From an uncultured virus (IMG/VR IMGVR_UViG_3300027733_000053) (taxonomy: Duplodnaviria; Heunggongvirae; Uroviricota; Caudoviricetes; Crassvirales): 64,000 nt of DNA. Position numbers and translations under genes: made by a program. The first letter of the stretch is position 1. Each line of letters opens with the position of its first letter. Under the pieces are notes generated by a model. It was not told the origin of the DNA and searched no databases. It worked only from the letters and a program-made list of their open reading frames with translations. This document shows positions 1-64,000 of this stretch, in pieces. The DNA lies in the IMG/VR virus record IMGVR_UViG_3300027733_000053. One strand, written 5' to 3'.

Positions 1-3000
1 CTTGATATTTTTCTACTGGTAATTTCTCAACAGTTTGCGCTCTAAGAGCTTTTGTTCCCTTAATGTTCCAATCAGACACAGTAACAGGATAACCTTCCTT
101 AGAAGCCACCTTTGCCACGTAAGCTACCTGATTATTTAAGTCAAACGATTTGTCTTTTCCATTCTCTTTTCTGAATAACTTTTCTGCTTCAGGAAGAAGT
201 TTCAACGGATCGCTGTTAAAGTCATACACCTTATCCTTAGCAACCTTCACAATGTAACCGTTACGACTAGGAACATTAGGCTCCAATCTATCAGGACGAG
301 TGTAAAGCATTGAACTCTTAACAAGTGGTGACTCTCCTCGGCTTGTAGCTAAGTGAGTACCTACCTTCTCAGGGTTTAACTCCTTGAACTTAGCGTCTGA
401 ATAATGGAAGAATAAATAGTTTCCTTTGTCATCCTCTGTCATCTCCTTGCGTTTACCTGCCTTCTCTACAAGGTCTGTTCCCTTACGAGGCTTTTGAAAT
501 AAAGGTTGTCCTTGACTTACACTTGCCTTTAGTTCTGGTGTTATGTCTATGGAGTGTTGGGTGGAAGTTATTTCTTCTTGTGATTTTTCTGATATTACTT
601 CATATTTTGCACCATTTGATACTTCTTTACTTAGCCAAGCACTTGCTTTTGATTTTGAATCAAAATTATGTGTAGTTACTTTCCCATTTTCGTCTTTAAC
701 TGTTAAATCAAAAGGGGCATTGAGATTATCAGATAATTTTATCTCCACCGTTTTCGGCTCTTGCTTAAACAAACTTTTAGCTACGTTACCTACTATTCCT
801 AAGCTTCCTTCTTTTGGTGAACCATAGAAGCCTTTCATGCCCTTGCCGCCTACTTGTAAATCTACACCTTCATATTTACCACCTTTATTATTAATTATTT
901 TTTCGGCAAGTTCTTTCCCTACAACACCTTCTAACTCACTTTCTTTATAACTACCGCTCGTCTCCTCCCCACTTTTATACTTTGATGTTATTTTATAAAC
1001 AGGAGAATTGTCGGAAGTGGATGTTCGGTCTAATTTAGCGTCTATGTTTTTAATTGTTTGACTCAAATCATACCTTGCATTCTGTTGATCACCTGTTGTC
1101 CACGCAATCTTATCAGCACCTTGTTTAACAGCTTCCTTAAGGGCTACCTTTAAGCCAAGTTTAGTCCAAGCATTTGTATCTGTTACGAATGGGGCTGATG
1201 GAACTTCGCCTCTATTATCAACTTGAAACATATCAAATGCCCTTCTTGAATCTAACATTTCTTGTTCGGCAGGTGCATACTTTTGTGCAAGTTTATTAAA
1301 ATCAGAATCCCTTTTTCTTAAATCAGACCTCGATTCTCCTTCTTTTTTCTTATTGTCATATTGCTTATCAAGTTCTTCTTCTATTTGATTAAACCTTTTG
1401 GTTGCAGAACTTACCTCATCTTGAAGTTTTTTTAATTCCGCTTTTTTTACAGGCGTTTCAAACCCTTCCTTTTTCCCTGTCTGCCCCCAATCGCTTTGTA
1501 CTTCCTCTAAGAACAATACTTTATTCCCTTGTGCATCTTTGCGGGTGTTCATTCGGAGGTGAACGAGGATGTTTGGCTCGTCAAAGTGGGAAGACTTGAA
1601 TTGACTTTCACCAGTTTCTTTTTTAGAAATTAATTCTCTAAATTTCACCATTTCTGATTCAGTAGCTACTTTTCTAAATCTTACTCCTTCACCATACTTT
1701 TTATATAACTGATTTTCATATTCCCTTAACTCATTTTCAGCTTTTATATTTTTGTTGACATTCGGCATTGTAACCAATACCTCTTTGTAATCATTTTTTT
1801 CTCCTTCAAGTTGGTATTGGGAGAACTTGGTGTCATCTGTTTTCTGTCTACTTTTTGGCTTATTTACATATCCTTCTATGCTCCAATTAATACCCTCTAA
1901 TCCATTAATGGCATTAACCATCATATTTTTACCTTCTCCTATGTAATATATTTCTGAAGTTTCACCTCTTTTTTTTATTACTTTAAACAAGCCGTTATCA
2001 GATATATTTACTCCTGAATTTATTTCAGAAAACAAAGACCCCTTTAATGGTATCTCTGTATCTATACTTCCTTTAACCACTTCAACAACACTAACTCTAT
2101 TGTCTTTAAGGTATTGTTGTATGTCTGCCTTAGATACAGAGCCTGTTTGAGAACTTAACCAATCAGTTAATCCTGTCCATTTAGCTTCTTCTCCCTTAGC
2201 AAATTTTTCAATCCATTGTTTAACAGGTAGCTTATCAAACTTGCTATCCGCAATTACTTTTTCAAGTGGTGAATAAAATCCATTAACTACATCTGGCTGA
2301 GTTTCTTTAACCTCAACATCTTTTCCATTAATATTTAATGAAGTGATTTCTTGTCTTGGCTTTTGCATATGAAGACTAGGTTCACCTTTTGATATTGCTT
2401 TATATTTTCCTAACTCGCTAGTTAAATCTTTTGAAGAAACATGATTAAGATCTGTATCGCTTTTAAATTTATATGATGGTTTTGTTGTAGTGGTAACTCC
2501 AAATCCTTTTGTTTCTGTTTCCCCAATCTTTGCACTTCTTCCTTCTATAGCTTGATTTTTACCAAATGTTTTAAATGTTTTATTGAAAATATCTACGCCA
2601 ACAGGTGATTTGTCTATTGTTTTTATAGCAAACGGATATGATGGATGGTTTAAATCTTTTTCAAAAAATACAGGGCTTGTTATTTTTAATGCTGAATACG
2701 CATCTCCTGTTTCTAATCCTTTTAAAAAATCTTCCTGACCTAAATCCATAAACATCTTGTCGACTCCAGCTCCTGATGCTTTATATTCCCCTTTCTTTAA
2801 TTTTGTTTTATCAAATACAAATTGCTTTTCTCCATTAGGGTTTAATATAAATGAATTTTCATTATACCCCATATCAATCAACATTTTTGTTATGATTGGA
2901 TTTGCATTTTTAATTAATGATGCTCTAAAAGAATCATAAGAAGAATTTGCTTCAGACATAGTTTGTCCATCTTCCATTCTTCCTCCTTTTAAATAATTAT

Positions 3001-6000
3001 CAAATAATCCAATAACAGAATCAACATTTCTTACATTTCCTATTTTATAAGTTGATTTTATAGCATCGATTAATCCATTATAACCCTCTTTATTTTTAGC
3101 ATAAGCCAATAAAGTTTTTACAAATCCAACTTTTGCAGATAAAGATGTTTTATGTTTTAAGTCACTACCTTTCCCAAGAACCACAGCACCAGGCTTAGGG
3201 TTTTCAGGCAATGATAAATTAAATATTTCTCCTTTTTTATTTTTTAATATCCAATCATTTTTCCCTTTACCTTTTTCAACTTCAAACGAACCTTCATTAA
3301 AAGATTCTGGTAATTTAATTCCATTATTTATAAATAACGATCTGTTAAATTGAGTAGAAAAAGAACCAGCAGAATCAGCACTTACTGATGCTCCAGCTTT
3401 CCCTGTTTCGCCTCCATTTAATGGATAAAAAACACCTCCATCAAAACTTGCTATTTTTTTACCATCATGTAAAATATCTCCTACAAACAAATCATCCCAA
3501 TGAGTAAGAGCAAATGTTAGATCTTTAAGCGAATCTTTTGGACTTATTACTTTTACTCTTCCACTTTCTACAGCTTTTTCACTTTCTTTTGCATCCAATG
3601 CTGGTTTTTTAGTTATCCCAGATTCCCCATAATTAGTAATCTGTTTTTGAATTGCAAAAATAGTATTTTTAGCTTTTTTCTTATTTTCTATTTTAACATC
3701 AATAGCCTCACCTTTTTCAAATCCTGTAGATATTTTATCTGCAAGTGCCTTTAATTCTCCTACAGTCTTTATTTTTCCAGACAAATCAACTCCTACAGCC
3801 TTCATCATATTAACAAAGATCTGTTTAATCTTATCGAAGTTACTCTCTGTAATTTTAACTTTACCGTCTGCAACGTCAGCAATAAATTCTGTTACAGCTT
3901 CCATCTTTTGTTGAGCCTCATCATAAGCTGAAGCAAACTCTTTTGAATAGAAACCTTCTTTACCTGCACGCTTCTCAGCCGAAACAACTTGATTAAATAA
4001 TCTATCAACAGCTTTCGGATCAACAGCATGTATAGCATTTAATATAGGATGAACTCCTTCGTGAAACAAGGTGTTGCTTTGAATTTTCTCAAGGTTCAGA
4101 TGAATAGTTTTTGTTTCTGAATCGTAAAATCCTCCTGCTACTATGCTTTCTTGTGCTTTACCACCTGCCTTTTCAGCAGCTTTCGCAAAAGCTTCTGGAG
4201 TTTCATGTGTTTCTACTTTTAAATCAGGACTAACATCTTTCAATGCAGCTACAACGTTATCAACCTGTGCCTTTGTCTTCTCTATTACTTCCTTTTGCCC
4301 TGCCTTAGCCTTAAGCTCTTCTAGTTGAGCCTTTTCGTTTTCTTTTAAAGTACCGTGTGATTCTTTTAGTTTAAGCGTGTTGTACTTACTTTTTTCTGCA
4401 GGAGTAATCTTTTCAGCTTTAACTTCTTCAGGTAATTTAGATGCCCATTCAGGAAGTAATCCTATTTTTTGTTCTGCAAAAGGTTTTTCTTTTGCAGAAA
4501 CTTTTTTGATATTACCATTCTCATCTCTTAAATGCTCACCAAAGTTAACCCAAGAGTTTTGTCCGCGAGTCTCAGTAGTCATAGCTCTTCTTGCTAATGG
4601 ACTAAACATACGAGCGTGAACATCCCATGCATTCTCTTCTCCCTTTGCTCCAAAAGAATTACCTCTTTCACCGTGACCAAATGCATCATGAACAAAACGG
4701 AACACATCGTTTACAAGCAATGGTTTTCCGTTAATGTCTTTCTGCCCACTATCTTTTAATAATGGATTCTCTGACCTTTGTTTTTCTGTTATCTCTTTAC
4801 CACCAAATTCTTTTTCTGTTGAAAGAACAAAAAGATGTTTATTATCTCTAAGGTCTTTAAGCATTTCAGTAGAATTCTTATATGGCTCTCCTTCCCCTTC
4901 ATATATTTCAACCTTGTAACCATTGTCAACTAAATGTTTATGTTGATCAACACTTTCTTTTGCTAAAGCTTCATAAGAGGCTTTAGTCTCAGGGTCATTA
5001 GGGTTATTCTTCATCTCTTGAAAAGCATCGGCACGTTTCTTTGCCTCCTCTTCACTGATATCGAAAATCTTTTCTCCCTTAGGTGTTTCTATCCCAACGT
5101 TCTTTTTGTAACTATCAGCTACATTAGAAATTTCAGGAACAGGTTCTGAAAATAATTTACCTCCAGCTTTTACTTCTTTAACTTCAATTTGTTTACCTTC
5201 TTCGGTAGGCGCAGTCCCTTGCTCGCCTTGTCCCATTCCGACACGTTCACCCCCTGTGACTCCAGCTTCGTTTTGTTCGCGTGGAAGAATCCCTGTTGTG
5301 CTTTGCTTTTGTACGGCATCTTTTTGTTGTGTTAGTTCGTTAATTTGTGTGTCTAAAATATCGTGAACGGATTTATATACAACAGGGACATTTTTTTTGT
5401 CTTCCTGTAAACGTTCAATCCTTGCCGTTAAATCTTCTGCTGTTACTGCATTATCTGCATTTAGTTTTGCTTCAACCAATTGTATATCAGCATCTGTTCT
5501 ATTTGCCTCAGCAATCTCTTGTTCCTTGAAATCGATTTGTTGATAAAGCATATCCTTTGCCTCGCCTTCAGGAAGATTCTCGAAAGCACTCTGCATCTCA
5601 GCAAGCTCTGTTTGCAGCTTGTCATTATTTGGAGCTGTCTTTTCTTCTACAGTGTTTATCTTATTAAGAATTTCTTTTGATGCAGGTGTATCAGATTTCT
5701 CTGCCTCGTTCTTAATGTCAGTAATGTTTACCTTCTTTAATCCTTCCTGTAAATTTTCAAATGATTGTTTTTCTTCAGGTGTAGCTTTGTTTTCTGCAAC
5801 CTTCTGAGAAATATCTTTTAAATCTTTTATTGATTTTATTTGTGATTTTATTTCTCCTGCACCGCGCATAGCTCCTGCAACTGCTGCAAAGTCTAATAGC
5901 TCTAAAACCATAGCACTATTGCTTCCTTCTTCAGGTTTTATGCCCATAGCATTTGTTAGCTTAGATACCATAGTAAATGGAGTATCTAAAACATTCTCTA

Positions 6001-6580
6001 CAGTTTTAGCTGTCTCAGGAGAAAGATTTTTATTTGCTGCTGTTTTTATTGCATCGATAGCTATGTTGAATTCTACTGCTGCAGGAATTAAATTGAATGC
6101 TGTTTGAGTGCCTCCTGTTAATGTCGTTAATGTTCCTTTTACAATATCTTGTTTCTGAACAGGTGTTCCAAAAAGCAAATTAGCTCCCTCTCCCATCTTC
6201 TCAACACCGCCCTTTATCGCTTCACCTGTTTTAACAGCAAACTCATTAGACCAATCGGCTATAGGTTGTAACGCTCCCCATGTTTGAGACATAGGAGTTT
6301 TAATGATAGGTTCTTCGTGTGGTTGATTGTTCTCTACTGCTGCAGCAAAAGACTCTAATTGATCCTTGTCATACCCTTTATCAACAAGGGTTTTGATGTA
6401 ATGCTCTTTATATATTGGTGATGGATTAGAAACTAAATCTTTAGCCATACCTTGCTTTAACAAGTCTGACTTAGCAAGATCGTGCTTAACGATGTTATCC
6501 TGTTTTATCTGATTGACATAAGGAACCTTAATCTTCTCCTCTGAAGTAGAAGGGGCTTCGAATCCCACAGCCTCTGCCAT
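1..6580 (-). CDS. Giant polyvalent virion/ejection protein, N-terminal part (>2190 aa, runs off the left edge; true start probably ATG 6725 via frameshift)
   Basis: Frame open from ATG 6580 to base 1; absent from the ORF track because no stop lies in the window. Manual translation shows HDAFGH (~4670-4690), HEGVH zincin motif (4049-4063), an EEVQSDW domain (~1490) and an ART-like FHYS..LYT domain (<450). Confidence 0.85.
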   Translation of the reverse strand, partial: MAEAVGFEAPSTSEEKIKVPYVNQIKQDNIVKHDLAKSDLLKQGMAKDLVSNPSPIYKEHYIKTLVDKGYDKDQLESFAAAVENNQPHEEPIIKTPMSQTWGALQPIADWSNEFAVKTGEAIKGGVEKMGEGANLLFGTPVQKQDIVKGTLTTLTGGTQTAFNLIPAAVEFNIAIDAIKTAANKNLSPETAKTVENVLDTPFTMVSKLTNAMGIKPEEGSNSAMVLELLDFAAVAGAMRGAGEIKSQIKSIKDLKDISQKVAENKATPEEKQSFENLQEGLKKVNITDIKNEAEKSDTPASKEILNKINTVEEKTAPNNDKLQTELAEMQSAFENLPEGEAKDMLYQQIDFKEQEIAEANRTDADIQLVEAKLNADNAVTAEDLTARIERLQEDKKNVPVVYKSVHDILDTQINELTQQKDAVQKQSTTGILPREQNEAGVTGGERVGMGQGEQGTAPTEEGKQIEVKEVKAGGKLFSEPVPEISNVADSYKKNVGIETPKGEKIFDISEEEAKKRADAFQEMKNNPNDPETKASYEALAKESVDQHKHLVDNGYKVEIYEGEGEPYKNSTEMLKDLRDNKHLFVLSTEKEFGGKEITEKQRSENPLLKDSGQKDINGKPLLVNDVFRFVHDAFGHGERGNSFGAKGEENAWDVHARMFSPLARRAMTTETRGQNSWVNFGEHLRDENGNIKKVSAKEKPFAEQKIGLLPEWASKLPEEVKAEKITPAEKSKYNTLKLKESHGTLKENEKAQLEELKAKAGQKEVIEKTKAQVDNVVAALKDVSPDLKVETHETPEAFAKAAEKAGGKAQESIVAGGFYDSETKTIHLNLEKIQSNTLFHEGVHPILNAIHAVDPKAVDRLFNQVVSAEKRAGKEGFYSKEFASAYDEAQQKMEAVTEFIADVADGKVKITESNFDKIKQIFVNMMKAVGVDLSGKIKTVGELKALADKISTGFEKGEAIDVKIENKKKAKNTIFAIQKQITNYGESGITKKPALDAKESEKAVESGRVKVISPKDSLKDLTFALTHWDDLFVGDILHDGKKIASFDGGVFYPLNGGETGKAGASVSADSAGSFSTQFNRSLFINNGIKLPESFNEGSFEVEKGKGKNDWILKNKKGEIFNLSLPENPKPGAVVLGKGSDLKHKTSLSAKVGFVKTLLAYAKNKEGYNGLIDAIKSTYKIGNVRNVDSVIGLFDNYLKGGRMEDGQTMSEANSSYDSFRASLIKNANPIITKMLIDMGYNENSFILNPNGEKQFVFDKTKLKKGEYKASGAGVDKMFMDLGQEDFLKGLETGDAYSALKITSPVFFEKDLNHPSYPFAIKTIDKSPVGVDIFNKTFKTFGKNQAIEGRSAKIGETETKGFGVTTTTKPSYKFKSDTDLNHVSSKDLTSELGKYKAISKGEPSLHMQKPRQEITSLNINGKDVEVKETQPDVVNGFYSPLEKVIADSKFDKLPVKQWIEKFAKGEEAKWTGLTDWLSSQTGSVSKADIQQYLKDNRVSVVEVVKGSIDTEIPLKGSLFSEINSGVNISDNGLFKVIKKRGETSEIYYIGEGKNMMVNAINGLEGINWSIEGYVNKPKSRQKTDDTKFSQYQLEGEKNDYKEVLVTMPNVNKNIKAENELREYENQLYKKYGEGVRFRKVATESEMVKFRELISKKETGESQFKSSHFDEPNILVHLRMNTRKDAQGNKVLFLEEVQSDWGQTGKKEGFETPVKKAELKKLQDEVSSATKRFNQIEEELDKQYDNKKKEGESRSDLRKRDSDFNKLAQKYAPAEQEMLDSRRAFDMFQVDNRGEVPSAPFVTDTNAWTKLGLKVALKEAVKQGADKIAWTTGDQQNARYDLSQTIKNIDAKLDRTSTSDNSPVYKITSKYKSGEETSGSYKESELEGVVGKELAEKIINNKGGKYEGVDLQVGGKGMKGFYGSPKEGSLGIVGNVAKSLFKQEPKTVEIKLSDNLNAPFDLTVKDENGKVTTHNFDSKSKASAWLSKEVSNGAKYEVISEKSQEEITSTQHSIDITPELKASVSQGQPLFQKPRKGTDLVEKAGKRKEMTEDDKGNYLFFHYSDAKFKELNPEKVGTHLATSRGESPLVKSSMLYTRPDRLEPNVPSRNGYIVKVAKDKVYDFNSDPLKLLPEAEKLFRKENGKDKSFDLNNQVAYVAKVASKEGYPVTVSDWNIKGTKALRAQTVEKLPVEKYQ

Positions 6581-6725
6581 TGATTTTGAAGTACCACCTA
6601 CCGATTTCGATGGTGAGGTGGGCGGATTTTTTTTTTGCCACACCGTTCAAATCGTCAAGTGTGGGTAGTGTTTCAGATGTTGAATCGTTGTTTAATTCGT
6701 CTAATGTTGGCAGTTTGTCTTCCAT
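6528..6725 (-). CDS. Short zero-frame ORF (MEDKLPTLDELN...AKKK); probable N-terminus of the giant protein
   Basis: ATG 2 nt after the upstream stop; duplicated LPTLD(E/D)LN peptide; A10 run overlaps the giant frame. Confidence 0.65.
   Translation of the reverse strand: MEDKLPTLDELNNDSTSETLPTLDDLNGVAKKKSAHLTIEIGRWYFKINGRGCGIRSPFYFRGED
6594..6636 (-). promoter_or_regulatory. Candidate recoding signal: A10 slippery run, 5-nt spacer, stem-loop
   Basis: Minus strand GC-AAAAAAAAAA-TCCGC-CCACCT(C)ACC-ATCGAAATC-GGTAGGTGG. Confidence 0.6.
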
Positions 6726-6727
6726 TG

Positions 6728-7981
6728 TTATTGCATTACCCATTTAGTACCATTATATACTGCAGTTCCGCCTTGGACAGCTTTAGTATCTCCTTTTTTA
6801 GGAGCTTTATTATTTGAATCCTTTGAATTGTATTTCTTTATAGTTACATGCTCAGGAGCTTTACCGTTTAATAAATCAGTAGGGTTTTCTATACCGAAAG
6901 AATTTATCATAACATCCGCCACTGAATTGTAATCTAAAAGTTTTATTCTTTGTACTGGATTTCCATCGTCATCTTTCTCTGTTACAGATCCCTTAAGCAT
7001 TATCTTTCCGCCTTTTGTTTGAACAATAGCCATAGGTGTAATATCCATTGTCCCACCTTTAACGTCAGGGTTGTCAACCTTTAGCTTAGGATTCTCTGCT
7101 TTGTCAGTAAAGTTAAACGAAGCTGTCTTATCTCCATTAGGTTGCTCTGTTACTACAGCCGATACTCTTGGACGTTTTGTTGTTTCTCCTTGACCTGTAG
7201 CTTGAGGGCCTGCCTTTGTATCACTAACAACTAACTTTGGAGCATAGATTTTTTTATAGTATTCTATAGGGTCTTTTGCTCCAAGCTTATCTGCTGCTCT
7301 ATTAAAATCATATGCAGCCTGCTCAAATAATTGAGCGTCTTTCAAATCATCTTCAATTGATTTTTCAGCTTGCGCTAATGTAAAAGTCTTACGATAAGGT
7401 GTATCTTGTGCCATCGCTTGAGCGTTTGGAGCTAACACCTTTAAAACTCTATCGTTATAATTAATGTTTTGTTTATAAATAGATGGGTCATCATTCCAAT
7501 TACCAGCATCTGCTGTAGAAGCTCTCTTTAAATGCTCATCCATTACACCCTCTCTATAAGATGCAGGGTCTTTAGCAATCATTTGACCATTAGCCTCCCA
7601 CTTCTCACGATAGTTCTTAGACAACTCTGCATTTGTGTTATAGTCACCATAAAGTCTTTGAAACTCTAACGTAGCCCCTATATCTCCATTGCGTAACTTG
7701 TCGTGATTTTTATTAACGAAGTCTCTTATGCCTTGAGCTTTCTCAGCAAACATTTGTTGATCCTTAGGCATAATCTCAATAGAACCCATCTTAGATAGGT
7801 TGCTCATCACATCTGCTTCAGTATCTGCCGCTTCTTTTTCTTTCGCTTGCTTAGCAGCAAAATCCTCCTTCTTCTTTTGAAGAAGATTCTCCTGCGTTTG
7901 TTTAGTGTCTATTATTTGAGCTGCGCCTTTTCCAATATCATATAGATCTGTACGGGCATCGGCTGTTGAGTTATTGTACAT
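6728..7981 (-). CDS. Putative internal virion/ejection protein
   Basis: 417 aa, helical N-half, lies between the pilot-like gene and the giant gene. Confidence 0.55.
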   Translation of the reverse strand: MYNNSTADARTDLYDIGKGAAQIIDTKQTQENLLQKKKEDFAAKQAKEKEAADTEADVMSNLSKMGSIEIMPKDQQMFAEKAQGIRDFVNKNHDKLRNGDIGATLEFQRLYGDYNTNAELSKNYREKWEANGQMIAKDPASYREGVMDEHLKRASTADAGNWNDDPSIYKQNINYNDRVLKVLAPNAQAMAQDTPYRKTFTLAQAEKSIEDDLKDAQLFEQAAYDFNRAADKLGAKDPIEYYKKIYAPKLVVSDTKAGPQATGQGETTKRPRVSAVVTEQPNGDKTASFNFTDKAENPKLKVDNPDVKGGTMDITPMAIVQTKGGKIMLKGSVTEKDDDGNPVQRIKLLDYNSVADVMINSFGIENPTDLLNGKAPEHVTIKKYNSKDSNNKAPKKGDTKAVQGGTAVYNGTKWVMQ

Positions 7982-7982
7982 C

Positions 7983-8714
7983 TTATTGAGGATAATAAGG
8001 GTTTAAATTAGTCTGCTTAAACATATTAGTTGTGTCAGGAGCATTCCATTGACCCATATTATTTCCGTACTGATTTCCTGGCTGAACAAACATTCCCTTT
8101 GTATTAGGATTGTTATATGTACCAACGTTTGTGTTACCATAAGGATTAACTTCACCACCTGTATCTGTTGATTCAGGAGCTTTAGCTTTAGGCTTCATGC
8201 CTGCAACTCCTCCGCCTGCCATTTGCAATCCTCCAGAAATATTCTGCATACCTGCACCAATCATTGCTTGGTTCTGAGCAGTTCTTTCGTAGTAAGGATT
8301 TTCCTTGTTAATTCCCCAAGCCTTGTCTTTGTAATCAGCCATGTTCTGTCTTTGAGCAGATAGAGTCTGTTGATTAGCTTGTCTTGCTGCTGCATCCATA
8401 CCTAACAGATTACCATATGCCTGATTCTGGCTATCTGCTAACCCTGCAATACCTGCCAACCCACCTTTACGTGAACCTGCAGAAGCTAACGCTTGAGCAG
8501 AACCTCTTTGAAGGTTCGATAAATATTGTTGCTTTTGCTCCTCAGGAAGACCTTGCAGAGCTTGTTGTTGTGCTTGATTAAGATTTTGCTTTACCTCGTC
8601 AGGAATTTGGTATTCAGGACGTTTATTTTTCTTTTGGTCGTAATAGCCTTTAGCCATTTGAACACCACCCATTACAGCGGTAGCTCCGCCAACTCCAACA
8701 GCTATCCAAGTCAT
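7983..8714 (-). CDS. Putative ejection/DNA pilot protein
   Basis: Gly/Ala hydrophobic N-terminus and Q/A-rich coiled coil, typical of podovirus ejected proteins. Confidence 0.6.
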   Translation of the reverse strand: MTWIAVGVGGATAVMGGVQMAKGYYDQKKNKRPEYQIPDEVKQNLNQAQQQALQGLPEEQKQQYLSNLQRGSAQALASAGSRKGGLAGIAGLADSQNQAYGNLLGMDAAARQANQQTLSAQRQNMADYKDKAWGINKENPYYERTAQNQAMIGAGMQNISGGLQMAGGGVAGMKPKAKAPESTDTGGEVNPYGNTNVGTYNNPNTKGMFVQPGNQYGNNMGQWNAPDTTNMFKQTNLNPYYPQ

Positions 8715-9229
8715 CGTATTAATTTTTTAAAGAAAGAAATTAAACGATTTTCTTTCTTGGTTGTTTTTATAAATCTTTCATAATCCTCGTAGCTATCAGC
8801 GATAACTTCTTTTTCTAACAACTCTAAATCTTGAGTGTTAGTTGGATTAAGGTGTACTGTTATCCATACTGTGTCAGTGATAGCGTGAACAACTCTTTTA
8901 GTTCCTGCTGGAGATATCATAGACATTGGGCCTTGTAATTCTTCCATCCCATTCTCCGTTACAACTAACACTTTCCCTGACATTAAAAAGTTTGGGTGAT
9001 CATGTTTGTGAATCTTTCCAACTAACATAGTGTCAGCAGGAATAAATATCTCTCTTACATAAATACCATCCGAAAAAGTATGATTCAATGGACAGTATGA
9101 TGAGTCTCCTATAAAAGCACCTTCTACCCCTCTTAACTTATCCTCTACAGACATTATATCTTCTCTTATGTGCTGCTTAGATGCTGTTATTTCATTATCT
9201 ATTGCTGCCAAAGCTGGGTCTAATGCCAT
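8711..9229 (-). CDS. Cupin-fold protein
   Basis: HTFSDGIYVREIFIP..GKIHKHDHPNFL..G.V.V cupin-like motif. Confidence 0.7.
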   Translation of the reverse strand: MALDPALAAIDNEITASKQHIREDIMSVEDKLRGVEGAFIGDSSYCPLNHTFSDGIYVREIFIPADTMLVGKIHKHDHPNFLMSGKVLVVTENGMEELQGPMSMISPAGTKRVVHAITDTVWITVHLNPTNTQDLELLEKEVIADSYEDYERFIKTTKKENRLISFFKKLIR

Positions 9230-9582
9230 TATCTTTTATTTAGAAATTCATATAGAGCAATCACTAATAACGTACCCATCAAACCTATCAACCCTCCTAC
9301 AAAAATATCAAAAATACTTGACATTCCAAACATTAGAACAAAATTTATTATACCACTCCAAAATGAGAAGCATTTGTGACAGTTAAATATCTCATCAAAG
9401 AACCAATATACCTTATACTTTATAGTTGTTATTACTCCTTTCATCTCAGGAGACTTCATAGCTATAGAAAAGCATTTACGTTTATGACTTAGCCACGACC
9501 TGAATGGTGTTAGTAGTGTAGAATACACAGCTATCCAAGATAACCCCGATGTTGCTAATATGAATTTCAGTAGTTCTAACAT
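9229..9582 (-). CDS. Small membrane protein with CxxC (DUF1360-like)
   Basis: Hydrophobic segments, FNCHKCFSFW. Confidence 0.5.
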   Translation of the reverse strand: MLELLKFILATSGLSWIAVYSTLLTPFRSWLSHKRKCFSIAMKSPEMKGVITTIKYKVYWFFDEIFNCHKCFSFWSGIINFVLMFGMSSIFDIFVGGLIGLMGTLLVIALYEFLNKR

Positions 9583-9600
9583 AAGTCAAATATAATAAAT

Positions 9601-12600
9601 TTATCGATTACTTAAGAACGATAATATGTAATCAAAGTTAACAGCGTTTATTTTATTGTAATTGTTTCCTGTGTAGCGGAACTTAGCCAACATTGTTCTA
9701 TCTCTCATTACATCCCCTTCAAACAAAGGTAATGCAGGAGGAATAATGTTAGGTGTGTTTGTGTCGCGCCATACTGCAGCATATTCATTGTTTTCTCTCT
9801 TCTCGAAATCAGACGCAATTAAATTAGTTAGCTGACCGTTAGGTGTTGTTATCTGATAAACTTCCCACGGACTGTTTGTTTCCTCAGAAATAGATTCAAG
9901 GATTTTAACGTTAGATGGAACTGCGTTTAAGTAAACCCAAAACTCAGAGTTGTATAGAACACCGTAGAATTTATTGTAGATAGGGTTTACATTGTGTACA
10001 TATAATCTTCCTTCTTTAAATGTTACAATACCACTATTGGCACTACACATTCCTTCAGGATGATAGCTATAGAATGTACTCCATTGATTAAATCTTTCAT
10101 TCCAAGCTAATGTTTCAGCAGGGATAATATTTTCAACACCAGCAATAACTTGAGCAAAAGCTATAACATATTCATTAAACTTGGTGTCGAAAACGCCATA
10201 AATCTGAGATTTCTGACCTGTTGCTACAATAGCCTTACATTTATCTGTAAAATAATTATGCATTGACCCTGTGTCAGAAATGACAGTAATTCCATCGTTA
10301 GCCAATCTCCACACAACACCTCTTAAAACATCAATACCATAATCGTTATCTCCGAAAACAGCGTGACTCTCAGGATTACGTCCTATACCGAACTCTCCTG
10401 CATAAGGGACTGCTTGTGGACTAAGTACTGCGTTAGATGTTCCAACGGCTGTGTTAAGCTGTAAATCGCCATAAATAATCCTATCTACAGGCACAAGACT
10501 TAGCTTTAACTCTTGCATCATTACAAGACCTGTATTCTTTACTCGGAATTTATAAATCCCTCCGTAACGTTGATCGTATGATTCGTAGTTTGAATCGTAA
10601 ACAGAACTTAATCCGTTTATATTTGTTTCCGCAATAAACAATTCAGAATAATAAACAGTACTCTGTCTTGTTACTCTTTTTATCTGAACATCAACAGTGT
10701 TTGGTCTACCAAACCCATCAGCATTAGATTTAAACAAATTACTTGCAGAAGATGCCTCTATGTAAGAATAAACACGGCACACTTGAGATGCAGTACTAAC
10801 AAAAGGCATATCGCAATATCTTCTAAAGCAATCTCCACTGTTAAATATATCCTCTGCAGCTTTCACTATTTTACACGCAACACTTGAAGCATAAGTTCCA
10901 AACATTGTATATGTTGCAGTGCTTATTGTTATTGATGTTGTAGTAGTTCCTGTCACAACACCATAAATACTAAATGCTCCAGTATTAGCTTTTACTTTTA
11001 CCTTGTCATTAGTATTAAATCCGTGACCAAGTGGAGCAGCTACCACCATAACATTCGTCCCCGAATTATATGATGTACTTGTACAAGATGAAATTAATTG
11101 ATTAGCAAGAGAACCATTATGAACCCAATTGCCATGAATGTCTGTACCCAATGTTCCTTCTTCAGCAACCTCATAAATCAATTCGTTATCATTGATAACA
11201 CTTGCAGCAGGATGATAAACTTCAAACAAGGCCCCACCTTTTAATGTAGTAGGAGTTGTTGGACTCATTCTCATTAACAATATTCCTGTAGAAGAATCGT
11301 AAGCGATAACTTCTTGGTCGTTAAACGGGAAGAAGGTGTCTAATGTTGATATTGCAGCAGGACTATATGGCGGAAGTGGAGTTGGATATGTTGGAGATGT
11401 TGTCCATGCCGCATTAGCAATAAATCTTACTCTATCCCCTACAGCATAATCGTAAACTAAAGTTGAGTTTGGATTTTCTGTTTTATATCTATCTGTAATA
11501 TTTAATAGTGAAATCTCTATGTACTTTGCATTTGCAGGAACAGACTCTAATGTTCTATCAGCATTAAGATAAGCAAAATCCTGTACAACAAATTGTATAT
11601 AATTTGATATTGCTTCATCCTTACTTCTTACTATTTGATAATGTGTTGCCCATGTAGGAGGTTCATTATAAATTTCTACATTAACTTGTGGCACATATTG
11701 CATTTGATCACCTAAAATACCAAACACTACATTGAAAGCCGCTCCTGTACCAGCTCCTGAAGAAACATCTTGAGAAACAGGATTTGATGGAGTAGCAGTA
11801 TATAATCCAGCTTGATTTATAGACGCAGATAATACACCAAATGATAGAGAAGTCAATACAAAGCTAGCTCCTCCTGCTGGAGATACAGATGTTTGATAAA
11901 GAGCAGCAGGAACTGTACCTGAGTAACTTCCTCTTGAGGATACTGTATAAGAAACAACTTCTCCAAAACCACCAACAGAATTAACAGTTACAATAGTTCC
12001 GCCATCTAAAGTTATTACATCAGATGCACTATATCCAGCTCCTGAAAAAAAGAAAGACGAGGATGCAAATTGTACAGAATCAACATTTAAAATTGCAGGA
12101 GATGTAAATGTTCCTCCTGATAATGTTATTGTATCGCCTGGGAGATATCCTGAGCCATATGAAGTGGCATTTACAACAGCCGATGTTGCGCCAGAGTTAG
12201 TATAATATGATGGATTATATAAAGGGTCTGTAAGGAATGGAACATATAATGTTGTTCCAAATCTATCCTCAACAATATCTGTAGTTTTACCAACAACAAT
12301 ATTACTTAATCCACTTCTATTTCCTGGATTATCATAATAAACAATTCCATTTTTATAGATACCTCCCGACTTCAAATAAGAAGCGTTAGGGAACCATATA
12401 TTTGATGGAGCTGTTGGCTTAACATAAGACAAAGGAAGTCGCATATCAATAGCTACAGGGTCTTGATTCTCTGTAACCAATCCATCAACAATCCTTGTTC
12501 CTTCGATAAGCTCTTGTGCCTTAGAACGTAAAGGAACATTATCGTAAAGCTTATTGCTTTCCGTTGCTACTAAAGTTACATAATTCCCATCATTATAAAA

Positions 12601-13521
12601 TGGAAATTGATATGTTGAATCATTTGTTAAACCTAATGCTTCCTTAGACAAGTCAGCTATCAAAGAAAAATCTATACTGCCTAACTGTTGTGCTGCAATA
12701 CGAATCCTTGTAACGATACCACTTCCTGTTGGAACATCTATTGTAATTTTATTATCAGCGTAAATTAAATCTTCTCCTGTTCCTCCAAGGTTTGTTGTTA
12801 CAGGCCAAGCATAAGCACTAATAGGACTCCACGCACTTATCTCTTTGTCGTCATAAACAAACTGAACCTTAAACCTAAAAAATCTTTTATCAAGATGATT
12901 CACAAGCTGTGCAGGGTCATTGCTCCATACATAAGTAGGAGAAAATAACGGAGGTTGTTTTATTCTTGTAATGAATCTTGGCTCAAACGGTGACGGGTAA
13001 CCTAATGTATAGTTACCAGCAGAAAAGTATTTTGCCTTCTCTATGTTTAATTTCTTTGGCTCATTATAGTCATTACTATCATTTGGATTTTCGTAATTAT
13101 CCGTCCAATATAATAAATGATTATCCGAATCAAGTTCGATAACATTGATTCCTGTTATTAAATGATCAACGTCAAACTTTAAATAATAATCTGCAGGAAT
13201 TGCAGACTCTTGCAATACTAATGTTATTGTGTCGTTTAAATAATTGTACTCTAGTATTGTATGGTTGTTGGATGAATTATAAACAAAATAATAAACCTTT
13301 GAATATTTTACGTACTCCTTAGAGCCTATAACAACGTTATCTCCAGCAGGTAAAGTATAAGACACAACTTCATTTCCAAGGACTGTTTCAATAGCCCCTA
13401 TCTCATTGTTGTCTGATGCCAATACTCTTACATCAACACGCTTTGCAGCTTTCCCTTCACCGAACTTCTCCGCAGAAGTATCGCTATCCATACCACTCGT
13501 GAAAACAATTTTCTGTTGCAT
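9601..13521 (-). CDS. Tail nozzle/stabilization protein (crAss-like)
   Basis: 1306 aa; GMDSD N-terminus, LLYWTDN..EPKKLNI, FGIGRNPES, WSTFYSY motifs; follows the ring-protein genes. Confidence 0.75.
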   Translation of the reverse strand: MQQKIVFTSGMDSDTSAEKFGEGKAAKRVDVRVLASDNNEIGAIETVLGNEVVSYTLPAGDNVVIGSKEYVKYSKVYYFVYNSSNNHTILEYNYLNDTITLVLQESAIPADYYLKFDVDHLITGINVIELDSDNHLLYWTDNYENPNDSNDYNEPKKLNIEKAKYFSAGNYTLGYPSPFEPRFITRIKQPPLFSPTYVWSNDPAQLVNHLDKRFFRFKVQFVYDDKEISAWSPISAYAWPVTTNLGGTGEDLIYADNKITIDVPTGSGIVTRIRIAAQQLGSIDFSLIADLSKEALGLTNDSTYQFPFYNDGNYVTLVATESNKLYDNVPLRSKAQELIEGTRIVDGLVTENQDPVAIDMRLPLSYVKPTAPSNIWFPNASYLKSGGIYKNGIVYYDNPGNRSGLSNIVVGKTTDIVEDRFGTTLYVPFLTDPLYNPSYYTNSGATSAVVNATSYGSGYLPGDTITLSGGTFTSPAILNVDSVQFASSSFFFSGAGYSASDVITLDGGTIVTVNSVGGFGEVVSYTVSSRGSYSGTVPAALYQTSVSPAGGASFVLTSLSFGVLSASINQAGLYTATPSNPVSQDVSSGAGTGAAFNVVFGILGDQMQYVPQVNVEIYNEPPTWATHYQIVRSKDEAISNYIQFVVQDFAYLNADRTLESVPANAKYIEISLLNITDRYKTENPNSTLVYDYAVGDRVRFIANAAWTTSPTYPTPLPPYSPAAISTLDTFFPFNDQEVIAYDSSTGILLMRMSPTTPTTLKGGALFEVYHPAASVINDNELIYEVAEEGTLGTDIHGNWVHNGSLANQLISSCTSTSYNSGTNVMVVAAPLGHGFNTNDKVKVKANTGAFSIYGVVTGTTTTSITISTATYTMFGTYASSVACKIVKAAEDIFNSGDCFRRYCDMPFVSTASQVCRVYSYIEASSASNLFKSNADGFGRPNTVDVQIKRVTRQSTVYYSELFIAETNINGLSSVYDSNYESYDQRYGGIYKFRVKNTGLVMMQELKLSLVPVDRIIYGDLQLNTAVGTSNAVLSPQAVPYAGEFGIGRNPESHAVFGDNDYGIDVLRGVVWRLANDGITVISDTGSMHNYFTDKCKAIVATGQKSQIYGVFDTKFNEYVIAFAQVIAGVENIIPAETLAWNERFNQWSTFYSYHPEGMCSANSGIVTFKEGRLYVHNVNPIYNKFYGVLYNSEFWVYLNAVPSNVKILESISEETNSPWEVYQITTPNGQLTNLIASDFEKRENNEYAAVWRDTNTPNIIPPALPLFEGDVMRDRTMLAKFRYTGNNYNKINAVNFDYILSFLSNR

Positions 13522-13527
13522 ATTATT

Positions 13528-14313
13528 TTACCATTTAACGGATGCTTGATTACCTGTTCTAAATGCAGTTAACCATTCCTCTGAAGTTCTTGAATTAAAT
13601 CTTATGCGTGATGTTCTTTCCGCCTTTTGGAAGTCTATCATTGCCATTTGCTTTTCATTACCATTACGGTTTCTGTCTCTTGCAATAAGCTTCCAATAAA
13701 TATAATTCTTTACAGTATCGATTAGAAAAGGATGAACAATAAAGTCTCCCTCTGCCGCATCAATATCTGCTAAATATTCTAATACTACTTCTTTTGTTCC
13801 GCTCGGTAAACTTCCGAATAATATCTGACCATTGTTAAGGTCGAAACGATAATATCCATTAGCGTTGTTACCACCACCGATTCCGAAGAAACGTCCTAAC
13901 ATCTCACCGTTTCTGATGTTGTCATCAAGATAATCTGATGACCACCAGATACCTGCGATTGTTGTCGCTTGTGATGTAACGTATCTTGTACCGCTATTAT
14001 TTGTGTCTGCAGGATTTCCACAGGCATCATATGTTTTATCTAAACATAAATTGTCATTACGACCTAAGCTGTGAAGCTGTCCATCCTTACCACACAAAGC
14101 AATTCTTGTATAGTTTAAATAATCAGAAGGCAAATCTGCAGTATCATTATCATTAACAGTTAAGTTAACAACCTTTGGAATACCCGATAAGTCCATATTT
14201 TGCTCACGTAAACAAGCTGTACCTAGCTGATAAAGTCTTGCAAATTTATTAGCAGACCCTTCACCAACTTCTATTAGAAGCTCGTTTACAATATTTGATA
14301 GAGTGTAACTCAT
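13528..14313 (-). CDS. Tail ring/structural protein
   Basis: LPSDYLNYTRI motif, synteny. Confidence 0.65.
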   Translation of the reverse strand: MSYTLSNIVNELLIEVGEGSANKFARLYQLGTACLREQNMDLSGIPKVVNLTVNDNDTADLPSDYLNYTRIALCGKDGQLHSLGRNDNLCLDKTYDACGNPADTNNSGTRYVTSQATTIAGIWWSSDYLDDNIRNGEMLGRFFGIGGGNNANGYYRFDLNNGQILFGSLPSGTKEVVLEYLADIDAAEGDFIVHPFLIDTVKNYIYWKLIARDRNRNGNEKQMAMIDFQKAERTSRIRFNSRTSEEWLTAFRTGNQASVKW

Positions 14314-14906
14314 TATACGATTACTTTTTCTTCTTGCGGTTTACGTGAAGCGAATTTCGCTACAACCATATTCACGATGTTGTCTACTGTAGATCGAGGA
14401 ATGTTTAATTCTTCATCCACATCAGTGTTGTCTAAAGCTATTGCAAGCTTAAGCATTATGTTTCCGTTAGTAATTGATGTCATCTTCGGGAAATACATTT
14501 GTGTACCTTCCACGAAATATGTTTGTGAACCACCTAAGACACTTGACTTAAGACCCGACCACATGCTGACACTTCCTGAACCTAACATTATAAATTCTTT
14601 TGTTTGTCCTAATAAAAACCCCACATAATTGATTCCTCTTTGAGATGGTAATCGTAAGTATGAGCTTGGGATTTCTATGTAGTACATGTTTGTTGCTGTG
14701 TCTAAGACAGGAGACAAAGAACCATCTTTTCCCATTGTAGAGATAAATGCTCCGTCAACTTCATACGAGCCATCTTGAATGTTCTCGTACCATTCTTTTT
14801 TTACAGCAGATGAGTAAGCATCAATCACTGAAGCGAGGATAGGTTGAATATCTCCCGCGCCAAGTATGTACTTTATCTGTTCACTAATTTTATTTAATGA
14901 TGTCAT
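14313..14906 (-). CDS. Tail ring/structural protein
   Basis: Synteny, coupled to neighbours. Confidence 0.55.
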   Translation of the reverse strand: MTSLNKISEQIKYILGAGDIQPILASVIDAYSSAVKKEWYENIQDGSYEVDGAFISTMGKDGSLSPVLDTATNMYYIEIPSSYLRLPSQRGINYVGFLLGQTKEFIMLGSGSVSMWSGLKSSVLGGSQTYFVEGTQMYFPKMTSITNGNIMLKLAIALDNTDVDEELNIPRSTVDNIVNMVVAKFASRKPQEEKVIV

Positions 14907-15568
14907 TATAATAATGAATTAGTTTGTTTCATATATTCCTGAGCGAATTGTTCTAACTCAGAGTCACGTAAGTTAACACCTTGAAGAGAAAGAAACACTG
15001 CAGCTACTGCATTAGTGCTATAATCTTGAAACTCAAAGTTAACTGACGTTAATGGATCGTATACAGGTCTTCCACTAACAATAGTGTACCCCCAAATAGG
15101 TTGCACAGGAGTCTTAAAGTAATCTATCTCTATAATACCTATGTTACGAGGAAGGAAGCGAACTGTGCTACTAAACTCGTTGTACTTAGGAAACCTTAAT
15201 GTAGGCTCTCTTAAAGACGATGCTTGTATGAATCCCCACTCAACTTCTTTTATCTCTTCGATTTGTATCATACGTCCAACTCCTTTAGGGTTAACATAGT
15301 ACTTCCTAAGGGCTGTTAAATGTTGATAGTCTGAAGGGTATGGCAACACTCCTGTTAATGGAACAGCTGTTGTTTGTTGTTTAAGGTAAATCCTTAACAA
15401 CTCACTAACCTCTTCTGTAGCCAAAAATGTTTGATAATCCTTTTCGTATACCTGCATCAATGATTGAAAACAAAGTTGATTAAATTGTGATGGGGATATT
15501 ACTCCCCCAACTTGAACCTTGTTAGATAGAAATTCAGTGTAAGTCTTAAAGCTATTTATGTTTACCAT
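14906..15568 (-). CDS. Tail ring/adaptor protein
   Basis: ISPSQFN..Q, PSDYQHL, P.WGY motifs typical of crAss-like ring proteins. Confidence 0.65.
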   Translation of the reverse strand: MVNINSFKTYTEFLSNKVQVGGVISPSQFNQLCFQSLMQVYEKDYQTFLATEEVSELLRIYLKQQTTAVPLTGVLPYPSDYQHLTALRKYYVNPKGVGRMIQIEEIKEVEWGFIQASSLREPTLRFPKYNEFSSTVRFLPRNIGIIEIDYFKTPVQPIWGYTIVSGRPVYDPLTSVNFEFQDYSTNAVAAVFLSLQGVNLRDSELEQFAQEYMKQTNSLL

Positions 15569-15583
15569 TTAATGTAATATTTA

Positions 15584-17140
15584 TTAACCAATTAACACTG
15601 CTCTCCATAAAATTGCAGTCTCTTGAGCTGGGAAATTAAAAGTCATAGTTATATCACCAGTTACAGAGTCAACTACGATTTCAACAGTATCAGTGGTATT
15701 TAGTATCCACTCAGTATATGGCACTTTTTGACTCTCAGCCCACAACTGTATATGAAAATCAGTTTTAGGTTGAGCAGAAGTTCCTGTTCCTAAATAACCA
15801 TTAATAAATCCACTACCACAAGCAGCTACTATTTCTGCATAAGTAATAATTTCAGATGTGGAATCACCAGAATTGTAAAATTGTTTAGTGTACTTAATTA
15901 AAGCAGGAGCAGGTGCATCTGCCGACACTACATAATTAGTAACTCCAGCAACAGTTGCTCCAGGAGTAACAGTAATGCCACTTCCAGCACTTACCGTTGT
16001 GCGTAATCCGTTTATAGTATATGTTCTAATAATCCCTATAATACCGCTGTCAGTAACTGTAATGTTGTTACCTGCTACAACTTCTGTATTGTAAAGACTA
16101 TTTATTGCCGTAAGAATGGCAGAACTAAAAGATATTGTGTAGGTAGTTGTTGAACCAACTGTTACAGGGGTTACTGTAATTGGCTCTCCAGCACTATCAA
16201 CAACAACATTGTTAATTAGTCCGCCTAATCCTGTCACTAATGAAGGAGTTGTTCCACAAGAACAATCATCCGTACAATGAGCTAAAGATTTTATTAAGTT
16301 TAAATATCCTGAGATATCAGCTCCTTTGTTGCAGCTTCTCGCTAAAGAAACAAGACCAACTAAGCTCATTATCTGAGTAAACAAGTGTGTCAACTCTTCG
16401 TAACGTGTAACGTTAGTAGTCATCGCTGCACTCATTTGTTGCTCGATAGAACGGACACAACAGTAAATAGCGCAAGTGTCTGTACAATCAACTACAACCT
16501 CTTGTATTCCTGTAACAATATCGTAAACAATTAATCCATCAGGGAATACATATGTAAGAGTAGACTCAATTTCTGTTGTTTGTGTCCCGTTAGCAAATTG
16601 TGCAAACCCAACTGATATTACAGAACTGCTTCCAGATATAGCATGCAATCCTGATCCTACTGGGAAACTTAAAGAATGAAATTCAGTTATAGTAGGGATT
16701 ACATTGTTAACAGTGTAGTTTGTAATGTCTGTAGATGTAAACAATGGAGATATACAATCAACTGTTTGAGAAATACAAACCAAAGGACGAGTGTATTCGT
16801 ATGTGTAAGAGTTAGTTACAGAAGAATATGTTTCTAAATCGTTATCATAAACAGTGTAAACGATAGTATAAACTCCTGGCTCAGGGAATCCATTAGTGCC
16901 TAATGGCAATTGAATTATAGATTGATTCTGAGTGTCTACACTTACTTTAATATCACACCCAACATCTGAAAAGTCTGTGTTGTTATAAATAACTGTCCCA
17001 CTTGGAGAAGTAATATTAAAACAACCATTAACATTGATTAATGCAATACCTTGCCCTACATAATCTGATGTATCGATAAATAAAAATACCTTAGGGGTTG
17101 CTGTTAGGTTAAATTGTGTTGAAAAACTTATTGTTGCCAT
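15584..17140 (-). CDS. Structural protein (Thr-rich, Cys cluster)
   Basis: 518 aa beta-rich, in the morphogenesis block. Confidence 0.5.
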   Translation of the reverse strand: MATISFSTQFNLTATPKVFLFIDTSDYVGQGIALINVNGCFNITSPSGTVIYNNTDFSDVGCDIKVSVDTQNQSIIQLPLGTNGFPEPGVYTIVYTVYDNDLETYSSVTNSYTYEYTRPLVCISQTVDCISPLFTSTDITNYTVNNVIPTITEFHSLSFPVGSGLHAISGSSSVISVGFAQFANGTQTTEIESTLTYVFPDGLIVYDIVTGIQEVVVDCTDTCAIYCCVRSIEQQMSAAMTTNVTRYEELTHLFTQIMSLVGLVSLARSCNKGADISGYLNLIKSLAHCTDDCSCGTTPSLVTGLGGLINNVVVDSAGEPITVTPVTVGSTTTYTISFSSAILTAINSLYNTEVVAGNNITVTDSGIIGIIRTYTINGLRTTVSAGSGITVTPGATVAGVTNYVVSADAPAPALIKYTKQFYNSGDSTSEIITYAEIVAACGSGFINGYLGTGTSAQPKTDFHIQLWAESQKVPYTEWILNTTDTVEIVVDSVTGDITMTFNFPAQETAILWRAVLIG

Positions 17141-17165
17141 GTGGAAGTGGGGTGTATATTTTCAT

Positions 17166-17199
17166 CAAATATAATCACTTATTTAGAATGATTATAAAC
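17166..17199 (-). promoter_or_regulatory. Bacteroidota -7 promoter (TATATTTG) plus Fur/PerR-like box
   Basis: CAAATATA at 17166; ATTTAGAATGATTATAAAC at 17181. Confidence 0.7.
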
Positions 17200-17205
17200 T
17201 ACACA

Positions 17206-19260
17206 CTATTTTACCTCCTTACTCTCATTGCCTCTGTTGTCGTATTTCTTAAAAAATGTTATCGGTGTAACCTCTCTCTTTATTACAGTATAGGATTTTG
17301 ATGCAATGATTGCATACATAGCAGATACAGTTAAATCGTAGTCTGTCCAATCCTCAACATTAAACTTTGCAAGGTCGTTTAACGTATCATCAAACATGCA
17401 GTTACCCATCACATTTGTTGTGCTGCTTATCCCGATGTTCTGATAAACATATGACTGCATATGTTCTATAAGCATACGTCTGACACCGCTTTCAACAGAC
17501 CCTGTGTTAGGAATCCACTTCTCCTTTTGATTCTTCTCGGAATATTCAGAGTGAGTAAATGCAGGTCTATCCATTAGATAATGCTCGTATCCGCGATTAC
17601 GGAAGTGATTAATACATCCAGGCTTATTGCTCTCACCTAATATTTCCCATCCATAGAATACACACTGCATCAACATATCCTCATAAAAGATAGCAGGGTC
17701 AGATGGTCTCGCCCAATACTGACAAACAAATATGTTAGACATCTCAGGCTTAACAATGCTTAGCTTACGGAATCCGTGAGACGCAGCCTTAGACTTCTTG
17801 TTAGATGTCGTGTACTTATGGTCAATAGGGTCGGTAGAGAACACTCCTTCGTGTGTGTTAGCAGGAGCTTTCTGTCCGTATTTTATTGTTTGTTTATTCC
17901 TATCGTCTCCCTGTGGCATCCAATACACAAGCCACTTACCCATCTTATCAGGCTCCCAAACAACTTCTGTGTCACGCTTACCATCTCTCCAAACAAAATT
18001 ACCTTGCACTAAATGATTGCCCGTTATCCCTGTGTTGTGATCTAGCTGCTGATAAATCTTGTCTATATCAAAAGATGTTTTCTCATTCGCTGGATCTCTG
18101 AACATCTCATCCTCCGTGAATGGTCGCTGACGTATCTCTTCAAAGTAACCAACAATATCGCCTGACATTTGTTTTGCCTTACGTTCACTTTCATAGTAAG
18201 GCTTTGCTCCGATGTTTATCCACTCACCATCAATTCCCATTACAGGAGTTTCAGGAGTATCTATAACAGACATTCCATACTCATCAATGAACCCCTCAAT
18301 GCCATCGTATGCAGGGACAAAGTATCTCCACATCCCACTTCCTGTTCTTCCATTCTCTGTCATCTCTAAAATAGAAGACTTCTGCCATAAGGCATAAAAG
18401 TTTGCCCCTCCCTTTTTAGATTCATTGACCGTTGAACCAAAAAGTATTTTACCTATAATCCTTCTTCCAAGCGTCACGCATGTCTTTGCAATGTTGTACC
18501 ACTTCTCTACGTTAACCTCTTCCCACTTACCTGTTTCATCGGCTGCTAATATCTTAGTCTTGTAACCGTCATAGGAGTTTTCCTTTGTGTTCTTCCAATC
18601 GATGGTTGTCCCTAAACTCGTCTCCTTTACAGTGACACGATTTTTAAATGTAACCTTTTGCTGTGGAGTCTTAAACTCTAAAGATTTCTTTACATCCTCT
18701 GCAGACTTAACTACTGGCTTAAAGAATGAAGGGTACGAAAGGAATCCGTGAATAAGCTTTTTAAACATCTCCTCGGCATCTCCCCCTGTTTTTGATACAA
18801 TACCATAGTGAGAACTAAATGTCTTGCGAGCGCGGTTTAAAATGATGCTGTCAACCCTAAAAGAATATCCATCCCTTCGAAGCTTACCGTAACACTGTCC
18901 TATACACTCTTTATCATTGTCACATAAAAACCAATGGTAAAACCACCTTCTATCTCTATCTCTGTAGTCAGGATATCCTGAGTCAATCTTGAACCAATTA
19001 AGGTAATGATAGTGGTCTCCTGTTACGTAAGTAGGAATACCATTGTTAAAGAACCACATTCCTTCTGTACACTTCTTATCCTCCTCAAAGGCAAATGCCC
19101 CTTGGTCTTCCTCAGACATCTCATCCCAATTCTCAGGCAATATAGTACGCATCCACTTCTGACTCTTCTGAGGCAAATGATGCCCCATGATTTGTGTCTT
19201 AGGTGGTTGCTTAGGAAGAATAAATATCGACCCTTCGTATAACTCTACTTGGTTATCCAT
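17206..19260 (-). CDS. terL: Terminase large subunit
   Basis: KLRRDGYS Walker-A variant, ILAADETGKW Walker-B, nuclease DPID...D motifs. Confidence 0.9.
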   Translation of the reverse strand: MDNQVELYEGSIFILPKQPPKTQIMGHHLPQKSQKWMRTILPENWDEMSEEDQGAFAFEEDKKCTEGMWFFNNGIPTYVTGDHYHYLNWFKIDSGYPDYRDRDRRWFYHWFLCDNDKECIGQCYGKLRRDGYSFRVDSIILNRARKTFSSHYGIVSKTGGDAEEMFKKLIHGFLSYPSFFKPVVKSAEDVKKSLEFKTPQQKVTFKNRVTVKETSLGTTIDWKNTKENSYDGYKTKILAADETGKWEEVNVEKWYNIAKTCVTLGRRIIGKILFGSTVNESKKGGANFYALWQKSSILEMTENGRTGSGMWRYFVPAYDGIEGFIDEYGMSVIDTPETPVMGIDGEWINIGAKPYYESERKAKQMSGDIVGYFEEIRQRPFTEDEMFRDPANEKTSFDIDKIYQQLDHNTGITGNHLVQGNFVWRDGKRDTEVVWEPDKMGKWLVYWMPQGDDRNKQTIKYGQKAPANTHEGVFSTDPIDHKYTTSNKKSKAASHGFRKLSIVKPEMSNIFVCQYWARPSDPAIFYEDMLMQCVFYGWEILGESNKPGCINHFRNRGYEHYLMDRPAFTHSEYSEKNQKEKWIPNTGSVESGVRRMLIEHMQSYVYQNIGISSTTNVMGNCMFDDTLNDLAKFNVEDWTDYDLTVSAMYAIIASKSYTVIKREVTPITFFKKYDNRGNESKEVK

Positions 19261-19672
19261 TTGCGTTCTTCAATGCTATCTGTTCAGCAAGTCCAATGTT
19301 CTTGTCCTTCAGCAGTTTCTCTGCCTTCTTTGCCTCATCAGGAGTTAACAGCTTGCGTAATTCATCAAGCTTCTTGCTTAAGTCTACAGACTCTAATAGG
19401 TACTTCCATGCACGATCAAACTCTTTCGAATCCTTATCGGCAAATAAGTCAATCTTTCCTGGGGTGATATTAACTTCCTCTAACACATCTCCCACAAAAA
19501 CTTTCACCTTTGTAGGTTCCTTGATAGTAAGCTGTTCGTTGAAGCTATCGATTTGCCCCTTTATCGTAACGTAGGTGTTGTAATATGGGCTTGATAGTAT
19601 ATTGGAAAGCTGAAGTTCCAAATGCTCGACATAGGCTAAAATAGCCTTGTCCTTTATTGTAGGTTTTTCCAT
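19253..19672 (-). CDS. Possible terminase small subunit
   Basis: Helical 139 aa, overlaps the terL start. Confidence 0.4.
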   Translation of the reverse strand: MEKPTIKDKAILAYVEHLELQLSNILSSPYYNTYVTIKGQIDSFNEQLTIKEPTKVKVFVGDVLEEVNITPGKIDLFADKDSKEFDRAWKYLLESVDLSKKLDELRKLLTPDEAKKAEKLLKDKNIGLAEQIALKNANG

Positions 19673-19693
19673 TATTTTAAATTAAACTGTACT

Positions 19694-19724
19694 AAAAAAG
19701 GGAGGGCTTTTATCTCCTCCCTTT
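19694..19724 (-). terminator. Intrinsic terminator
   Basis: AAAGGGAGG/CCTCCCTTT stem with U-tail on minus strand. Confidence 0.7.
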
Positions 19725-19757
19725 AACCTTTAAAACCAAAACTATAAACTATGAAAC

Positions 19758-20318
19758 TTATAGTGCGTTTATTGCTGTTTGCACAGCACTTGGAGTTTCT
19801 TCTGCGATAATGCTGAAGTTCTCTGTCCCTTTTGAATCGTACATAATCTCTGATCCAGCAGTGTTGATTGTAACTGCGTTTACCAATAAATTATTTATAT
19901 ATCTTGTTGCTCCTGTAGCAGCTACTGTTACTGAGAATAAGTTACCAGAAGCACTTTCAATAGCAGAACCGCCAGTAGATACTACCAATGAATCTGGATA
20001 TGCTTTTTTAGAATCGTATGTAACAACAGTGTTTGTAGCAAAGTCATCAACAAAGATAATTTTATCACCATGGATAAATAGTAATCCTCCTGTAGACTCT
20101 AAAGTAACAGCAAAAGTACGAGCAGCAGCAGTATTAATAGTAGCAGCTGATTGAGTAACAAGTCTAACAATAATGTTATCTCTGTTATCAGTGTATGTAA
20201 GCTCAACAACACCATCAGTGTTTGTCATAAAATAAATAATCTGATTTGCAGATAATTTAAAAGCTTCGCCAGTTTTATAGTCTGTTAAAGATATAGATTT
20301 TGATACTTGAACTGCCAT
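19758..20318 (-). CDS. Hypothetical protein with three short internal repeats
   Basis: 186 aa; own promoter and terminator. Confidence 0.6.
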   Translation of the reverse strand: MAVQVSKSISLTDYKTGEAFKLSANQIIYFMTNTDGVVELTYTDNRDNIIVRLVTQSAATINTAAARTFAVTLESTGGLLFIHGDKIIFVDDFATNTVVTYDSKKAYPDSLVVSTGGSAIESASGNLFSVTVAATGATRYINNLLVNAVTINTAGSEIMYDSKGTENFSIIAEETPSAVQTAINAL

Positions 20319-20344
20319 GAGTTTTTTAGATTTAGATTATAATA

Positions 20345-20378
20345 CAAATCTATTCATTAATTCAGTGTGATTATAAAT
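20345..20378 (-). promoter_or_regulatory. -7 promoter (TAGATTTG) plus degenerate Fur/PerR-like box
   Basis: Same 15-nt offset as the other copies; ATTCAGTGTGATTATAAAT. Confidence 0.55.
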
Positions 20379-20421
20379 AAAGATAAAAAAAAGCTAAAAA
20401 ATTAATTTAGGCTTCTTTATT

Positions 20422-22008
20422 TTACATTGTTGGCCCTTTTCTATGAACCTCAGCAATTAAGCATTCACTCGTTATAAGCATTCCTGCAACACTGCAAGCG
20501 TTCTCCAATGCTACTCGGACAACCTTAGCAGGGTCAATAACACCTGACACAAATAAATCCTCGTGCTTCATTGTCTTAGCATTGTACCCGATAAACTCAC
20601 CAGACTTAATCTTAGCAAGGATAGTATCATCTACAACACCACAGTTAACAAGGATTTGTCTCAATGGAGCTTCCATAGACTTAACTATGATGCTTCCACC
20701 AATCTTCTCATCATCATTCAAGTATTCAACGTTTTTAGTAGCCTCGATACATGACAACAAACAAGAACCTCCCCCAGCAACGATACCTTCCTCAATAGCA
20801 GACTTAGTCGCTCTGATAGCATCGTCAACACGGTCTTTCTTCTCATCCATCTCCACATCAGAAGATGCACCTACAGACATAATCGCTACACCACCTGTTA
20901 ATCTTGCAAGACGTTTCTTTAAACGTTCTGTATCAAAGTCAATCTTAGCGTTAGCAATAAGAGCCTTAACCTCTGTTTGTCTCAACTCTAAAGCTCCGTC
21001 CTTAGACTTTCCACCAATAAAAGATGTAGTGCTGTCAGATGATACAACCTTAGCGCATGATCCTAAGTGAGAAAGTTGTGCGTTCTCAAGCTTTGTTCCA
21101 AGCGTGTCAGAGACAACAGTTGCTCCCGTCATAGTTGCGATGTCAGACAAGAATTCAATTCTGTAAGCAGATGGTGGCTTAATAGCAGAGAACTTAATTC
21201 CGCCCTTAACCTTATTCATAATAGCGAAAGATAAAGCTTCTCCCGATAAGTCACCACATACAATAACAAAAGGCTTACCTGATGGTAAAGCTTTCTCCAA
21301 GACAGGTTGTAATTGTTTCACTGTAGTGATGTCCTCATCTGTAACAAGAACAGTAACGTCCTCGTAAGATGCTTCCATTTTCTCAGCATCGGTTACAAAG
21401 TACTTAGAGATATAACCTTTGTCAATCTGCATCCCATCAACAACACGAATACTTGTCTCTGCTGTGTTAGAACTTTCTACATCAATAATACCATACTCAC
21501 CAATCTTAGCAAACGCTGAAGCGATAAGCTCTCCGATGAATGGGTCGTTGTTAGCAGAAATGGTTGCTACATTTTTAATCTTTTCTACATCACCATCAAT
21601 CTTTTGAGAGATAGTTTTAATGTGTGACACAACTGCATTTACAGCCTTATCCATACCGCGTTTTACATCGATAGGCTTAGCTCCACTTGCAATCATCTTT
21701 AACCCTTCAGAAGCCATAGCTTGTGCAAGAACTGTTGCAGTAGTTGTTCCGTCACCAGCATCATTAACTGTTTTACGGGCAACACCTTTTATCATCTCAA
21801 CACCTACATTCTCAATAGCGTCTTCAACTTGTATTGACTCAGCTACAGACACACCGTCTTTTGTTACAGATGGGTCAGCTCCGTGATAGTTGCTAATGAT
21901 TACGTTTCGTCCTGATGGCCCAAGGGTTACCTTTACGGCATCCGCCACAGTGTCAAAACCTTTCTTTACTCCACTCTTTGCTTCTTCTTTTGATAGAATC
22001 TTTTTCAT
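20422..22008 (-). CDS. groEL: Chaperonin GroEL
   Basis: VTLGPSGRNV, VTKDGVSVA, AGDGTTTATVLA, EEGIVAGGG, GVIDPAKV. Confidence 0.97.
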   Translation of the reverse strand: MKKILSKEEAKSGVKKGFDTVADAVKVTLGPSGRNVIISNYHGADPSVTKDGVSVAESIQVEDAIENVGVEMIKGVARKTVNDAGDGTTTATVLAQAMASEGLKMIASGAKPIDVKRGMDKAVNAVVSHIKTISQKIDGDVEKIKNVATISANNDPFIGELIASAFAKIGEYGIIDVESSNTAETSIRVVDGMQIDKGYISKYFVTDAEKMEASYEDVTVLVTDEDITTVKQLQPVLEKALPSGKPFVIVCGDLSGEALSFAIMNKVKGGIKFSAIKPPSAYRIEFLSDIATMTGATVVSDTLGTKLENAQLSHLGSCAKVVSSDSTTSFIGGKSKDGALELRQTEVKALIANAKIDFDTERLKKRLARLTGGVAIMSVGASSDVEMDEKKDRVDDAIRATKSAIEEGIVAGGGSCLLSCIEATKNVEYLNDDEKIGGSIIVKSMEAPLRQILVNCGVVDDTILAKIKSGEFIGYNAKTMKHEDLFVSGVIDPAKVVRVALENACSVAGMLITSECLIAEVHRKGPTM

Positions 22009-22023
22009 AGTTGTTTTTTGTTT

Positions 22024-22281
22024 TTAATTTATTGCTAAAATATCTTCTTGTTGCATTATCATATAATCCTTACCATCAATGGTAATATCTGTTCCTCTAT
22101 ACTTTTGATACAATACTGAATCTCCTACCTCTACAAGAGTTGCTTTCTCTCCCTTTGCTACAATGATTCCCGACAAAGGTTTCTCTTGTGCTGAGTCAGG
22201 AAGTATTAATCCTCCAAAGGTTGTTGTCTGAGCCAAGTCCTGCTCTATTACTACGCGATTTAATAATGGTTTTATTTTCAT
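22024..22281 (-). CDS. groES: Co-chaperonin GroES
   Basis: IKPLLNRVVI..TFGGLILPDSAQEKP..G.IVA.G..VGD.VLY. Confidence 0.95.
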   Translation of the reverse strand: MKIKPLLNRVVIEQDLAQTTTFGGLILPDSAQEKPLSGIIVAKGEKATLVEVGDSVLYQKYRGTDITIDGKDYMIMQQEDILAIN

Positions 22282-23120
22282 AAGAATTTATAGTTTATAT
22301 CTTGTTCTGTTAAAAAGGAACACTCTTGCCCCCCGTAATTTAATCTGCTTGACACACCGTTAAAATAGCTAACCTTATCGCGTATTGCAACACCCTTTAT
22401 GTTCTCCCCTATATTATACACAATACCTATTCTTTCTCTTTCATTCTTTCTTTGTATAAGACCTCCGCGAGTTTCGTCTCCTGTAATGTCTATCACAAAT
22501 AATTTATTGTTAAGACACACCAATCTACTATTACGCTCTACAGCGATAATGTTTCTTAGCTGCATCCTGTATAAGTCTGTACCCAACAATTTAATGTCGT
22601 AGTCAGCATCGTTCGTGAAGAATACTGTGTCGCCCATTCTAAGACCACTCTCCTTAGCTTTCTTTGATAATGCAAACACTTTACCCGTGTTCCTTAGATA
22701 TGCTCTCTCGGTGCGTAAAATAAGCCCTCCTTCGGTCTTTGTGTGACTCTCAGGTTCTAACACTGGCTCAACGAATATATAATCCTCTAATGGTTCCAAC
22801 TTTGAATTAACAATCTTTGCCCATATGTGATAGTATTCACACTGAAACAAGGTCTCATCATTATATTTAACTTTATTGTCATCCTGACAAACGAAATGGT
22901 GCATCACAACGATGTCTCCCACGTTTACAGGATTGTCATAACTATGCTCTGAATCTATGATTTGTGGACTAAGGATGACCTCCCCAATCTGTTCTGCGTG
23001 ACGGTACTTATCAAAGTCAGTATCTATAACTAACTTCTCCCCGTTAATTCCTGTGATAGACGACACCCTTTTAGAGTCCACGTCTGCACGGATCAAGAAT
23101 AAATCTTTGATTAATTTCAC
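22278..23120 (-). CDS. Protein with three tandem GroES-like domains
   Basis: Three ~90-aa units; units 2 and 3 carry T.GGLI mobile-loop and G.V..G/D.V motifs. Confidence 0.65.
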   Translation of the reverse strand: MKLIKDLFLIRADVDSKRVSSITGINGEKLVIDTDFDKYRHAEQIGEVILSPQIIDSEHSYDNPVNVGDIVVMHHFVCQDDNKVKYNDETLFQCEYYHIWAKIVNSKLEPLEDYIFVEPVLEPESHTKTEGGLILRTERAYLRNTGKVFALSKKAKESGLRMGDTVFFTNDADYDIKLLGTDLYRMQLRNIIAVERNSRLVCLNNKLFVIDITGDETRGGLIQRKNERERIGIVYNIGENIKGVAIRDKVSYFNGVSSRLNYGGQECSFLTEQDINYKFL

Positions 23121-23153
23121 GACTGTTTAATTTAACTATACTTAACTTAACTA

Positions 23154-23429
23154 TTATCTTACAATAACAACTGACTGACTTAAGTCATACTCTATCGTTA
23201 CAGGAACTCCATCCAAACCTTTCCACAATATCTTCTCTCCTTCTCCGTTAATCTGAACGTATATTAAAAATCTTACTTTGCCAAAGATATGAAATTGATT
23301 GATATCCTCAACAATATCTGTGATTAAATTTTTACCTATTCTATTCCCTACAACAAAGGCTAATCCCTCGTCCTTAGGATTGTGCCCAACGACAAGCTTT
23401 CTGATTATTCCTGCAGGTGTAGTTTCCAT
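23154..23429 (-). CDS. Conserved hypothetical phage protein
   Basis: IIRKLVVG...LWK...P.TIEYD. Confidence 0.6.
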   Translation of the reverse strand: METTPAGIIRKLVVGHNPKDEGLAFVVGNRIGKNLITDIVEDINQFHIFGKVRFLIYVQINGEGEKILWKGLDGVPVTIEYDLSQSVVIVR

Positions 23430-23445
23430 TATTAAAATAGTTTAT

Positions 23446-23832
23446 TTAATCCCAAGTATATGTACCTGAATCCCGATCCAATTTTGGAAGCCTTCCTCCT
23501 GTTTGCTTTCCTTTATCGTATTCATCCTTTTCAATTTCACGTACGCTTTTAGTCCCACGAATATCATAAGTTCTGCTTTTTAGTGAACCATCGCCTCCAG
23601 GCAAGGTAGCTCTATAATATTTAGACACTCCACCACTAGACACTTCTTGGTAATGCTCAAATGGCTCGTCATCTTTTACACTCTTTGACCTAGCACCTGA
23701 AGCAGAAACGCCAGACAAAACAATTTTTGTACTGTCTACTTTAGGAGTAACAGTTTGTTTCATCATTAATTTGTTTCCAGAAGCAGCTTTTTTATTTTTC
23801 TCGGGGTCTCCGTTTAATGTTAACATTGCCAT
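23446..23832 (-). CDS. Hypothetical protein
   Basis: ORF in operon. Confidence 0.55.
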   Translation of the reverse strand: MAMLTLNGDPEKNKKAASGNKLMMKQTVTPKVDSTKIVLSGVSASGARSKSVKDDEPFEHYQEVSSGGVSKYYRATLPGGDGSLKSRTYDIRGTKSVREIEKDEYDKGKQTGGRLPKLDRDSGTYTWD

Positions 23833-23854
23833 GATTATTTATTTTTAGTGTTAT

Positions 23855-24127
23855 TTAACAATTCCATTTTTTTAAAGAAAGAGCTTTTCTTGTAGGTCTT
23901 CCTTTCTCATCTTTCATTGGCCCTGAAACTCCAGACATTCTTGCACAAAAAGATTTTCTTCTTTTAGCATCTTTGCTGTTGGGATCAAGCTTAGATGGCT
24001 TAGTTGTAACAGCCATTTTAAGCTTACTGCCAGGATGTTCTTTTCTATAAGAGGCAACACCCTTAGCATTTAATCCTCCTGTTTTATTTTTACCTTCCTT
24101 GCGAGTCCAAGCAGCTGTTTTTGACAT
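23855..24127 (-). CDS. Conserved small basic phage protein
   Basis: WTRKEGKN..GGLNAKG, RRKSFCARM motifs. Confidence 0.7.
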   Translation of the reverse strand: MSKTAAWTRKEGKNKTGGLNAKGVASYRKEHPGSKLKMAVTTKPSKLDPNSKDAKRRKSFCARMSGVSGPMKDEKGRPTRKALSLKKWNC

Positions 24128-24165
24128 TATTGCTGTTTTATTTAGACAAATATAATGAATTATTA

Positions 24166-24546
24166 TTATTGATTGTCATCCACAACAATATATTTATGAG
24201 AAAACTTTCCTACTCTGCAAGGCACAGGGTTATTCCCAATAATCTTCATATATGTTGAATCTACATCAATAGATAAAACAGTAAGCGTTCTGTAATCAGG
24301 AATATCATTTCCATTTTTATCAATAGTTACATACGTTACAGAGTCAACGATAGTAAAACTTCTTCTGATTATAGAATCAACAGTTATTACTGGATTTCCT
24401 GGAAGAATCTTTTGGTAATACAAAACAGGTTTTCCATTTAAACTGCCTGCATGAAAGCTGTACCCGTTTTTATCTACTTGAGATACTGCTTTGTTAGTAA
24501 AAATTGTAGTCAATGCTACTGCTAAAATTAAGATTGAAGTTTTCAT
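24166..24546 (-). CDS. Secreted protein (signal peptide), moron-like
   Basis: MKTSILILAVALTTIFTNKAVSQ; own ECF-type promoter after a terminator. Confidence 0.6.
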   Translation of the reverse strand: MKTSILILAVALTTIFTNKAVSQVDKNGYSFHAGSLNGKPVLYYQKILPGNPVITVDSIIRRSFTIVDSVTYVTIDKNGNDIPDYRTLTVLSIDVDSTYMKIIGNNPVPCRVGKFSHKYIVVDDNQ

Positions 24547-24581
24547 AGTTTCTAAGTTTTAAGTGGTTATTTGATTAGTTT

Positions 24582-24606
24582 AACGCAGGAGTTACGATAA
24601 AGTTAC
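24582..24606 (-). promoter_or_regulatory. ECF-type promoter GTAACT-N15-CGTT
   Basis: Matches the genome-wide GTAACC-N15/16-CGTA family. Confidence 0.55.
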
Positions 24607-24648
24607 AATAATCGCAAAAATAATTATAACTCACTGATTATCACAAAG

Positions 24649-24686
24649 AAAAAATCCTCCCGAAATTAATCAGGAGGACTTTTTTT
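24649..24686. terminator. Intrinsic terminator, possibly bidirectional
   Basis: TCCTCC/GGAGGA stem flanked by A and T runs. Confidence 0.7.
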
Positions 24687-24696
24687 GTAAATTATA

Positions 24697-25839
24697 TTAC
24701 TTATTCAAGTCAGCTTTTAACTGTGCCAACACTGTTGGTGTTGTCTTTAAAATCTCAATCCAATCCTTTTTCGATTTGTTTTGATCTTTGTAAGTATACC
24801 ACATTGGCTTCTTAAACGTGATACAGCCCTTCTCTACACCTTTTTCAAGGTAAGCTAAAGCTTCATCGTTAGTAATGTCAGTTAACACAACCTGTGGAAT
24901 TACAGGCATAGTCTCTAACTTAATCTTAGCTAACTCCTCAGCAGATGGTGTATTAACAAGCTCTGTAGGAACCTTTACAATCTTTTCTTCAGGTCTCATT
25001 ATTCCCATAAGTGCTTGGAATACTTTCTCCCCGTTAACTGTAAATGATGCATCTACGAAATCATCAACCATATCTTTACCGATAGGTGCTTGTGTAATTA
25101 CTCCTCCATCTCTCCAAGAGATAGTATTTGTTTGCGAGTTCTTCTTCAAGATACCTTGATTGATAGCCTCCATAACGAAGTATTTACGCTTCATGTTCTT
25201 GCTATTTAATCCATCCAAGAATGCTTTAGGATTCTCTTTTGCACGCATTCTTAAAGAATAACGAATCTCTGCAGGGTCTTTATCTAAAGACATACCTAAT
25301 ACCATTGCATAAGCTGCAACTTCATCCCATGCTCCTTTGTAGCAGAAGTGTTGTGCTTCAGATGCTAACTCATCGCTTTCCATTACTGACTTCAAGCTCT
25401 CACCTGGATCAACTGTAAAGAATGCTGCACGTACTGCTTTATCTCTGTTCGGGTTGCTACCATTCTTGTTGGTAAGCATTAAAAATTTAATCAACAATGT
25501 CTCACGACCTCCGATTAATTTATCTCCGTTAATAAATTCTAAGTGAAAATTTTGTTTCGGTACTTTATCGTCAGGCGTTTGCTCATCTTTAAAGATAGAC
25601 ATTTCTCCTGGTATGTAACGGATTGTTCTCATCATATTCTTTTCTGTATCATAAATATTGTCTTCCAACAATAAACGATAAGATGGTGGATAGTGAGCAG
25701 CAACTCCTCTTCCTGATGAATAAGATGGTCTTTGATTGATGTGGTTCAATACGAATATAAATTGTTTCGTATCGTAACGGCCTGATTTAAAATCGGCATA
25801 GGAACCCAACTTATGTTGAGCAATTGTGGATGTTTCCAT
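24697..25839 (-). CDS. Conserved capsid-associated protein downstream of MCP
   Basis: RTIRY..GE.SIFKDEQ, A.ENP..FL motifs; synteny. Confidence 0.6.
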   Translation of the reverse strand: METSTIAQHKLGSYADFKSGRYDTKQFIFVLNHINQRPSYSSGRGVAAHYPPSYRLLLEDNIYDTEKNMMRTIRYIPGEMSIFKDEQTPDDKVPKQNFHLEFINGDKLIGGRETLLIKFLMLTNKNGSNPNRDKAVRAAFFTVDPGESLKSVMESDELASEAQHFCYKGAWDEVAAYAMVLGMSLDKDPAEIRYSLRMRAKENPKAFLDGLNSKNMKRKYFVMEAINQGILKKNSQTNTISWRDGGVITQAPIGKDMVDDFVDASFTVNGEKVFQALMGIMRPEEKIVKVPTELVNTPSAEELAKIKLETMPVIPQVVLTDITNDEALAYLEKGVEKGCITFKKPMWYTYKDQNKSKKDWIEILKTTPTVLAQLKADLNK

Positions 25840-25870
25840 TTTGTTTAATTTAATTTAATTGTTAAATAAT

Positions 25871-25915
25871 AAAAAAAAAGAATTAGCGAAACAACCGAAG
25901 TCATTTCGCTAATTC
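25871..25915 (-). terminator. Terminator after the major capsid gene
   Basis: GAATTAGCGAAA/TTTCGCTAATTC stem plus U9. Confidence 0.8.
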
Positions 25916-25923
25916 CTTTAGAA

Positions 25924-27348
25924 CTATGCAGGAGTAACCCAAACAAAACGTCCTGGTGCGAATCCTTCGAATCCGAAGTGACTTCTCCAGTTGATTTGTA
26001 AGCTATCTTCGCTATTAGTGTAAACACCGTTAGCACCACCTGTTGGCCATTCTTCCCAATCGCGTGAGTATGTTCCGCCAGCTTTAGACTGAGACACATA
26101 ATTCATACGAATAGATGGCACTGTTTCTTTTTTATCATCAGGCCCAAATGAATGAACTGATTTATCCATTGGAATAACTACTGCTGATTGAACGTAAGTT
26201 TGACCTGCAGCACCTAACATATTTTTGTAGTTGAATACATCATATGTTTTCAAGTGATAAGTGTAACCTTGAACTAAGAAAGAATCAAAAGAGAAATTCA
26301 CGAATTGATCTTTTCCGCCTGAGAAAGCACCGTATTGAACACCGCCATTTTTCATTTCGATAGAAACGAAGTTATCGATACCTACGCGCAATTGAATACC
26401 TGAATAAACAGCGTTTTCTTTAGCACCACGATATTTATCGATTTGGTCAGTAGTCATTGTTTGCCAATCAGCTTTAGTAATACCTGTTACAGCATTGTAA
26501 GTAGTTGTGTTACCGTAGTTTTGAACGAAAGGAATCATACCTTCAGTCTTAGTCAACGTTGGTTGAGCAGTAGCAAGAGTTGTGTTTGTCACTTTTTTAC
26601 CAGTGATTAACGCTACCTCACGTAAGTTACGAGAAGCTCTGTATGCATCATGTTGACCTTTGTAGTAATACAAGTAACCCATTTGTCCGTTAAGACCTTC
26701 TACTTCAACCCAGATTTCTTCACCTAAAGAAGTACCTGTTGACTTGTTACTTTCTTTCAAGATTTGCATGTTGTTAACGTAACGGTTAACTCTACGTGCT
26801 TGAGAAAGTGGTTGGTCAGTACCCTCTTGATGAGCGTTACCTGTGATGATGATAGTGTCAGTTGTTAATACTGCAGGAATTGCTTCTCCTAAAACAACAG
26901 GAGTTACATCAAATGTAGAACCTGAAATTGCTGTTACTTGAGCCTCAACACCGTTAGGAAATTTAACAGTATCTTGTAAACGAACAGGATTTGTTGTGCC
27001 ACCCATTGGTGCTGTACCTACTACTAAGTAAGGAGATACTGCAGATGAAGGCCAAGTGTAAGTGTAGCCTGTAGAAACAGTTAACGTAACTGTTGCATTA
27101 GCTGCTCCAGCATCTTCTGCATCACACTTAAGAACTTCATGCAACCAATCTTCTTCAGAGTGCATGTACTCAATCCCTGAAATTGGATTCCATCCGCCAA
27201 GCTCATTCATTAAGCCTGTCATGTTTTGGTCTCCTAATGCCTTGTACAATTTAGAATCGTACTGAGGTTTTAATAAATTGTACAATTGTGCTGAACCTAC
27301 CCAGTTGTGGGAAGTTACTGCTTGTACCATACTTGGAACGCTTGCCAT
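25924..27348 (-). CDS. Major capsid protein
   Basis: 474 aa, strong codon bias, portal-scaffold-MCP order, TKTEG..., F.SF...GYTY motifs. Confidence 0.85.
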   Translation of the reverse strand: MASVPSMVQAVTSHNWVGSAQLYNLLKPQYDSKLYKALGDQNMTGLMNELGGWNPISGIEYMHSEEDWLHEVLKCDAEDAGAANATVTLTVSTGYTYTWPSSAVSPYLVVGTAPMGGTTNPVRLQDTVKFPNGVEAQVTAISGSTFDVTPVVLGEAIPAVLTTDTIIITGNAHQEGTDQPLSQARRVNRYVNNMQILKESNKSTGTSLGEEIWVEVEGLNGQMGYLYYYKGQHDAYRASRNLREVALITGKKVTNTTLATAQPTLTKTEGMIPFVQNYGNTTTYNAVTGITKADWQTMTTDQIDKYRGAKENAVYSGIQLRVGIDNFVSIEMKNGGVQYGAFSGGKDQFVNFSFDSFLVQGYTYHLKTYDVFNYKNMLGAAGQTYVQSAVVIPMDKSVHSFGPDDKKETVPSIRMNYVSQSKAGGTYSRDWEEWPTGGANGVYTNSEDSLQINWRSHFGFEGFAPGRFVWVTPA

Positions 27349-27386
27349 AATTTTTATCGGGTTTCTTAAACCCTCTTTTTAGTTGT

Positions 27387-28538
27387 TTATAAATTTTTTT
27401 CTACCTGTTGTCTAGCTTTCTCTCTCCAGTCAACTGTTGTTACAGTAGGTTGAGAGTTAGCTTCGAAATGCGTATTCTTAATCGTTTTTACTTCTTGTTC
27501 TCTTCCTTTCGCAAGAGCATTGTTGTGTGCTGTTTTAGTAATTGCTTCTCTGTTTTTCAAATACACAATCGCCTCAAACACTTTCTTTTGATCGATGTTT
27601 CCCTTTTCATCTGCAAACTGATTCCAAAATACGTTGATGTTTTTAGGCATCTCCTTCAACATGTCTGCAGCATATTTCCTATCTGCGTCTGACACTTCGA
27701 ATTCTACGGCATCTTTGTCGTCAATCTTTGTAGATAATTTGATTACATCTTTCGATAACCCCTCAACATAATTCTCCCAATTTTCTTGAGCTTGTCTGTC
27801 TGACTCAGCTCGCTGATTTATCTCGTTAGGATCAGATTGTTTGGTTAATAATCTTTCATTCTTATAATTAATAAGGAAATCCTTATCTAATTCTGCTTTT
27901 TGTAATAACATTTCAAGGGATGCATTGTCCTCGTCTGTCATATCATAATCTTCTTTCGTTACCCACTTGCCATCTATCTTCTCTGCCCACGATTCAAGGT
28001 CATATTCATTCTTTAACTTTAGCTCTAATGTTCTATCAGATAACCCTTTAAATTCAGGCTGAAGCTTCATTGCCTCAAGTCTAACTTGAATAGGGTCTTC
28101 CATAGACTCATAATCTTTAGATTGTAGTTCAAAGAATTCTCTGCTTGTTACATCGACTCCTTTTTCTGCCAATTCATTAAGATACTCTATCTGTTCGTTA
28201 GCAAACTTTTTAGAGGCAGGTGTATTAGCTAATGCTTCTACTTCTTCCCACGACTTGAATTTACCTGCTGAACGCTCAGCTAATGTCTCTTCAAAAGACT
28301 TTGTTACAGAATCTCCTGACGGAGTAGTTTCTGTTTTTGTTGTATCGATAGGCTCAGCCTTAATCGGTTCAACTGTTTCGTTTGTCAAAGAACTTGCTGT
28401 AGTATCCACCGCTGGGGCTTTTACTTCAGGTGTTATATCATTTGTGACGTTCATAAATTCGCTTCCTTCAGTGTTGACGGTAGCTCCCTTCATTGCGTCT
28501 CTTAATCCTGCTTGGATTTCTTCTTCTAATGTTGCCAT
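27387..28538 (-). CDS. Scaffolding-like acidic protein
   Basis: Very acidic, between portal and MCP. Confidence 0.6.
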   Translation of the reverse strand: MATLEEEIQAGLRDAMKGATVNTEGSEFMNVTNDITPEVKAPAVDTTASSLTNETVEPIKAEPIDTTKTETTPSGDSVTKSFEETLAERSAGKFKSWEEVEALANTPASKKFANEQIEYLNELAEKGVDVTSREFFELQSKDYESMEDPIQVRLEAMKLQPEFKGLSDRTLELKLKNEYDLESWAEKIDGKWVTKEDYDMTDEDNASLEMLLQKAELDKDFLINYKNERLLTKQSDPNEINQRAESDRQAQENWENYVEGLSKDVIKLSTKIDDKDAVEFEVSDADRKYAADMLKEMPKNINVFWNQFADEKGNIDQKKVFEAIVYLKNREAITKTAHNNALAKGREQEVKTIKNTHFEANSQPTVTTVDWREKARQQVEKNL

Positions 28539-28569
28539 GTTTATTTAAATTTAATTTAACTATTATTTA

Positions 28570-28603
28570 CAAATATATATTGTTATTTAGAATGATTATA
28601 AAT
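28570..28603 (-). promoter_or_regulatory. -7 promoter plus Fur/PerR-like box
   Basis: CAAATATA at 28570; ATTTAGAATGATTATAAAT at 28585. Confidence 0.7.
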
Positions 28604-28608
28604 TAGAG

Positions 28609-31218
28609 TTATTTTTTTGTTGATTTAGCAGTTGCTTTTGCTGCTAATTTTGCTTTCTCTAATTCGTGTTCGTGACCTATACCTTGCTTAATTTCTTCCG
28701 ATAAATTAATAAGATGTCTGTCTGCAACCTTGCCTTCGTTAGCAACGTGCTGAGCAGCAACCTTCCCTTGGTTAGCAGCTTCTTGAACATCTTTTTTACC
28801 ACCAGTATTAATGTAGGCAACAGTATCTGCGCCTTGGTTTTTAAGTGATTGAAGTTGCATCTGCAGGCTATATTCAAACTCAATCTTCTTCATATCAATC
28901 TCAGCTTGAGCGTTGATGACAGCAATTTTGTTTGCTGTTATTGCCTGGTCTAATTGAGCCTGAGCTTGTGAAGCAGCTTGAGCTGATTGCATTTGAACAG
29001 CTCCATTATTCTGAATGTCGTTAGCCTTAGCTTGTTCTGCATTCTTGCGATTCTTATCTTCCAACAGAACCATCAATTGCGCTGCAGCCTTTACATCTTC
29101 CTTCAACACCATTCTTATTCTTACAACATCCGAAGGCATTAATACACCTTGCTGTATACCTAGATTGATAAGACCTTCTAATTGAGATTTCTCTTCATCA
29201 TCAGGAAGCATTTCTATATCAATAGCAAATTGATTGAAAGCAATCTTTTTACCGTATGTTAATGTTTCAGTTGAATAAGCTCCAATAGCATTTGTGAAAG
29301 CTTCATTATCATAAACGATACAATCCTGTATCATTAATGCCAATCGTTTAGCTTGACGTACAATAAGGTTATTAGCGAACTGAGTCAATGGACGTAATGC
29401 ATTATTAGATGCTTGTATCGCCATCTTTTGTGTTCCAACTAAAGCTTCTGTGTCAGGAGAGCTTGCATCTACTGCAGAGTTGTATCCAATAACATCGTTC
29501 ATCTTTTGAAGCTCATTGTTATAAGCTGCGAACAATACATTGAAGTCTCTTCCAATACCATTATCTAATGGCTCTATTACTCGTCCATTAATTACGTTAC
29601 CATTTTTATCGCGAGACCTGTAAGTGTAAGAACCTGTTTGTTCATACATTTTAGTAATCTCAATACCGTCCATCTTAGAGTTATTAGGATTACCCATACC
29701 TCCAACGATAGCGTCCATACCCTCAAGGTCAATAGCAACCCCTGGAGGTTTTGCCTTGATAAGTAATTGTTGTGTCTTTAAGTTGATAAGGTTGATTTGA
29801 TCTTCGTGAGGAATCATTCTCTCCACCAAAGATTTATTCTCCATATCATAAATACCTGGAGCAATTATCACAATAGGTAACTCAGCCTTTGGGCTATAGC
29901 TTCCTGCAATGTTATCGCGCTCGATATTCTCGGACATCTTGTAATTGAAAAGGTATGATGTCCCAGGGATCCATTTACCTTCGTATCTGTATTGACATTG
30001 CTTAGTGATTGTCTCAACTGAAGCATTTCTTTTATCTGTCTTTAACTTAGCAAAATATTTCTTTGCATCATCGATTGTCTTAGCAATCGCCTTACCTACT
30101 TCTAATGCCTCACCCTTAACTCCCCATTTAGAACCATTGTCGATAACAACTATCGCATCAGCAGAAACTTCGCCTGTGTAGTTAGATGATTTTTTATCGA
30201 AGAAGAATCCGCCTTTAGGATTAATCTTTTTTGTTCTTACCTCTTTGTTGATAGTAAGAAAGAAGAACTCCATCACCGTGATGTTGAAGTTATAATAAGG
30301 ACGAGATGCCGTTAGACCAGTGTTGTTATAATATCCCTCATAACTCAAGCTCCAACTCCAAAGGGGGTTGTTGTTCTTCCCCGCTTGTGTTTTAGCAATC
30401 TCGAATAGCTGTTCGTCCGTGAAGTCAGGATTCATTTGAGCAAGCTCATAAATCTGATATTGTTTCAACACCCCTTGATAGGAGATGTTTCGGAAGTCTT
30501 CATACTTAGAATAAGGGGTAATCAAATCTACAGGATCAACATATTCATAACGAATGTTTTTATCCTCATCATAATAACGGTAAGTAGCTGCTCTTTTAAT
30601 AACAACTAAGTCACGTAATATCTTTCTTCTTGTTTCCTCAGCATCGTTATTGTCAAAGACAAACTTAAGTGCCTTCTCCATTGAAATCGATGCTGCTGGT
30701 TTATATTTTAGTTTCAAATCAAGCTCTGCTTCATCCGAAGACTCAGGAATTTTTCTTCCTTTGTTTACTAATGGTATACCTGTCTTAGCCTCAGACTCCG
30801 CAGAAAAATCCTTAAGGAACATATCCGCGTATAGGTTATTACGATAGTCATCGTATTGAGTCTTTGATTCAGGGTCGATAGGATTACATTGAATCTTATA
30901 GTTCTGATTCATCATTCTACCAACGATGTTATCTACAATTGTAGCAATACGATTAACAGGAGAAAAATCTAAGTTAAGATACGATGTATCTCCGTTTAAA
31001 TCTAATCGGTCTTTATACTTTTGGATTGACTCAAGACCCTCCGCATATTTACGGTTCATAATATCTCGTTGTCTACGAGTATTAAAAAGGGTACTGTTCT
31101 TTGTGTATTCTGACCATATCGCTCTCGCGTATCTTAATCCATATGCATCTTTCGCCTTCTCTTCGCTTGATTCTAAAAATGATGGGAATGATGATATATT
31201 TTTTCCTTGGTCTGCCAT
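28609..31218 (-). CDS. Portal protein
   Basis: YA.G..SIQKYK..L..NGD.SYLNLD, YVDP, SLVERMIP, LVG.QK.A motifs. Confidence 0.88.
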   Translation of the reverse strand: MADQGKNISSFPSFLESSEEKAKDAYGLRYARAIWSEYTKNSTLFNTRRQRDIMNRKYAEGLESIQKYKDRLDLNGDTSYLNLDFSPVNRIATIVDNIVGRMMNQNYKIQCNPIDPESKTQYDDYRNNLYADMFLKDFSAESEAKTGIPLVNKGRKIPESSDEAELDLKLKYKPAASISMEKALKFVFDNNDAEETRRKILRDLVVIKRAATYRYYDEDKNIRYEYVDPVDLITPYSKYEDFRNISYQGVLKQYQIYELAQMNPDFTDEQLFEIAKTQAGKNNNPLWSWSLSYEGYYNNTGLTASRPYYNFNITVMEFFFLTINKEVRTKKINPKGGFFFDKKSSNYTGEVSADAIVVIDNGSKWGVKGEALEVGKAIAKTIDDAKKYFAKLKTDKRNASVETITKQCQYRYEGKWIPGTSYLFNYKMSENIERDNIAGSYSPKAELPIVIIAPGIYDMENKSLVERMIPHEDQINLINLKTQQLLIKAKPPGVAIDLEGMDAIVGGMGNPNNSKMDGIEITKMYEQTGSYTYRSRDKNGNVINGRVIEPLDNGIGRDFNVLFAAYNNELQKMNDVIGYNSAVDASSPDTEALVGTQKMAIQASNNALRPLTQFANNLIVRQAKRLALMIQDCIVYDNEAFTNAIGAYSTETLTYGKKIAFNQFAIDIEMLPDDEEKSQLEGLINLGIQQGVLMPSDVVRIRMVLKEDVKAAAQLMVLLEDKNRKNAEQAKANDIQNNGAVQMQSAQAASQAQAQLDQAITANKIAVINAQAEIDMKKIEFEYSLQMQLQSLKNQGADTVAYINTGGKKDVQEAANQGKVAAQHVANEGKVADRHLINLSEEIKQGIGHEHELEKAKLAAKATAKSTKK

Positions 31219-31235
31219 TATGGGATAATTTAAAA

Positions 31236-31269
31236 CAAATATAAGTAGTTATTAAGAATGATTATAAAT
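31236..31269 (-). promoter_or_regulatory. -7 promoter plus Fur/PerR-like box upstream of portal
   Basis: CAAATATA at 31236; ATTAAGAATGATTATAAAT at 31251. Confidence 0.7.
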
Positions 31270-31292
31270 AACAAACAAAAAGATGAAATGAG

Positions 31293-31325
31293 ATTTGCTA
31301 TTGAGAAAACATATCTCTACATTTG
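31293..31325 (+). promoter_or_regulatory. Bacteroidota housekeeping promoter TTTG...TACATTTG
   Basis: Matches the -33/-7 consensus; divergent from the portal promoter. Confidence 0.7.
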
Positions 31326-31354
31326 CATCACCATTTAATTAACCAAAACAATCT

Positions 31355-31723
31355 ATGTATCACCACATCAAAAAGGAACTATACCTTAAAGTAGAAGTTG
31401 AGCAAAAGATTTTCAACAAAGCTCTTCAGAATAAAATGGGAGAGATATGCGTTCCCAATACTCCAGAATGGCAAGATAAAATAAAACTCGAAAACAAATT
31501 TATTCGTTTAACCACAAACGGGTCATATATAGACTTAAAGATTCAACGCATATCTGTAAAGGATGATATCATCATCCGTCTTGGTGACATCATTGACTTT
31601 GACAGACAAAAGATGCACACATACACCAACACAAAGACAGGTGAACAATGTCAAGCAACAACAGTTCAAGGAGCATCAGATATTTTTAAAGTAAACCTTC
31701 GCCACATAAAAAAAGCAAAATGA
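31355..31723 (+). CDS. Hypothetical protein
   Basis: ORF downstream of promoter. Confidence 0.6.
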   Translation: MYHHIKKELYLKVEVEQKIFNKALQNKMGEICVPNTPEWQDKIKLENKFIRLTTNGSYIDLKIQRISVKDDIIIRLGDIIDFDRQKMHTYTNTKTGEQCQATTVQGASDIFKVNLRHIKKAK

Positions 31724-32526
31724 TAAAAGGAGTTGATAACTACGTTACCCTTGAGCCAATAACTCACACATACAAAGATACCGACAATCGATCATACGAG
31801 TCAGTGTCTAAGTTTCGTTCTCACTTCAAGAAACCTTTCGATAAAGAAATGATTGCCTATCAAGTGGCTAAGGCTGAAGGTAGAACAAAAAAATCAGTAC
31901 TTGATGAGTGGGATGGCAGAACAGAGGAAGGGACTAGAATACACAACGCATTAGAACGATACAATAAAACAGCAGCAATACTTCCATCAGACGAAGACTT
32001 AACGCTTGTTATAAAAGATATCGCAAAACAGTATTCAGGATACCACAGAGTATACAATGAGGTTGTTGTGTATGACACAGAAGAGATGATTGCTGGGACG
32101 ATGGATCAACCTATGCAAGTTACATCATCAAGCAAGTCGGTAATAGACATCGTTGATTTTAAAACAAACTACCAAGGCATAAAACAAAAGGAAGTAGATA
32201 AGAATGGTAAATTTAGAAATGATTATATGCTTGGCGCATTATCTCACCTTCAGAATTCGAAGTACAACGATTATGCTATACAGCTTTCTATCTACGCATA
32301 CATGCTTGAGAAGAAAGGCAATAAGATAGGCTCATTAGCTATTCATTGGATTAATCCTGCAGACCCTATGGACAACTTCATTATTCCTGTACCATATATG
32401 AAGCACGATGTCATCGCTATGATTAATTGGAAAAAAGAAAATGCTGTTCCTGTAGAACACATCGAAATAAAAGAAGAATCAAAAAAACAACCTTTATTAC
32501 CTAACCTTGAAAACTGGGATTTATAA
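31720..32526 (+). CDS. PD-(D/E)XK Cas4-like exonuclease
   Basis: GTRIH, E..V, IAGTMD, IVDFKT, Y.IQLS.YAY. Confidence 0.85.
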   Translation: MIKGVDNYVTLEPITHTYKDTDNRSYESVSKFRSHFKKPFDKEMIAYQVAKAEGRTKKSVLDEWDGRTEEGTRIHNALERYNKTAAILPSDEDLTLVIKDIAKQYSGYHRVYNEVVVYDTEEMIAGTMDQPMQVTSSSKSVIDIVDFKTNYQGIKQKEVDKNGKFRNDYMLGALSHLQNSKYNDYAIQLSIYAYMLEKKGNKIGSLAIHWINPADPMDNFIIPVPYMKHDVIAMINWKKENAVPVEHIEIKEESKKQPLLPNLENWDL

Positions 32527-32912
32527 TGACGTACTTCAGAACCTTCCAAAAACTAAACAATGCAGACCCTAAACCTGAAAAGGTTGTAAAGCCTAAGAAA
32601 GGGTTAACCTACAAACGTAAGGCAACAGGCGAAAAAGAAATATTTGAGCAGATATGGAATGAACGACCCCACTTCTGCCAGATATGTTTCACTCCAATAG
32701 GAGAGGCAACACCATCGAACTTTCCACACATCCTTCCAAAGGGACAAAATAAGTACCCTAAGATGAAGCTTGACAAACAAAATATTCTTCTTGGATGCGA
32801 AGATTGTCATGTTTTATGGGACAACAAACGCAAATCTATTCTTAAACACCCTGATTGGCAATGGGTTTTCGAACTTGAAGAATGTCTTAAAGAAAAATAC
32901 AAATTATTGTAA
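32526..32912 (+). CDS. HNH-type nuclease
   Basis: CQIC...HILPK...NI.L.C.DCH. Confidence 0.7.
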   Translation: MTYFRTFQKLNNADPKPEKVVKPKKGLTYKRKATGEKEIFEQIWNERPHFCQICFTPIGEATPSNFPHILPKGQNKYPKMKLDKQNILLGCEDCHVLWDNKRKSILKHPDWQWVFELEECLKEKYKLL

Positions 32913-32933
32913 CCTTTCTATTTATTACCCGTA
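32909..32933 (+). promoter_or_regulatory. ECF-type promoter
   Basis: GTAACC-N15-CGTA. Confidence 0.65.
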
Positions 32934-32942
32934 TAACACACT

Positions 32943-33626
32943 ATGGAAAAAGCAATCGGATACATTAGGGTAAGTACCTCTGACCAAGAAAATTCTCTTG
33001 AAGTTCAGGAATCACAGATCAGAAACTACGCTCAATTCAAAGGATTAGAGATAGTAGAAATATTCGTAGATGAAAACATCTCAGGAGGAACAGAGTTCAA
33101 CAAACGTCCTGCAGGGAAACGTCTTAACGAATCATTGTCAACAATAAAAAATGTCATAGCAATAAAGCCTGACAGATTATTTCGTAATCTAAAGGATGCA
33201 CTTATTACTACTGACGAATGGAACTCGGAAGACATTGCTCTTCACATCGTTGACCTTGGAGGAGCATCTCTATCAACACAGACTGCCCTTGGAAGACTTA
33301 TGTTCTCAATGATTATATCTTACGCTGAGTTTGAAAAGAATATAGTTGGAGAAAGAACTAAGGCTGTCCTTACACATAAAAAGAAATCTAAAAAGGTTTA
33401 CTGCGGCAAGGTGTTAGGGTTTGATAATGTTAACGGAGAACTTGTTCCGAATGAAGCAGAGCAGGAGATTGTAACCCTTATCAAGAATCTATCATTAAAA
33501 TATACAGACGTGCGCGTTGCACGAATACTTAACAACGTTGGATATAGAACAGTAACTGGAGTAGAATTCAGACCAACAACAATAAAGTACATCAAAGAAA
33601 ATAAATTATACACCTTAAACCAATAA
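32943..33626 (+). CDS. Serine recombinase (resolvase/invertase family)
   Basis: GYIRVST..Q, D..ISG, RP, DRLFR, AEFE...ERT. Confidence 0.92.
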   Translation: MEKAIGYIRVSTSDQENSLEVQESQIRNYAQFKGLEIVEIFVDENISGGTEFNKRPAGKRLNESLSTIKNVIAIKPDRLFRNLKDALITTDEWNSEDIALHIVDLGGASLSTQTALGRLMFSMIISYAEFEKNIVGERTKAVLTHKKKSKKVYCGKVLGFDNVNGELVPNEAEQEIVTLIKNLSLKYTDVRVARILNNVGYRTVTGVEFRPTTIKYIKENKLYTLNQ

Positions 33627-33628
33627 AA

Positions 33629-33877
33629 ATGGAAAAACATAAATATGATCTAAAGATTTATAATGGACGAGTAAAAGTTTATGTGGATGGATATGTGATG
33701 TTCACCTTTAATCAAATAGACTTTAAAGGCTATTACGCATACAAGGATGACACTAACCTGTACGGTCTTGATGTTTATCTTATGAATGATAAAGGAGGAG
33801 CAACTACAATGGAAGTTTATTTTAAAACCAAGGACAATTGGTTGAATATTTTAAAACTTTTAGATACACACTTATAA
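33629..33877 (+). CDS. Hypothetical protein
   Basis: ORF. Confidence 0.55.
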   Translation: MEKHKYDLKIYNGRVKVYVDGYVMFTFNQIDFKGYYAYKDDTNLYGLDVYLMNDKGGATTMEVYFKTKDNWLNILKLLDTHL

Positions 33878-33887
33878 ATCAATCACT

Positions 33888-34154
33888 ATGAAAACACAAG
33901 AAGAAATAGAACAGTTAGCAACAGAACACGCTAATTTAAAACCAAATTTTGATAGAGTAGAAGAAGAATATTATAATTCAGGTGCAATAAATGCCTACGA
34001 AAGTTTTATTAAAGGCTACACTAAATGTCAAGAAGATATGGCTGATAAGAAGTACACAGAAGAAGATATGATTAAATCATTTATGGCAGGAGTAAATTGT
34101 GAATCAAGAAATGGTAAAAACTTTGAGCAATTTATAAACCAATTAAACAAATAA
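33888..34154 (+). CDS. Hypothetical protein
   Basis: KKYTEEDM motif. Confidence 0.55.
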   Translation: MKTQEEIEQLATEHANLKPNFDRVEEEYYNSGAINAYESFIKGYTKCQEDMADKKYTEEDMIKSFMAGVNCESRNGKNFEQFINQLNK

Positions 34155-34160
34155 AATTAA

Positions 34161-34577
34161 TTAGAACTTACTCAACAAATTAAAGAGATAACCTGTCAGA
34201 TAAGCAATATGCTCGTTTGGCTCGTTATCTTCTCTCGTTAATCCGTGATGCACTGCTATCTGCTCGATCAAGTGATAGTTCTCATGAGCTAGTGTATTCG
34301 TATATTCCCTTACATACTCCTTACTCTTGTTTATCAATAAGAAATGAACGCAGCCGTGGCTCGTTGTTTTCTCTTTGAATGTAAACCCGTATGCATTCTT
34401 CCACTCATCCTCGTTATACTCATCAGTAAAAAGACCCACCTTCTCGCAAAACTTTAAAGCCTTTGCGTAAGATGAGTCATTTTCATATCTAATGAAGCAG
34501 ATTTTACTATCGTAAACAGGAATCTTAAACAAACATATAAATAATCCCTTCCCTTTACTCTTAGTTATCACTTCCAT
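34161..34577 (-). CDS. Small zincin-like protein
   Basis: LAHENYH...NEHIAYL. Confidence 0.6.
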   Translation of the reverse strand: MEVITKSKGKGLFICLFKIPVYDSKICFIRYENDSSYAKALKFCEKVGLFTDEYNEDEWKNAYGFTFKEKTTSHGCVHFLLINKSKEYVREYTNTLAHENYHLIEQIAVHHGLTREDNEPNEHIAYLTGYLFNLLSKF

Positions 34578-34643
34578 ATTTCCTAAATTTTAATAAAGAT
34601 ACTCAAAATATACCTCGATTTAGGAATCAAAAACTAAAAAACC

Positions 34644-35705
34644 TTACATATCAAATATGTGGGTAAAGCGTGCAATTTGCCCCTGCTTAGGATGGTGTAA
34701 ATACCCCTCAATCGCCTTGGGTACGCCCTTATAGCCGTTCCTGTCGTGCCATCCATCGCTGCCACTCGCTGAACGTGAACTTTCTATTGTCACACCGATC
34801 ATATCCTTCGCCACCTTGTGGTGAATATGGTGCGTGTAGAAGTAACGATGCACAGACTTGCTCCAATTCTTACACTCTATAGCCATCAGCTGAGGTAAGT
34901 CATTGTTTTTAGCCCCGTCACCGTGAGTCGTCCCTATAAGGTTGTCCCCGTATATGAAATACTTCCTGTGCTTCATGTCCGTGTCAAAAGTAATGTTGCT
35001 ACACGTTCTAAACCAGCTCTTTAACGCTTCAGCTAGGAACCATCCCGTCATATAGTCGTGATTACTAACGTTATGCACCACGTGAACGTCCGCAACACCC
35101 GTCAACTTCTCCACAATCTCCACGTAAAGGTTCTTAGCCAACAGAAAGTTATCGTACCACATACCATCCGTGTCCTGAGGAGTGCCACTTGTCGTTGTTC
35201 TCTTAGCGTTATCCGTGTGAAGGATGTCGTTTCCAATAATTAACACAATCTTGTCGATATTAAACCCCTGGCTCTTCTGCAATAAACCCTCAACACCCTC
35301 TCTTACCCTTCTAATAGCGATGCTATTGTTGTAAGTGTCACCCGTTTCGTACTCGCTGCCCAACTTCCCTATATGAATATCCGCAGGATCGACCACCAAA
35401 CAGTGTGCATCCTTTAGCTTCACCCTCTTAATAGAAGGGTACTTAGGGCTGTGCTTGTCCATGTCCTTCAACAGCTGAATCTTCAAGTCACCCAAAGACT
35501 TTGAGTTAGGCTTGGCAAACATACTAAAAACCTTACTCTTGTACCAATAATGCTTAACAGTACTCGGATCAATCCCAGCAGTTTCACATTCAGCTTCAAG
35601 TAATGACATCTGTATTCGGTAATTCTTTACTAAATCAACCTCATCCTCACTTAAACGCTTTCTGTTCATGCTGTCGGCTTCACCGAGATTTCTTTTGTTT
35701 GGCAT
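34644..35705 (-). CDS. Calcineurin-like metallophosphoesterase
   Basis: DIHIG, GND..H, SNHD, HGD, HIHH. Confidence 0.85.
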   Translation of the reverse strand: MPNKRNLGEADSMNRKRLSEDEVDLVKNYRIQMSLLEAECETAGIDPSTVKHYWYKSKVFSMFAKPNSKSLGDLKIQLLKDMDKHSPKYPSIKRVKLKDAHCLVVDPADIHIGKLGSEYETGDTYNNSIAIRRVREGVEGLLQKSQGFNIDKIVLIIGNDILHTDNAKRTTTSGTPQDTDGMWYDNFLLAKNLYVEIVEKLTGVADVHVVHNVSNHDYMTGWFLAEALKSWFRTCSNITFDTDMKHRKYFIYGDNLIGTTHGDGAKNNDLPQLMAIECKNWSKSVHRYFYTHHIHHKVAKDMIGVTIESSRSASGSDGWHDRNGYKGVPKAIEGYLHHPKQGQIARFTHIFDM

Positions 35706-35823
35706 ATTTTCTTTTTTTAGAGTTTATACTACTTAAACATGTTTCTTAGCCTGATAAACATCAGAACCAAAACGATTAATACTACAGCCGCAATTACAGC
35801 TAAGGTAGTTAAAATAATTTCTA

Positions 35824-36309
35824 TCATGGCATCACCTCCCTGTACGTTACTCCATCTATAACAACCTCCTTCGGATCAACAATCGTTGCCCAAACACCAT
35901 TCTTATAGATGACAGCTCCGTTCATCTCCAACATGTCCATATATAAGTTGTAATAAAATAGCACAGGAAGCACAATGTTGGCTATGTCCGAGTAGGCAGG
36001 GATTCTCTTGAACCCTATCGTACCACATAAGTTATGGCCAACCTTATATCCACGTCTTTTTGCACAAGAAATAAGATGCTCGCCTATCTCCTCATAGGTG
36101 GCTAAACGTAAGAAAGCTTTAAAGGCTGAATCAAAGTCTGATTCAAGCTTTAATAAGAATAATCCGTTGTGTACCCAGTCGCCTACCTTAAACTTAGGCT
36201 CAAATAGCTCGGGGAATAGTCTCTTGATCTCCGACTCTATAAATAGGTAGTCCATGTTTTTCTCTCCGTTTCCAATGTCGAAGATTAATTTTTTTTGTTC
36301 TTCTGTCAT
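35824..36309 (-). CDS. Hypothetical protein
   Basis: ORF with own ECF-type promoter. Confidence 0.55.
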   Translation of the reverse strand: MTEEQKKLIFDIGNGEKNMDYLFIESEIKRLFPELFEPKFKVGDWVHNGLFLLKLESDFDSAFKAFLRLATYEEIGEHLISCAKRRGYKVGHNLCGTIGFKRIPAYSDIANIVLPVLFYYNLYMDMLEMNGAVIYKNGVWATIVDPKEVVIDGVTYREVMP

Positions 36310-36338
36310 AGTTTTAGTTTTTATTGGTTTAACTGTTT

Positions 36339-36364
36339 AACGGTAATCGTTTGCAAAAGGTTAC
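36339..36364 (-). promoter_or_regulatory. ECF-type promoter
   Basis: GTAACC-N16-CGTT. Confidence 0.6.
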
Positions 36365-37161
36365 AATAAATCTGAAAGATTTTTAATTCTTTTGTATCCT
36401 ACGTCATACCTCCTATTGTGAGCGGCATCCATCAGAAATGTACATATGCCCGCATTGTTCAACTCCACAAAGTTATCAAACCTATCGTCCACAAAGATAT
36501 CTATTTCACTCTCCCTGGCAACATCCACCTTCGACACCCCATGACCAATAGAATAAACCTTAACCTGAGGGAATCCATTCCTCGCCAACCACTCCATCGT
36601 CCACTCCACAGGAACAGTTCTACTCGTTATATAGCAGTGAGGCTCAAAGGGTATATCGGAAGGCTTTATCTTCGGTGGAATACTCATCCAAAAATCCTTG
36701 TCCTCCCTCAACGCATCAAACTTACTGTTTATATCAAAGTCAAACCACCAATTCTCAGGAACTTCCATACCGTGATGTTTACACCAATGACTCACCCAGT
36801 CACATATAACCTCGTCTATATCCAAGCCTATCTTTGGTCGATTCAAATACTTGTGCGGTCTATCATCCCCCTGAGGGTAAATCTTATAGTACTCCGTCAA
36901 GAACCCCGCGTTACACATTATGTGAGCCACATGCAACAGTCCCGTCTCCTTGTCGAAATCCTCTCCAGACTCAAATGCCAGCACATGCCTCTTCAGCGAT
37001 GCCAATGCCTTACTCCACTTCATACCCATCTCCCAATTCCTGTCCGCATACTTCTCACCACCTGCAGTCAATACCTTCGCATACTGCTCCTGAGCAAACT
37101 GAGGGACAAGATCGTGTCTCGTCTTCCCAGCGTTAAATCGTAATCCCTTGTCTTCTGTCAT
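36361..37161 (-). CDS. dATP/dGTP diphosphohydrolase (DUF5664-like) fused to HAD 5'-nucleotidase
   Basis: GK.R.DL.P, KY.DRNW..G, RH, D.ETGL.H.AH..CN; then DIDEV...ITSR...FVDD. Confidence 0.8.
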   Translation of the reverse strand: MTEDKGLRFNAGKTRHDLVPQFAQEQYAKVLTAGGEKYADRNWEMGMKWSKALASLKRHVLAFESGEDFDKETGLLHVAHIMCNAGFLTEYYKIYPQGDDRPHKYLNRPKIGLDIDEVICDWVSHWCKHHGMEVPENWWFDFDINSKFDALREDKDFWMSIPPKIKPSDIPFEPHCYITSRTVPVEWTMEWLARNGFPQVKVYSIGHGVSKVDVARESEIDIFVDDRFDNFVELNNAGICTFLMDAAHNRRYDVGYKRIKNLSDLL

Positions 37162-37195
37162 AGTTTTTTAATTTTATTGGTTTATATACTCGTTC

Positions 37196-37220
37196 TACGA
37201 TAATACTTTTAAAAGGTTAC
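37196..37220 (-). promoter_or_regulatory. ECF-type promoter
   Basis: GTAACC-N15-CGTA. Confidence 0.65.
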
Positions 37221-37606
37221 AGCAAAAGTAAAATAAATTACCATAACATCCTAATTACACCCCATTTTCAACCAATTAATATGCGAAAAATTCAAAAAAA
37301 GTTTGCCCTTAGACCAACAACAATAACCCTCTCAGCGATACCCCCTGTTTTTTTATCCAGTTAAACGGAATCCGCCCCTCGTAAGAGCGTAAATCAAAAT
37401 TGACCTGTGGAAGTTTGAGTGGAGGATAATACGTAGGAAACGGGGGGCGCGCGTCCCATCCCGAAACCGAATCTGCGCGATGGGGTGGCTAGCAAACGGA
37501 AACGAAATCCAAATTCAAATCGAAACTACCCCCTATCCTAATCGCTGAGAGTCAACTAGTTACGCTGACAAGACCGAACTACTTTGTTTTTTGCTAGTCA
37601 ACAGGC

Positions 37607-37662
37607 AAACTAATCAATCACTAACGAAGGAAACTAATTTTGTTTGGTAATGTGAAACTAAT
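37607..37662 (+). repeat. Three AAACTAAT direct repeats at 24-nt period
   Basis: Copies at 37607, 37631, 37655. Confidence 0.6.
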
Positions 37663-37749
37663 TCCCTACCTTAGCCGCGTGTAACTAAGGTTTCCCTTTC
37701 ACACAATTTCCATATTCATTAAAAGTAAGACACAACTAAATTAAAAGCG

Positions 37750-38043
37750 ATGGCAAAGTATTACACAAAGGGGACACACCACCCTATTATCTTTCAGATG
37801 ACTAAGAATAATATAGCCAAAATAGACGTTTGTAAGGCTTTAGGAGTATGCAAGGCTACCTTAGATAGCTACATCAAAGATTATCGTTTAATTCGCGTAA
37901 AAGACCTACTTACGCTATCGGGTTTGTTTGGCTTATCTATAGAAGAGTTTGTTTACATCCTTGTTAGGCATAAACCTATGGTAAAGAAATCAGATAAGAA
38001 GTATCTATTTGATATTAGAGAAAGGAGTGAGGATGTTTTGTAA
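37750..38043 (+). CDS. XRE/Cro-like HTH DNA-binding protein
   Basis: IAKIDVCKALGVCKATLDSY...LSGLFGLSIEEF. Confidence 0.7.
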   Translation: MAKYYTKGTHHPIIFQMTKNNIAKIDVCKALGVCKATLDSYIKDYRLIRVKDLLTLSGLFGLSIEEFVYILVRHKPMVKKSDKKYLFDIRERSEDVL

Positions 38044-38243
38044 CTACCTTGTGTTAGTGTTGTTTGTTCTAGTGTGTTTACTAGAGGATAAAGATAACTA
38101 AAAGGATTAGGACAGCCCGCAAAAAAGCGGGACAGACTCTCGCCTTCAATCTTTACCCTTCGGGATAAAGGATTTACGGCTACCGCTTCTGTAGGCAATA
38201 ACGCACAGGCTATTGTCCGCGAATTCTGACGATACATTTTTAG

Positions 38244-38447
38244 CTAGCATCCAATAACGTACTTCTGAAGGTCTTCATAGCTCATCGCAATACCTTTGAA
38301 CGAGAATTCACCATTCAGGGCTTCCGTCAACGCTTGTATCTTAGCGTCTTTCCACTCATCCTTTAGCTCATTCTTGCCCCATCCTGTTTTACGAGACAAT
38401 TTCTCTAAGAATAGCTCTTCGATTCTGTTAAACAATTCTATGTTCAT
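38244..38447 (-). CDS. Hypothetical protein
   Basis: 67 aa ORF downstream of the structured leader. Confidence 0.55.
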   Translation of the reverse strand: MNIELFNRIEELFLEKLSRKTGWGKNELKDEWKDAKIQALTEALNGEFSFKGIAMSYEDLQKYVIGC

Positions 38448-38449
38448 TG

Positions 38450-38936
38450 TGTATATGTATTACTTATTGTTGGTATTGCTTGTTACTAGATTCTTTTTGA
38501 AGAGAGAGTAACGAAAATGTAACCCTAACCCTAAAGAAAGAGCTACATTCCATTACTATATTTGCTCTTATACCGAGTTCCCCGTTTAAGTATAGCTGAC
38601 AAGGGAAAATGTACCCATCCTTCTTGTCATTTAAAATTATCCTTTTTAACGTGGGGAGGTGTTGTGTTCAATTCCTGACAATACCAAAACCACTACCTTC
38701 CTTTCGGTTGGTGAAGCGGATATAGACATTTAGCTTAGCCTTTCTTATGTGGGCCATTGCTATTCGTCAATATATATTAATTCTCTTTTCATTCTCTCTA
38801 GGTAAAAAACACAAAACCTCACCAAAATTAATTAGCGAGGTCTTTATGGTAGAGGTTTTGCTCGGTTTAACCGATAATATTTTTTTATTGTTTGTCTATA
38901 TCGCCTCGCTAAAAACATATGGACAGCACAAATGTA
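38450..38936 (-). ncRNA. Candidate structured leader RNA A
   Basis: -7 TACATTTG; complementary loops TTAGCGAGG/CCTCGCTAA; four motifs shared with 48159-48600. Confidence 0.5.
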
Positions 38937-38987
38937 GTAATTTATTTCGATATGACAACAAATCGATGCAAAATAATTGCATTCCTT

Positions 38988-39006
38988 ATTTAGAATCATT
39001 CTAAAG
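38988..39006. promoter_or_regulatory. Fur/PerR-like palindrome upstream of the early cluster
   Basis: ATTTAGAATCATTCTAAAG. Confidence 0.6.
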
Positions 39007-39070
39007 TTGCCTCTGAAACATCAGTAAAATCAACGAATATTAAAATAAATAAAAATAAATAAAAAAAAAC

Positions 39071-39095
39071 GTAACCTTAATCAGAAAGCCCCGTA
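39071..39095 (+). promoter_or_regulatory. ECF-type early promoter
   Basis: GTAACC-N15-CGTA. Confidence 0.7.
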
Positions 39096-39127
39096 TAACA
39101 AGTATATTAACCAATAAACAAAACACT

Positions 39128-39319
39128 ATGAACGAATACAAAATAATCGAGCTAAGAGACGGAAACGAAATAATCATCAAAGGATATGAAGACCATCTAC
39201 GAAGATACATCAGTTTTAACTTCCACGGACAAATTCAAAAGGTGCTTCGCCATCGAGTAAAGGTGACAATAAAAGAGGAAGGCGAAAGCGAATTCAAACC
39301 CTTCAAAACTGCATGGTAA
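39128..39319 (+). CDS. Small early protein
   Basis: A-rich ...ACACTATG leader. Confidence 0.7.
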   Translation: MNEYKIIELRDGNEIIIKGYEDHLRRYISFNFHGQIQKVLRHRVKVTIKEEGESEFKPFKTAW

Positions 39320-39337
39320 AAAAAAGTTTAAAAAAAT

Positions 39338-39362
39338 GTAACCTTTACCAGAACACAGCGTA
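39338..39362 (+). promoter_or_regulatory. ECF-type early promoter
   Basis: GTAACC-N15-CGTA. Confidence 0.7.
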
Positions 39363-39398
39363 TAACAAGTATATTAACAATCTAAAAACCTAAACACT

Positions 39399-39590
39399 AT
39401 GAAAACTTACGAAGTAACACTATTGCTAGCTATCAATCCTTCAAGAGATATAGATTCAGCAGAACCGCAAACAAAAAGAGTTGAATTCAATGTTCAAGCT
39501 AATTCTGAGAATGAAGCAAGAGTAAAAGCAAAAGAATTAGAAACATCGGGGTTATCGGTTTGGGAAAGTTGGGCATATGAGGTTAACTGA
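39399..39590 (+). CDS. Small early protein; stop codon lies in the hammerhead core
   Basis: TGA 39588-39590 is part of CUGA. Confidence 0.7.
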   Translation: MKTYEVTLLLAINPSRDIDSAEPQTKRVEFNVQANSENEARVKAKELETSGLSVWESWAYEVN

Positions 39591-39630
39591 AGAGGATTCA
39601 ATATCCGAAACGCTGAGAAGCGTATTAACC
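39581..39630 (+). ncRNA. Hammerhead ribozyme 1 (type I; GUA, cut after 39624)
   Basis: GGTTAA-CTGAAGA-GGAT/ATCC-GAAA-CGCT(GAGA)AGCG-TA-TTAACC. Confidence 0.92.
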
Positions 39631-39649
39631 AACTAAAAACACTACTACT

Positions 39650-40006
39650 ATGAAAACTGAAAACAAAAAAATCGAAACCCTTCTTAATGAAGCGAAAGAA
39701 TTGCTTACCATCTTTGATGATTACAACGTAGCTACAGATGATGTTAAAGCTAGAATAAAAGCAATACTTGATGAGATGACTAACGATGATGATGATGATG
39801 ACTCATTTTATTCTAGCTTTAACATCATCTACAGAATCTGCGATAAAACGGGAGAAAAATTCACTGAAGGCTTTTGTTTCGGAGATGGCGAAAGATATTT
39901 CGCAAGCGAAGAACACGCCTTAGAATATGCAAAAGAAATAGGATACGAGAGTCTAGATGAAGCGTACAATGATGATGCATACTATTTCTCAATTTGGGGC
40001 GAATAA
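39650..40006 (+). CDS. Acidic early protein
   Basis: 118 aa, poly-Asp tract. Confidence 0.7.
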   Translation: MKTENKKIETLLNEAKELLTIFDDYNVATDDVKARIKAILDEMTNDDDDDDSFYSSFNIIYRICDKTGEKFTEGFCFGDGERYFASEEHALEYAKEIGYESLDEAYNDDAYYFSIWGE

Positions 40007-40056
40007 GGTTAACTGAAGAGTCCTAAATGGACGAAACGCTGAGAAGCGTCTTAACC
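40007..40056 (+). ncRNA. Hammerhead ribozyme 2 (GUC, cut after 40050)
   Basis: GGTTAA-CTGAAGA-GTCC/GGAC-GAAA-CGCT(GAGA)AGCG-TC-TTAACC. Confidence 0.93.
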
Positions 40057-40074
40057 AATAAAAACTTAAACACT

Positions 40075-40341
40075 ATGAAAACTTTCAAACAAGGCGAACA
40101 AAACACTAACGAAGAACACAACGTAAATTCGTTAATAGTAGAAATGGCTTCAGAAATGGCAAGCGAAACTACAGAAAGATTTTTTAATCTTATGGGCATC
40201 AAATTAGAGCAAGAAGACGAGAGCGGAGATACACGTTACACTGACGATGCTCAAGATTTTTTTAACGAAGAATACGACAGACAAATGGATTTGCTTTACG
40301 CCTTCACAAACGACTTAATGAAGATAACAAACAAAGGTTAA
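40075..40341 (+). CDS. Acidic early protein (start moved from 40027 to 40075)
   Basis: ACACTATG leader; the ATG at 40027 is inside the ribozyme. Confidence 0.7.
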   Translation: MKTFKQGEQNTNEEHNVNSLIVEMASEMASETTERFFNLMGIKLEQEDESGDTRYTDDAQDFFNEEYDRQMDLLYAFTNDLMKITNKG

Positions 40342-40385
40342 CTGACGAGTCCTAAGGGGACGAAACGCTGAGAAGCGTCTTAACC
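40336..40385 (+). ncRNA. Hammerhead ribozyme 3 (GUC, cut after 40379)
   Basis: GGTTAA-CTGACGA-GTCC/GGAC-GAAA-CGCT(GAGA)AGCG-TC-TTAACC. Confidence 0.93.
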
Positions 40386-40403
40386 AATAAAAAAATAAAC
40401 ACT

Positions 40404-40739
40404 ATGAAAACTACAAGAGAAAAAATCGAAGCATCAATCCTAAGACAACAATACAGTCAACGAGGAGGCGGAGTAGAAATTGACCTAGCAAAATTCGGCT
40501 TTAGAGAAGGTAGCAGAATGTCAGCCTACCAAAACTACTTAGGAGGCGGAATGTTGGGAAGCATCCAAACAAACCACAACATCTTCAGAACATCATTCAC
40601 GACCACTGAGACAAGAAAGCTAGAAAGAATAGCGTTAGAGCTATCGAAATACTTTCACGAGCTAACGAATCACGAGGATGATGAGTGGGAATCTGCATCC
40701 TTCGAAGAGAATCAAAACAGACCTGCATCAGCATACTAA
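40404..40739 (+). CDS. Early hypothetical protein
   Basis: YQNYLGGGMLG motif. Confidence 0.7.
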   Translation: MKTTREKIEASILRQQYSQRGGGVEIDLAKFGFREGSRMSAYQNYLGGGMLGSIQTNHNIFRTSFTTTETRKLERIALELSKYFHELTNHEDDEWESASFEENQNRPASAY

Positions 40740-40758
40740 CTTTTAAGACCTAGAAACT

Positions 40759-40968
40759 ATGGAAAAAGGAAAAAAATATATCGAAGAAGGCCGAATAGAT
40801 GGAGAAAAAACATTCACTAAACAAGGAGCTATCAGAAGAATAAAGTCAATACTAAAGGACGATAAAGAATTGCTAGAAACTTTACACATAGAGGATGTTA
40901 ACAAACTTTCAGAAGACAGACTCTTAGATATAGCGTATAACTACTACGAGATAAGCGCAATTAACTAA
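40759..40968 (+). CDS. Small early protein
   Basis: CCTAGAAACTATG leader. Confidence 0.65.
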   Translation: MEKGKKYIEEGRIDGEKTFTKQGAIRRIKSILKDDKELLETLHIEDVNKLSEDRLLDIAYNYYEISAIN

Positions 40969-40988
40969 CCAATAAAAACCTAGAAACT

Positions 40989-41111
40989 ATGGAAAAATTA
41001 GAAGCCCTAAAAAAGACGCTAGAAACGATTAAAAATTTGCCCGACCAACACAAACACCTTGACGCTATGCATTGGCTCGCAAATCGCATAAAAGAGGCAG
41101 AAAAAGGTTAA
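40989..41111 (+). CDS. 40-aa early protein (not in ORF track)
   Basis: MEKLEALKKTLE...EKG; same leader as the previous gene; TAA lies in hammerhead stem I. Confidence 0.6.
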   Translation: MEKLEALKKTLETIKNLPDQHKHLDAMHWLANRIKEAEKG

Positions 41112-41159
41112 CTGAAGAGGATTCAATATCCGAAACCTACAGAAATGTAGGTCTTAACC
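41106..41159 (+). ncRNA. Hammerhead ribozyme 4 (GUC, cut after 41153)
   Basis: GGTTAA-CTGAAGA-GGAT/ATCC-GAAA-CCTACA(GAAA)TGTAGG-TC-TTAACC; stem III fully covaried. Confidence 0.93.
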
Positions 41160-41173
41160 AAAAAAACACTATT

Positions 41174-41425
41174 ATGAAAACAGAAATTAATTTTAGCAAC
41201 AAAAAATGTGGATTCACTTTTGACTTAGAAGCGAAAGAAATTAGCGGATGGGACTTCACCGACAAGTACAACGATGTAAAGTGTTACAACAGGACGAGCC
41301 GTTCTATAAAAAAGGCTCTGAGCAATCTACAGAACGAATTTAACGATGACCTTTCTATGTATCAAGTTATGGATATAATTTCTAATTCGGGAGTAAAAAT
41401 GCATTCATATTGTGGGATGGACTAA
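41174..41425 (+). CDS. Early hypothetical protein (start moved from 41072 to 41174)
   Basis: A-rich leader after the ribozyme. Confidence 0.65.
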   Translation: MKTEINFSNKKCGFTFDLEAKEISGWDFTDKYNDVKCYNRTSRSIKKALSNLQNEFNDDLSMYQVMDIISNSGVKMHSYCGMD

Positions 41426-41483
41426 CAAGCCACGCACAACGACCTATAACTGAGAAGTACTAACTGACCAAAACTAAAACACT

Positions 41484-41648
41484 ATGAAAACTTTCAAAAC
41501 AATTGACCAAGCAATTTCTTACATCAAAAATATAAGGGGAATAACTACGGGAGAAATTCTCTCGACAAAACTAGAGCTAGTTAAAAACAAAGTAACTAAA
41601 ATTAAGGGGACGTATATCTTTGTAGATGAATTCAACATCCTCGCATAA
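41484..41648 (+). CDS. 54-aa early protein (not in ORF track)
   Basis: MKTFKTIDQAISY...; ACACTATG leader. Confidence 0.6.
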   Translation: MKTFKTIDQAISYIKNIRGITTGEILSTKLELVKNKVTKIKGTYIFVDEFNILA

Positions 41649-41707
41649 AAAAGCTACACGAAACGACCTATAACTGAGAACGACTAACCACTAAAAACAA
41701 AAATACT

Positions 41708-41869
41708 ATGTTTAACAAGTTAAAAACGCTGAGAAAAAATCCGATGGCTCCTCAGCACGTCATCGACACGGCAAAGGAATACCAAGCCATAATGAACACT
41801 AAATTTAGAAAAGAATATTTACATCAGATAGAATTGTTTATAAATGACAATAAAAAATATTTGAATTAA
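41708..41869 (+). CDS. 53-aa early protein (not in ORF track)
   Basis: MFNKLKTLRKNP... Confidence 0.55.
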   Translation: MFNKLKTLRKNPMAPQHVIDTAKEYQAIMNTKFRKEYLHQIELFINDNKKYLN

Positions 41870-41871
41870 AC

Positions 41872-41896
41872 GAAACCTTTTCAGAAAACCAACGTA
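41872..41896 (+). promoter_or_regulatory. ECF-type promoter
   Basis: GAAACC-N15-CGTA. Confidence 0.6.
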
Positions 41897-41933
41897 AAAC
41901 AAATAAAATTAATTAATTTAAAAAATAAAAACT

Positions 41934-42158
41934 ATGAAAACAGCAAAAGAACGCTATGAAGCAATTAAAAATTTAATTGATACTAATAGCATACCTGAAG
42001 GATGCGAGGTGCGTCTATGGATTAACAATTGCTCAAGACAAGAACTTCTTGAACTTGGTGCTGAACTTGGGATACCTTGTGATAAAAGAAGTGATTATAA
42101 TTCAAAATTATATCTTCACCTTCAATTAGATGATAATGAAATCACGTTGTGGGAATAA
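41934..42158 (+). CDS. Small early protein
   Basis: ORF with A-rich leader. Confidence 0.65.
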   Translation: MKTAKERYEAIKNLIDTNSIPEGCEVRLWINNCSRQELLELGAELGIPCDKRSDYNSKLYLHLQLDDNEITLWE

Positions 42159-42229
42159 ATTTTCAAGTTAAAATCTTGATCTATTTACCGACATGTAACT
42201 GAGAACGACTAACTAAAAAAAACAAAAAT

Positions 42230-42436
42230 ATGTATTATCAGACTGAAGAAAAAGCAAAAGAAGTTCAAGATAGATTTGCAAAAGAATTTAAAATCTTTGA
42301 AAACATTTACTTTGTTGAAGGAGCTAAAATTTGGAAATGGTGGCTAGGAACACAAAAGTCTTGGGAAAAAGAGTGCGCTATTTTAGAAAGAAAAAAAATA
42401 AAAGCAGAAATTAAACGAAATTTAAAAAATAAATAA
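42230..42436 (+). CDS. Small early protein
   Basis: ORF with A-rich leader. Confidence 0.6.
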   Translation: MYYQTEEKAKEVQDRFAKEFKIFENIYFVEGAKIWKWWLGTQKSWEKECAILERKKIKAEIKRNLKNK

Positions 42437-42455
42437 ATTCTAAAACTTATAAATT

Positions 42456-42662
42456 ATGACAAGAGAAAAATGCAAAAAAATGCTCCCTATTATCGAGGCA
42501 TTTGCAAACGGAGAAAACATAGAATTTTATGATTCTTTACAAATAGTTGGAGGGACAAGAGGTGAGTGGAGAACTGCTGAAAATATTGGCTTTGGAGCAA
42601 GAGTTGAAGACTATAGGTTGATAACAAAAGATAATAAAATAGTTTATTTTTTTAATAAATAA
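42456..42662 (+). CDS. Small early protein
   Basis: MTRE..K.LPIIEAFANG..IE motif. Confidence 0.65.
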   Translation: MTREKCKKMLPIIEAFANGENIEFYDSLQIVGGTRGEWRTAENIGFGARVEDYRLITKDNKIVYFFNK

Positions 42663-42680
42663 AAATAAAACAAAAAAAAC

Positions 42681-42705
42681 GTAACCTTTTTGAAAAGCAT
42701 ACGTA
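42681..42705 (+). promoter_or_regulatory. ECF-type promoter
   Basis: GTAACC-N15-CGTA. Confidence 0.7.
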
Positions 42706-42739
42706 GAACAAATAAAATCAACTTTAAATTATAGAAATT

Positions 42740-43027
42740 ATGAATCAGACGTATAAAGAAAGAATAGAAGTGGTGATGCCACACCTTGCAATAAACTTTT
42801 TAAATGCAATGAGAGAATTGGCTCCATCAACACAAAAGTGGATTCAATACAAGGGTTTTAAGGTAGAGGATGACTACATTATCTTGGAATTTAAAAGTAG
42901 TCAGCGATCAATTTATTTTAACATCGGGGCGAAAGCATTCACATCATTATACGGAGAAATTGAATTAGACTACAACACAACGTATAACTTTTTTAGAACT
43001 TTAAAGTATGATAATTTTATTTTTTAA
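42740..43027 (+). CDS. Hypothetical protein
   Basis: ORF. Confidence 0.6.
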   Translation: MNQTYKERIEVVMPHLAINFLNAMRELAPSTQKWIQYKGFKVEDDYIILEFKSSQRSIYFNIGAKAFTSLYGEIELDYNTTYNFFRTLKYDNFIF

Positions 43028-43031
43028 AAAC

Positions 43032-43056
43032 GTAACCTTCTACAAAACCAAACGTA
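43032..43056 (+). promoter_or_regulatory. ECF-type promoter
   Basis: GTAACC-N15-CGTA. Confidence 0.7.
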
Positions 43057-43100
43057 CAAACCTGTAACTGAGAACGACTAACTAAAAAAACTAAAAAGCT

Positions 43101-43448
43101 ATGGAAACATCATTAAAAAATTTGAAAAAAGCAATCGAAGATATTGCAAAAAAAAATCCACTTGGTTTCACAATTGACAAGAAAACATTGGAACCGATTT
43201 CAAAAGGCTATGCTATAGCTGTTTCAGAGACGCAAGATAGTTTTGGTAGCGAAGGGTTGGACAAAGTAATTGACATAAGCAAAAAAAGTTTTATCGATGC
43301 CTTTGGCGGATGGCTGAACGATGATAAGTATTACTACGATGCAGTGATGATAGTTGATAACATTGACGATGCATTGTTGCTAGGAATGAGAAATAAGCAG
43401 AAGGCAATCTTTAACCTTGCCACACTAAAAGAGATAAGTCTGGGTTAG
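43101..43448 (+). CDS. Conserved early protein (GFT...GGW...YYD...Q.AIF.L)
   Basis: Motif pattern; function uncertain. Confidence 0.6.
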   Translation: METSLKNLKKAIEDIAKKNPLGFTIDKKTLEPISKGYAIAVSETQDSFGSEGLDKVIDISKKSFIDAFGGWLNDDKYYYDAVMIVDNIDDALLLGMRNKQKAIFNLATLKEISLG

Positions 43449-43453
43449 ACGAT

Positions 43454-43494
43454 AGGAGGGGGTGTTTAGTAGTGTTTTCACTTCCTCCTTTTTT
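43454..43494 (+). terminator. Intrinsic terminator
   Basis: AGGAGG..GTG/CAC..CCTCCT stem plus U-run. Confidence 0.7.
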
Positions 43495-43535
43495 AAAACT
43501 ACCACACGTAACGAGCTATAACTGAGAAGAAAATT

Positions 43536-43796
43536 ATGACGAATATAAAAACGCTTAAAGATTTATCAATTTTAAATGAGAAATTTGATACAAGTAACGG
43601 ACACGGGTTCGATGGAGAAAAAGGATCTCGCTTTGATTTTAACGATGGCTCTTTTCTAATTGTAGGAACTATTCTTGTAAGATTGCAAAAGCCTGAAAAC
43701 TATATGGTTTACGTTAATCCCGAAAAGGCAATAGTGCTAAGAAACAAAAGATTATCCGCTCAGCAGATAGACACAATCTTTAAATTGGTATCTTAG
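43536..43796 (+). CDS. Hypothetical protein
   Basis: ORF. Confidence 0.6.
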   Translation: MTNIKTLKDLSILNEKFDTSNGHGFDGEKGSRFDFNDGSFLIVGTILVRLQKPENYMVYVNPEKAIVLRNKRLSAQQIDTIFKLVS

Positions 43797-43800
43797 TGTT

Positions 43801-44037
43801 ATGGAACATAAAAAATATGATTGCATCACCATTGACTTTGTGTTGTTCAACAAATGTTTCTCAGGAGAAAACATTTACGAGACCGAAGCCGATGCAGTGA
43901 GAGAGGCAAAGAGACTGAAGATGGAGTTTGAGTTGAAGGGGTTATATCCATCAGTAAGCATTGTGTACATGTACACTGACGGAGAGATAGTGGCTTACGA
44001 ACTTGACTTATGGATTCACATGAATAATTTAAACTAA
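43801..44037 (+). CDS. Hypothetical protein
   Basis: ORF. Confidence 0.55.
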   Translation: MEHKKYDCITIDFVLFNKCFSGENIYETEADAVREAKRLKMEFELKGLYPSVSIVYMYTDGEIVAYELDLWIHMNNLN

Positions 44038-44053
44038 CCTAAAACTAAATACT

Positions 44054-44293
44054 ATGAAAGAGATACTAGAAACCGTAGGAACTGAATTCGATGCAACGAA
44101 TTTAATAGAGCCAGTGCTATTGATTGACCTTAATGGCGATAAGCTAAACGAGAACAAGGAGGAGGATTGGAAGGTGTGGGAGATAGCTAAACTACTTGTG
44201 GTGATATGCGCCTCACACAAACTAAATGTGTACAATCCTGATGACTTTGTATCCGCAAAAATTATGTTGATAGAATCTGTAAGGATGAATTAA
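44054..44293 (+). CDS. Hypothetical protein
   Basis: ORF. Confidence 0.55.
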   Translation: MKEILETVGTEFDATNLIEPVLLIDLNGDKLNENKEEDWKVWEIAKLLVVICASHKLNVYNPDDFVSAKIMLIESVRMN

Positions 44294-44348
44294 TTTTAAC
44301 TTGTATTTAATAATAATTAGTAATACTTTTGACAAAAACAAAAAAAAT

Positions 44349-44552
44349 ATGCAACACTTAGAAGACGAAGCAGTAAGAAAAAAAGAAATGGTATCTCTAG
44401 AGCAGGTACTTACAATAGTGAAAAACAATTTCAACGACATCCATATACAGATGGTCTCTCGTAAACGAGAAGAGCAGATGATAATCGGAGACCTCGTGAC
44501 CGTTTTAGAGATGAGTATTAAGAGTGAAATAAAAGAATTAAAAACAAAATAA
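44349..44552 (+). CDS. Hypothetical protein (start MQHLED)
   Basis: ATG after TACTTTTG -7 element. Confidence 0.5.
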   Translation: MQHLEDEAVRKKEMVSLEQVLTIVKNNFNDIHIQMVSRKREEQMIIGDLVTVLEMSIKSEIKELKTK

Positions 44553-44567
44553 CCACTAACCAAAACT

Positions 44568-45050
44568 ATGAAAACTATGAAAATCAATTTAGGAAAGCTC
44601 AACAGAGCGTATGAATTCTTCAATGAATTAAATGAAAAGGCTAACAGCGACAACGTACTTGTTGCGGGAGATGTGAATGCATTAAGAGTAAAGCATCGTG
44701 TGTCAAGCAATGCCTTTAAGAGTGCTGTGACTATTGGATACTTTTCTAAGGTAAAGCACGGGAGATACAAGTCCAACTTCGGATTAAAATTCGATCCAAA
44801 ACATATCAGAGAAATTCTTGAGAAAGAAAAACAATTGTACCCAAAGGTATTAAGCACAGATAAAAAAGAAGCAACTATGACGAAAGTAAAAAAGAAACGT
44901 GCTAAGCGCGGAACTTATAAGCCAAGAAAGGCTAATGTAGTAAAGGTTGAAGAAAAATACACAGGACATGTGATGAACCCTACACAACCAATGATTGCTC
45001 AGAACAAAACATTCAGCATTTTTTGGGGGTTAATTAAATTCAACTACTAA
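44568..45050 (+). CDS. Basic hypothetical protein
   Basis: C-terminal FSIFWGLIKFNY motif. Confidence 0.6.
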   Translation: MKTMKINLGKLNRAYEFFNELNEKANSDNVLVAGDVNALRVKHRVSSNAFKSAVTIGYFSKVKHGRYKSNFGLKFDPKHIREILEKEKQLYPKVLSTDKKEATMTKVKKKRAKRGTYKPRKANVVKVEEKYTGHVMNPTQPMIAQNKTFSIFWGLIKFNY

Positions 45051-45379
45051 TGAAGGAACTAAACACCTCTAAATTTGAATCTACAGAGATTGTAGACCAA
45101 GTTAAACAAGAAAAGAAAACTGTTCTCGTTAACAGATTGCTTCCAAAACAAGGGCATAAATGCTTTCAATACAATGTAGAAAGCAATGAGTTAACTTATG
45201 CAAAGTTTGTGGAATCTAATATAGATTTTGAGTCTGCATCTCAAGGCAACATTGTTGCAAGAAGAAAAGTTTTGATAGTTGATAGTTGTATGTACGTCAC
45301 CGCGCTTAACTTTAAAAACGCGGTGAAGCATCTTCAGAATATCCTTGAGAAAAAAATTGAACCTGTAATTGTTAAATAA
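45050..45379 (+). CDS. Hypothetical protein
   Basis: GH..F...C.YV.ALN.KNA motif. Confidence 0.6.
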   Translation: MKELNTSKFESTEIVDQVKQEKKTVLVNRLLPKQGHKCFQYNVESNELTYAKFVESNIDFESASQGNIVARRKVLIVDSCMYVTALNFKNAVKHLQNILEKKIEPVIVK

Positions 45380-45611
45380 CTTTTTCAATAAAACAAAAAC
45401 CTATGAAACACTTATCAATACAAAAAACTATCGAGCCTGACATCAGATTCAGGTCTATCAACGACTGGTACAAGCATATTGCTAAAGAAGTAAAGAAGGT
45501 GAAGGGAGGGCGAAATGTACAGAATGCTTGATCAGGAAATCCTCATCCAATATCTTACACAGAGCATCGAGAACAATCGAAAAGAAATTTACAGAAATAT
45601 TAAAAATTTAT

Positions 45612-45637
45612 GTAACCTTGAGTTCGATAGACTCGTA
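45612..45637 (+). promoter_or_regulatory. ECF-type promoter
   Basis: GTAACC-N16-CGTA. Confidence 0.55.
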
Positions 45638-45680
45638 AGAGAGATAAATGAAGATGTTAAACTAATTAATCTTATACAAA

Positions 45681-45911
45681 GTGATACTGACTAAAGAACA
45701 AAAAGAGAAGACGACCTTTACAGAGATTCTTACATCAAGAGGAAGTTTTAAAGAGTTTGAGAGCGATGGCTTGCTAAAGCCTTCTGATTGGAGAGTTGTG
45801 GAACTTATCACCCGCGACTACACTCTCTCAGGGAAGTCTGTCTTCCTTGCCTACCACAACGACAGAAACGAACTATTAGCAACACTTTTTATTGGAACCT
45901 TAAACGACTAA
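45681..45911 (+). CDS. Hypothetical protein
   Basis: ORF. Confidence 0.5.
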   Translation: MILTKEQKEKTTFTEILTSRGSFKEFESDGLLKPSDWRVVELITRDYTLSGKSVFLAYHNDRNELLATLFIGTLND

Positions 45912-45915
45912 AACT

Positions 45916-46194
45916 ATGTATTTCACAGGAACAAAAGTAATATGTTTAAACGAAGATGGATGGAGAAAACCTAATGGGTCTTACATCCCAGGCCCAAAGA
46001 AGGGCGACATCTGCACTGTATCAGGCAAAGAAGATGATGAACACATTCTTATCGAAGGATGGAGCAGGCTAAAGACTGACGGATATCATATCTCAGAATT
46101 CCGTCCGCAAAATAATTCAGAAAAGTTTTCTGAAAACGTAACCTTGCAATTAGAATTAACGTTTAACGATACAGATATAGATGTTCAAGGTTAA
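45916..46194 (+). CDS. Small SH3-like hypothetical protein
   Basis: F..G.KVIC...PKKG.I.TV...FRP. Confidence 0.55.
   Translation: MYFTGTKVICLNEDGWRKPNGSYIPGPKKGDICTVSGKEDDEHILIEGWSRLKTDGYHISEFRPQNNSEKFSENVTLQLELTFNDTDIDVQG
46138..46163 (+). promoter_or_regulatory. ECF-type promoter
   Basis: GTAACC-N16-CGTT, upstream of the 46181 ORF. Confidence 0.5.
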
Positions 46195-46480
46195 TCAAGA
46201 AGTTGTAGCGATAAAGAATCATTCGCAAGGGTTATTCACAAAGGGGCAACACTTTGTTGTTGAAAGCATAAGCGCATGTGGATGCGGGATGGAGTTACTA
46301 AAGTTATTTAAACTCACCGCTCCTTCAGGTTCTACGAGATGCAATTGTTGTATGGGAGTGATAAATGACTCATACTTTTATGCTAAGATGTTTGCACCTA
46401 TTGACTCTGTAACCTTTGCGGATGAGCTACTCAGAGACATTGCTATCGAAATAGAAGAAGAACAATTAATTTTAAAATAA
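46181..46480 (+). CDS. Small SH3-like hypothetical protein with Cys pairs
   Basis: FKV.Q.VVA...FAP. Confidence 0.55.
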   Translation: MFKVNQEVVAIKNHSQGLFTKGQHFVVESISACGCGMELLKLFKLTAPSGSTRCNCCMGVINDSYFYAKMFAPIDSVTFADELLRDIAIEIEEEQLILK

Positions 46481-46481
46481 A

Positions 46482-46670
46482 ATGGGAGAACCACTAACAG
46501 ACGAATCCCCGATGCCTTTCGGGAAGTACAGCCAGCACAGGATGGAGGATGTTCCTGCATCATACTTAATATGGTTTAAGGAAAACGTTGCACCAACATA
46601 TGCTAACCAAGGCGTACACGATTACATTGATGACAACATGAATGTATTGATGAAAGAATTAAAAGGATAA
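46482..46670 (+). CDS. MPFGKY-motif small protein (DUF3820-like)
   Basis: MPFGKY....DVP.SYL.W. Confidence 0.75.
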   Translation: MGEPLTDESPMPFGKYSQHRMEDVPASYLIWFKENVAPTYANQGVHDYIDDNMNVLMKELKG

Positions 46671-46673
46671 ACT

Positions 46674-47099
46674 ATGAAGGCACTACACGAATTTAAGACA
46701 GAACAACTTTACAAGGATTATCTTGTAATATATTTCTCTAGTCAGTTTGTTTCTTCAGGAATAGTACCCGACAGAATAGTTGTTGACATGATTACACAGC
46801 TAGTAGATAAGATGCCGATGAATCGTCCAAAGGCGATCCGCTCAGAAAGAGAAACAAAAACAATTGTTGAGCGTAAGAAAGATTTTATACTATCTTTGCA
46901 ACCTTTCTTAAAGGATTACGGAAAGGATATGCTTAACGACTTCTATTCCTATTGGACTGAGGAAACAAAAGACAAGGAGAAATTCAGGATGGAACTTGAG
47001 AAGACATGGACATTAGAAAGACGCTTAAAGAATTGGAAGAATAACAATAATGGATTCAATAAGACACAAACATTACCAACACTACAAGGAACTATATGA
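46674..47099 (+). CDS. Replication-initiator-like protein
   Basis: FYSYWTE...RMELEKTW...RRL.NW; directly upstream of the helicase. Confidence 0.55.
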   Translation: MKALHEFKTEQLYKDYLVIYFSSQFVSSGIVPDRIVVDMITQLVDKMPMNRPKAIRSERETKTIVERKKDFILSLQPFLKDYGKDMLNDFYSYWTEETKDKEKFRMELEKTWTLERRLKNWKNNNNGFNKTQTLPTLQGTI

Positions 47100-48118
47100 G
47101 CAAGCAATCCTATTTTAGAGCAACAGACGTTTTTCTTGAACTTAACCAACTTCGTGATGAAGGGGTATCTCGTGGTGAGTTATGCGGACTCACATCGCTT
47201 GATGAATTGTTCACTCTAAAGAAAGGATACCCTCTATTCATAGCAGGTGCGCCATATTCTGGGAAAACCGAATTCGTTCTTGAGATACTTTTGAACAGCT
47301 CAATATTGTATGGATGGAATCATTTCCTATATATCGGAGAGGGAGGAGATGTTCAGAACGTCTTTGGAGAATTAATACATAAGTACACGGGCAGACCATT
47401 TGTTAAAACAAATCAATACCATATTGACGACAAAGAATTTTGTCAGGCAGTGTTATTTATTAATAAACACTTTGTAATAGCTAACCACGACAAAGAATTT
47501 ACTATAGGAGAATTTTATGCTTGCGTTATGGAGGCTGAGATGGAGTATAAGATTAAGTTCGATACTACCGTTTTTGACCCGTTTAACGACATTAAAGATG
47601 AAACAGAACAACACGGAGGCAGAGAGGATAAATATCTCGCCTCGGCTCTTAAAACGGTTCGTGTTGACTCTAAGAGAAATGACAGGATAAATATTTTGGT
47701 GAACCACATCGCAGATGTAAGGGCCGTTCAGGATAAGGACACGGGCAACAGGTACATGCCTCCCGCATTGCCTAACGAATGGGCGGGTGGAAGAACGTGG
47801 TGGAGAAGAGCCTTCACAATGCTTTTAGTCTATCGTCCTCCTACTTGGATGACCGATGCTAACGGAAAGCCTTACGAGGATAATGAGAGTCACATCTACG
47901 TTCAGAAGTCTAAGCCTAAAGGTATTGGTAAGACAGGAAGGGCAAGCATCTTTTGGGATTGGAAGAGAAACAGATATTGGTGCTACGATAAAAACAATCA
48001 GAAGGTGTACAGCTGTGAGACAGGAGAAACAATAAAGCATGAGATTACATCTCTTATCGAGGCAGGAAAAACATTTTTAGATGACACCTCAGAAATAAAT
48101 TACAGCGATCCATTTTAA
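47096..48118 (+). CDS. SF4 (DnaB/Twinkle-like) replicative helicase
   Basis: GAPYSGKT Walker A, VFDPFN Walker B, LVNH, AGG..W. Confidence 0.85.
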   Translation: MSKQSYFRATDVFLELNQLRDEGVSRGELCGLTSLDELFTLKKGYPLFIAGAPYSGKTEFVLEILLNSSILYGWNHFLYIGEGGDVQNVFGELIHKYTGRPFVKTNQYHIDDKEFCQAVLFINKHFVIANHDKEFTIGEFYACVMEAEMEYKIKFDTTVFDPFNDIKDETEQHGGREDKYLASALKTVRVDSKRNDRINILVNHIADVRAVQDKDTGNRYMPPALPNEWAGGRTWWRRAFTMLLVYRPPTWMTDANGKPYEDNESHIYVQKSKPKGIGKTGRASIFWDWKRNRYWCYDKNNQKVYSCETGETIKHEITSLIEAGKTFLDDTSEINYSDPF

Positions 48119-48158
48119 AATAAATTAACGTTCTTTGATTTCATATCAATAAATTTAT

Positions 48159-48600
48159 TATCTTTGGCTTAAGTTATAAATACGAGGACACGTATTGTAT
48201 AGCAAGACATTTACATATCGGGGGAAACCCCTATCTATAAATCGAAAGCCATCAACGTTGTGTCCTCAACCGAGATGGTTTTTGTATTTATAGCCTATCG
48301 TTGTAGTACAATCATACCCGATACAATAGACTTAATGTTGTGAATATGATAGTGGTAGAAAATAATGCAATTAGTGGAAATAGTCCTGCACTGTCTTTGA
48401 GGTTGACAACAGGCAAACTAACAGCGAATAGCACACACTAATTACCGAAGGAAGCGGATACTTGTTATTATTTTGCCTAGTGATAATGAAAGTTAAAAAA
48501 GTTATCACACTCTTAATTACACTGGACTTTTAGAAAGAAGGGAGTGTAGCTAGTTAGGAAGAAGAACCTCCTATTACATATATCGAAGTAAACCATTTTA
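48159..48600 (+). ncRNA. Candidate structured leader RNA B
   Basis: TTTG-N21-TATCTTTG promoter; complementary loops GAGGACAC/GTGTCCTC; four motifs shared with RNA A. Confidence 0.5.
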
Positions 48601-48612
48601 AAACCAAAAACT

Positions 48613-49431
48613 ATGAAAGAAATAACCATTAAAACAGCCGAGACAACGTTCTTAGCCCTAAAGAAGACTGCTAGCGAACTCGCTCAGAAGTGTGCGTCAA
48701 TAGTAATCTCTGACGAATCATCCAAACAAATCGCCATCCAAAACTATTCAATGCTGAAGGAGAAGATAGGACAGATAGAAGACATCCGTGTGAAAGAGAA
48801 GGCTCCGTATCTTGACGCTGGAAAGCAAATCGATGCATTAGCCAAGGCTTTGAAAGAACCAATGGATGCAGTGTTGCAGGAAGGAAGAAACAAGATAAAG
48901 GAGTACGACACTATTCAGGCACAGATTGCTAAGATAGAGGCTGACAGACTGCAAGCAATAAAGGATGAGATTACAATTCATGCTAAAAATTCTATAACAT
49001 TGTTTGATCAGTGCGACACTATCGAACTTTTATCTAAGGCACGAGACAGAGTTGTTGTTAACTTCATCCCGCCTATCGCTTGGCAAGAGATTGATGAAGT
49101 TAATCAGCTAACAAAAATATCTCTCAATGATTATTGCAAGCAAAGACGCATAGAGATTATGTCTCCCAAGCAGGCTGACGAATCCGTTACACAAATGATT
49201 AAGGAGGAGATTGCTGAGAAGATTGAGGAGGTTACTCCTGTAGCATATCAAAGCACAACGAAGATGCGAGGCACACCGAAGTTTAACGTGCTTGACCTAG
49301 GTGCTGTTCCGAGAGAATGGTTGATGTTGGACGAGGCTAAGGTGAAAGAATATCAGAGAGCAAACAAAGGAATAACGGGCATTGTAAACGGAATTGAATT
49401 TTTTATTGATTATAGTGTAACCATTAAATAA
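48613..49431 (+). CDS. Coiled-coil protein of the recombination module
   Basis: R...K.PY..A.K.ID; VPREWL..D. Confidence 0.6.
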   Translation: MKEITIKTAETTFLALKKTASELAQKCASIVISDESSKQIAIQNYSMLKEKIGQIEDIRVKEKAPYLDAGKQIDALAKALKEPMDAVLQEGRNKIKEYDTIQAQIAKIEADRLQAIKDEITIHAKNSITLFDQCDTIELLSKARDRVVVNFIPPIAWQEIDEVNQLTKISLNDYCKQRRIEIMSPKQADESVTQMIKEEIAEKIEEVTPVAYQSTTKMRGTPKFNVLDLGAVPREWLMLDEAKVKEYQRANKGITGIVNGIEFFIDYSVTIK

Positions 49432-49441
49432 TTATAACGTA
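49417..49441 (+). promoter_or_regulatory. ECF-type promoter
   Basis: GTAACC-N15-CGTA. Confidence 0.6.
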
Positions 49442-49469
49442 CAACAGATAAATCTAAAACCAAAAAACT

Positions 49470-49760
49470 ATGAAAACAATCACATTCACACACAAAGACA
49501 AAAACTTATTTCACTTGTTGAAGGAGACCAACATCATTGCTCAAGGACAAGTTCTAAAGGGCGAGGCTCGTATCACAGGATTCTCTAAGGAAGACATCTC
49601 GGTAGGAGACACGATGAGTATTATCGGAATAAATTATCAGGTAATAAACGTTGTCGAAAGACGAGACCACAAGGGAGTGTTCCTCAATCCAGAAGACAAC
49701 AAGGACAGCTTCTTCGAGGTACAAACAAAGTTCGAAAGAGTTGTAGAAACAAAGAAATAA
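49470..49760 (+). CDS. Hypothetical protein
   Basis: ORF. Confidence 0.6.
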   Translation: MKTITFTHKDKNLFHLLKETNIIAQGQVLKGEARITGFSKEDISVGDTMSIIGINYQVINVVERRDHKGVFLNPEDNKDSFFEVQTKFERVVETKK

Positions 49761-49825
49761 ATTTGCATAATTGAACAATAAGAATTACTTTTACAAATAT
49801 TATTAACCAATAAAACCATAAAAAA

Positions 49826-50629
49826 ATGTCAAGATTAACACCCGAAACAAAGTTAGAAAATCCATGCACACGATTCCTTGATTGGAGCGGTAGCGATGGT
49901 GTGTTTACGTATTTCGATAAACAAAAAGAAGCAGCAGAAAAAGGCACAGGTAAAACAGTTGTCGCTATTCCCTTTCAGTTTATCGTTCTCGATACACTTG
50001 TAACAATTGCTGGATACTCTGACGCTGACGAGAGTCGCTTTTGGAGTAACGAGATTCCTAAGAAGCAAATGAAGACTGCTGTCTTAAAGGTTCGTAACAA
50101 GAACGGAGCTGTCATCGAAGGAACTTACGAGAACATCAAGGGTAAGCATTCAGGTATGAAGTACGCTGAGTCTATCTACATCGCTTACAAGGATGGTGCA
50201 GAATTTAAGTTAGGAAACATAAAGGCTGTAGGAAGTTTCTTGTCAGCATGGATTAACTATGTTGCAGGAGAAAAAGATGATAACAATAAGGTTATCTCAT
50301 TGCCACACGATCCGTTCAAGGGCGCAATCTCTGTAGCGTCTGTGCTAGAGAAAAAGAAGGGCGCAACAAAGTATAAGGTTCCTGTGTTCGTCCCATCTGA
50401 AACAAAGCCTGAGACAGAAGCCAAAGCATTAGAGGTGGCTCGCGTATTGGAGTCGTATCTTTCCGAATATTTAAAGCAAAGCAATATCGTTTCATCTCCG
50501 ACACCTTCTGCTGAAGAAGTTGAGGCAACGTTTGATGCTATGCCATCAGCAAGAGAGGTTGCGATGGCTAAGAAGTCAACAAATCTGATTGCTCCTCCAA
50601 TGGATGAGTTAAATGACTTGCCATTCTAA
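49826..50629 (+). CDS. Putative ssDNA-binding protein
   Basis: Acidic C-terminal tail ending DLPF. Confidence 0.65.
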   Translation: MSRLTPETKLENPCTRFLDWSGSDGVFTYFDKQKEAAEKGTGKTVVAIPFQFIVLDTLVTIAGYSDADESRFWSNEIPKKQMKTAVLKVRNKNGAVIEGTYENIKGKHSGMKYAESIYIAYKDGAEFKLGNIKAVGSFLSAWINYVAGEKDDNNKVISLPHDPFKGAISVASVLEKKKGATKYKVPVFVPSETKPETEAKALEVARVLESYLSEYLKQSNIVSSPTPSAEEVEATFDAMPSAREVAMAKKSTNLIAPPMDELNDLPF

Positions 50630-50637
50630 TATCCACT

Positions 50638-50668
50638 ATTAGCGGGGAGAAATCTCCGCTAATTTTTT
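50638..50668 (+). terminator. Intrinsic terminator
   Basis: TTAGCGGGGA/TCTCCGCTAA stem plus U6. Confidence 0.75.
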
Positions 50669-50788
50669 ACTTCTCACTATGAAAAAGAAACCTACAAAAC
50701 AGGAGCGGTTAGAACTCGCTAGAAAAATAATTGCTCAAGGAGAAAAGAAAGACCTTAAATCGTTAAACCAAAAAAACAAATCAAAATA

Positions 50789-51235
50789 ATGGTTCTAAAA
50801 CACTTTGGGTTAATTACCAACGGTCAGCGTCACTACTACAATGATAAGCTACATAAGGCTTGTCTATCGGACTTAGAAGGCAAAGAGTTTGAGGAGACGA
50901 TTAAGCTAAAGTTTAAGCGTGTGTCCTGCAATGCCTTTGGATACTATTACGGCTGTGTTATTGATACGGCTCTCAAGGCTGAGATGTTCGGAGGATGGGA
51001 CAAGGATGAGATGGACGACTTCTTCTCCGACATGTTTCTTACATCCTACAAGACGCTCCGCATCAATCACCCAGGATCAGAGAAGGAGGAGCATTATACC
51101 ATCAAGAAAGTGAGAAGCAAAGGAAACGGTTTCACATCAAAGGAGATGGTTGAATTTGTTGACAAGGTGATAATATGGTTGGCACAGAATGACATCGTTG
51201 TTCCCCCTTCAGAAAACTATTCAGAAGAAAATTAA
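50789..51235 (+). CDS. NinB-like protein
   Basis: R.S....YYYG.V; T..EM.EF.DKV..W....I.VP.P. Confidence 0.55.
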   Translation: MVLKHFGLITNGQRHYYNDKLHKACLSDLEGKEFEETIKLKFKRVSCNAFGYYYGCVIDTALKAEMFGGWDKDEMDDFFSDMFLTSYKTLRINHPGSEKEEHYTIKKVRSKGNGFTSKEMVEFVDKVIIWLAQNDIVVPPSENYSEEN

Positions 51236-51253
51236 AATTATTTTCAAAAAAGT

Positions 51254-51279
51254 GTAACCTTTTAAATGCACGTGTCGTA
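51254..51279 (+). promoter_or_regulatory. ECF-type promoter
   Basis: GTAACC-N16-CGTA. Confidence 0.65.
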
Positions 51280-51303
51280 GAACCATATAAAAAAACTAAA
51301 ACT

Positions 51304-51501
51304 ATGAGCCAGAAACAACATTTCGACACAATAAAATGCGAGGATGACCTTAGGGCATATTTCGTAAGACAACAACAGAAAGTTCAGGTTGTCTATCCAT
51401 TCGTTCTTATGACAGAGTCAGAGGCAGTAAGAAAGGCTTACGACAAAATGATAAACGCTGTCCCTGCAAAGGAGATGCTTAACGTAAAGATAAAAAAATG
51501 A
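51304..51501 (+). CDS. Hypothetical protein
   Basis: ORF. Confidence 0.55.
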   Translation: MSQKQHFDTIKCEDDLRAYFVRQQQKVQVVYPFVLMTESEAVRKAYDKMINAVPAKEMLNVKIKK

Positions 51502-51725
51502 CAGACCTAGAAATATATTTAGAGGACTATCGTGATGCTAAGATAACAGCCTCTGTTGAGCAGTTGATACAACACCTTCGTTGGATATATAAATCTGAGG
51601 GAGCAATCGCTACAGAAGAATATATTCAAGAGTTAGAGGGACTTGGATTAAACCATGAGACAGCTAAGGCTATTTTAATTGCTGCAGCGAATCCCGATCA
51701 ACCATATAAAATCACGAGGATATGA
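51498..51725 (+). CDS. Hypothetical protein
   Basis: ORF. Confidence 0.55.
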   Translation: MTDLEIYLEDYRDAKITASVEQLIQHLRWIYKSEGAIATEEYIQELEGLGLNHETAKAILIAAANPDQPYKITRI

Positions 51726-52279
51726 CAGAGGATGACTTACGCAAGATGGGTATGGTTAAGGATGCTAACGGATACTATCGTAAAGAAAAGACTGTCCCTC
51801 AGCCGAGAGAGAAGACTCCTGTTAAAGAGGTAACTAAAAACGTTTACTTTAACAACATGGATATTCAAGATGTTTATGCTCAGTGTGAGAAGGACGGAAC
51901 AATATTCATCAAGGGGAATGTGCCTTCGCTAAAGAACTCTAAGCAGATATTTAAGAACAGCAAGACAGGAAAAAGTTTTATCACATCGTCAGCCCTTTGC
52001 AAGCAGTACGTTAAGGATACAGACATTCACTTCAGAGTGTTCAAGCCGAAGTTCTTGGAGATGATTAAGGGCAAGGACAAGCCATACAGAATACAAATGT
52101 TTTTCGTGAGAGATAAGCACAAAGCTTTCGATTATATAAATATAAGTCAAATAATATTTGACCTTATGCAAACTCACGGATGGCTTGAGGATGATGACAA
52201 CAGAAATGTAATACCTAACTTCGATTGTGGGTACGGATATGACCCAAAAATGGCGGGAGTAATAATTAAAATTTTGTAA
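51722..52279 (+). CDS. RusA-like Holliday junction resolvase
   Basis: VPSLKN, FDYIN..Q...DLM....LEDD. Confidence 0.7.
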   Translation: MTEDDLRKMGMVKDANGYYRKEKTVPQPREKTPVKEVTKNVYFNNMDIQDVYAQCEKDGTIFIKGNVPSLKNSKQIFKNSKTGKSFITSSALCKQYVKDTDIHFRVFKPKFLEMIKGKDKPYRIQMFFVRDKHKAFDYINISQIIFDLMQTHGWLEDDDNRNVIPNFDCGYGYDPKMAGVIIKIL

Positions 52280-52376
52280 CTATGAAAAAATTATTCATCT
52301 TTCTTTTTCTCGTTGTAGTGTCAGGATTCATAGCAGTTCAGGTAATAGAGGAACAAGAATATCAAAAACAAATAAT

Positions 52377-52598
52377 ATGCAAGAAATAGAAATGCTTCCT
52401 GTTGAGTCGAGTATAGTGTCAGAAATTGGATGGAGTAAGGACACTCTCCGCGTTAAATTCCCTACAGGTAGAGTTTACGATTACCACGGCATCATTGAGT
52501 ATAAATACGACTTAATTATTAACGCTAAGTCGATAGGATCAGAATTCAAGAAGCAAACAAAGGGGCATAGCTATACACAAGTAAACAAACAAAACTAA
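52377..52598 (+). CDS. KTSC-domain protein
   Basis: VESS.V..IG....L.V.F..G.VYDY......A.SIG..F. Confidence 0.85.
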   Translation: MQEIEMLPVESSIVSEIGWSKDTLRVKFPTGRVYDYHGIIEYKYDLIINAKSIGSEFKKQTKGHSYTQVNKQN

Positions 52599-52599
52599 T

Positions 52600-52797
52600 A
52601 TGTCAGACATAACGAAATGCAAAGGGCAAAACTGCCCAATCAAAGACCAGTGCAAAAGATACACAGCAAAAGATTCTATTTGGCAATCTTACTTTATGGA
52701 ATCCCCTATTAAGGATGATAAATGTGAAATGTATTGGGGTGAAAAAAACGAAGATATTTTTAATCAGTTAAAATCAATACTAAACAAACAAGACTAA
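52600..52797 (+). CDS. Small Cys-rich conserved phage protein
   Basis: MSDITKC...CPIK..C.RY...QSYF...C. Confidence 0.7.
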   Translation: MSDITKCKGQNCPIKDQCKRYTAKDSIWQSYFMESPIKDDKCEMYWGEKNEDIFNQLKSILNKQD

Positions 52798-52891
52798 TGA
52801 AAGACTACGAAATAATAAGATATTGGTTTGCAGGAAGTGAATCAATTAAAGCAGGGTGGATGTATAAACTAATAAAAAAAACAAGACTAAT

Positions 52892-54136
52892 ATGAAAAAA
52901 ATACTTTTCTTCCTTTTACTAGCACTTCCTCTACTTGTAAAAGCACAGTACTGTAGCCCAGCAACTACAAACGTAGCCATCACACCTACAACAACAGTTC
53001 AATTTACGGCTTCTTACTCTACAGGCAAGCGAGCATTTAACTTTCCAGCTACAGCAGGATGTGTTTACACATTTTCTACTTGTGGCTTTACTACTGTAGA
53101 CACCTATTTAAGACTGTACTCAACATCTACAGGTGGCACTTTGCTTACTACTAGTGACGATTACTGTAGCACTCAATCTCAAATCACTTGGACATGTGTG
53201 ACCACAGGAACATATTCTATTTTGCTGACTAAGTACAGTTGTGTAGCACTTACCGCTTCAACATATATGTCTTATGTTAAGTCATGTCCTGTTGTAGCAA
53301 CAAACGACAATTGTGCAAGTGCCATTGCCATTACACTACCTTACACAAGTGCTGTTACTTCAACAGTTGCAGCAACTAGTGATGTGCCTACAAGTGTCTC
53401 TTCTTGTGCTGCTCAAGGCAAAAACATATGGTACTCAGTAGTAGGCAACAACACAACATACACTGCTACTACATGTAATGCGTCTACAAACTTTGACACT
53501 GAAGTCAGAATACTTACAGGAACATGTAGTACTCTTAACAGTATGACTGAAGTAACATGTAACGATGATGATTTGTCTTGTTCTTCAAGTACTCGTTCAA
53601 CAGCATCATGGTGTGCAGAATTTGGCTTCACCTATTACATTTCAGTAGGAGGTTATGCTTCTACTTCTGGAGACGTAAAACTTACTGTTTCAAGTACAGG
53701 AGTGGCATGTAGTGCTTTACCCATTGAACTGCTGTCGTTTGACGTTTACATGGTTGACACAACCGTAAATGTTAAATGGTCTACTGCGACTGAAACTAAC
53801 TGCGACTACTTTATTATAGAAAGATCTGTTAATGGCATTGATTGGAAGGAAGTTGCTCAAGTGAATGGAAATGGAACAACATCAACAGTACATTTTTACA
53901 ACACAATAGATTTGAATGCATCTTATGGGTACAACTATTATAGATTAAAACAAGTAGATTACAGCGGTCATTATGAAATATACCCAATTAAAAGTGTGTA
54001 TAAGCCATTTAAAAAACAAAACATTGTAATGATGGTAAACATTTTAGGACAACAAATAAAAGATTTAAGTGAGTTTAAAGGAATATTTTTTATAATTTAT
54101 GATGATGGAACTATAGAAAAGAAAGTAAAATATTAA
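52892..54136 (+). CDS. Secreted Thr/Cys-rich protein resembling T9SS cargo
   Basis: Signal peptide; LPIELLSF..W.TATE.N..F.IERS..G..W..YYRLKQVD; ILGQ..YDDG..EK tail. Confidence 0.75.
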   Translation: MKKILFFLLLALPLLVKAQYCSPATTNVAITPTTTVQFTASYSTGKRAFNFPATAGCVYTFSTCGFTTVDTYLRLYSTSTGGTLLTTSDDYCSTQSQITWTCVTTGTYSILLTKYSCVALTASTYMSYVKSCPVVATNDNCASAIAITLPYTSAVTSTVAATSDVPTSVSSCAAQGKNIWYSVVGNNTTYTATTCNASTNFDTEVRILTGTCSTLNSMTEVTCNDDDLSCSSSTRSTASWCAEFGFTYYISVGGYASTSGDVKLTVSSTGVACSALPIELLSFDVYMVDTTVNVKWSTATETNCDYFIIERSVNGIDWKEVAQVNGNGTTSTVHFYNTIDLNASYGYNYYRLKQVDYSGHYEIYPIKSVYKPFKKQNIVMMVNILGQQIKDLSEFKGIFFIIYDDGTIEKKVKY

Positions 54137-54159
54137 CTCACTAAACAAACAAAACTAAT

Positions 54160-54441
54160 ATGAAAAGAAAAATATCGGATATAGAATTGTGGAAATTACT
54201 TCTGATATTTCTTTCAGCAGTTATGCTTGAAATAACGGGAGTGGCGAGAATCAGGTTCCTAGTTGATAGAAATTCTTTTGGGATGGCGTTTATGGTGTTC
54301 TTAAACCCTTTCTTATGTTTGCTTATGAGTCATTACACCATCGAGGCGAAGACAATTAAACAAAGAACATTGATTGCATTTGCATTTGCCCTAGGGTTTT
54401 CAGCGGGTGCGATAATTTCTAATATGTTTTTATATGAATAA
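54160..54441 (+). CDS. Small membrane protein
   Basis: Three hydrophobic segments. Confidence 0.6.
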   Translation: MKRKISDIELWKLLLIFLSAVMLEITGVARIRFLVDRNSFGMAFMVFLNPFLCLLMSHYTIEAKTIKQRTLIAFAFALGFSAGAIISNMFLYE

Positions 54442-54535
54442 AAAATAATTATATTTGCAAAACGCTGGTGAGGTAAGCGTGGCAACAGAATGTCTCATTC
54501 ATGTTATATTGTAACATGTTGTAAAGGTTGCTGAT

Positions 54536-54639
54536 AGTCAGGTGGCGGAATGGTAGACGCTAAAATAACAAGTGGACAGCGTGCCATTGGGGAAGGGCCA
54601 AGAAAGTTACGCATGCAGGTTCGATTCCTGTCCTGACTA
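54536..54639 (+). ncRNA. tRNA-like RNA without a canonical anticodon arm
   Basis: Acceptor AGTCAGG/CCTGACT, Leu-type D-arm, T-arm GCAGG-TTCGATT-CCTGT, 54-nt insert. Confidence 0.7.
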
Positions 54640-54655
54640 CAAAAATAGACATTAT

Positions 54656-54741
54656 GGTCAAATGGTGTAAGTGGGAATAAATACCACCTAGGATAACAGC
54701 TCTGAGAAAGAGAGATGCAGGTTCGAATCCTGCTTTGACCA
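54656..54741 (+). ncRNA. tRNA-like RNA with degenerate anticodon arm
   Basis: Acceptor GGTCAAA/TTTGACC, T-arm GCAGG-TTCGAAT-CCTGC. Confidence 0.65.
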
Positions 54742-54750
54742 CTAAAACAT

Positions 54751-55173
54751 TTAATGCTTAATCAAAGCTGTCAATCCAATATATCCAGCCTCAATTACAA
54801 CGAATCCTCCAACAATAATAAACCCTGTCTTAAATAAGCGTCTGCTTCTTAACACCTTGTGAAGTTGTCCTTCTAGATACACCTTATCTGATTGGCAATT
54901 TTGGTTCTGCTTGATGTGTAGGTTGATCTCTTCTTGACGGGCTGATACCTCGTAACGCAATTCAGTAGCTTCCTGTTGCAAGGCACCTATCTGTTTATCC
55001 TTTAGGACAATGGTTAGCTCCTGCTCCTGAACGGTGTAAGATTGAATGATAACGAAGTTAGCCTGTGCTGGTGATAGACACTGAAGGCTATCGTACATTA
55101 TGACTTGCGAAGAGAGAGTCGAGTGCGTGATTACGCTGAGAATTAGTATAACGAGGCACCTTAGCTTTTTCAT
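54751..55173 (-). CDS. Spanin-like lysis protein
   Basis: Hydrophobic N- and C-termini, coiled coil, overlaps the upstream gene. Confidence 0.45.
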   Translation of the reverse strand: MKKLRCLVILILSVITHSTLSSQVIMYDSLQCLSPAQANFVIIQSYTVQEQELTIVLKDKQIGALQQEATELRYEVSARQEEINLHIKQNQNCQSDKVYLEGQLHKVLRSRRLFKTGFIIVGGFVVIEAGYIGLTALIKH

Positions 55174-55432
55174 TTTTATATTTTATATGGATTAAAGAAT
55201 CTATTCTTTTGTACTCATTTACTGCATTTAAGCAACTATCTGCTAATCTATGGTAGTTATCACCTAAAGCCTTCTTTTCTGCTATCTGAGACGTTAAAAT
55301 GCTGTCTCTTTGAGATGTTAATCGTTTTACTTCTTCCTGGTTATCAACCTTCGTGTTTCGAAATGCTAACCAAAGCAATATTACAATAACACAAACGTAA
55401 ATTAAGTCTCTAAGGCTGAACGTTATTTTCAT
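55088..55432 (-). CDS. Spanin-like lysis protein
   Basis: N-terminal TM plus coiled coil. Confidence 0.45.
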   Translation of the reverse strand: MKITFSLRDLIYVCVIVILLWLAFRNTKVDNQEEVKRLTSQRDSILTSQIAEKKALGDNYHRLADSCLNAVNEYKRIDSLIHIKYKNEKAKVPRYTNSQRNHALDSLFASHNVR

Positions 55433-55676
55433 CTTTTTTTTCTATTTTACTTCCCTTTATAAATTCTATTAACTGTTGAACAGTAACCATTCCTAAGCAT
55501 ACTCCCGCAAATAATAACCACACCCCAAGCATTGTTGAAGCATTATCTTTATCTGTTTTATTGATAGTGATAAACCCTGACATAATAACGATAGCATAGA
55601 AGGCAGAAAGCTTCCTTGCGGATGACCCATCCTTATCGGATGTAAATGATTTTGATATCCAGTTAATTAATTTCAT
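55410..55676 (-). CDS. Holin-like protein
   Basis: SSARKL plus two TM segments, next to the endolysin. Confidence 0.6.
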   Translation of the reverse strand: MKLINWISKSFTSDKDGSSARKLSAFYAIVIMSGFITINKTDKDNASTMLGVWLLFAGVCLGMVTVQQLIEFIKGSKIEKKDENNVQP

Positions 55677-55680
55677 GCTG

Positions 55681-56178
55681 TTAATTTAAGCTAAGGTATC
55701 CAACCTGTTTATTAGCTACCTGTTTCTTATGCAACTCTTGCAATTGAACAATAGAGTAGCCAAATGTTTTTTGGAAGTGTGGCATATCTGGGAAAGTTGC
55801 CCATGAACCACCCCATTCCCATCCGTATCTTTTAAAGATAGACACAATCTCTTGCCAGTCACTCTTTTGATCTCCATCAAAATCGTTTTTCGTATCCCAA
55901 GAAGCTGTCTCATAGCTTCCGTTATTATCTTTATCAATAAGCAAAACTATATCAATAGCTAAGCCATAATTATGATACGATTGTCCTCCCTTAGCGTTTG
56001 TAATCTTAGGTTTTTGAAGGTATAATGCATCCTGCTCCGCGAAAGTTCTAAGTGTATAAGCAAAACGACACATCGCCTTGCCTGTTAGTGCTTGACAAAT
56101 TTCAGTGTAAATAGCTTTTGCTTCATCCCTTAACTTAGGGTGCAATAGCTCTATTCTGTCAAGAGTTATTTTATCCAT
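55681..56178 (-). CDS. Endolysin, M15 (L-Ala-D-Glu-type) peptidase
   Basis: RT..EQ..LY, TNAKGGQSYHNYGLAID, WGG.W..F.D.PHFQ. Confidence 0.9.
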   Translation of the reverse strand: MDKITLDRIELLHPKLRDEAKAIYTEICQALTGKAMCRFAYTLRTFAEQDALYLQKPKITNAKGGQSYHNYGLAIDIVLLIDKDNNGSYETASWDTKNDFDGDQKSDWQEIVSIFKRYGWEWGGSWATFPDMPHFQKTFGYSIVQLQELHKKQVANKQVGYLSLN

Positions 56179-56182
56179 TTTT

Positions 56183-56410
56183 TTAGTGTTTGAACAACCA
56201 CGACCAAAAAGCCGTTAACCCGAATCCTACTAAACCGAAAAATGTATAAGCTACCGCTTGAGTGTTGTCGTGTTTGTCGACCTTCTTAGAGATGTTGTCT
56301 ATCTCTGTTCTATGCTGCTCTTGGTGAATCATCACCTTTGCGTAGTCAACCTTTATATCTTGTACAATCTCGTATATCTTATCGAGTTTAGCTTCTTGTG
56401 CAGGACTCAT
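56183..56410 (-). CDS. Small coiled-coil protein with C-terminal TM
   Basis: Lysis-cassette position. Confidence 0.55.
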   Translation of the reverse strand: MSPAQEAKLDKIYEIVQDIKVDYAKVMIHQEQHRTEIDNISKKVDKHDNTQAVAYTFFGLVGFGLTAFWSWLFKH

Positions 56411-56411
56411 T

Positions 56412-56573
56412 TTATTCTTCTTTTACAGGTTCAATAACTGCAGGTTCCAACTGAGGAGCTGCTTGTGTATTTAACTTAGAAACAAGACTAGCAACCTCTT
56501 CGAAAGGAAGTTTACCTAACCCTCTTAAAAGTGTGTTCGCCTCGTCTATTGTTAATGTGAATGTCAATTCCAT
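56412..56573 (-). CDS. Small tail-associated protein
   Basis: L..LG.LPFEEV..L..K...QA.PQ. Confidence 0.55.
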   Translation of the reverse strand: MELTFTLTIDEANTLLRGLGKLPFEEVASLVSKLNTQAAPQLEPAVIEPVKEE

Positions 56574-56638
56574 AGTATGTTGTTTTAGTTTATACAAATA
56601 TAGTTATAAACCGTAATTGTTTACAATTCTATAACAAA

Positions 56639-56830
56639 TTAATTCTGAAAGTCAGATGGTACGTCTATAAAAACAGCATATCCCCCGTCAAATTGAATAG
56701 TATTGCCTACGATTTCAGCATTCGGAAGTTCTTCTGCTCTGTCAATAATAAATTGATTTATATCATCAGTTAATTGACTTATGCCCATGTTTTCAGGCTT
56801 GCTAGGTGCGTTAAAATAGATTAGTTTCAT
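56639..56830 (-). CDS. Small protein after the fibre gene
   Basis: ORF. Confidence 0.5.
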   Translation of the reverse strand: MKLIYFNAPSKPENMGISQLTDDINQFIIDRAEELPNAEIVGNTIQFDGGYAVFIDVPSDFQN

Positions 56831-56836
56831 AGTTAT

Positions 56837-58483
56837 TTATTGAATTACATGATAATGCCAAGCATAAGCAGTAGCTGCAACTAAACCTGTGCTACCTGCT
56901 GTTATTATAAATGTTGATGTTCCACTTGAAGTATATACCATTGTTACACCACTTAATAATGCTGTTGCTGCATTTGCAGGACTTAATAGAACTATTGGTG
57001 CTGTTGAATAGGCTGTATTGAAAGTAACAGTTAAAACTATTGCTCCTGCTGTTGGAAGTGTTCCTGTTGTTACTAATACATCGCCACTTAAATCTGTTGC
57101 ATTTGTACTAAAAGTTACTGCTGATGGTGTTGTTCCTGCTCCTGTTCCTACTACTCCTGTTGGTGCTGTTGTAGTACCTGCTAAATGTTTTATCTTTGTG
57201 TTTGTACCATCAAATCTTACATCACCTGCCTGAGCCCAAATGGAATAGGAGTTAGTAATTAATGCACTTGTTCCTGCGATTGGTGCAGCAGTTACTGCTA
57301 ATGTAGCAGCGTTTGTTATGGTTGATACTGATACAAATGAATATGTTGGTGCATTAATTACTGCAAATCTTTGAGTTGTTAAAGCACCAGTTGCGTGTTG
57401 AATAGTAGCTGTTGCAATATCAAATGATTTTTGTTCAGTTGATAGTGTTTGATTTGTGTTTGATGAAGGATTAAATTGAAAACTTGTTAATGCTCCCGAA
57501 GCAGTTGAAACATTTGATGATGATGTAGTTCCATTTGTTATACTCATCCTATTTGAACCGTTAATACTAAATATTAAACCATTTCCATTTAATATTGTGT
57601 TTCCACTATTAGCACTTCCAACCTTTAAAATATAGTTTGTTGCTGTTGGAGCGGTTACTTGGTCATTGAATAAAAATATACAAGGGTCAGCAGCAGTTGC
57701 AGTAGCTTGTCTAAATATTAAACTACCTGTTCCATCATTAACCCTTACTGCACCACTTTGTGACCAAATAGAATAAGCATTGGTTATGGTTGCATTACTT
57801 CCAGCAATAGGTGCTGCTGTTACTGCTAAAGTTGCAGCACTTGTTATTGTACTTGCAGAAACAAATGAAAAAGTAGGAGCAGATATAAGATTCTCTCTTT
57901 GAGTAGTTATTGCTCCTGTTGCCCATTGGCGAGTTCCTGAATTAATTACAAAACCCGAAATTTCAGTAGATAATGTTTGATTTGTATTAGCAGGATTTGT
58001 AAATACAAATGAAGATGATGCACCACTTGTCTGAACAGCATTATTGAATGCTAAATTACCACTACTACCTATAACTTTTGGAGTAGTAATGTCAGTTAAA
58101 AATATTGGAGATGTCATTGTCTTTGCACCTGCAAATGTTTGACTTCCTGTTGTTATAACGCCTCTAGCTGTTGCACTTGCATCAGGTAAGTTAAATGTAT
58201 GTGTTGTTCCTGTAGAACCGATTGCAAAGTCTGTCCCTGTAGTTCCTGTAGTTAATGTTTGAACTGCTCCTGTAAGAGCATTCAGTGATGTAATAGCTGT
58301 TGTTAAATATGTAGAGTTATCATAACTAATTGTTGTACCACTAGCTTTTACAAATCCCACTCCATTAAGTTGAGGTTGGGCATAACTCTTTACAGCCTTC
58401 TGTGAAGGGACAAGTAGATCACTATCTGCTGCTAATAGTGGATCTGTATCTATTGGTACTCCTCTTGTTGTTCCTTGTGCCAT
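56837..58483 (-). CDS. Tail fibre with internal ~90-aa duplication
   Basis: T/S/A/G-rich; two NTNQTLSTE...YSIW.Q.G.VR repeats. Confidence 0.7.
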
Positions 58484-58496
58484 TTTTTTATTTTTA

Positions 58497-59738
58497 TTAT
58501 CTACTTATTTCTTCCCAATCCATTGATGCAAATGTAGTTTCATTATTTGTTCCTGCTGCTAAAATTACTGTAAACTCATAAGGAGTTCCTGTTAATCCAT
58601 CTCTTTCTAATTGATTACTAAAAAGTGCTGCTCTTAATATATCAACAGATACACTTGTACTTGCTGTAGCTGTAAAATAACCTGATGCTAAAATTCTACC
58701 TCCTGTAAAAGATGTTCCTGTTAAATTATATTCTACAGAAGAATTTGTTCCTGCACTTACCCATGAACCACCTGTTGTTGTTCCTGCTGTTACTACTTGC
58801 CAATTATAATTAGCTGCTGTATTACCTATTATAGAAATAGCAGTAGCTACAGCTATAGCATCTAATCTTGTTGATTTAAGTTTTATAGAAACTATAGGAT
58901 AAAATGTACCTGCTGTTGTTAAAGTTTTAGGAGAAGTTATTGGTGTACCTACAGCTTGTTGTAATCCACGAAGTTCATATCCTCCTTCAGATAATACAGT
59001 AGAACATATTTGTTTTAATGTACTAGTCCCACTTGTAGCACCTGTGTTTGTTATTTCATATCTTAATGGTAATGAAGCTGTAGTAATATATGTAGATGTA
59101 ATTAAGTTTGCATGTTGGAATTTATGACAAACATAAAAGTTACCATCTATAACAAAGCCCATTCTAACTGTTCCTACACCTAACCACTCAAGATCCATAA
59201 AAAGAATCTGAGCTTTTGTAAGATCAAGAGTGATGCCACTAGCACCTGAACCATTCATAGGATCAACATTCCAACTTGCTTGAGTAACAGGTGTATCTAC
59301 TAATGCTCCTGAAACAGAAGTTCTTTCAACAAAACTTACTGTACTACCATTCTGTTCTAAATAATAACCATTAGCTGCTCCATAATATCCAACTCTTTGT
59401 CTAAGATTTGTTTTAGCAGCATTCATTACAAATGTAGATAGTACAAGAAGACTTTTACCAGGTTGATATGAAAATATTTTTGTAGTTTCTCTAACAACCT
59501 CAGAACCTGAAGCTGCTGTTACAGCTAAATCAACTAGTCCTTGACTAGAATTAAATGTAGCAGTGCCTCCTGTAGCAGTGGCTGTAGACCATAATCCATT
59601 ATCTGCAAATCTATGACTAGAGTCAAACAATGTAAATGGTGTACTAACTCTCAGTCTTCCAAATGCATCTATGTTTGGAGAGTTTGCATATGAGATAGCT
59701 GGGCTTATTATACTATATCCTGAATAATTTTGTGCCAT
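58497..59738 (-). CDS. Structural/fibre-associated protein
   Basis: [29 protein letters not shown]. Confidence 0.65.
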
Positions 59739-59741
59739 ATA

Positions 59742-60071
59742 TTAACTTATTTCTGTACCCCACACCTGAAATGATAGGCTACTGTTTCCTGAATAAACTC
59801 TAATTACATCTGTTGTTGCTAATGTTACACCTATTGTAGCAATGAATGTATCATTACCTGCTAATGTAACATCATAGTAAAGATAGTCTTTATTTGCTGT
59901 AGCTCCACCAGCAGCAGATATAGATACCCTAAATGTAGTTTGTGTAGCTCCTCTATTGCATATAGAAAGAGAACTACATACAGAAGATGTAGCTGCTGGA
60001 ACAGTGTAAAGAGCTGTTTCTGTTGTTGCTGAAGGACTAACTTGTCCTAATATTTTATATACGTTTGCCAT
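59742..60071 (-). CDS. Small structural protein
   Basis: YKILGQ..P...T.LYTVP motif. Confidence 0.65.
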   Translation of the reverse strand: MANVYKILGQVSPSATTETALYTVPAATSSVCSSLSICNRGATQTTFRVSISAAGGATANKDYLYYDVTLAGNDTFIATIGVTLATTDVIRVYSGNSSLSFQVWGTEIS

Positions 60072-60073
60072 AA

Positions 60074-60721
60074 TTATGCTCCCATTAATAAAAAGTTTTG
60101 TTCAAACCCTACAGATTGTGCTGTAGCATTAAGTGTTCCTGCAGATAGAGAAAGTCCTGTACCAATACTAATCTCTTCCATTATACCTGTCCCTGCAGTA
60201 CTTCTACCGACAAGCTTATTGGTATTCATAGAGGTGGTAATTGTACCACTTGATGTTATAGGCCCGCCCGATATAAGACCTGTTGTGCCTACCGAAGTAA
60301 CAGTACCTCCTGAAGCTAACGTTGTGTACTCTAATGCTGTACCCCCTGAGTTAACGCTTAACACTTGGTATGGTGTTCCTAAGGTAGATAAACCTGTTCC
60401 CCCTCTGTCGAAAGCTAGAGTGCCTGTCCATCCTAACGTCATCGAAACGCTTTTTAACAAGGCAGATGACGGTGTACCACTAAGAGTCATCGTCACGTTT
60501 GTGTCGTCTGTACTAGTTAATGGTGATGGTATGATTAATTGGTTTACTACCGCAGTAGTCTTGATGACGAAGTTGTCTGTTACCCATTTAAGAGTGCCGT
60601 CTATCTGTCCGCGATATAGCGTACCGATTCCTTGCCCCTTATCGATTATATAATCAGCTCCACTTGTAGCGTGTCTACGTTGTTGTATTAACGCTAAATC
60701 TTCTGCTGTATATATTGCCAT
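60074..60721 (-). CDS. Fibre-like structural protein
   Basis: GGTG, GTVTSV, FLLMGA motifs. Confidence 0.65.
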   Translation of the reverse strand: MAIYTAEDLALIQQRRHATSGADYIIDKGQGIGTLYRGQIDGTLKWVTDNFVIKTTAVVNQLIIPSPLTSTDDTNVTMTLSGTPSSALLKSVSMTLGWTGTLAFDRGGTGLSTLGTPYQVLSVNSGGTALEYTTLASGGTVTSVGTTGLISGGPITSSGTITTSMNTNKLVGRSTAGTGIMEEISIGTGLSLSAGTLNATAQSVGFEQNFLLMGA

Positions 60722-60734
60722 GAAATAAAATTAA

Positions 60735-61217
60735 TTATTTACATGTTAAAACAAGCATTGTAGTTCCTGAAGCGTCAACGATTATAGGATCGATAAAATC
60801 TCTCGTAGAACTTGTTGTACGGCTATCTTTTGAAAATGTAATAGATGCTCCCTTAGGGAAAACCTTACCATCAACAACACCCGCTGCTGCTGCTGTAGCA
60901 AGTATAGAAACGGAAATTGTAGAAATGTTTGTATCTGACTCAACGATAACAGATGGAGCAGCTGAAGCTAATGATGTAGTGAAAGCCTTGTCTATGTAAG
61001 CAAGTGTGTCACTATCAACACGAACAACTTTTCTAATCTCATCGTGAGCTAAGTCTACAAGCCAAGAACCTGCTCTCATCTCTGATAAAAACTTTGTACC
61101 TGTACCAGTTACTGCAGTTCCTGCTGTGATGCATAGTCCTGTCTTAGTACCTGCTGCAGGAACAGTTTGATGTCCTGAAATGTAATCGTATGTAGAATTC
61201 TTGTAGTTCGTTGCCAT
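60735..61217 (-). CDS. Structural protein
   Basis: VTGTGT.F motif. Confidence 0.6.
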   Translation of the reverse strand: MATNYKNSTYDYISGHQTVPAAGTKTGLCITAGTAVTGTGTKFLSEMRAGSWLVDLAHDEIRKVVRVDSDTLAYIDKAFTTSLASAAPSVIVESDTNISTISVSILATAAAAGVVDGKVFPKGASITFSKDSRTTSSTRDFIDPIIVDASGTTMLVLTCK

Positions 61218-61236
61218 GAGAAGAGTTTATTTTAAA

Positions 61237-61270
61237 CAAATATAATTACTTATTTAGAATGATTATAAAC
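61237..61270 (-). promoter_or_regulatory. -7 promoter plus Fur/PerR-like box
   Basis: CAAATATA at 61237; ATTTAGAATGATTATAAAC at 61252. Confidence 0.7.
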
Positions 61271-61279
61271 TACTCTAAA

Positions 61280-64000
61280 TTATTTAAGCTTTAGCTTGTT
61301 TACAGCCTTCTGTTTTTCATATTCTTTCTTGTTAACACGAAATGTAGGCATAACCTTCTCTTTTTTAGTAGCCTTGTTTGTTGGCTTCAATTCAGGATGA
61401 TTCAGAACTAACATATCTTTTCCATTTGATGCACCTTCTTCGTACAATGCTTTCAATGTTTTAATCTTAGTCTCCTCGTTATCAGCTTCCCAGTTTGGAG
61501 ATTTTGTATATTGATCAACCAAAGAAGCTCTGTTTCTACCTACAATCATCTGATATTCTTCATACAATTTAGGGTCTAATTGAACCTTTTCTTTATCTAC
61601 CGTGATATAATCTCTTGGAATACTTGGAAGCGCACCACTCTTAACCTTATCATCTTTAATGCTACTCCATAAATCATAAATTTTAAAATTATATGAATCT
61701 GCATCAATTTGTTTGCCCTTTGTTACGTTTAAAGTATACCAAATAAATTTACTCTTATCATCTGGCGCTCCTTTAACAGATTCTCCCCAAAGACTTACTT
61801 TTGTAGGCAAGTCTCCGCCCATAAACATTTTAGTTTTAAAGGTGTTAATGATTTCATCAGAAAACATATTCGCCTTTGTATTTCTAATATACTCATCAGA
61901 AGCCTTACTAGCTGTAGCAATAACATTAGGATATACAATAGAACCAAGTGCCCCAAGGGTATTTATAGCCCACTTTCTCTTACTTCTATCGTCTCCTGTT
62001 ATAGACTCTAAGAATGTGTTAGCTCCTTGTAAAAATGATTGTTCAATTGCTGATTGAGCCACAGACGATGATGCTGTAAACAAGTCAGATAGATAACTTC
62101 TATCCTTATCCTCAACTCCTATTTTATTAGCATGAACATTTATAAGCATACCTACAACACCCATATTGTTGTAATTAACCCACACATCAGAAGGGCGCGT
62201 TGTTGGATCTCCTCCACTCATCATCCTTTGAACTCCTGTTATATTTAAAGAATTTCCTGGTATATTTTGATTTTGAATAGCAATAGATTCTATATCTTTT
62301 TTATCTGGACTTGGAGTCACTAAGTTGTTTTGAACCATTGATTGAACAGCCATTCTTATTCCAGCACCAACAACAGCCTTTCCGAAATATTCCAACGCTT
62401 GTCTTCTATCACCTTTAACTGCAAAATAAATGGCTTTAGCTGCTGAATACTCTGGCAATGCATACTGTACAGTTTCTCCTAAAATATTTAAAGGAGTTTT
62501 AACGTATGGTATCTGAGACTTAAAAACAACTTTAGCTACATCTCCTATAACTGGAAGTTCTGAAACATATGTTTCAACAGATTTTAATCCTTGTTGTGCA
62601 ACCTTAGCTAATCCTTCAGCTTGTTGATAAACAGACTTTTCAGCTCTTTGTTTTATTAATTCAGCGGATGCAGAGTCTGGAAATAAAATAAATTTATCTA
62701 GCTCCTTACCTTTTAATCCTTTAAGTGTTCCAATCTCATATGCTGCACCAAATTCTGCAGCCTTTCTAAATGGTTTATCACCTAAGTTAAGCAATCTAAA
62801 CATAGCTTCTGCAGGGGCCCCAAACGTTGCCTCTGTAAAATTATTTAATTGCTGATAAGCTGTTTGTTTTTCCTTGCCTGTTAATCCTTCATAAAACTTC
62901 ACCATTGACTTTAATGGTTCAAGCTGTTGAGAAAAATCTCTCTCTATCATTTCTTCAGGATTAATACCTTTTATAAGCTCATTGAAACCACCTTTTAATC
63001 CTGGCATAACACCTTTTGACTCACCCTTCCAATATGCTAATGCATCAACAGTTCTACCTTCCTTAATAAGTTTATTCATTATAGGAAGCGTTTGAGCTTT
63101 AGCCATCATATAATCAGTTGCACTAGCTATTCCTCTTGATGCTAAACGTAATGGTTGTATTAAGGTGTTAGAGTAAACGTTCTTAACAAGGGAAAGAATT
63201 CCCAATAAATTACCTTGCAATATTGTAGATAATGTAGTTCCAAGGGTCTTTTCACCTTTAAAGTATTCCGATAGTTCAGAGTTAGCTTTTTGACCATCAA
63301 ACACATCGTTTTCCCACTGCTTTTGTTTAGCCTTTATTTCATCCTTTGATGCCCCAGAATCAATTGCATCAATTAATTCCTTTGCACTATTATCAACCTT
63401 GTTTATTCTCTTTGTTAAATTTCTTATATTAGATTCCGCTTCTGGAGTTAAAGTTGGTAACCCTAATTCTTTTGCGTATAAATCTTTAAACTTTTGATCG
63501 CTTAATCCACCTAACTTTTCAATCTCTTCAAGAGAATTCGCCAACAACTTCTTTCTGCTTTCTGGTTTTAATTTAGAAAGCCTTTTATCAAATTTGTTAA
63601 GCAAATCTTTTTTTACTTCTGGTGACATCGCATCAAATAATCCTTCCTTAGAAAAATCAGAGAGTGTTCTTTCTTGTGAATCAAGCTCTTTACTTAATTT
63701 TACCTTGTTCCAAATTTCTTCGAGTTGCTCTAAGCTAAGTTCAGAATCCTCTTTCTTCATCTTGTTAGCCCATTGCTTAAATTTATAGGCTCCATCGATA
63801 AGGTGTATCATCCCCATCTCTCCATAAATTTCAATCTGCTCTTTGTTTAACCCTATAATAGATGCAGAAGCTGCTCCCTTAGCTTTTTTAGCTCTCTCTC
63901 TTAACTCCTCTAACCTTGCATCACGAACACTCTTACTGTTAAATATGTTTTCTTTTTTAGGACTCTTTTTAGAAAGCTTCTCTACCTCTGACTTTATCTT
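61280..64000 (-). CDS. C-terminal part of a giant virion protein (frame open to the right edge)
   Basis: Manual translation of 64000-63817 has no stop (KIKSEVEKLSKK...EIYGEM); helical, IPYVKTP.NI motif. Confidence 0.8.
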   Translation of the reverse strand, partial: KIKSEVEKLSKKSPKKENIFNSKSVRDARLEELRERAKKAKGAASASIIGLNKEQIEIYGEMGMIHLIDGAYKFKQWANKMKKEDSELSLEQLEEIWNKVKLSKELDSQERTLSDFSKEGLFDAMSPEVKKDLLNKFDKRLSKLKPESRKKLLANSLEEIEKLGGLSDQKFKDLYAKELGLPTLTPEAESNIRNLTKRINKVDNSAKELIDAIDSGASKDEIKAKQKQWENDVFDGQKANSELSEYFKGEKTLGTTLSTILQGNLLGILSLVKNVYSNTLIQPLRLASRGIASATDYMMAKAQTLPIMNKLIKEGRTVDALAYWKGESKGVMPGLKGGFNELIKGINPEEMIERDFSQQLEPLKSMVKFYEGLTGKEKQTAYQQLNNFTEATFGAPAEAMFRLLNLGDKPFRKAAEFGAAYEIGTLKGLKGKELDKFILFPDSASAELIKQRAEKSVYQQAEGLAKVAQQGLKSVETYVSELPVIGDVAKVVFKSQIPYVKTPLNILGETVQYALPEYSAAKAIYFAVKGDRRQALEYFGKAVVGAGIRMAVQSMVQNNLVTPSPDKKDIESIAIQNQNIPGNSLNITGVQRMMSGGDPTTRPSDVWVNYNNMGVVGMLINVHANKIGVEDKDRSYLSDLFTASSSVAQSAIEQSFLQGANTFLESITGDDRSKRKWAINTLGALGSIVYPNVIATASKASDEYIRNTKANMFSDEIINTFKTKMFMGGDLPTKVSLWGESVKGAPDDKSKFIWYTLNVTKGKQIDADSYNFKIYDLWSSIKDDKVKSGALPSIPRDYITVDKEKVQLDPKLYEEYQMIVGRNRASLVDQYTKSPNWEADNEETKIKTLKALYEEGASNGKDMLVLNHPELKPTNKATKKEKVMPTFRVNKKEYEKQKAVNKLKLK

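What the first reader, a model, noticed from the sequence alone, without database searches (positions are those of the whole stretch)
39581..41159. Array of four hammerhead ribozymes punctuating the phage early-gene operon
Seen: four elements (39581, 40007, 40336, 41106) each have the full hammerhead core CUGANGA / GAAA / GUH and three paired stems. Stem II covaries (GGAU/AUCC vs GUCC/GGAC), stem III covaries (CGCU/AGCG vs CCUACA/UGUAGG), and stem I is constant (GGUUAA/UUAACC). Each sits exactly at a gene junction: the upstream stop codon is inside or abutting the ribozyme (in copy 1 the UGA of CUGA is the stop), and cleavage falls 20-25 nt before the next AUG. The 3' products begin UUAACCAA..., the same leader found after the promoter at 39071. 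Established: this core self-cleaves to leave 2',3'-cyclic phosphate and 5'-OH ends. Inference: a protein-free equivalent of T7 RNase III early-mRNA processing, which frees ribosome-loading leaders and sets mRNA stability for host-takeover genes.
Basis: partly seen in the sequence, partly recalled or inferred. Interest (0 to 1): 0.93.

Follow-up and report, generated by a model that had tools for sequence, protein, structure and literature searches.

The report
Four hammerhead ribozymes between phage genes
Four self-cutting RNA motifs sit between small genes of an uncultured Flavobacteria-type phage and probably chop a long early transcript into single-gene messages, an arrangement already described for phages in 2011.

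Summary
Window 39581-39630, 40007-40056, 40336-40385 and 41106-41159 (+) each carry a complete type I hammerhead: CUGANGA, GAAA, A15.1-U16.1, H17 = A/C/C/C, G10.1-C11.1 and three stems. A descriptor scan finds 4 in the window against a mean of 0.05 in 200 shuffles. My own covariance model scores them 62.8-81 bits, and the next best match scores 12.6.

They belong to a large phage subfamily: stem I of exactly 6 bp flanked by A and A, stem II of 4 bp, and a U-N-A-N-U loop. In a sample that left stem I free, 134 of 138 matches are complete hammerheads and stem I covaries. Arrays of up to 9 occur.

Each copy starts at or over the upstream stop codon and cuts 20-25 nt before the next AUG. In a relative whose orthologous protein is 94% identical, HH3 is replaced by a promoter-like element, and homology resumes where the leader starts.

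Clustered hammerheads flanking single prophage genes, and the idea that they process transcripts, were published in 2011 (PMC3088659). This is a new member of a known kind. No RNA data were available, so cleavage and its purpose are inferred.

Novelty: the arrangement is not new as a kind.

The parts
39070..39111 (+). P1: promoter-like two-box element (CGTAACCTT - 13 nt - CGTATAAC), followed by TTAACCAATAAAC...ATG
   Evidence: Repeat families D4/D5. The second box matches exactly at 39092 and 39359. Conserved in related phages L144 and L339. Promoter function is inferred.
39338..39378 (+). P2: second copy of the promoter-like element and the likely start of the transcript that carries HH1-HH4
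   Evidence: No terminator-like site was called on the + strand between 38875 and 45767.
39399..39590 (+). Small ORF (63 aa) whose UGA stop is the UGA of the HH1 core
   Evidence: No Pfam or PHROG family.
39581..39630 (+). HH1: type I hammerhead, predicted cut after 39624 (GUA)
   Evidence: 75.5 bits with my own model. Found by the descriptor. Not found by Rfam.
39625..39649 (+). 25-nt leader of the 3' product of HH1 (UUAACCAACUAAAAAC...)
39650..40006 (+). ORF of 118 aa with an acidic stretch, lying between HH1 and HH2
40007..40056 (+). HH2: type I hammerhead, predicted cut after 40050 (GUC)
   Evidence: Rfam RF00163 at 34.3 bits against a cut-off of 34. 81 bits with my own model.
40075..40341 (+). 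ORF of 88 aa between HH2 and HH3; its TAA stop lies in stem I of HH3
40336..40385 (+). HH3: type I hammerhead, predicted cut after 40379 (GUC)
   Evidence: Rfam at 31.4 bits. 77.1 bits with my own model. Replaced by a P element in relatives L339/L340.
40404..41111 (+). Three ORFs (111, 69 and 40 aa) between HH3 and HH4, separated by plain leaders of 19-20 nt without a ribozyme
   Evidence: Orthologs of the first ORF occur in 12 viral loci.
41106..41159 (+). HH4: type I hammerhead with a 7-bp stem III, predicted cut after 41153 (GUC)
   Evidence: 62.8 bits with a model that did not contain it.. An ortholog lies at L339 3154-3209.
41174..41425 (+). ORF of 83 aa behind HH4, followed by the first X element

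Best explanation
The four elements are active, cis-cleaving type I hammerhead ribozymes. They are transcribed as part of one polycistronic RNA, probably started at the promoter-like elements P1/P2 (39070, 39338), of a phage that likely infects Flavobacteriia or another Bacteroidota host.

Proposed mechanism:
- Each ribozyme folds once its 50-54 nt have left the polymerase.
- Stem I is 6 bp. The conserved unpaired A on each side of it, together with the U-N-A-N-U loop of stem II, probably supplies the tertiary contact that natural hammerheads need at cellular Mg2+.
- The RNA cuts itself after H17.
- The upstream piece keeps its stop codon. It ends in the ribozyme body, with the stem II and stem III hairpins and a 2',3'-cyclic phosphate.
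- The downstream piece begins with a 5'-OH on UUAACCAA... and has a 20-25 nt A-rich leader before the AUG.
- The result is single-gene mRNAs for the 118-aa and 88-aa genes, a three-gene mRNA, and a downstream piece that starts with the 83-aa gene. These have defined ends, are insulated from each other, and probably differ in stability.
- This gives the same outcome as RNase III processing of T7 early RNA, but without a protein.
- Stem I is constant in this phage because its 3' strand is the start of the phage's generic intergenic leader.

Basis of each step:
- Shown: motif, folds, covariation, placement, and replacement of HH3 by a promoter-like element in a relative.
- Inferred: cleavage, the tertiary contact, the transcript start, and the effect on stability or translation.
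For: Core, folds and scores:
- The core is complete in 4 of 4 copies, and each isolated copy has the hammerhead as its minimum-energy fold.
- The copies score 62.8-81 bits against 12.6 for the next best match.
- The descriptor gives 4 hits against 0.05 expected.

Family evidence that does not depend on the descriptor:
- Of 147 unique viral matches to a pattern that fixes only the 5' half, 137 also have all three stems.
- Of 138 unique matches to a pattern that leaves stem I free, 134 are complete. In these 134, stem I is exactly 6 bp in all, and there are about 40 covarying stem I sequences. The 5' flank is A in 133 of 134 and the 3' flank is A in 134 of 134. H17 is C in 122 and A in 12, and never G because the descriptor excludes G.
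- Loop II reads U in 146 of 146, A in 135 of 146 and U in 129 of 146 at positions 1, 3 and 5.
- Loop position 5 covaries with the base 3' of stem I: U/A 243, A/U 16, G/A 9, A/A 2 and U/U 0, out of 270.

Placement across 174 hammerheads:
- An upstream ORF stops within 10 nt of the ribozyme start in 134.
- An ORF AUG lies within 40 nt of the cut in 119, with the mode at 19-24 nt.

Other evidence:
- Arrays: 32 of 103 contig stretches hold 2 to 9 copies.
- No + strand terminator was called between P2 and HH4.
- In L339/L340 a P element replaces HH3 in front of an ortholog whose protein is 94% identical, and homology resumes at 40381, one base after the cut.
- Print: tandem prophage hammerheads cleaved in vitro, and one set also in E. 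coli (PMC3088659, section 6 read).
Against:
- With 50 nt of flank on each side, only HH3 and HH4 keep the hammerhead as their minimum-energy fold. HH1 loses stem I in the minimum-energy fold and pairs UUAACC with an upstream GUUGGG in the centroid. HH2 loses stems I and II to a competing pairing.
- Rfam's type I model reaches its cut-off for one copy only.
- Stem I is short and rich in A-U, and the proposed tertiary contact rests on conservation and on about two independent covariation events.
- The ribozyme is not needed to express the gene behind it. None of 12 loci with orthologs of the gene behind HH3 has a hammerhead in that place; they have a P element, a Bacteroidota-type promoter or a plain spacer.
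- Two junctions of this operon have the same leader without a ribozyme.
- The 20-25 nt distance from cut to AUG equals the ordinary spacer length here, so it is not evidence for a special role in ribosome loading.
Confidence: 0.7

Rival explanations
1. The ribozymes are mainly passengers of cassette shuffling. The repeated block of stop codon, hammerhead and leader is a recombination junction at which small early-gene cassettes are exchanged between phages. Cleavage may happen but has little selective value for gene expression.
For: - HH2 and HH3 with their leaders are 94% identical over 79 nt.
- The close relative L339 is a mosaic of the window's segments, with breakpoints at the junction elements.
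- L037 has copies of the leader together with the 3' part of stem III but without the ribozyme's 5' half.
- A hammerhead is absent at the orthologous junction in 12 of 12 loci.
- TTAACCA outside hammerheads precedes an ORF start in 48 of 143 cases, against 10% for permuted words.
- Other hammerheads in the same stretch share GGUUAA/UUAACC in 37 of 65 cases, against 19 of 134 in the sample that left stem I free.
Against: - A mere recombination repeat would not keep the catalytic core intact, exclude G at position 17, and maintain three helices by compensatory change. Complete hammerheads make up 134 of 138 and 137 of 147 matches.
- Selection acts on the RNA fold.
- The two views are compatible rather than exclusive.
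Confidence: 0.15
2. The array makes circular RNAs. All four copies share stem I, so each segment cut out between two ribozymes has UUAACC at its 5'-OH end and GGUUAA plus the ribozyme body at its cyclic-phosphate end. The ends can pair, re-form a hammerhead and be joined, either by the ribozyme's reverse reaction or by a host RtcB-type ligase. This would give exonuclease-resistant circular mRNAs for small early proteins.
For: - Stem I is identical in 4 of 4 copies, although GGUUAA/UUAACC makes up only 19 of 134 in the sample that left stem I free.
- Stem I is shared within arrays more often than the baseline, in 37 of 65 cases.
- The end chemistry follows from established hammerhead chemistry.
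- The idea is raised in PMC3088659 (section 6 read).
Against: - PMC3088659 reports looking for circular or spliced products and not finding them (data not shown there).
- 28 of 65 neighbouring hammerheads have a different stem I, so compatibility is not generally kept.
- The constant stem I is explained more simply by the shared leader.
- No ligase was found among the 28 and 30 window proteins scanned, which were not all of them.
Confidence: 0.07
3. The motifs are catalytically inactive RNA structures, or DNA-level signals. In this view they act only as 3' stabilising hairpins, pause sites or protein-binding sites between genes.
For: - Misfolds are predicted in context for HH1 and HH2.
- There is no canonical loop-bulge contact.
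- Rfam scores are weak.
Against: - Every catalytic position is conserved in all four copies and in 134 of 138 family members.
- A hairpin-only role would not require CUGANGA, GAAA or a non-G base at position 17.
Confidence: 0.05

Closest known systems
Clustered hammerhead ribozymes flanking single genes in prophages (Perreault et al. 2011, PMC3088659; examples from Clostridium scindens, Azorhizobium caulinodans and Agrobacterium tumefaciens ardA)
   Same: - Several hammerheads lie on one strand.
- Each sits between small, non-conserved phage genes.
- The proposed role is cutting a long phage transcript into single-gene mRNAs.
- There is a link to ArdA: the phi18:3 hammerhead lies in the run of small genes leading to ArdA gp045, and the window has a weak ArdA-like ORF at 48613-49431.
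   Different: - All copies here are type I, with one fixed geometry: a 6-bp stem I flanked by A/A, and a 4-bp stem II with a U-N-A-N-U loop.
- The host group is Bacteroidota-type, and the phage is a free (metagenomic) virus.
- The stop codon is built into the ribozyme.
- A ribozyme and a promoter-like element alternate at the same junction.
- I did not see that paper's alignments (Dataset S1), so the subfamily may already be in them.
Rfam RF00163 Hammerhead_1 (type I)
   Same: The core and the three-helix topology with an open stem I are the same. HH2 and HH3 resemble the model's stem II (GUCC..AAAU..GGAC).
   Different: - Only 1 of 4 copies reaches the cut-off, and 2 of 4 are not seen at all.
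- No hammerhead was reported at E<=0.1 in six related loci, among them L058, which has five pattern matches.
- Stem III is long and stable here, and there is no stem I bulge.
RNase III processing of bacteriophage T7 early mRNA
   Same: One early polycistronic transcript is cut at intergenic sites into individual mRNAs that keep a 3' hairpin.
   Different: - No host enzyme is needed.
- The ends are 5'-OH and 2',3'-cyclic phosphate rather than 5'-phosphate and 3'-OH.
- The resemblance is functional only.
Hammerhead of haloarchaeal viruses HF1/HF2, 13 nt upstream of a helicase start codon (PMC3088659, discussion passage read)
   Same: The ribozyme lies just upstream of an early gene's start codon. 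A mapped transcript 5' end lies within 3 nt of the cut.
   Different: It is a single, variant-core copy in an archaeal virus, not an array.
Synthetic ribozyme insulators such as RiboJ
   Same: A self-cleaving ribozyme upstream of a coding region standardises the 5' leader whatever lies upstream.
   Different: RiboJ is engineered and is derived from a type III satellite ribozyme.

Membership tests
Hammerhead ribozyme | Core C3 U4 G5 A6 N7 G8 A9 | tested here: met
   CUGAAGA in HH1, HH2 and HH4, and CUGACGA in HH3.
Hammerhead ribozyme | Core G12 A13 A14, followed by the A15.1-U16.1 pair | tested here: met
   GAA followed by A...U closing stem III in 4 of 4 copies.
Hammerhead ribozyme | Cleavage-site triplet with H17 not G | tested here: met
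   GUA in HH1 and GUC in HH2-4.
Hammerhead ribozyme | G10.1-C11.1 pair at the base of stem II | tested here: met
   4 of 4 copies. G in 145 of 146 and C in 144 of 146 relatives.
Hammerhead ribozyme | Three helices supported by compensatory change | tested here: met
   - Within the window, stems II and III differ by double changes.
- On 20 sequences, 11 of 15 pairs show changes on both sides, although this set was chosen by a pairing descriptor.
- In the sample that left stem I free, 134 of 138 matches have all stems, with about 40 stem I sequences.
Hammerhead ribozyme | Tertiary contact between stem I and loop II, needed for activity at low Mg2+ | tested here: inconclusive
   - The A flanks of stem I and the U-N-A-N-U loop are conserved.
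- Loop position 5 covaries with the 3' flank in 16 of 16 switches, but these come from about two lineages.
- There is no structural test.
Hammerhead ribozyme | Score at or above Rfam's gathering cut-off (RF00163, 34 bits) | tested here: inconclusive
   HH2 scores 34.3 (met) and HH3 31.4 (not met). HH1 and HH4 give no match at E<=10. My own subfamily model scores them 62.8-81 bits.
Hammerhead ribozyme | Site-specific self-cleavage that leaves a 2',3'-cyclic phosphate and a 5'-OH | not testable with these tools
Clustered phage hammerheads that process polycistronic RNA (Perreault 2011) | Two or more hammerheads on one strand flanking single genes or short gene blocks of a phage | tested here: met
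   - There are four copies in 1.6 kb, with one, one and three genes between them.
- The window is a phage: terminase, portal and virion proteins are present.
Clustered phage hammerheads that process polycistronic RNA (Perreault 2011) | All copies lie in one transcript | tested here: inconclusive
   No + strand terminator-like site was called between 39338 and 41159. The promoter and the transcript itself are not shown.

The most novel reading that the evidence does not exclude
Because all four ribozymes share one stem I, every segment released between two of them carries the two matching halves of a hammerhead at its ends. It can therefore close on itself into a circular, exonuclease-resistant mRNA for a small early protein. 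This would be a DNA phage making translatable RNA circles with tandem type I hammerheads.

A milder new reading is better supported. In these Bacteroidota phages a ribozyme and a promoter are interchangeable devices for giving a gene the same leader. This is shown by the swap of HH3 for a P element at an orthologous junction.
Probability: 0.07. Interest if true: 0.85.

Novelty: new member of a known kind. Interest (0 to 1): 0.4.

Why it matters
The biological role of the many hammerheads in phage genomes is still called an open question in the reviews I read in passages (PMC6155905, PMC6765202).

This window offers a clean natural case:
- It has four copies of one tightly defined subfamily, each with the stop codon built in.
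- The copies sit next to junctions of the same operon that use a promoter-like element or nothing at all.
- A close relative has a promoter-like element where this phage has a ribozyme.

That contrast, and the presence of the same subfamily in a cultured phage (Cellulophaga phage phi18:3), make the question testable. One can ask whether cleavage changes mRNA half-life or translation in hosts that do not use Shine-Dalgarno pairing.

There is also a practical point: Rfam's type I model largely misses this subfamily.

Tried and rejected
- **RNA evidence.** The look-up of sequencing runs listed 17 DNA holders and no RNA holder.
- **Strain variants.** I therefore have no variant data from strains.
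- **Own genome.** It is not held. The nearest record, G001, is a 33.5-kb fragment that does not cover this region.
- **BLAST against cultured phages.** The 4-kb region gave no match. A 59-nt hammerhead query gave only four chance-level Agrobacterium phage hits at E = 0.4.
- **Rfam on related loci.** There were no ribozyme matches in L003-L006 at E<=1 or in six array-bearing loci at E<=0.1, although the motifs are there. I take this as low sensitivity of the model, not absence.
- **Neighbour-gene route to relatives.** The 25 loci around homologs of the 36361-37161 gene hold no hammerhead in 414,929 bases. They turned out to be poorly syntenic.
- **The second junction repeat (X..CTATAACTGAGAAC..).** I considered it as another ribozyme and rejected that. 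It has no conserved pairing and no Rfam match. A promoter is more likely.
- **Host from metagenome-bin titles.** The titles are mixed and unreliable, and only some of those loci pass the descriptor.
- **'Cut-to-AUG distance shows 5'-end-dependent translation'.** Rejected, because plain junctions have the same spacer length.
- **'Stem I is invariant in the family'.** Rejected. That impression was an artefact of my first pattern.
Full report
**1. The observation**

The sequence at 39581-41159 contains four elements with every defining position of a hammerhead.
- Each has a 6-nt 5' strand (GGUUAA) and the core CUGANGA.
- Stem II is 4 bp, closed by G10.1-C11.1, with a 5-nt loop.
- GAA follows, then a stem III that begins with A15.1 and ends with U16.1.
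- Position 17 is not G (A, C, C, C), and the 3' strand is UUAACC.
- HH1 and HH4 share stem II (GGAU/AUCC), and HH2 and HH3 share GUCC/GGAC.
- HH1-3 share stem III (CGCU/AGCG), and HH4 has CCUACA/UGUAGG.

Each isolated element folds into the three-way junction as its minimum-energy structure. Rfam's type I model gives 34.3 bits for HH2 (cut-off 34) and 31.4 for HH3. It does not report HH1 or HH4 even at E<=10 on a 6.3-kb slice.

A simple descriptor (core, at least 3 bp in stems II and III, at least 4 bp in stem I, H17 not G) finds exactly these four sites on both strands of the 64-kb window. In 200 dinucleotide-preserving shuffles it finds a mean of 0.05 and a maximum of 1.

I built a covariance model from 17 related viral sequences plus HH1-3. 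With filters off it scores HH2 81, HH3 77.1, HH1 75.5 and the unseeded HH4 62.8 bits. The next best match scores 12.6 bits. There are therefore four copies and no degenerate fifth.

**2. Placement**

ORF calls put each ribozyme exactly between two genes.

| Copy | Upstream stop | Cut after | Next AUG | Leader |
|---|---|---|---|---|
| HH1 | UGA of the core, 39588-39590 | 39624 | 39650 | 25 nt |
| HH2 | TAA at 40004-40006, abutting | 40050 | 40075 | 24 nt |
| HH3 | TAA inside GGUUAA, 40339-40341 | 40379 | 40404 | 24 nt |
| HH4 | TAA inside GGUUAA, 41109-41111 | 41153 | 41174 | 20 nt |

- One gene lies between HH1 and HH2, one between HH2 and HH3, and three between HH3 and HH4.
- The three genes between HH3 and HH4 are separated by plain 19-20-nt leaders without a ribozyme.
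- The motif offers a stop in two reading frames always (UAA in stem I, UGA in the core).
- It offers a stop in the third frame when the second loop II base is A or G, because the loop begins U-N-A. I read this from the sequence and from the loop counts.

**3. Context**

The window is a tailed phage.
- It encodes a large terminase, a portal, virion proteins and a GroEL-like chaperonin on the minus strand.
- It encodes exonuclease, a recombinase-like protein and a primase/helicase-like protein elsewhere.
- Its terminase is 35-37% identical to those of podophages of Flavobacterium, Maribacter, Cellulophaga and Tenacibaculum. All 87 matching records are of that host group or unnamed.
- The region from about 39100 to about 46700 is a run of roughly 30 small plus-strand ORFs. 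Of the 26 scanned, 2 hit a PHROG, both of unknown function. The 8 genes of the ribozyme unit have no Pfam family.

'Early' and 'host-takeover' are therefore inferences from position and gene size, not findings.

The region carries two more repeat families besides the hammerheads.
- The first is a two-box element, CGTAACCTT - 13 nt - CGTA(T)AAC, behind an A-rich tract. It lies at 39070, 39338, 41871, 42680 and 43031, and it recurs in related phages. I call it P.
- The second is an unstructured 25-30-nt element, ..ACGnAACGAcCTATAACTGAGAAc.., at 41437, 41661, 42186, 43055 and 43510. One copy lies directly behind a hairpin followed by a T-run at about 43450-43495, which I read by eye. I call it X.
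- X has no conserved pairing and no Rfam match.
- Both are most simply read as promoters, but nothing here shows that.
- No + strand terminator-like site is called between P2 and HH4. This fits one transcript through all four ribozymes.

**4. The family**

Of 147 unique matches, 137 also have a paired stem II, a stem III hairpin, a non-G position 17 and the complementary stem I strand. The other 10 are near misses.

That pattern forces stem I, so I ran a second one (CTGANGAG NNN TNANT NNN CGAAAC) that leaves stem I free. Of 138 unique matches, 134 are complete hammerheads. In those 134:
- Stem I is exactly 6 bp in all.
- The base before stem I is A in 133 and the base after it is A in all 134.
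- Position 17 is C in 122 and A in 12.
- Stem I takes about 40 different complementary sequences, of which GGUUAA/UUAACC is the commonest at only 19.

So stem I covaries in the family, and it is constant only within this phage and its kin.

Loop II reads U (146 of 146), N, A (135), N, U (129). Loop position 5 and the base 3' of stem I switch together: U/A 243, A/U 16, G/A 9, A/A 2 and U/U 0, out of 270. The 16 switches come from about two lineages, and in those stem I can also lengthen by a pair. The fixed 6-bp length, the two flanking adenines and the two loop uridines are what one expects of a stem I-loop II tertiary contact. This remains an inference.

Across 174 unique hammerheads:
- An ORF of at least 40 aa stops within 10 nt of the ribozyme's first base in 134.
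- An ORF of at least 40 aa starts within 40 nt of the cut in 119, with a sharp mode at 19-24 nt.
- The script uses the first in-frame ATG, so some true cases, such as HH2, are counted as misses.

Other family observations:
- Of 103 contig stretches, 32 hold two or more copies, up to nine, spaced mostly 170-1000 nt apart.
- The 131 distinct proteins encoded just downstream have a median length of 78 aa.
- Of the first 103 of those that I scanned, 10 hit a PHROG, all of unknown function.
- Two of the five cultured or named relatives searched have a match.
- Cellulophaga phage phi18:3 has a complete hammerhead at 21901-21961 (-), between gp050 and gp049. It lies in a run of small genes that leads to ArdA gp045.
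- Flavobacterium phage elemoF has a weaker match (37.1 bits) whose stem II looks imperfect to me. It lies under an annotated 35-aa ORF on the opposite strand.

**5. Why stem I is constant here, and what the relatives show**

The word TTAACCA outside hammerheads, on the hammerhead strand of the related loci, is followed by an ORF start 14-34 nt later in 48 of 143 cases. For 40 permuted control words the figure is 234 of 2253. Leaders such as AUUAACCAAUAAAAC(C/U)UAGAAA..AUG occur at many ribozyme-free junctions.

In the window, the junction at 40961-40990 and the sequence behind P1 (39107, TTAACCAATAAAC) are examples. The 3' strand of stem I is therefore the beginning of a generic leader of these phages, and the 5' strand is its complement.

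The comparative result is as follows.
- Orthologs of the gene behind HH3 (40404-40739) occur in 12 viral loci at 50-94% identity.
- The model finds hammerheads in only two of them, the near-identical L339 and L340, and not in front of the ortholog.
- In L339 a P element stands in front of the ortholog (94% protein identity). Nucleotide homology to the window resumes at 40381, one base after the HH3 cut site.
- In L341-L345 the ortholog follows a plain A-rich spacer.
- In L346-L350 it follows a sequence that fits the Bacteroidota promoter consensus as I recall it (TTTG ... TAnnTTTG).
- L339 keeps an ortholog of HH4 behind the 40-aa gene, but with a different stem III and a different downstream gene.
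- L037 has leader copies that retain the 3' part of stem III without the ribozyme's 5' half.

The junction elements are thus exchanged as modules, with breakpoints in the shared leader. The same gene can be served by a ribozyme, a promoter-like element, a host-type promoter or nothing.

**6. Mechanism**

Best reading (0.7): the four RNAs self-cleave in the nascent early transcript.
- Each upstream product keeps its stop codon and ends in two stable hairpins and a cyclic phosphate.
- Each downstream product starts with a 5'-OH and the ordinary leader.
- This separates the cistrons physically, as RNase III does for T7 early RNA. It probably gives them separate, longer lives, since the ends are poor substrates for end-dependent decay. 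That last step is inference from established RNA-decay knowledge and was not tested.
- The stop codon lies in the 5' strand of the ribozyme, so a terminating ribosome must transiently unfold it. Cleavage and upstream translation may therefore influence each other (inference).

Evidence against a strong version of this reading:
- With 50 nt of flank on each side, HH1 and HH2 are predicted to misfold.
- The ribozyme is dispensable for the downstream gene in the relatives.
- Plain junctions in the same operon have the same spacer length, so the 20-25 nt leader is not special to cleavage.

Rivals:
- Passenger of cassette shuffling (0.15). This is compatible with catalysis.
- Circular mRNA formation through the shared stem I (0.07).
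- Inactive structures (0.05).

**7. What is known**

Perreault et al. 2011 (PMC3088659; section 6 and several passages read) made the following points.
- They reported that multiple hammerheads often flank individual genes or short gene blocks in prophages.
- They proposed that long phage transcripts are processed into single-gene mRNAs.
- They showed cleavage of three tandem arrangements in vitro, and of one in E. coli.
- They noted the ArdA link.
- They looked for circular or spliced products without finding them.

De la Peña et al. 2017 (PMC6155905, passages read) state that such ribozymes flank ORFs for small, non-conserved proteins, are persistently tied to phages, and that their role is an open question. 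Weinberg et al. 2019 (PMC6765202, passages read) say the same of bacterial self-cleaving ribozymes. A 2026 paper (PMC13725137, passages read) calls type I hammerheads usual DNA-encoded motifs of bacteria and phages.

Full-text searches gave the following.
- 'hammerhead' with 'Flavobacterium phage' found nothing.
- 'Cellulophaga', 'phage' and 'ribozyme' found one unrelated review.
- Searches turned up no description of this subfamily's geometry or of a ribozyme/promoter swap.
- I did not open the 2011 paper's sequence alignments, where the subfamily may be present.

**8. Verdict**

The functional reading is the published hypothesis for this kind of arrangement and remains untested here.

It is a new member of a known kind, with three useful additions:
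- A sharply defined subfamily that Rfam's model largely misses.
- An explanation for the constant stem I, namely the shared leader.
- A natural ribozyme-for-promoter replacement at an orthologous junction.

Noticed in passing
window 39070-39111, 39338-39378, 41871-41912, 42680-42721, 43031-43060; also L144 18788-18840 and 19413-19475, and L339 1943-1995, 2200-2265 and 2452-2503: A two-box element, (C)GTAACCTT - 12/13 nt - CGTA(T)AAC, lies behind an A-rich tract and is followed 20-35 nt later by an ATG. It is conserved across related phages and differs from the Bacteroidota promoter consensus as I recall it. It is probably a phage-specific promoter.
   Followed up: partly
window 41437-41479, 41661-41703, 42186-42228, 43055-43097, 43496-43558: A second junction repeat..ACGnAACGAcCT(A/G)TAACTGAGAA(C/G).., has five copies. 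It shows no conserved pairing and has no Rfam match. One copy lies directly behind a hairpin and T-run at about 43450-43495. It is likely another promoter class that shares a TATAAC box with the first.
   Followed up: partly
window 54536-54639 and 54656-54741 (+): Two adjacent Rfam tRNA matches (35.9 and 35.1 bits) carry long unaligned inserts of 45 and 26+11 nt. ARAGORN calls no tRNA anywhere in the window. They could be tRNA-like elements, intron-bearing tRNAs or degenerate tRNAs.
   Followed up: no
window 48613-49431 (+): A 272-aa ORF downstream of the small-gene run matches Pfam ArdA weakly (E 5.6e-4, 21 bits, below the cut-off of 27). ArdA is the gene that the 2011 paper found next to hammerheads.
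   Followed up: no
window 2-6643 (-): A very long ORF of more than 2214 aa runs off the window's start. It was not characterised.
   Followed up: no
window 20422-22008 (-): A phage-encoded GroEL-like chaperonin (phrog_5725, E 2.6e-138) lies among the structural genes.
   Followed up: no
L143 1031-1138 (NC_055853.1 16030-16137): The annotated 35-aa gene gp66 of Flavobacterium phage elemoF lies on the strand opposite to the surrounding genes and covers the hammerhead-like match (37.1 bits). It is probably not a gene.
   Followed up: partly
L037 3190-3250, 3440-3490 and 3960-4015: These junctions keep a hairpin plus GGUGUC UUAACCAA.. This is the 3' part of stem III, the cleavage triplet and the leader, but the 5' half of the ribozyme is missing. 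They look like relics of recombination within the junction repeat.
   Followed up: partly
L016 (- strand), about 45 nt upstream of offset 5713 as counted: A hammerhead-like element has CCGAUGA in place of CUGAUGA (U4 to C) but otherwise intact stems and leader. It is a candidate inactivated copy.
   Followed up: no
L199 (Paraflavitalea speifideaquila chromosome NZ_CP135920.1, about 3,203,870-3,204,080): Two complete hammerheads of the same subfamily lie 175 nt apart in a cultured Chitinophagaceae genome, presumably in a prophage.
   Followed up: no
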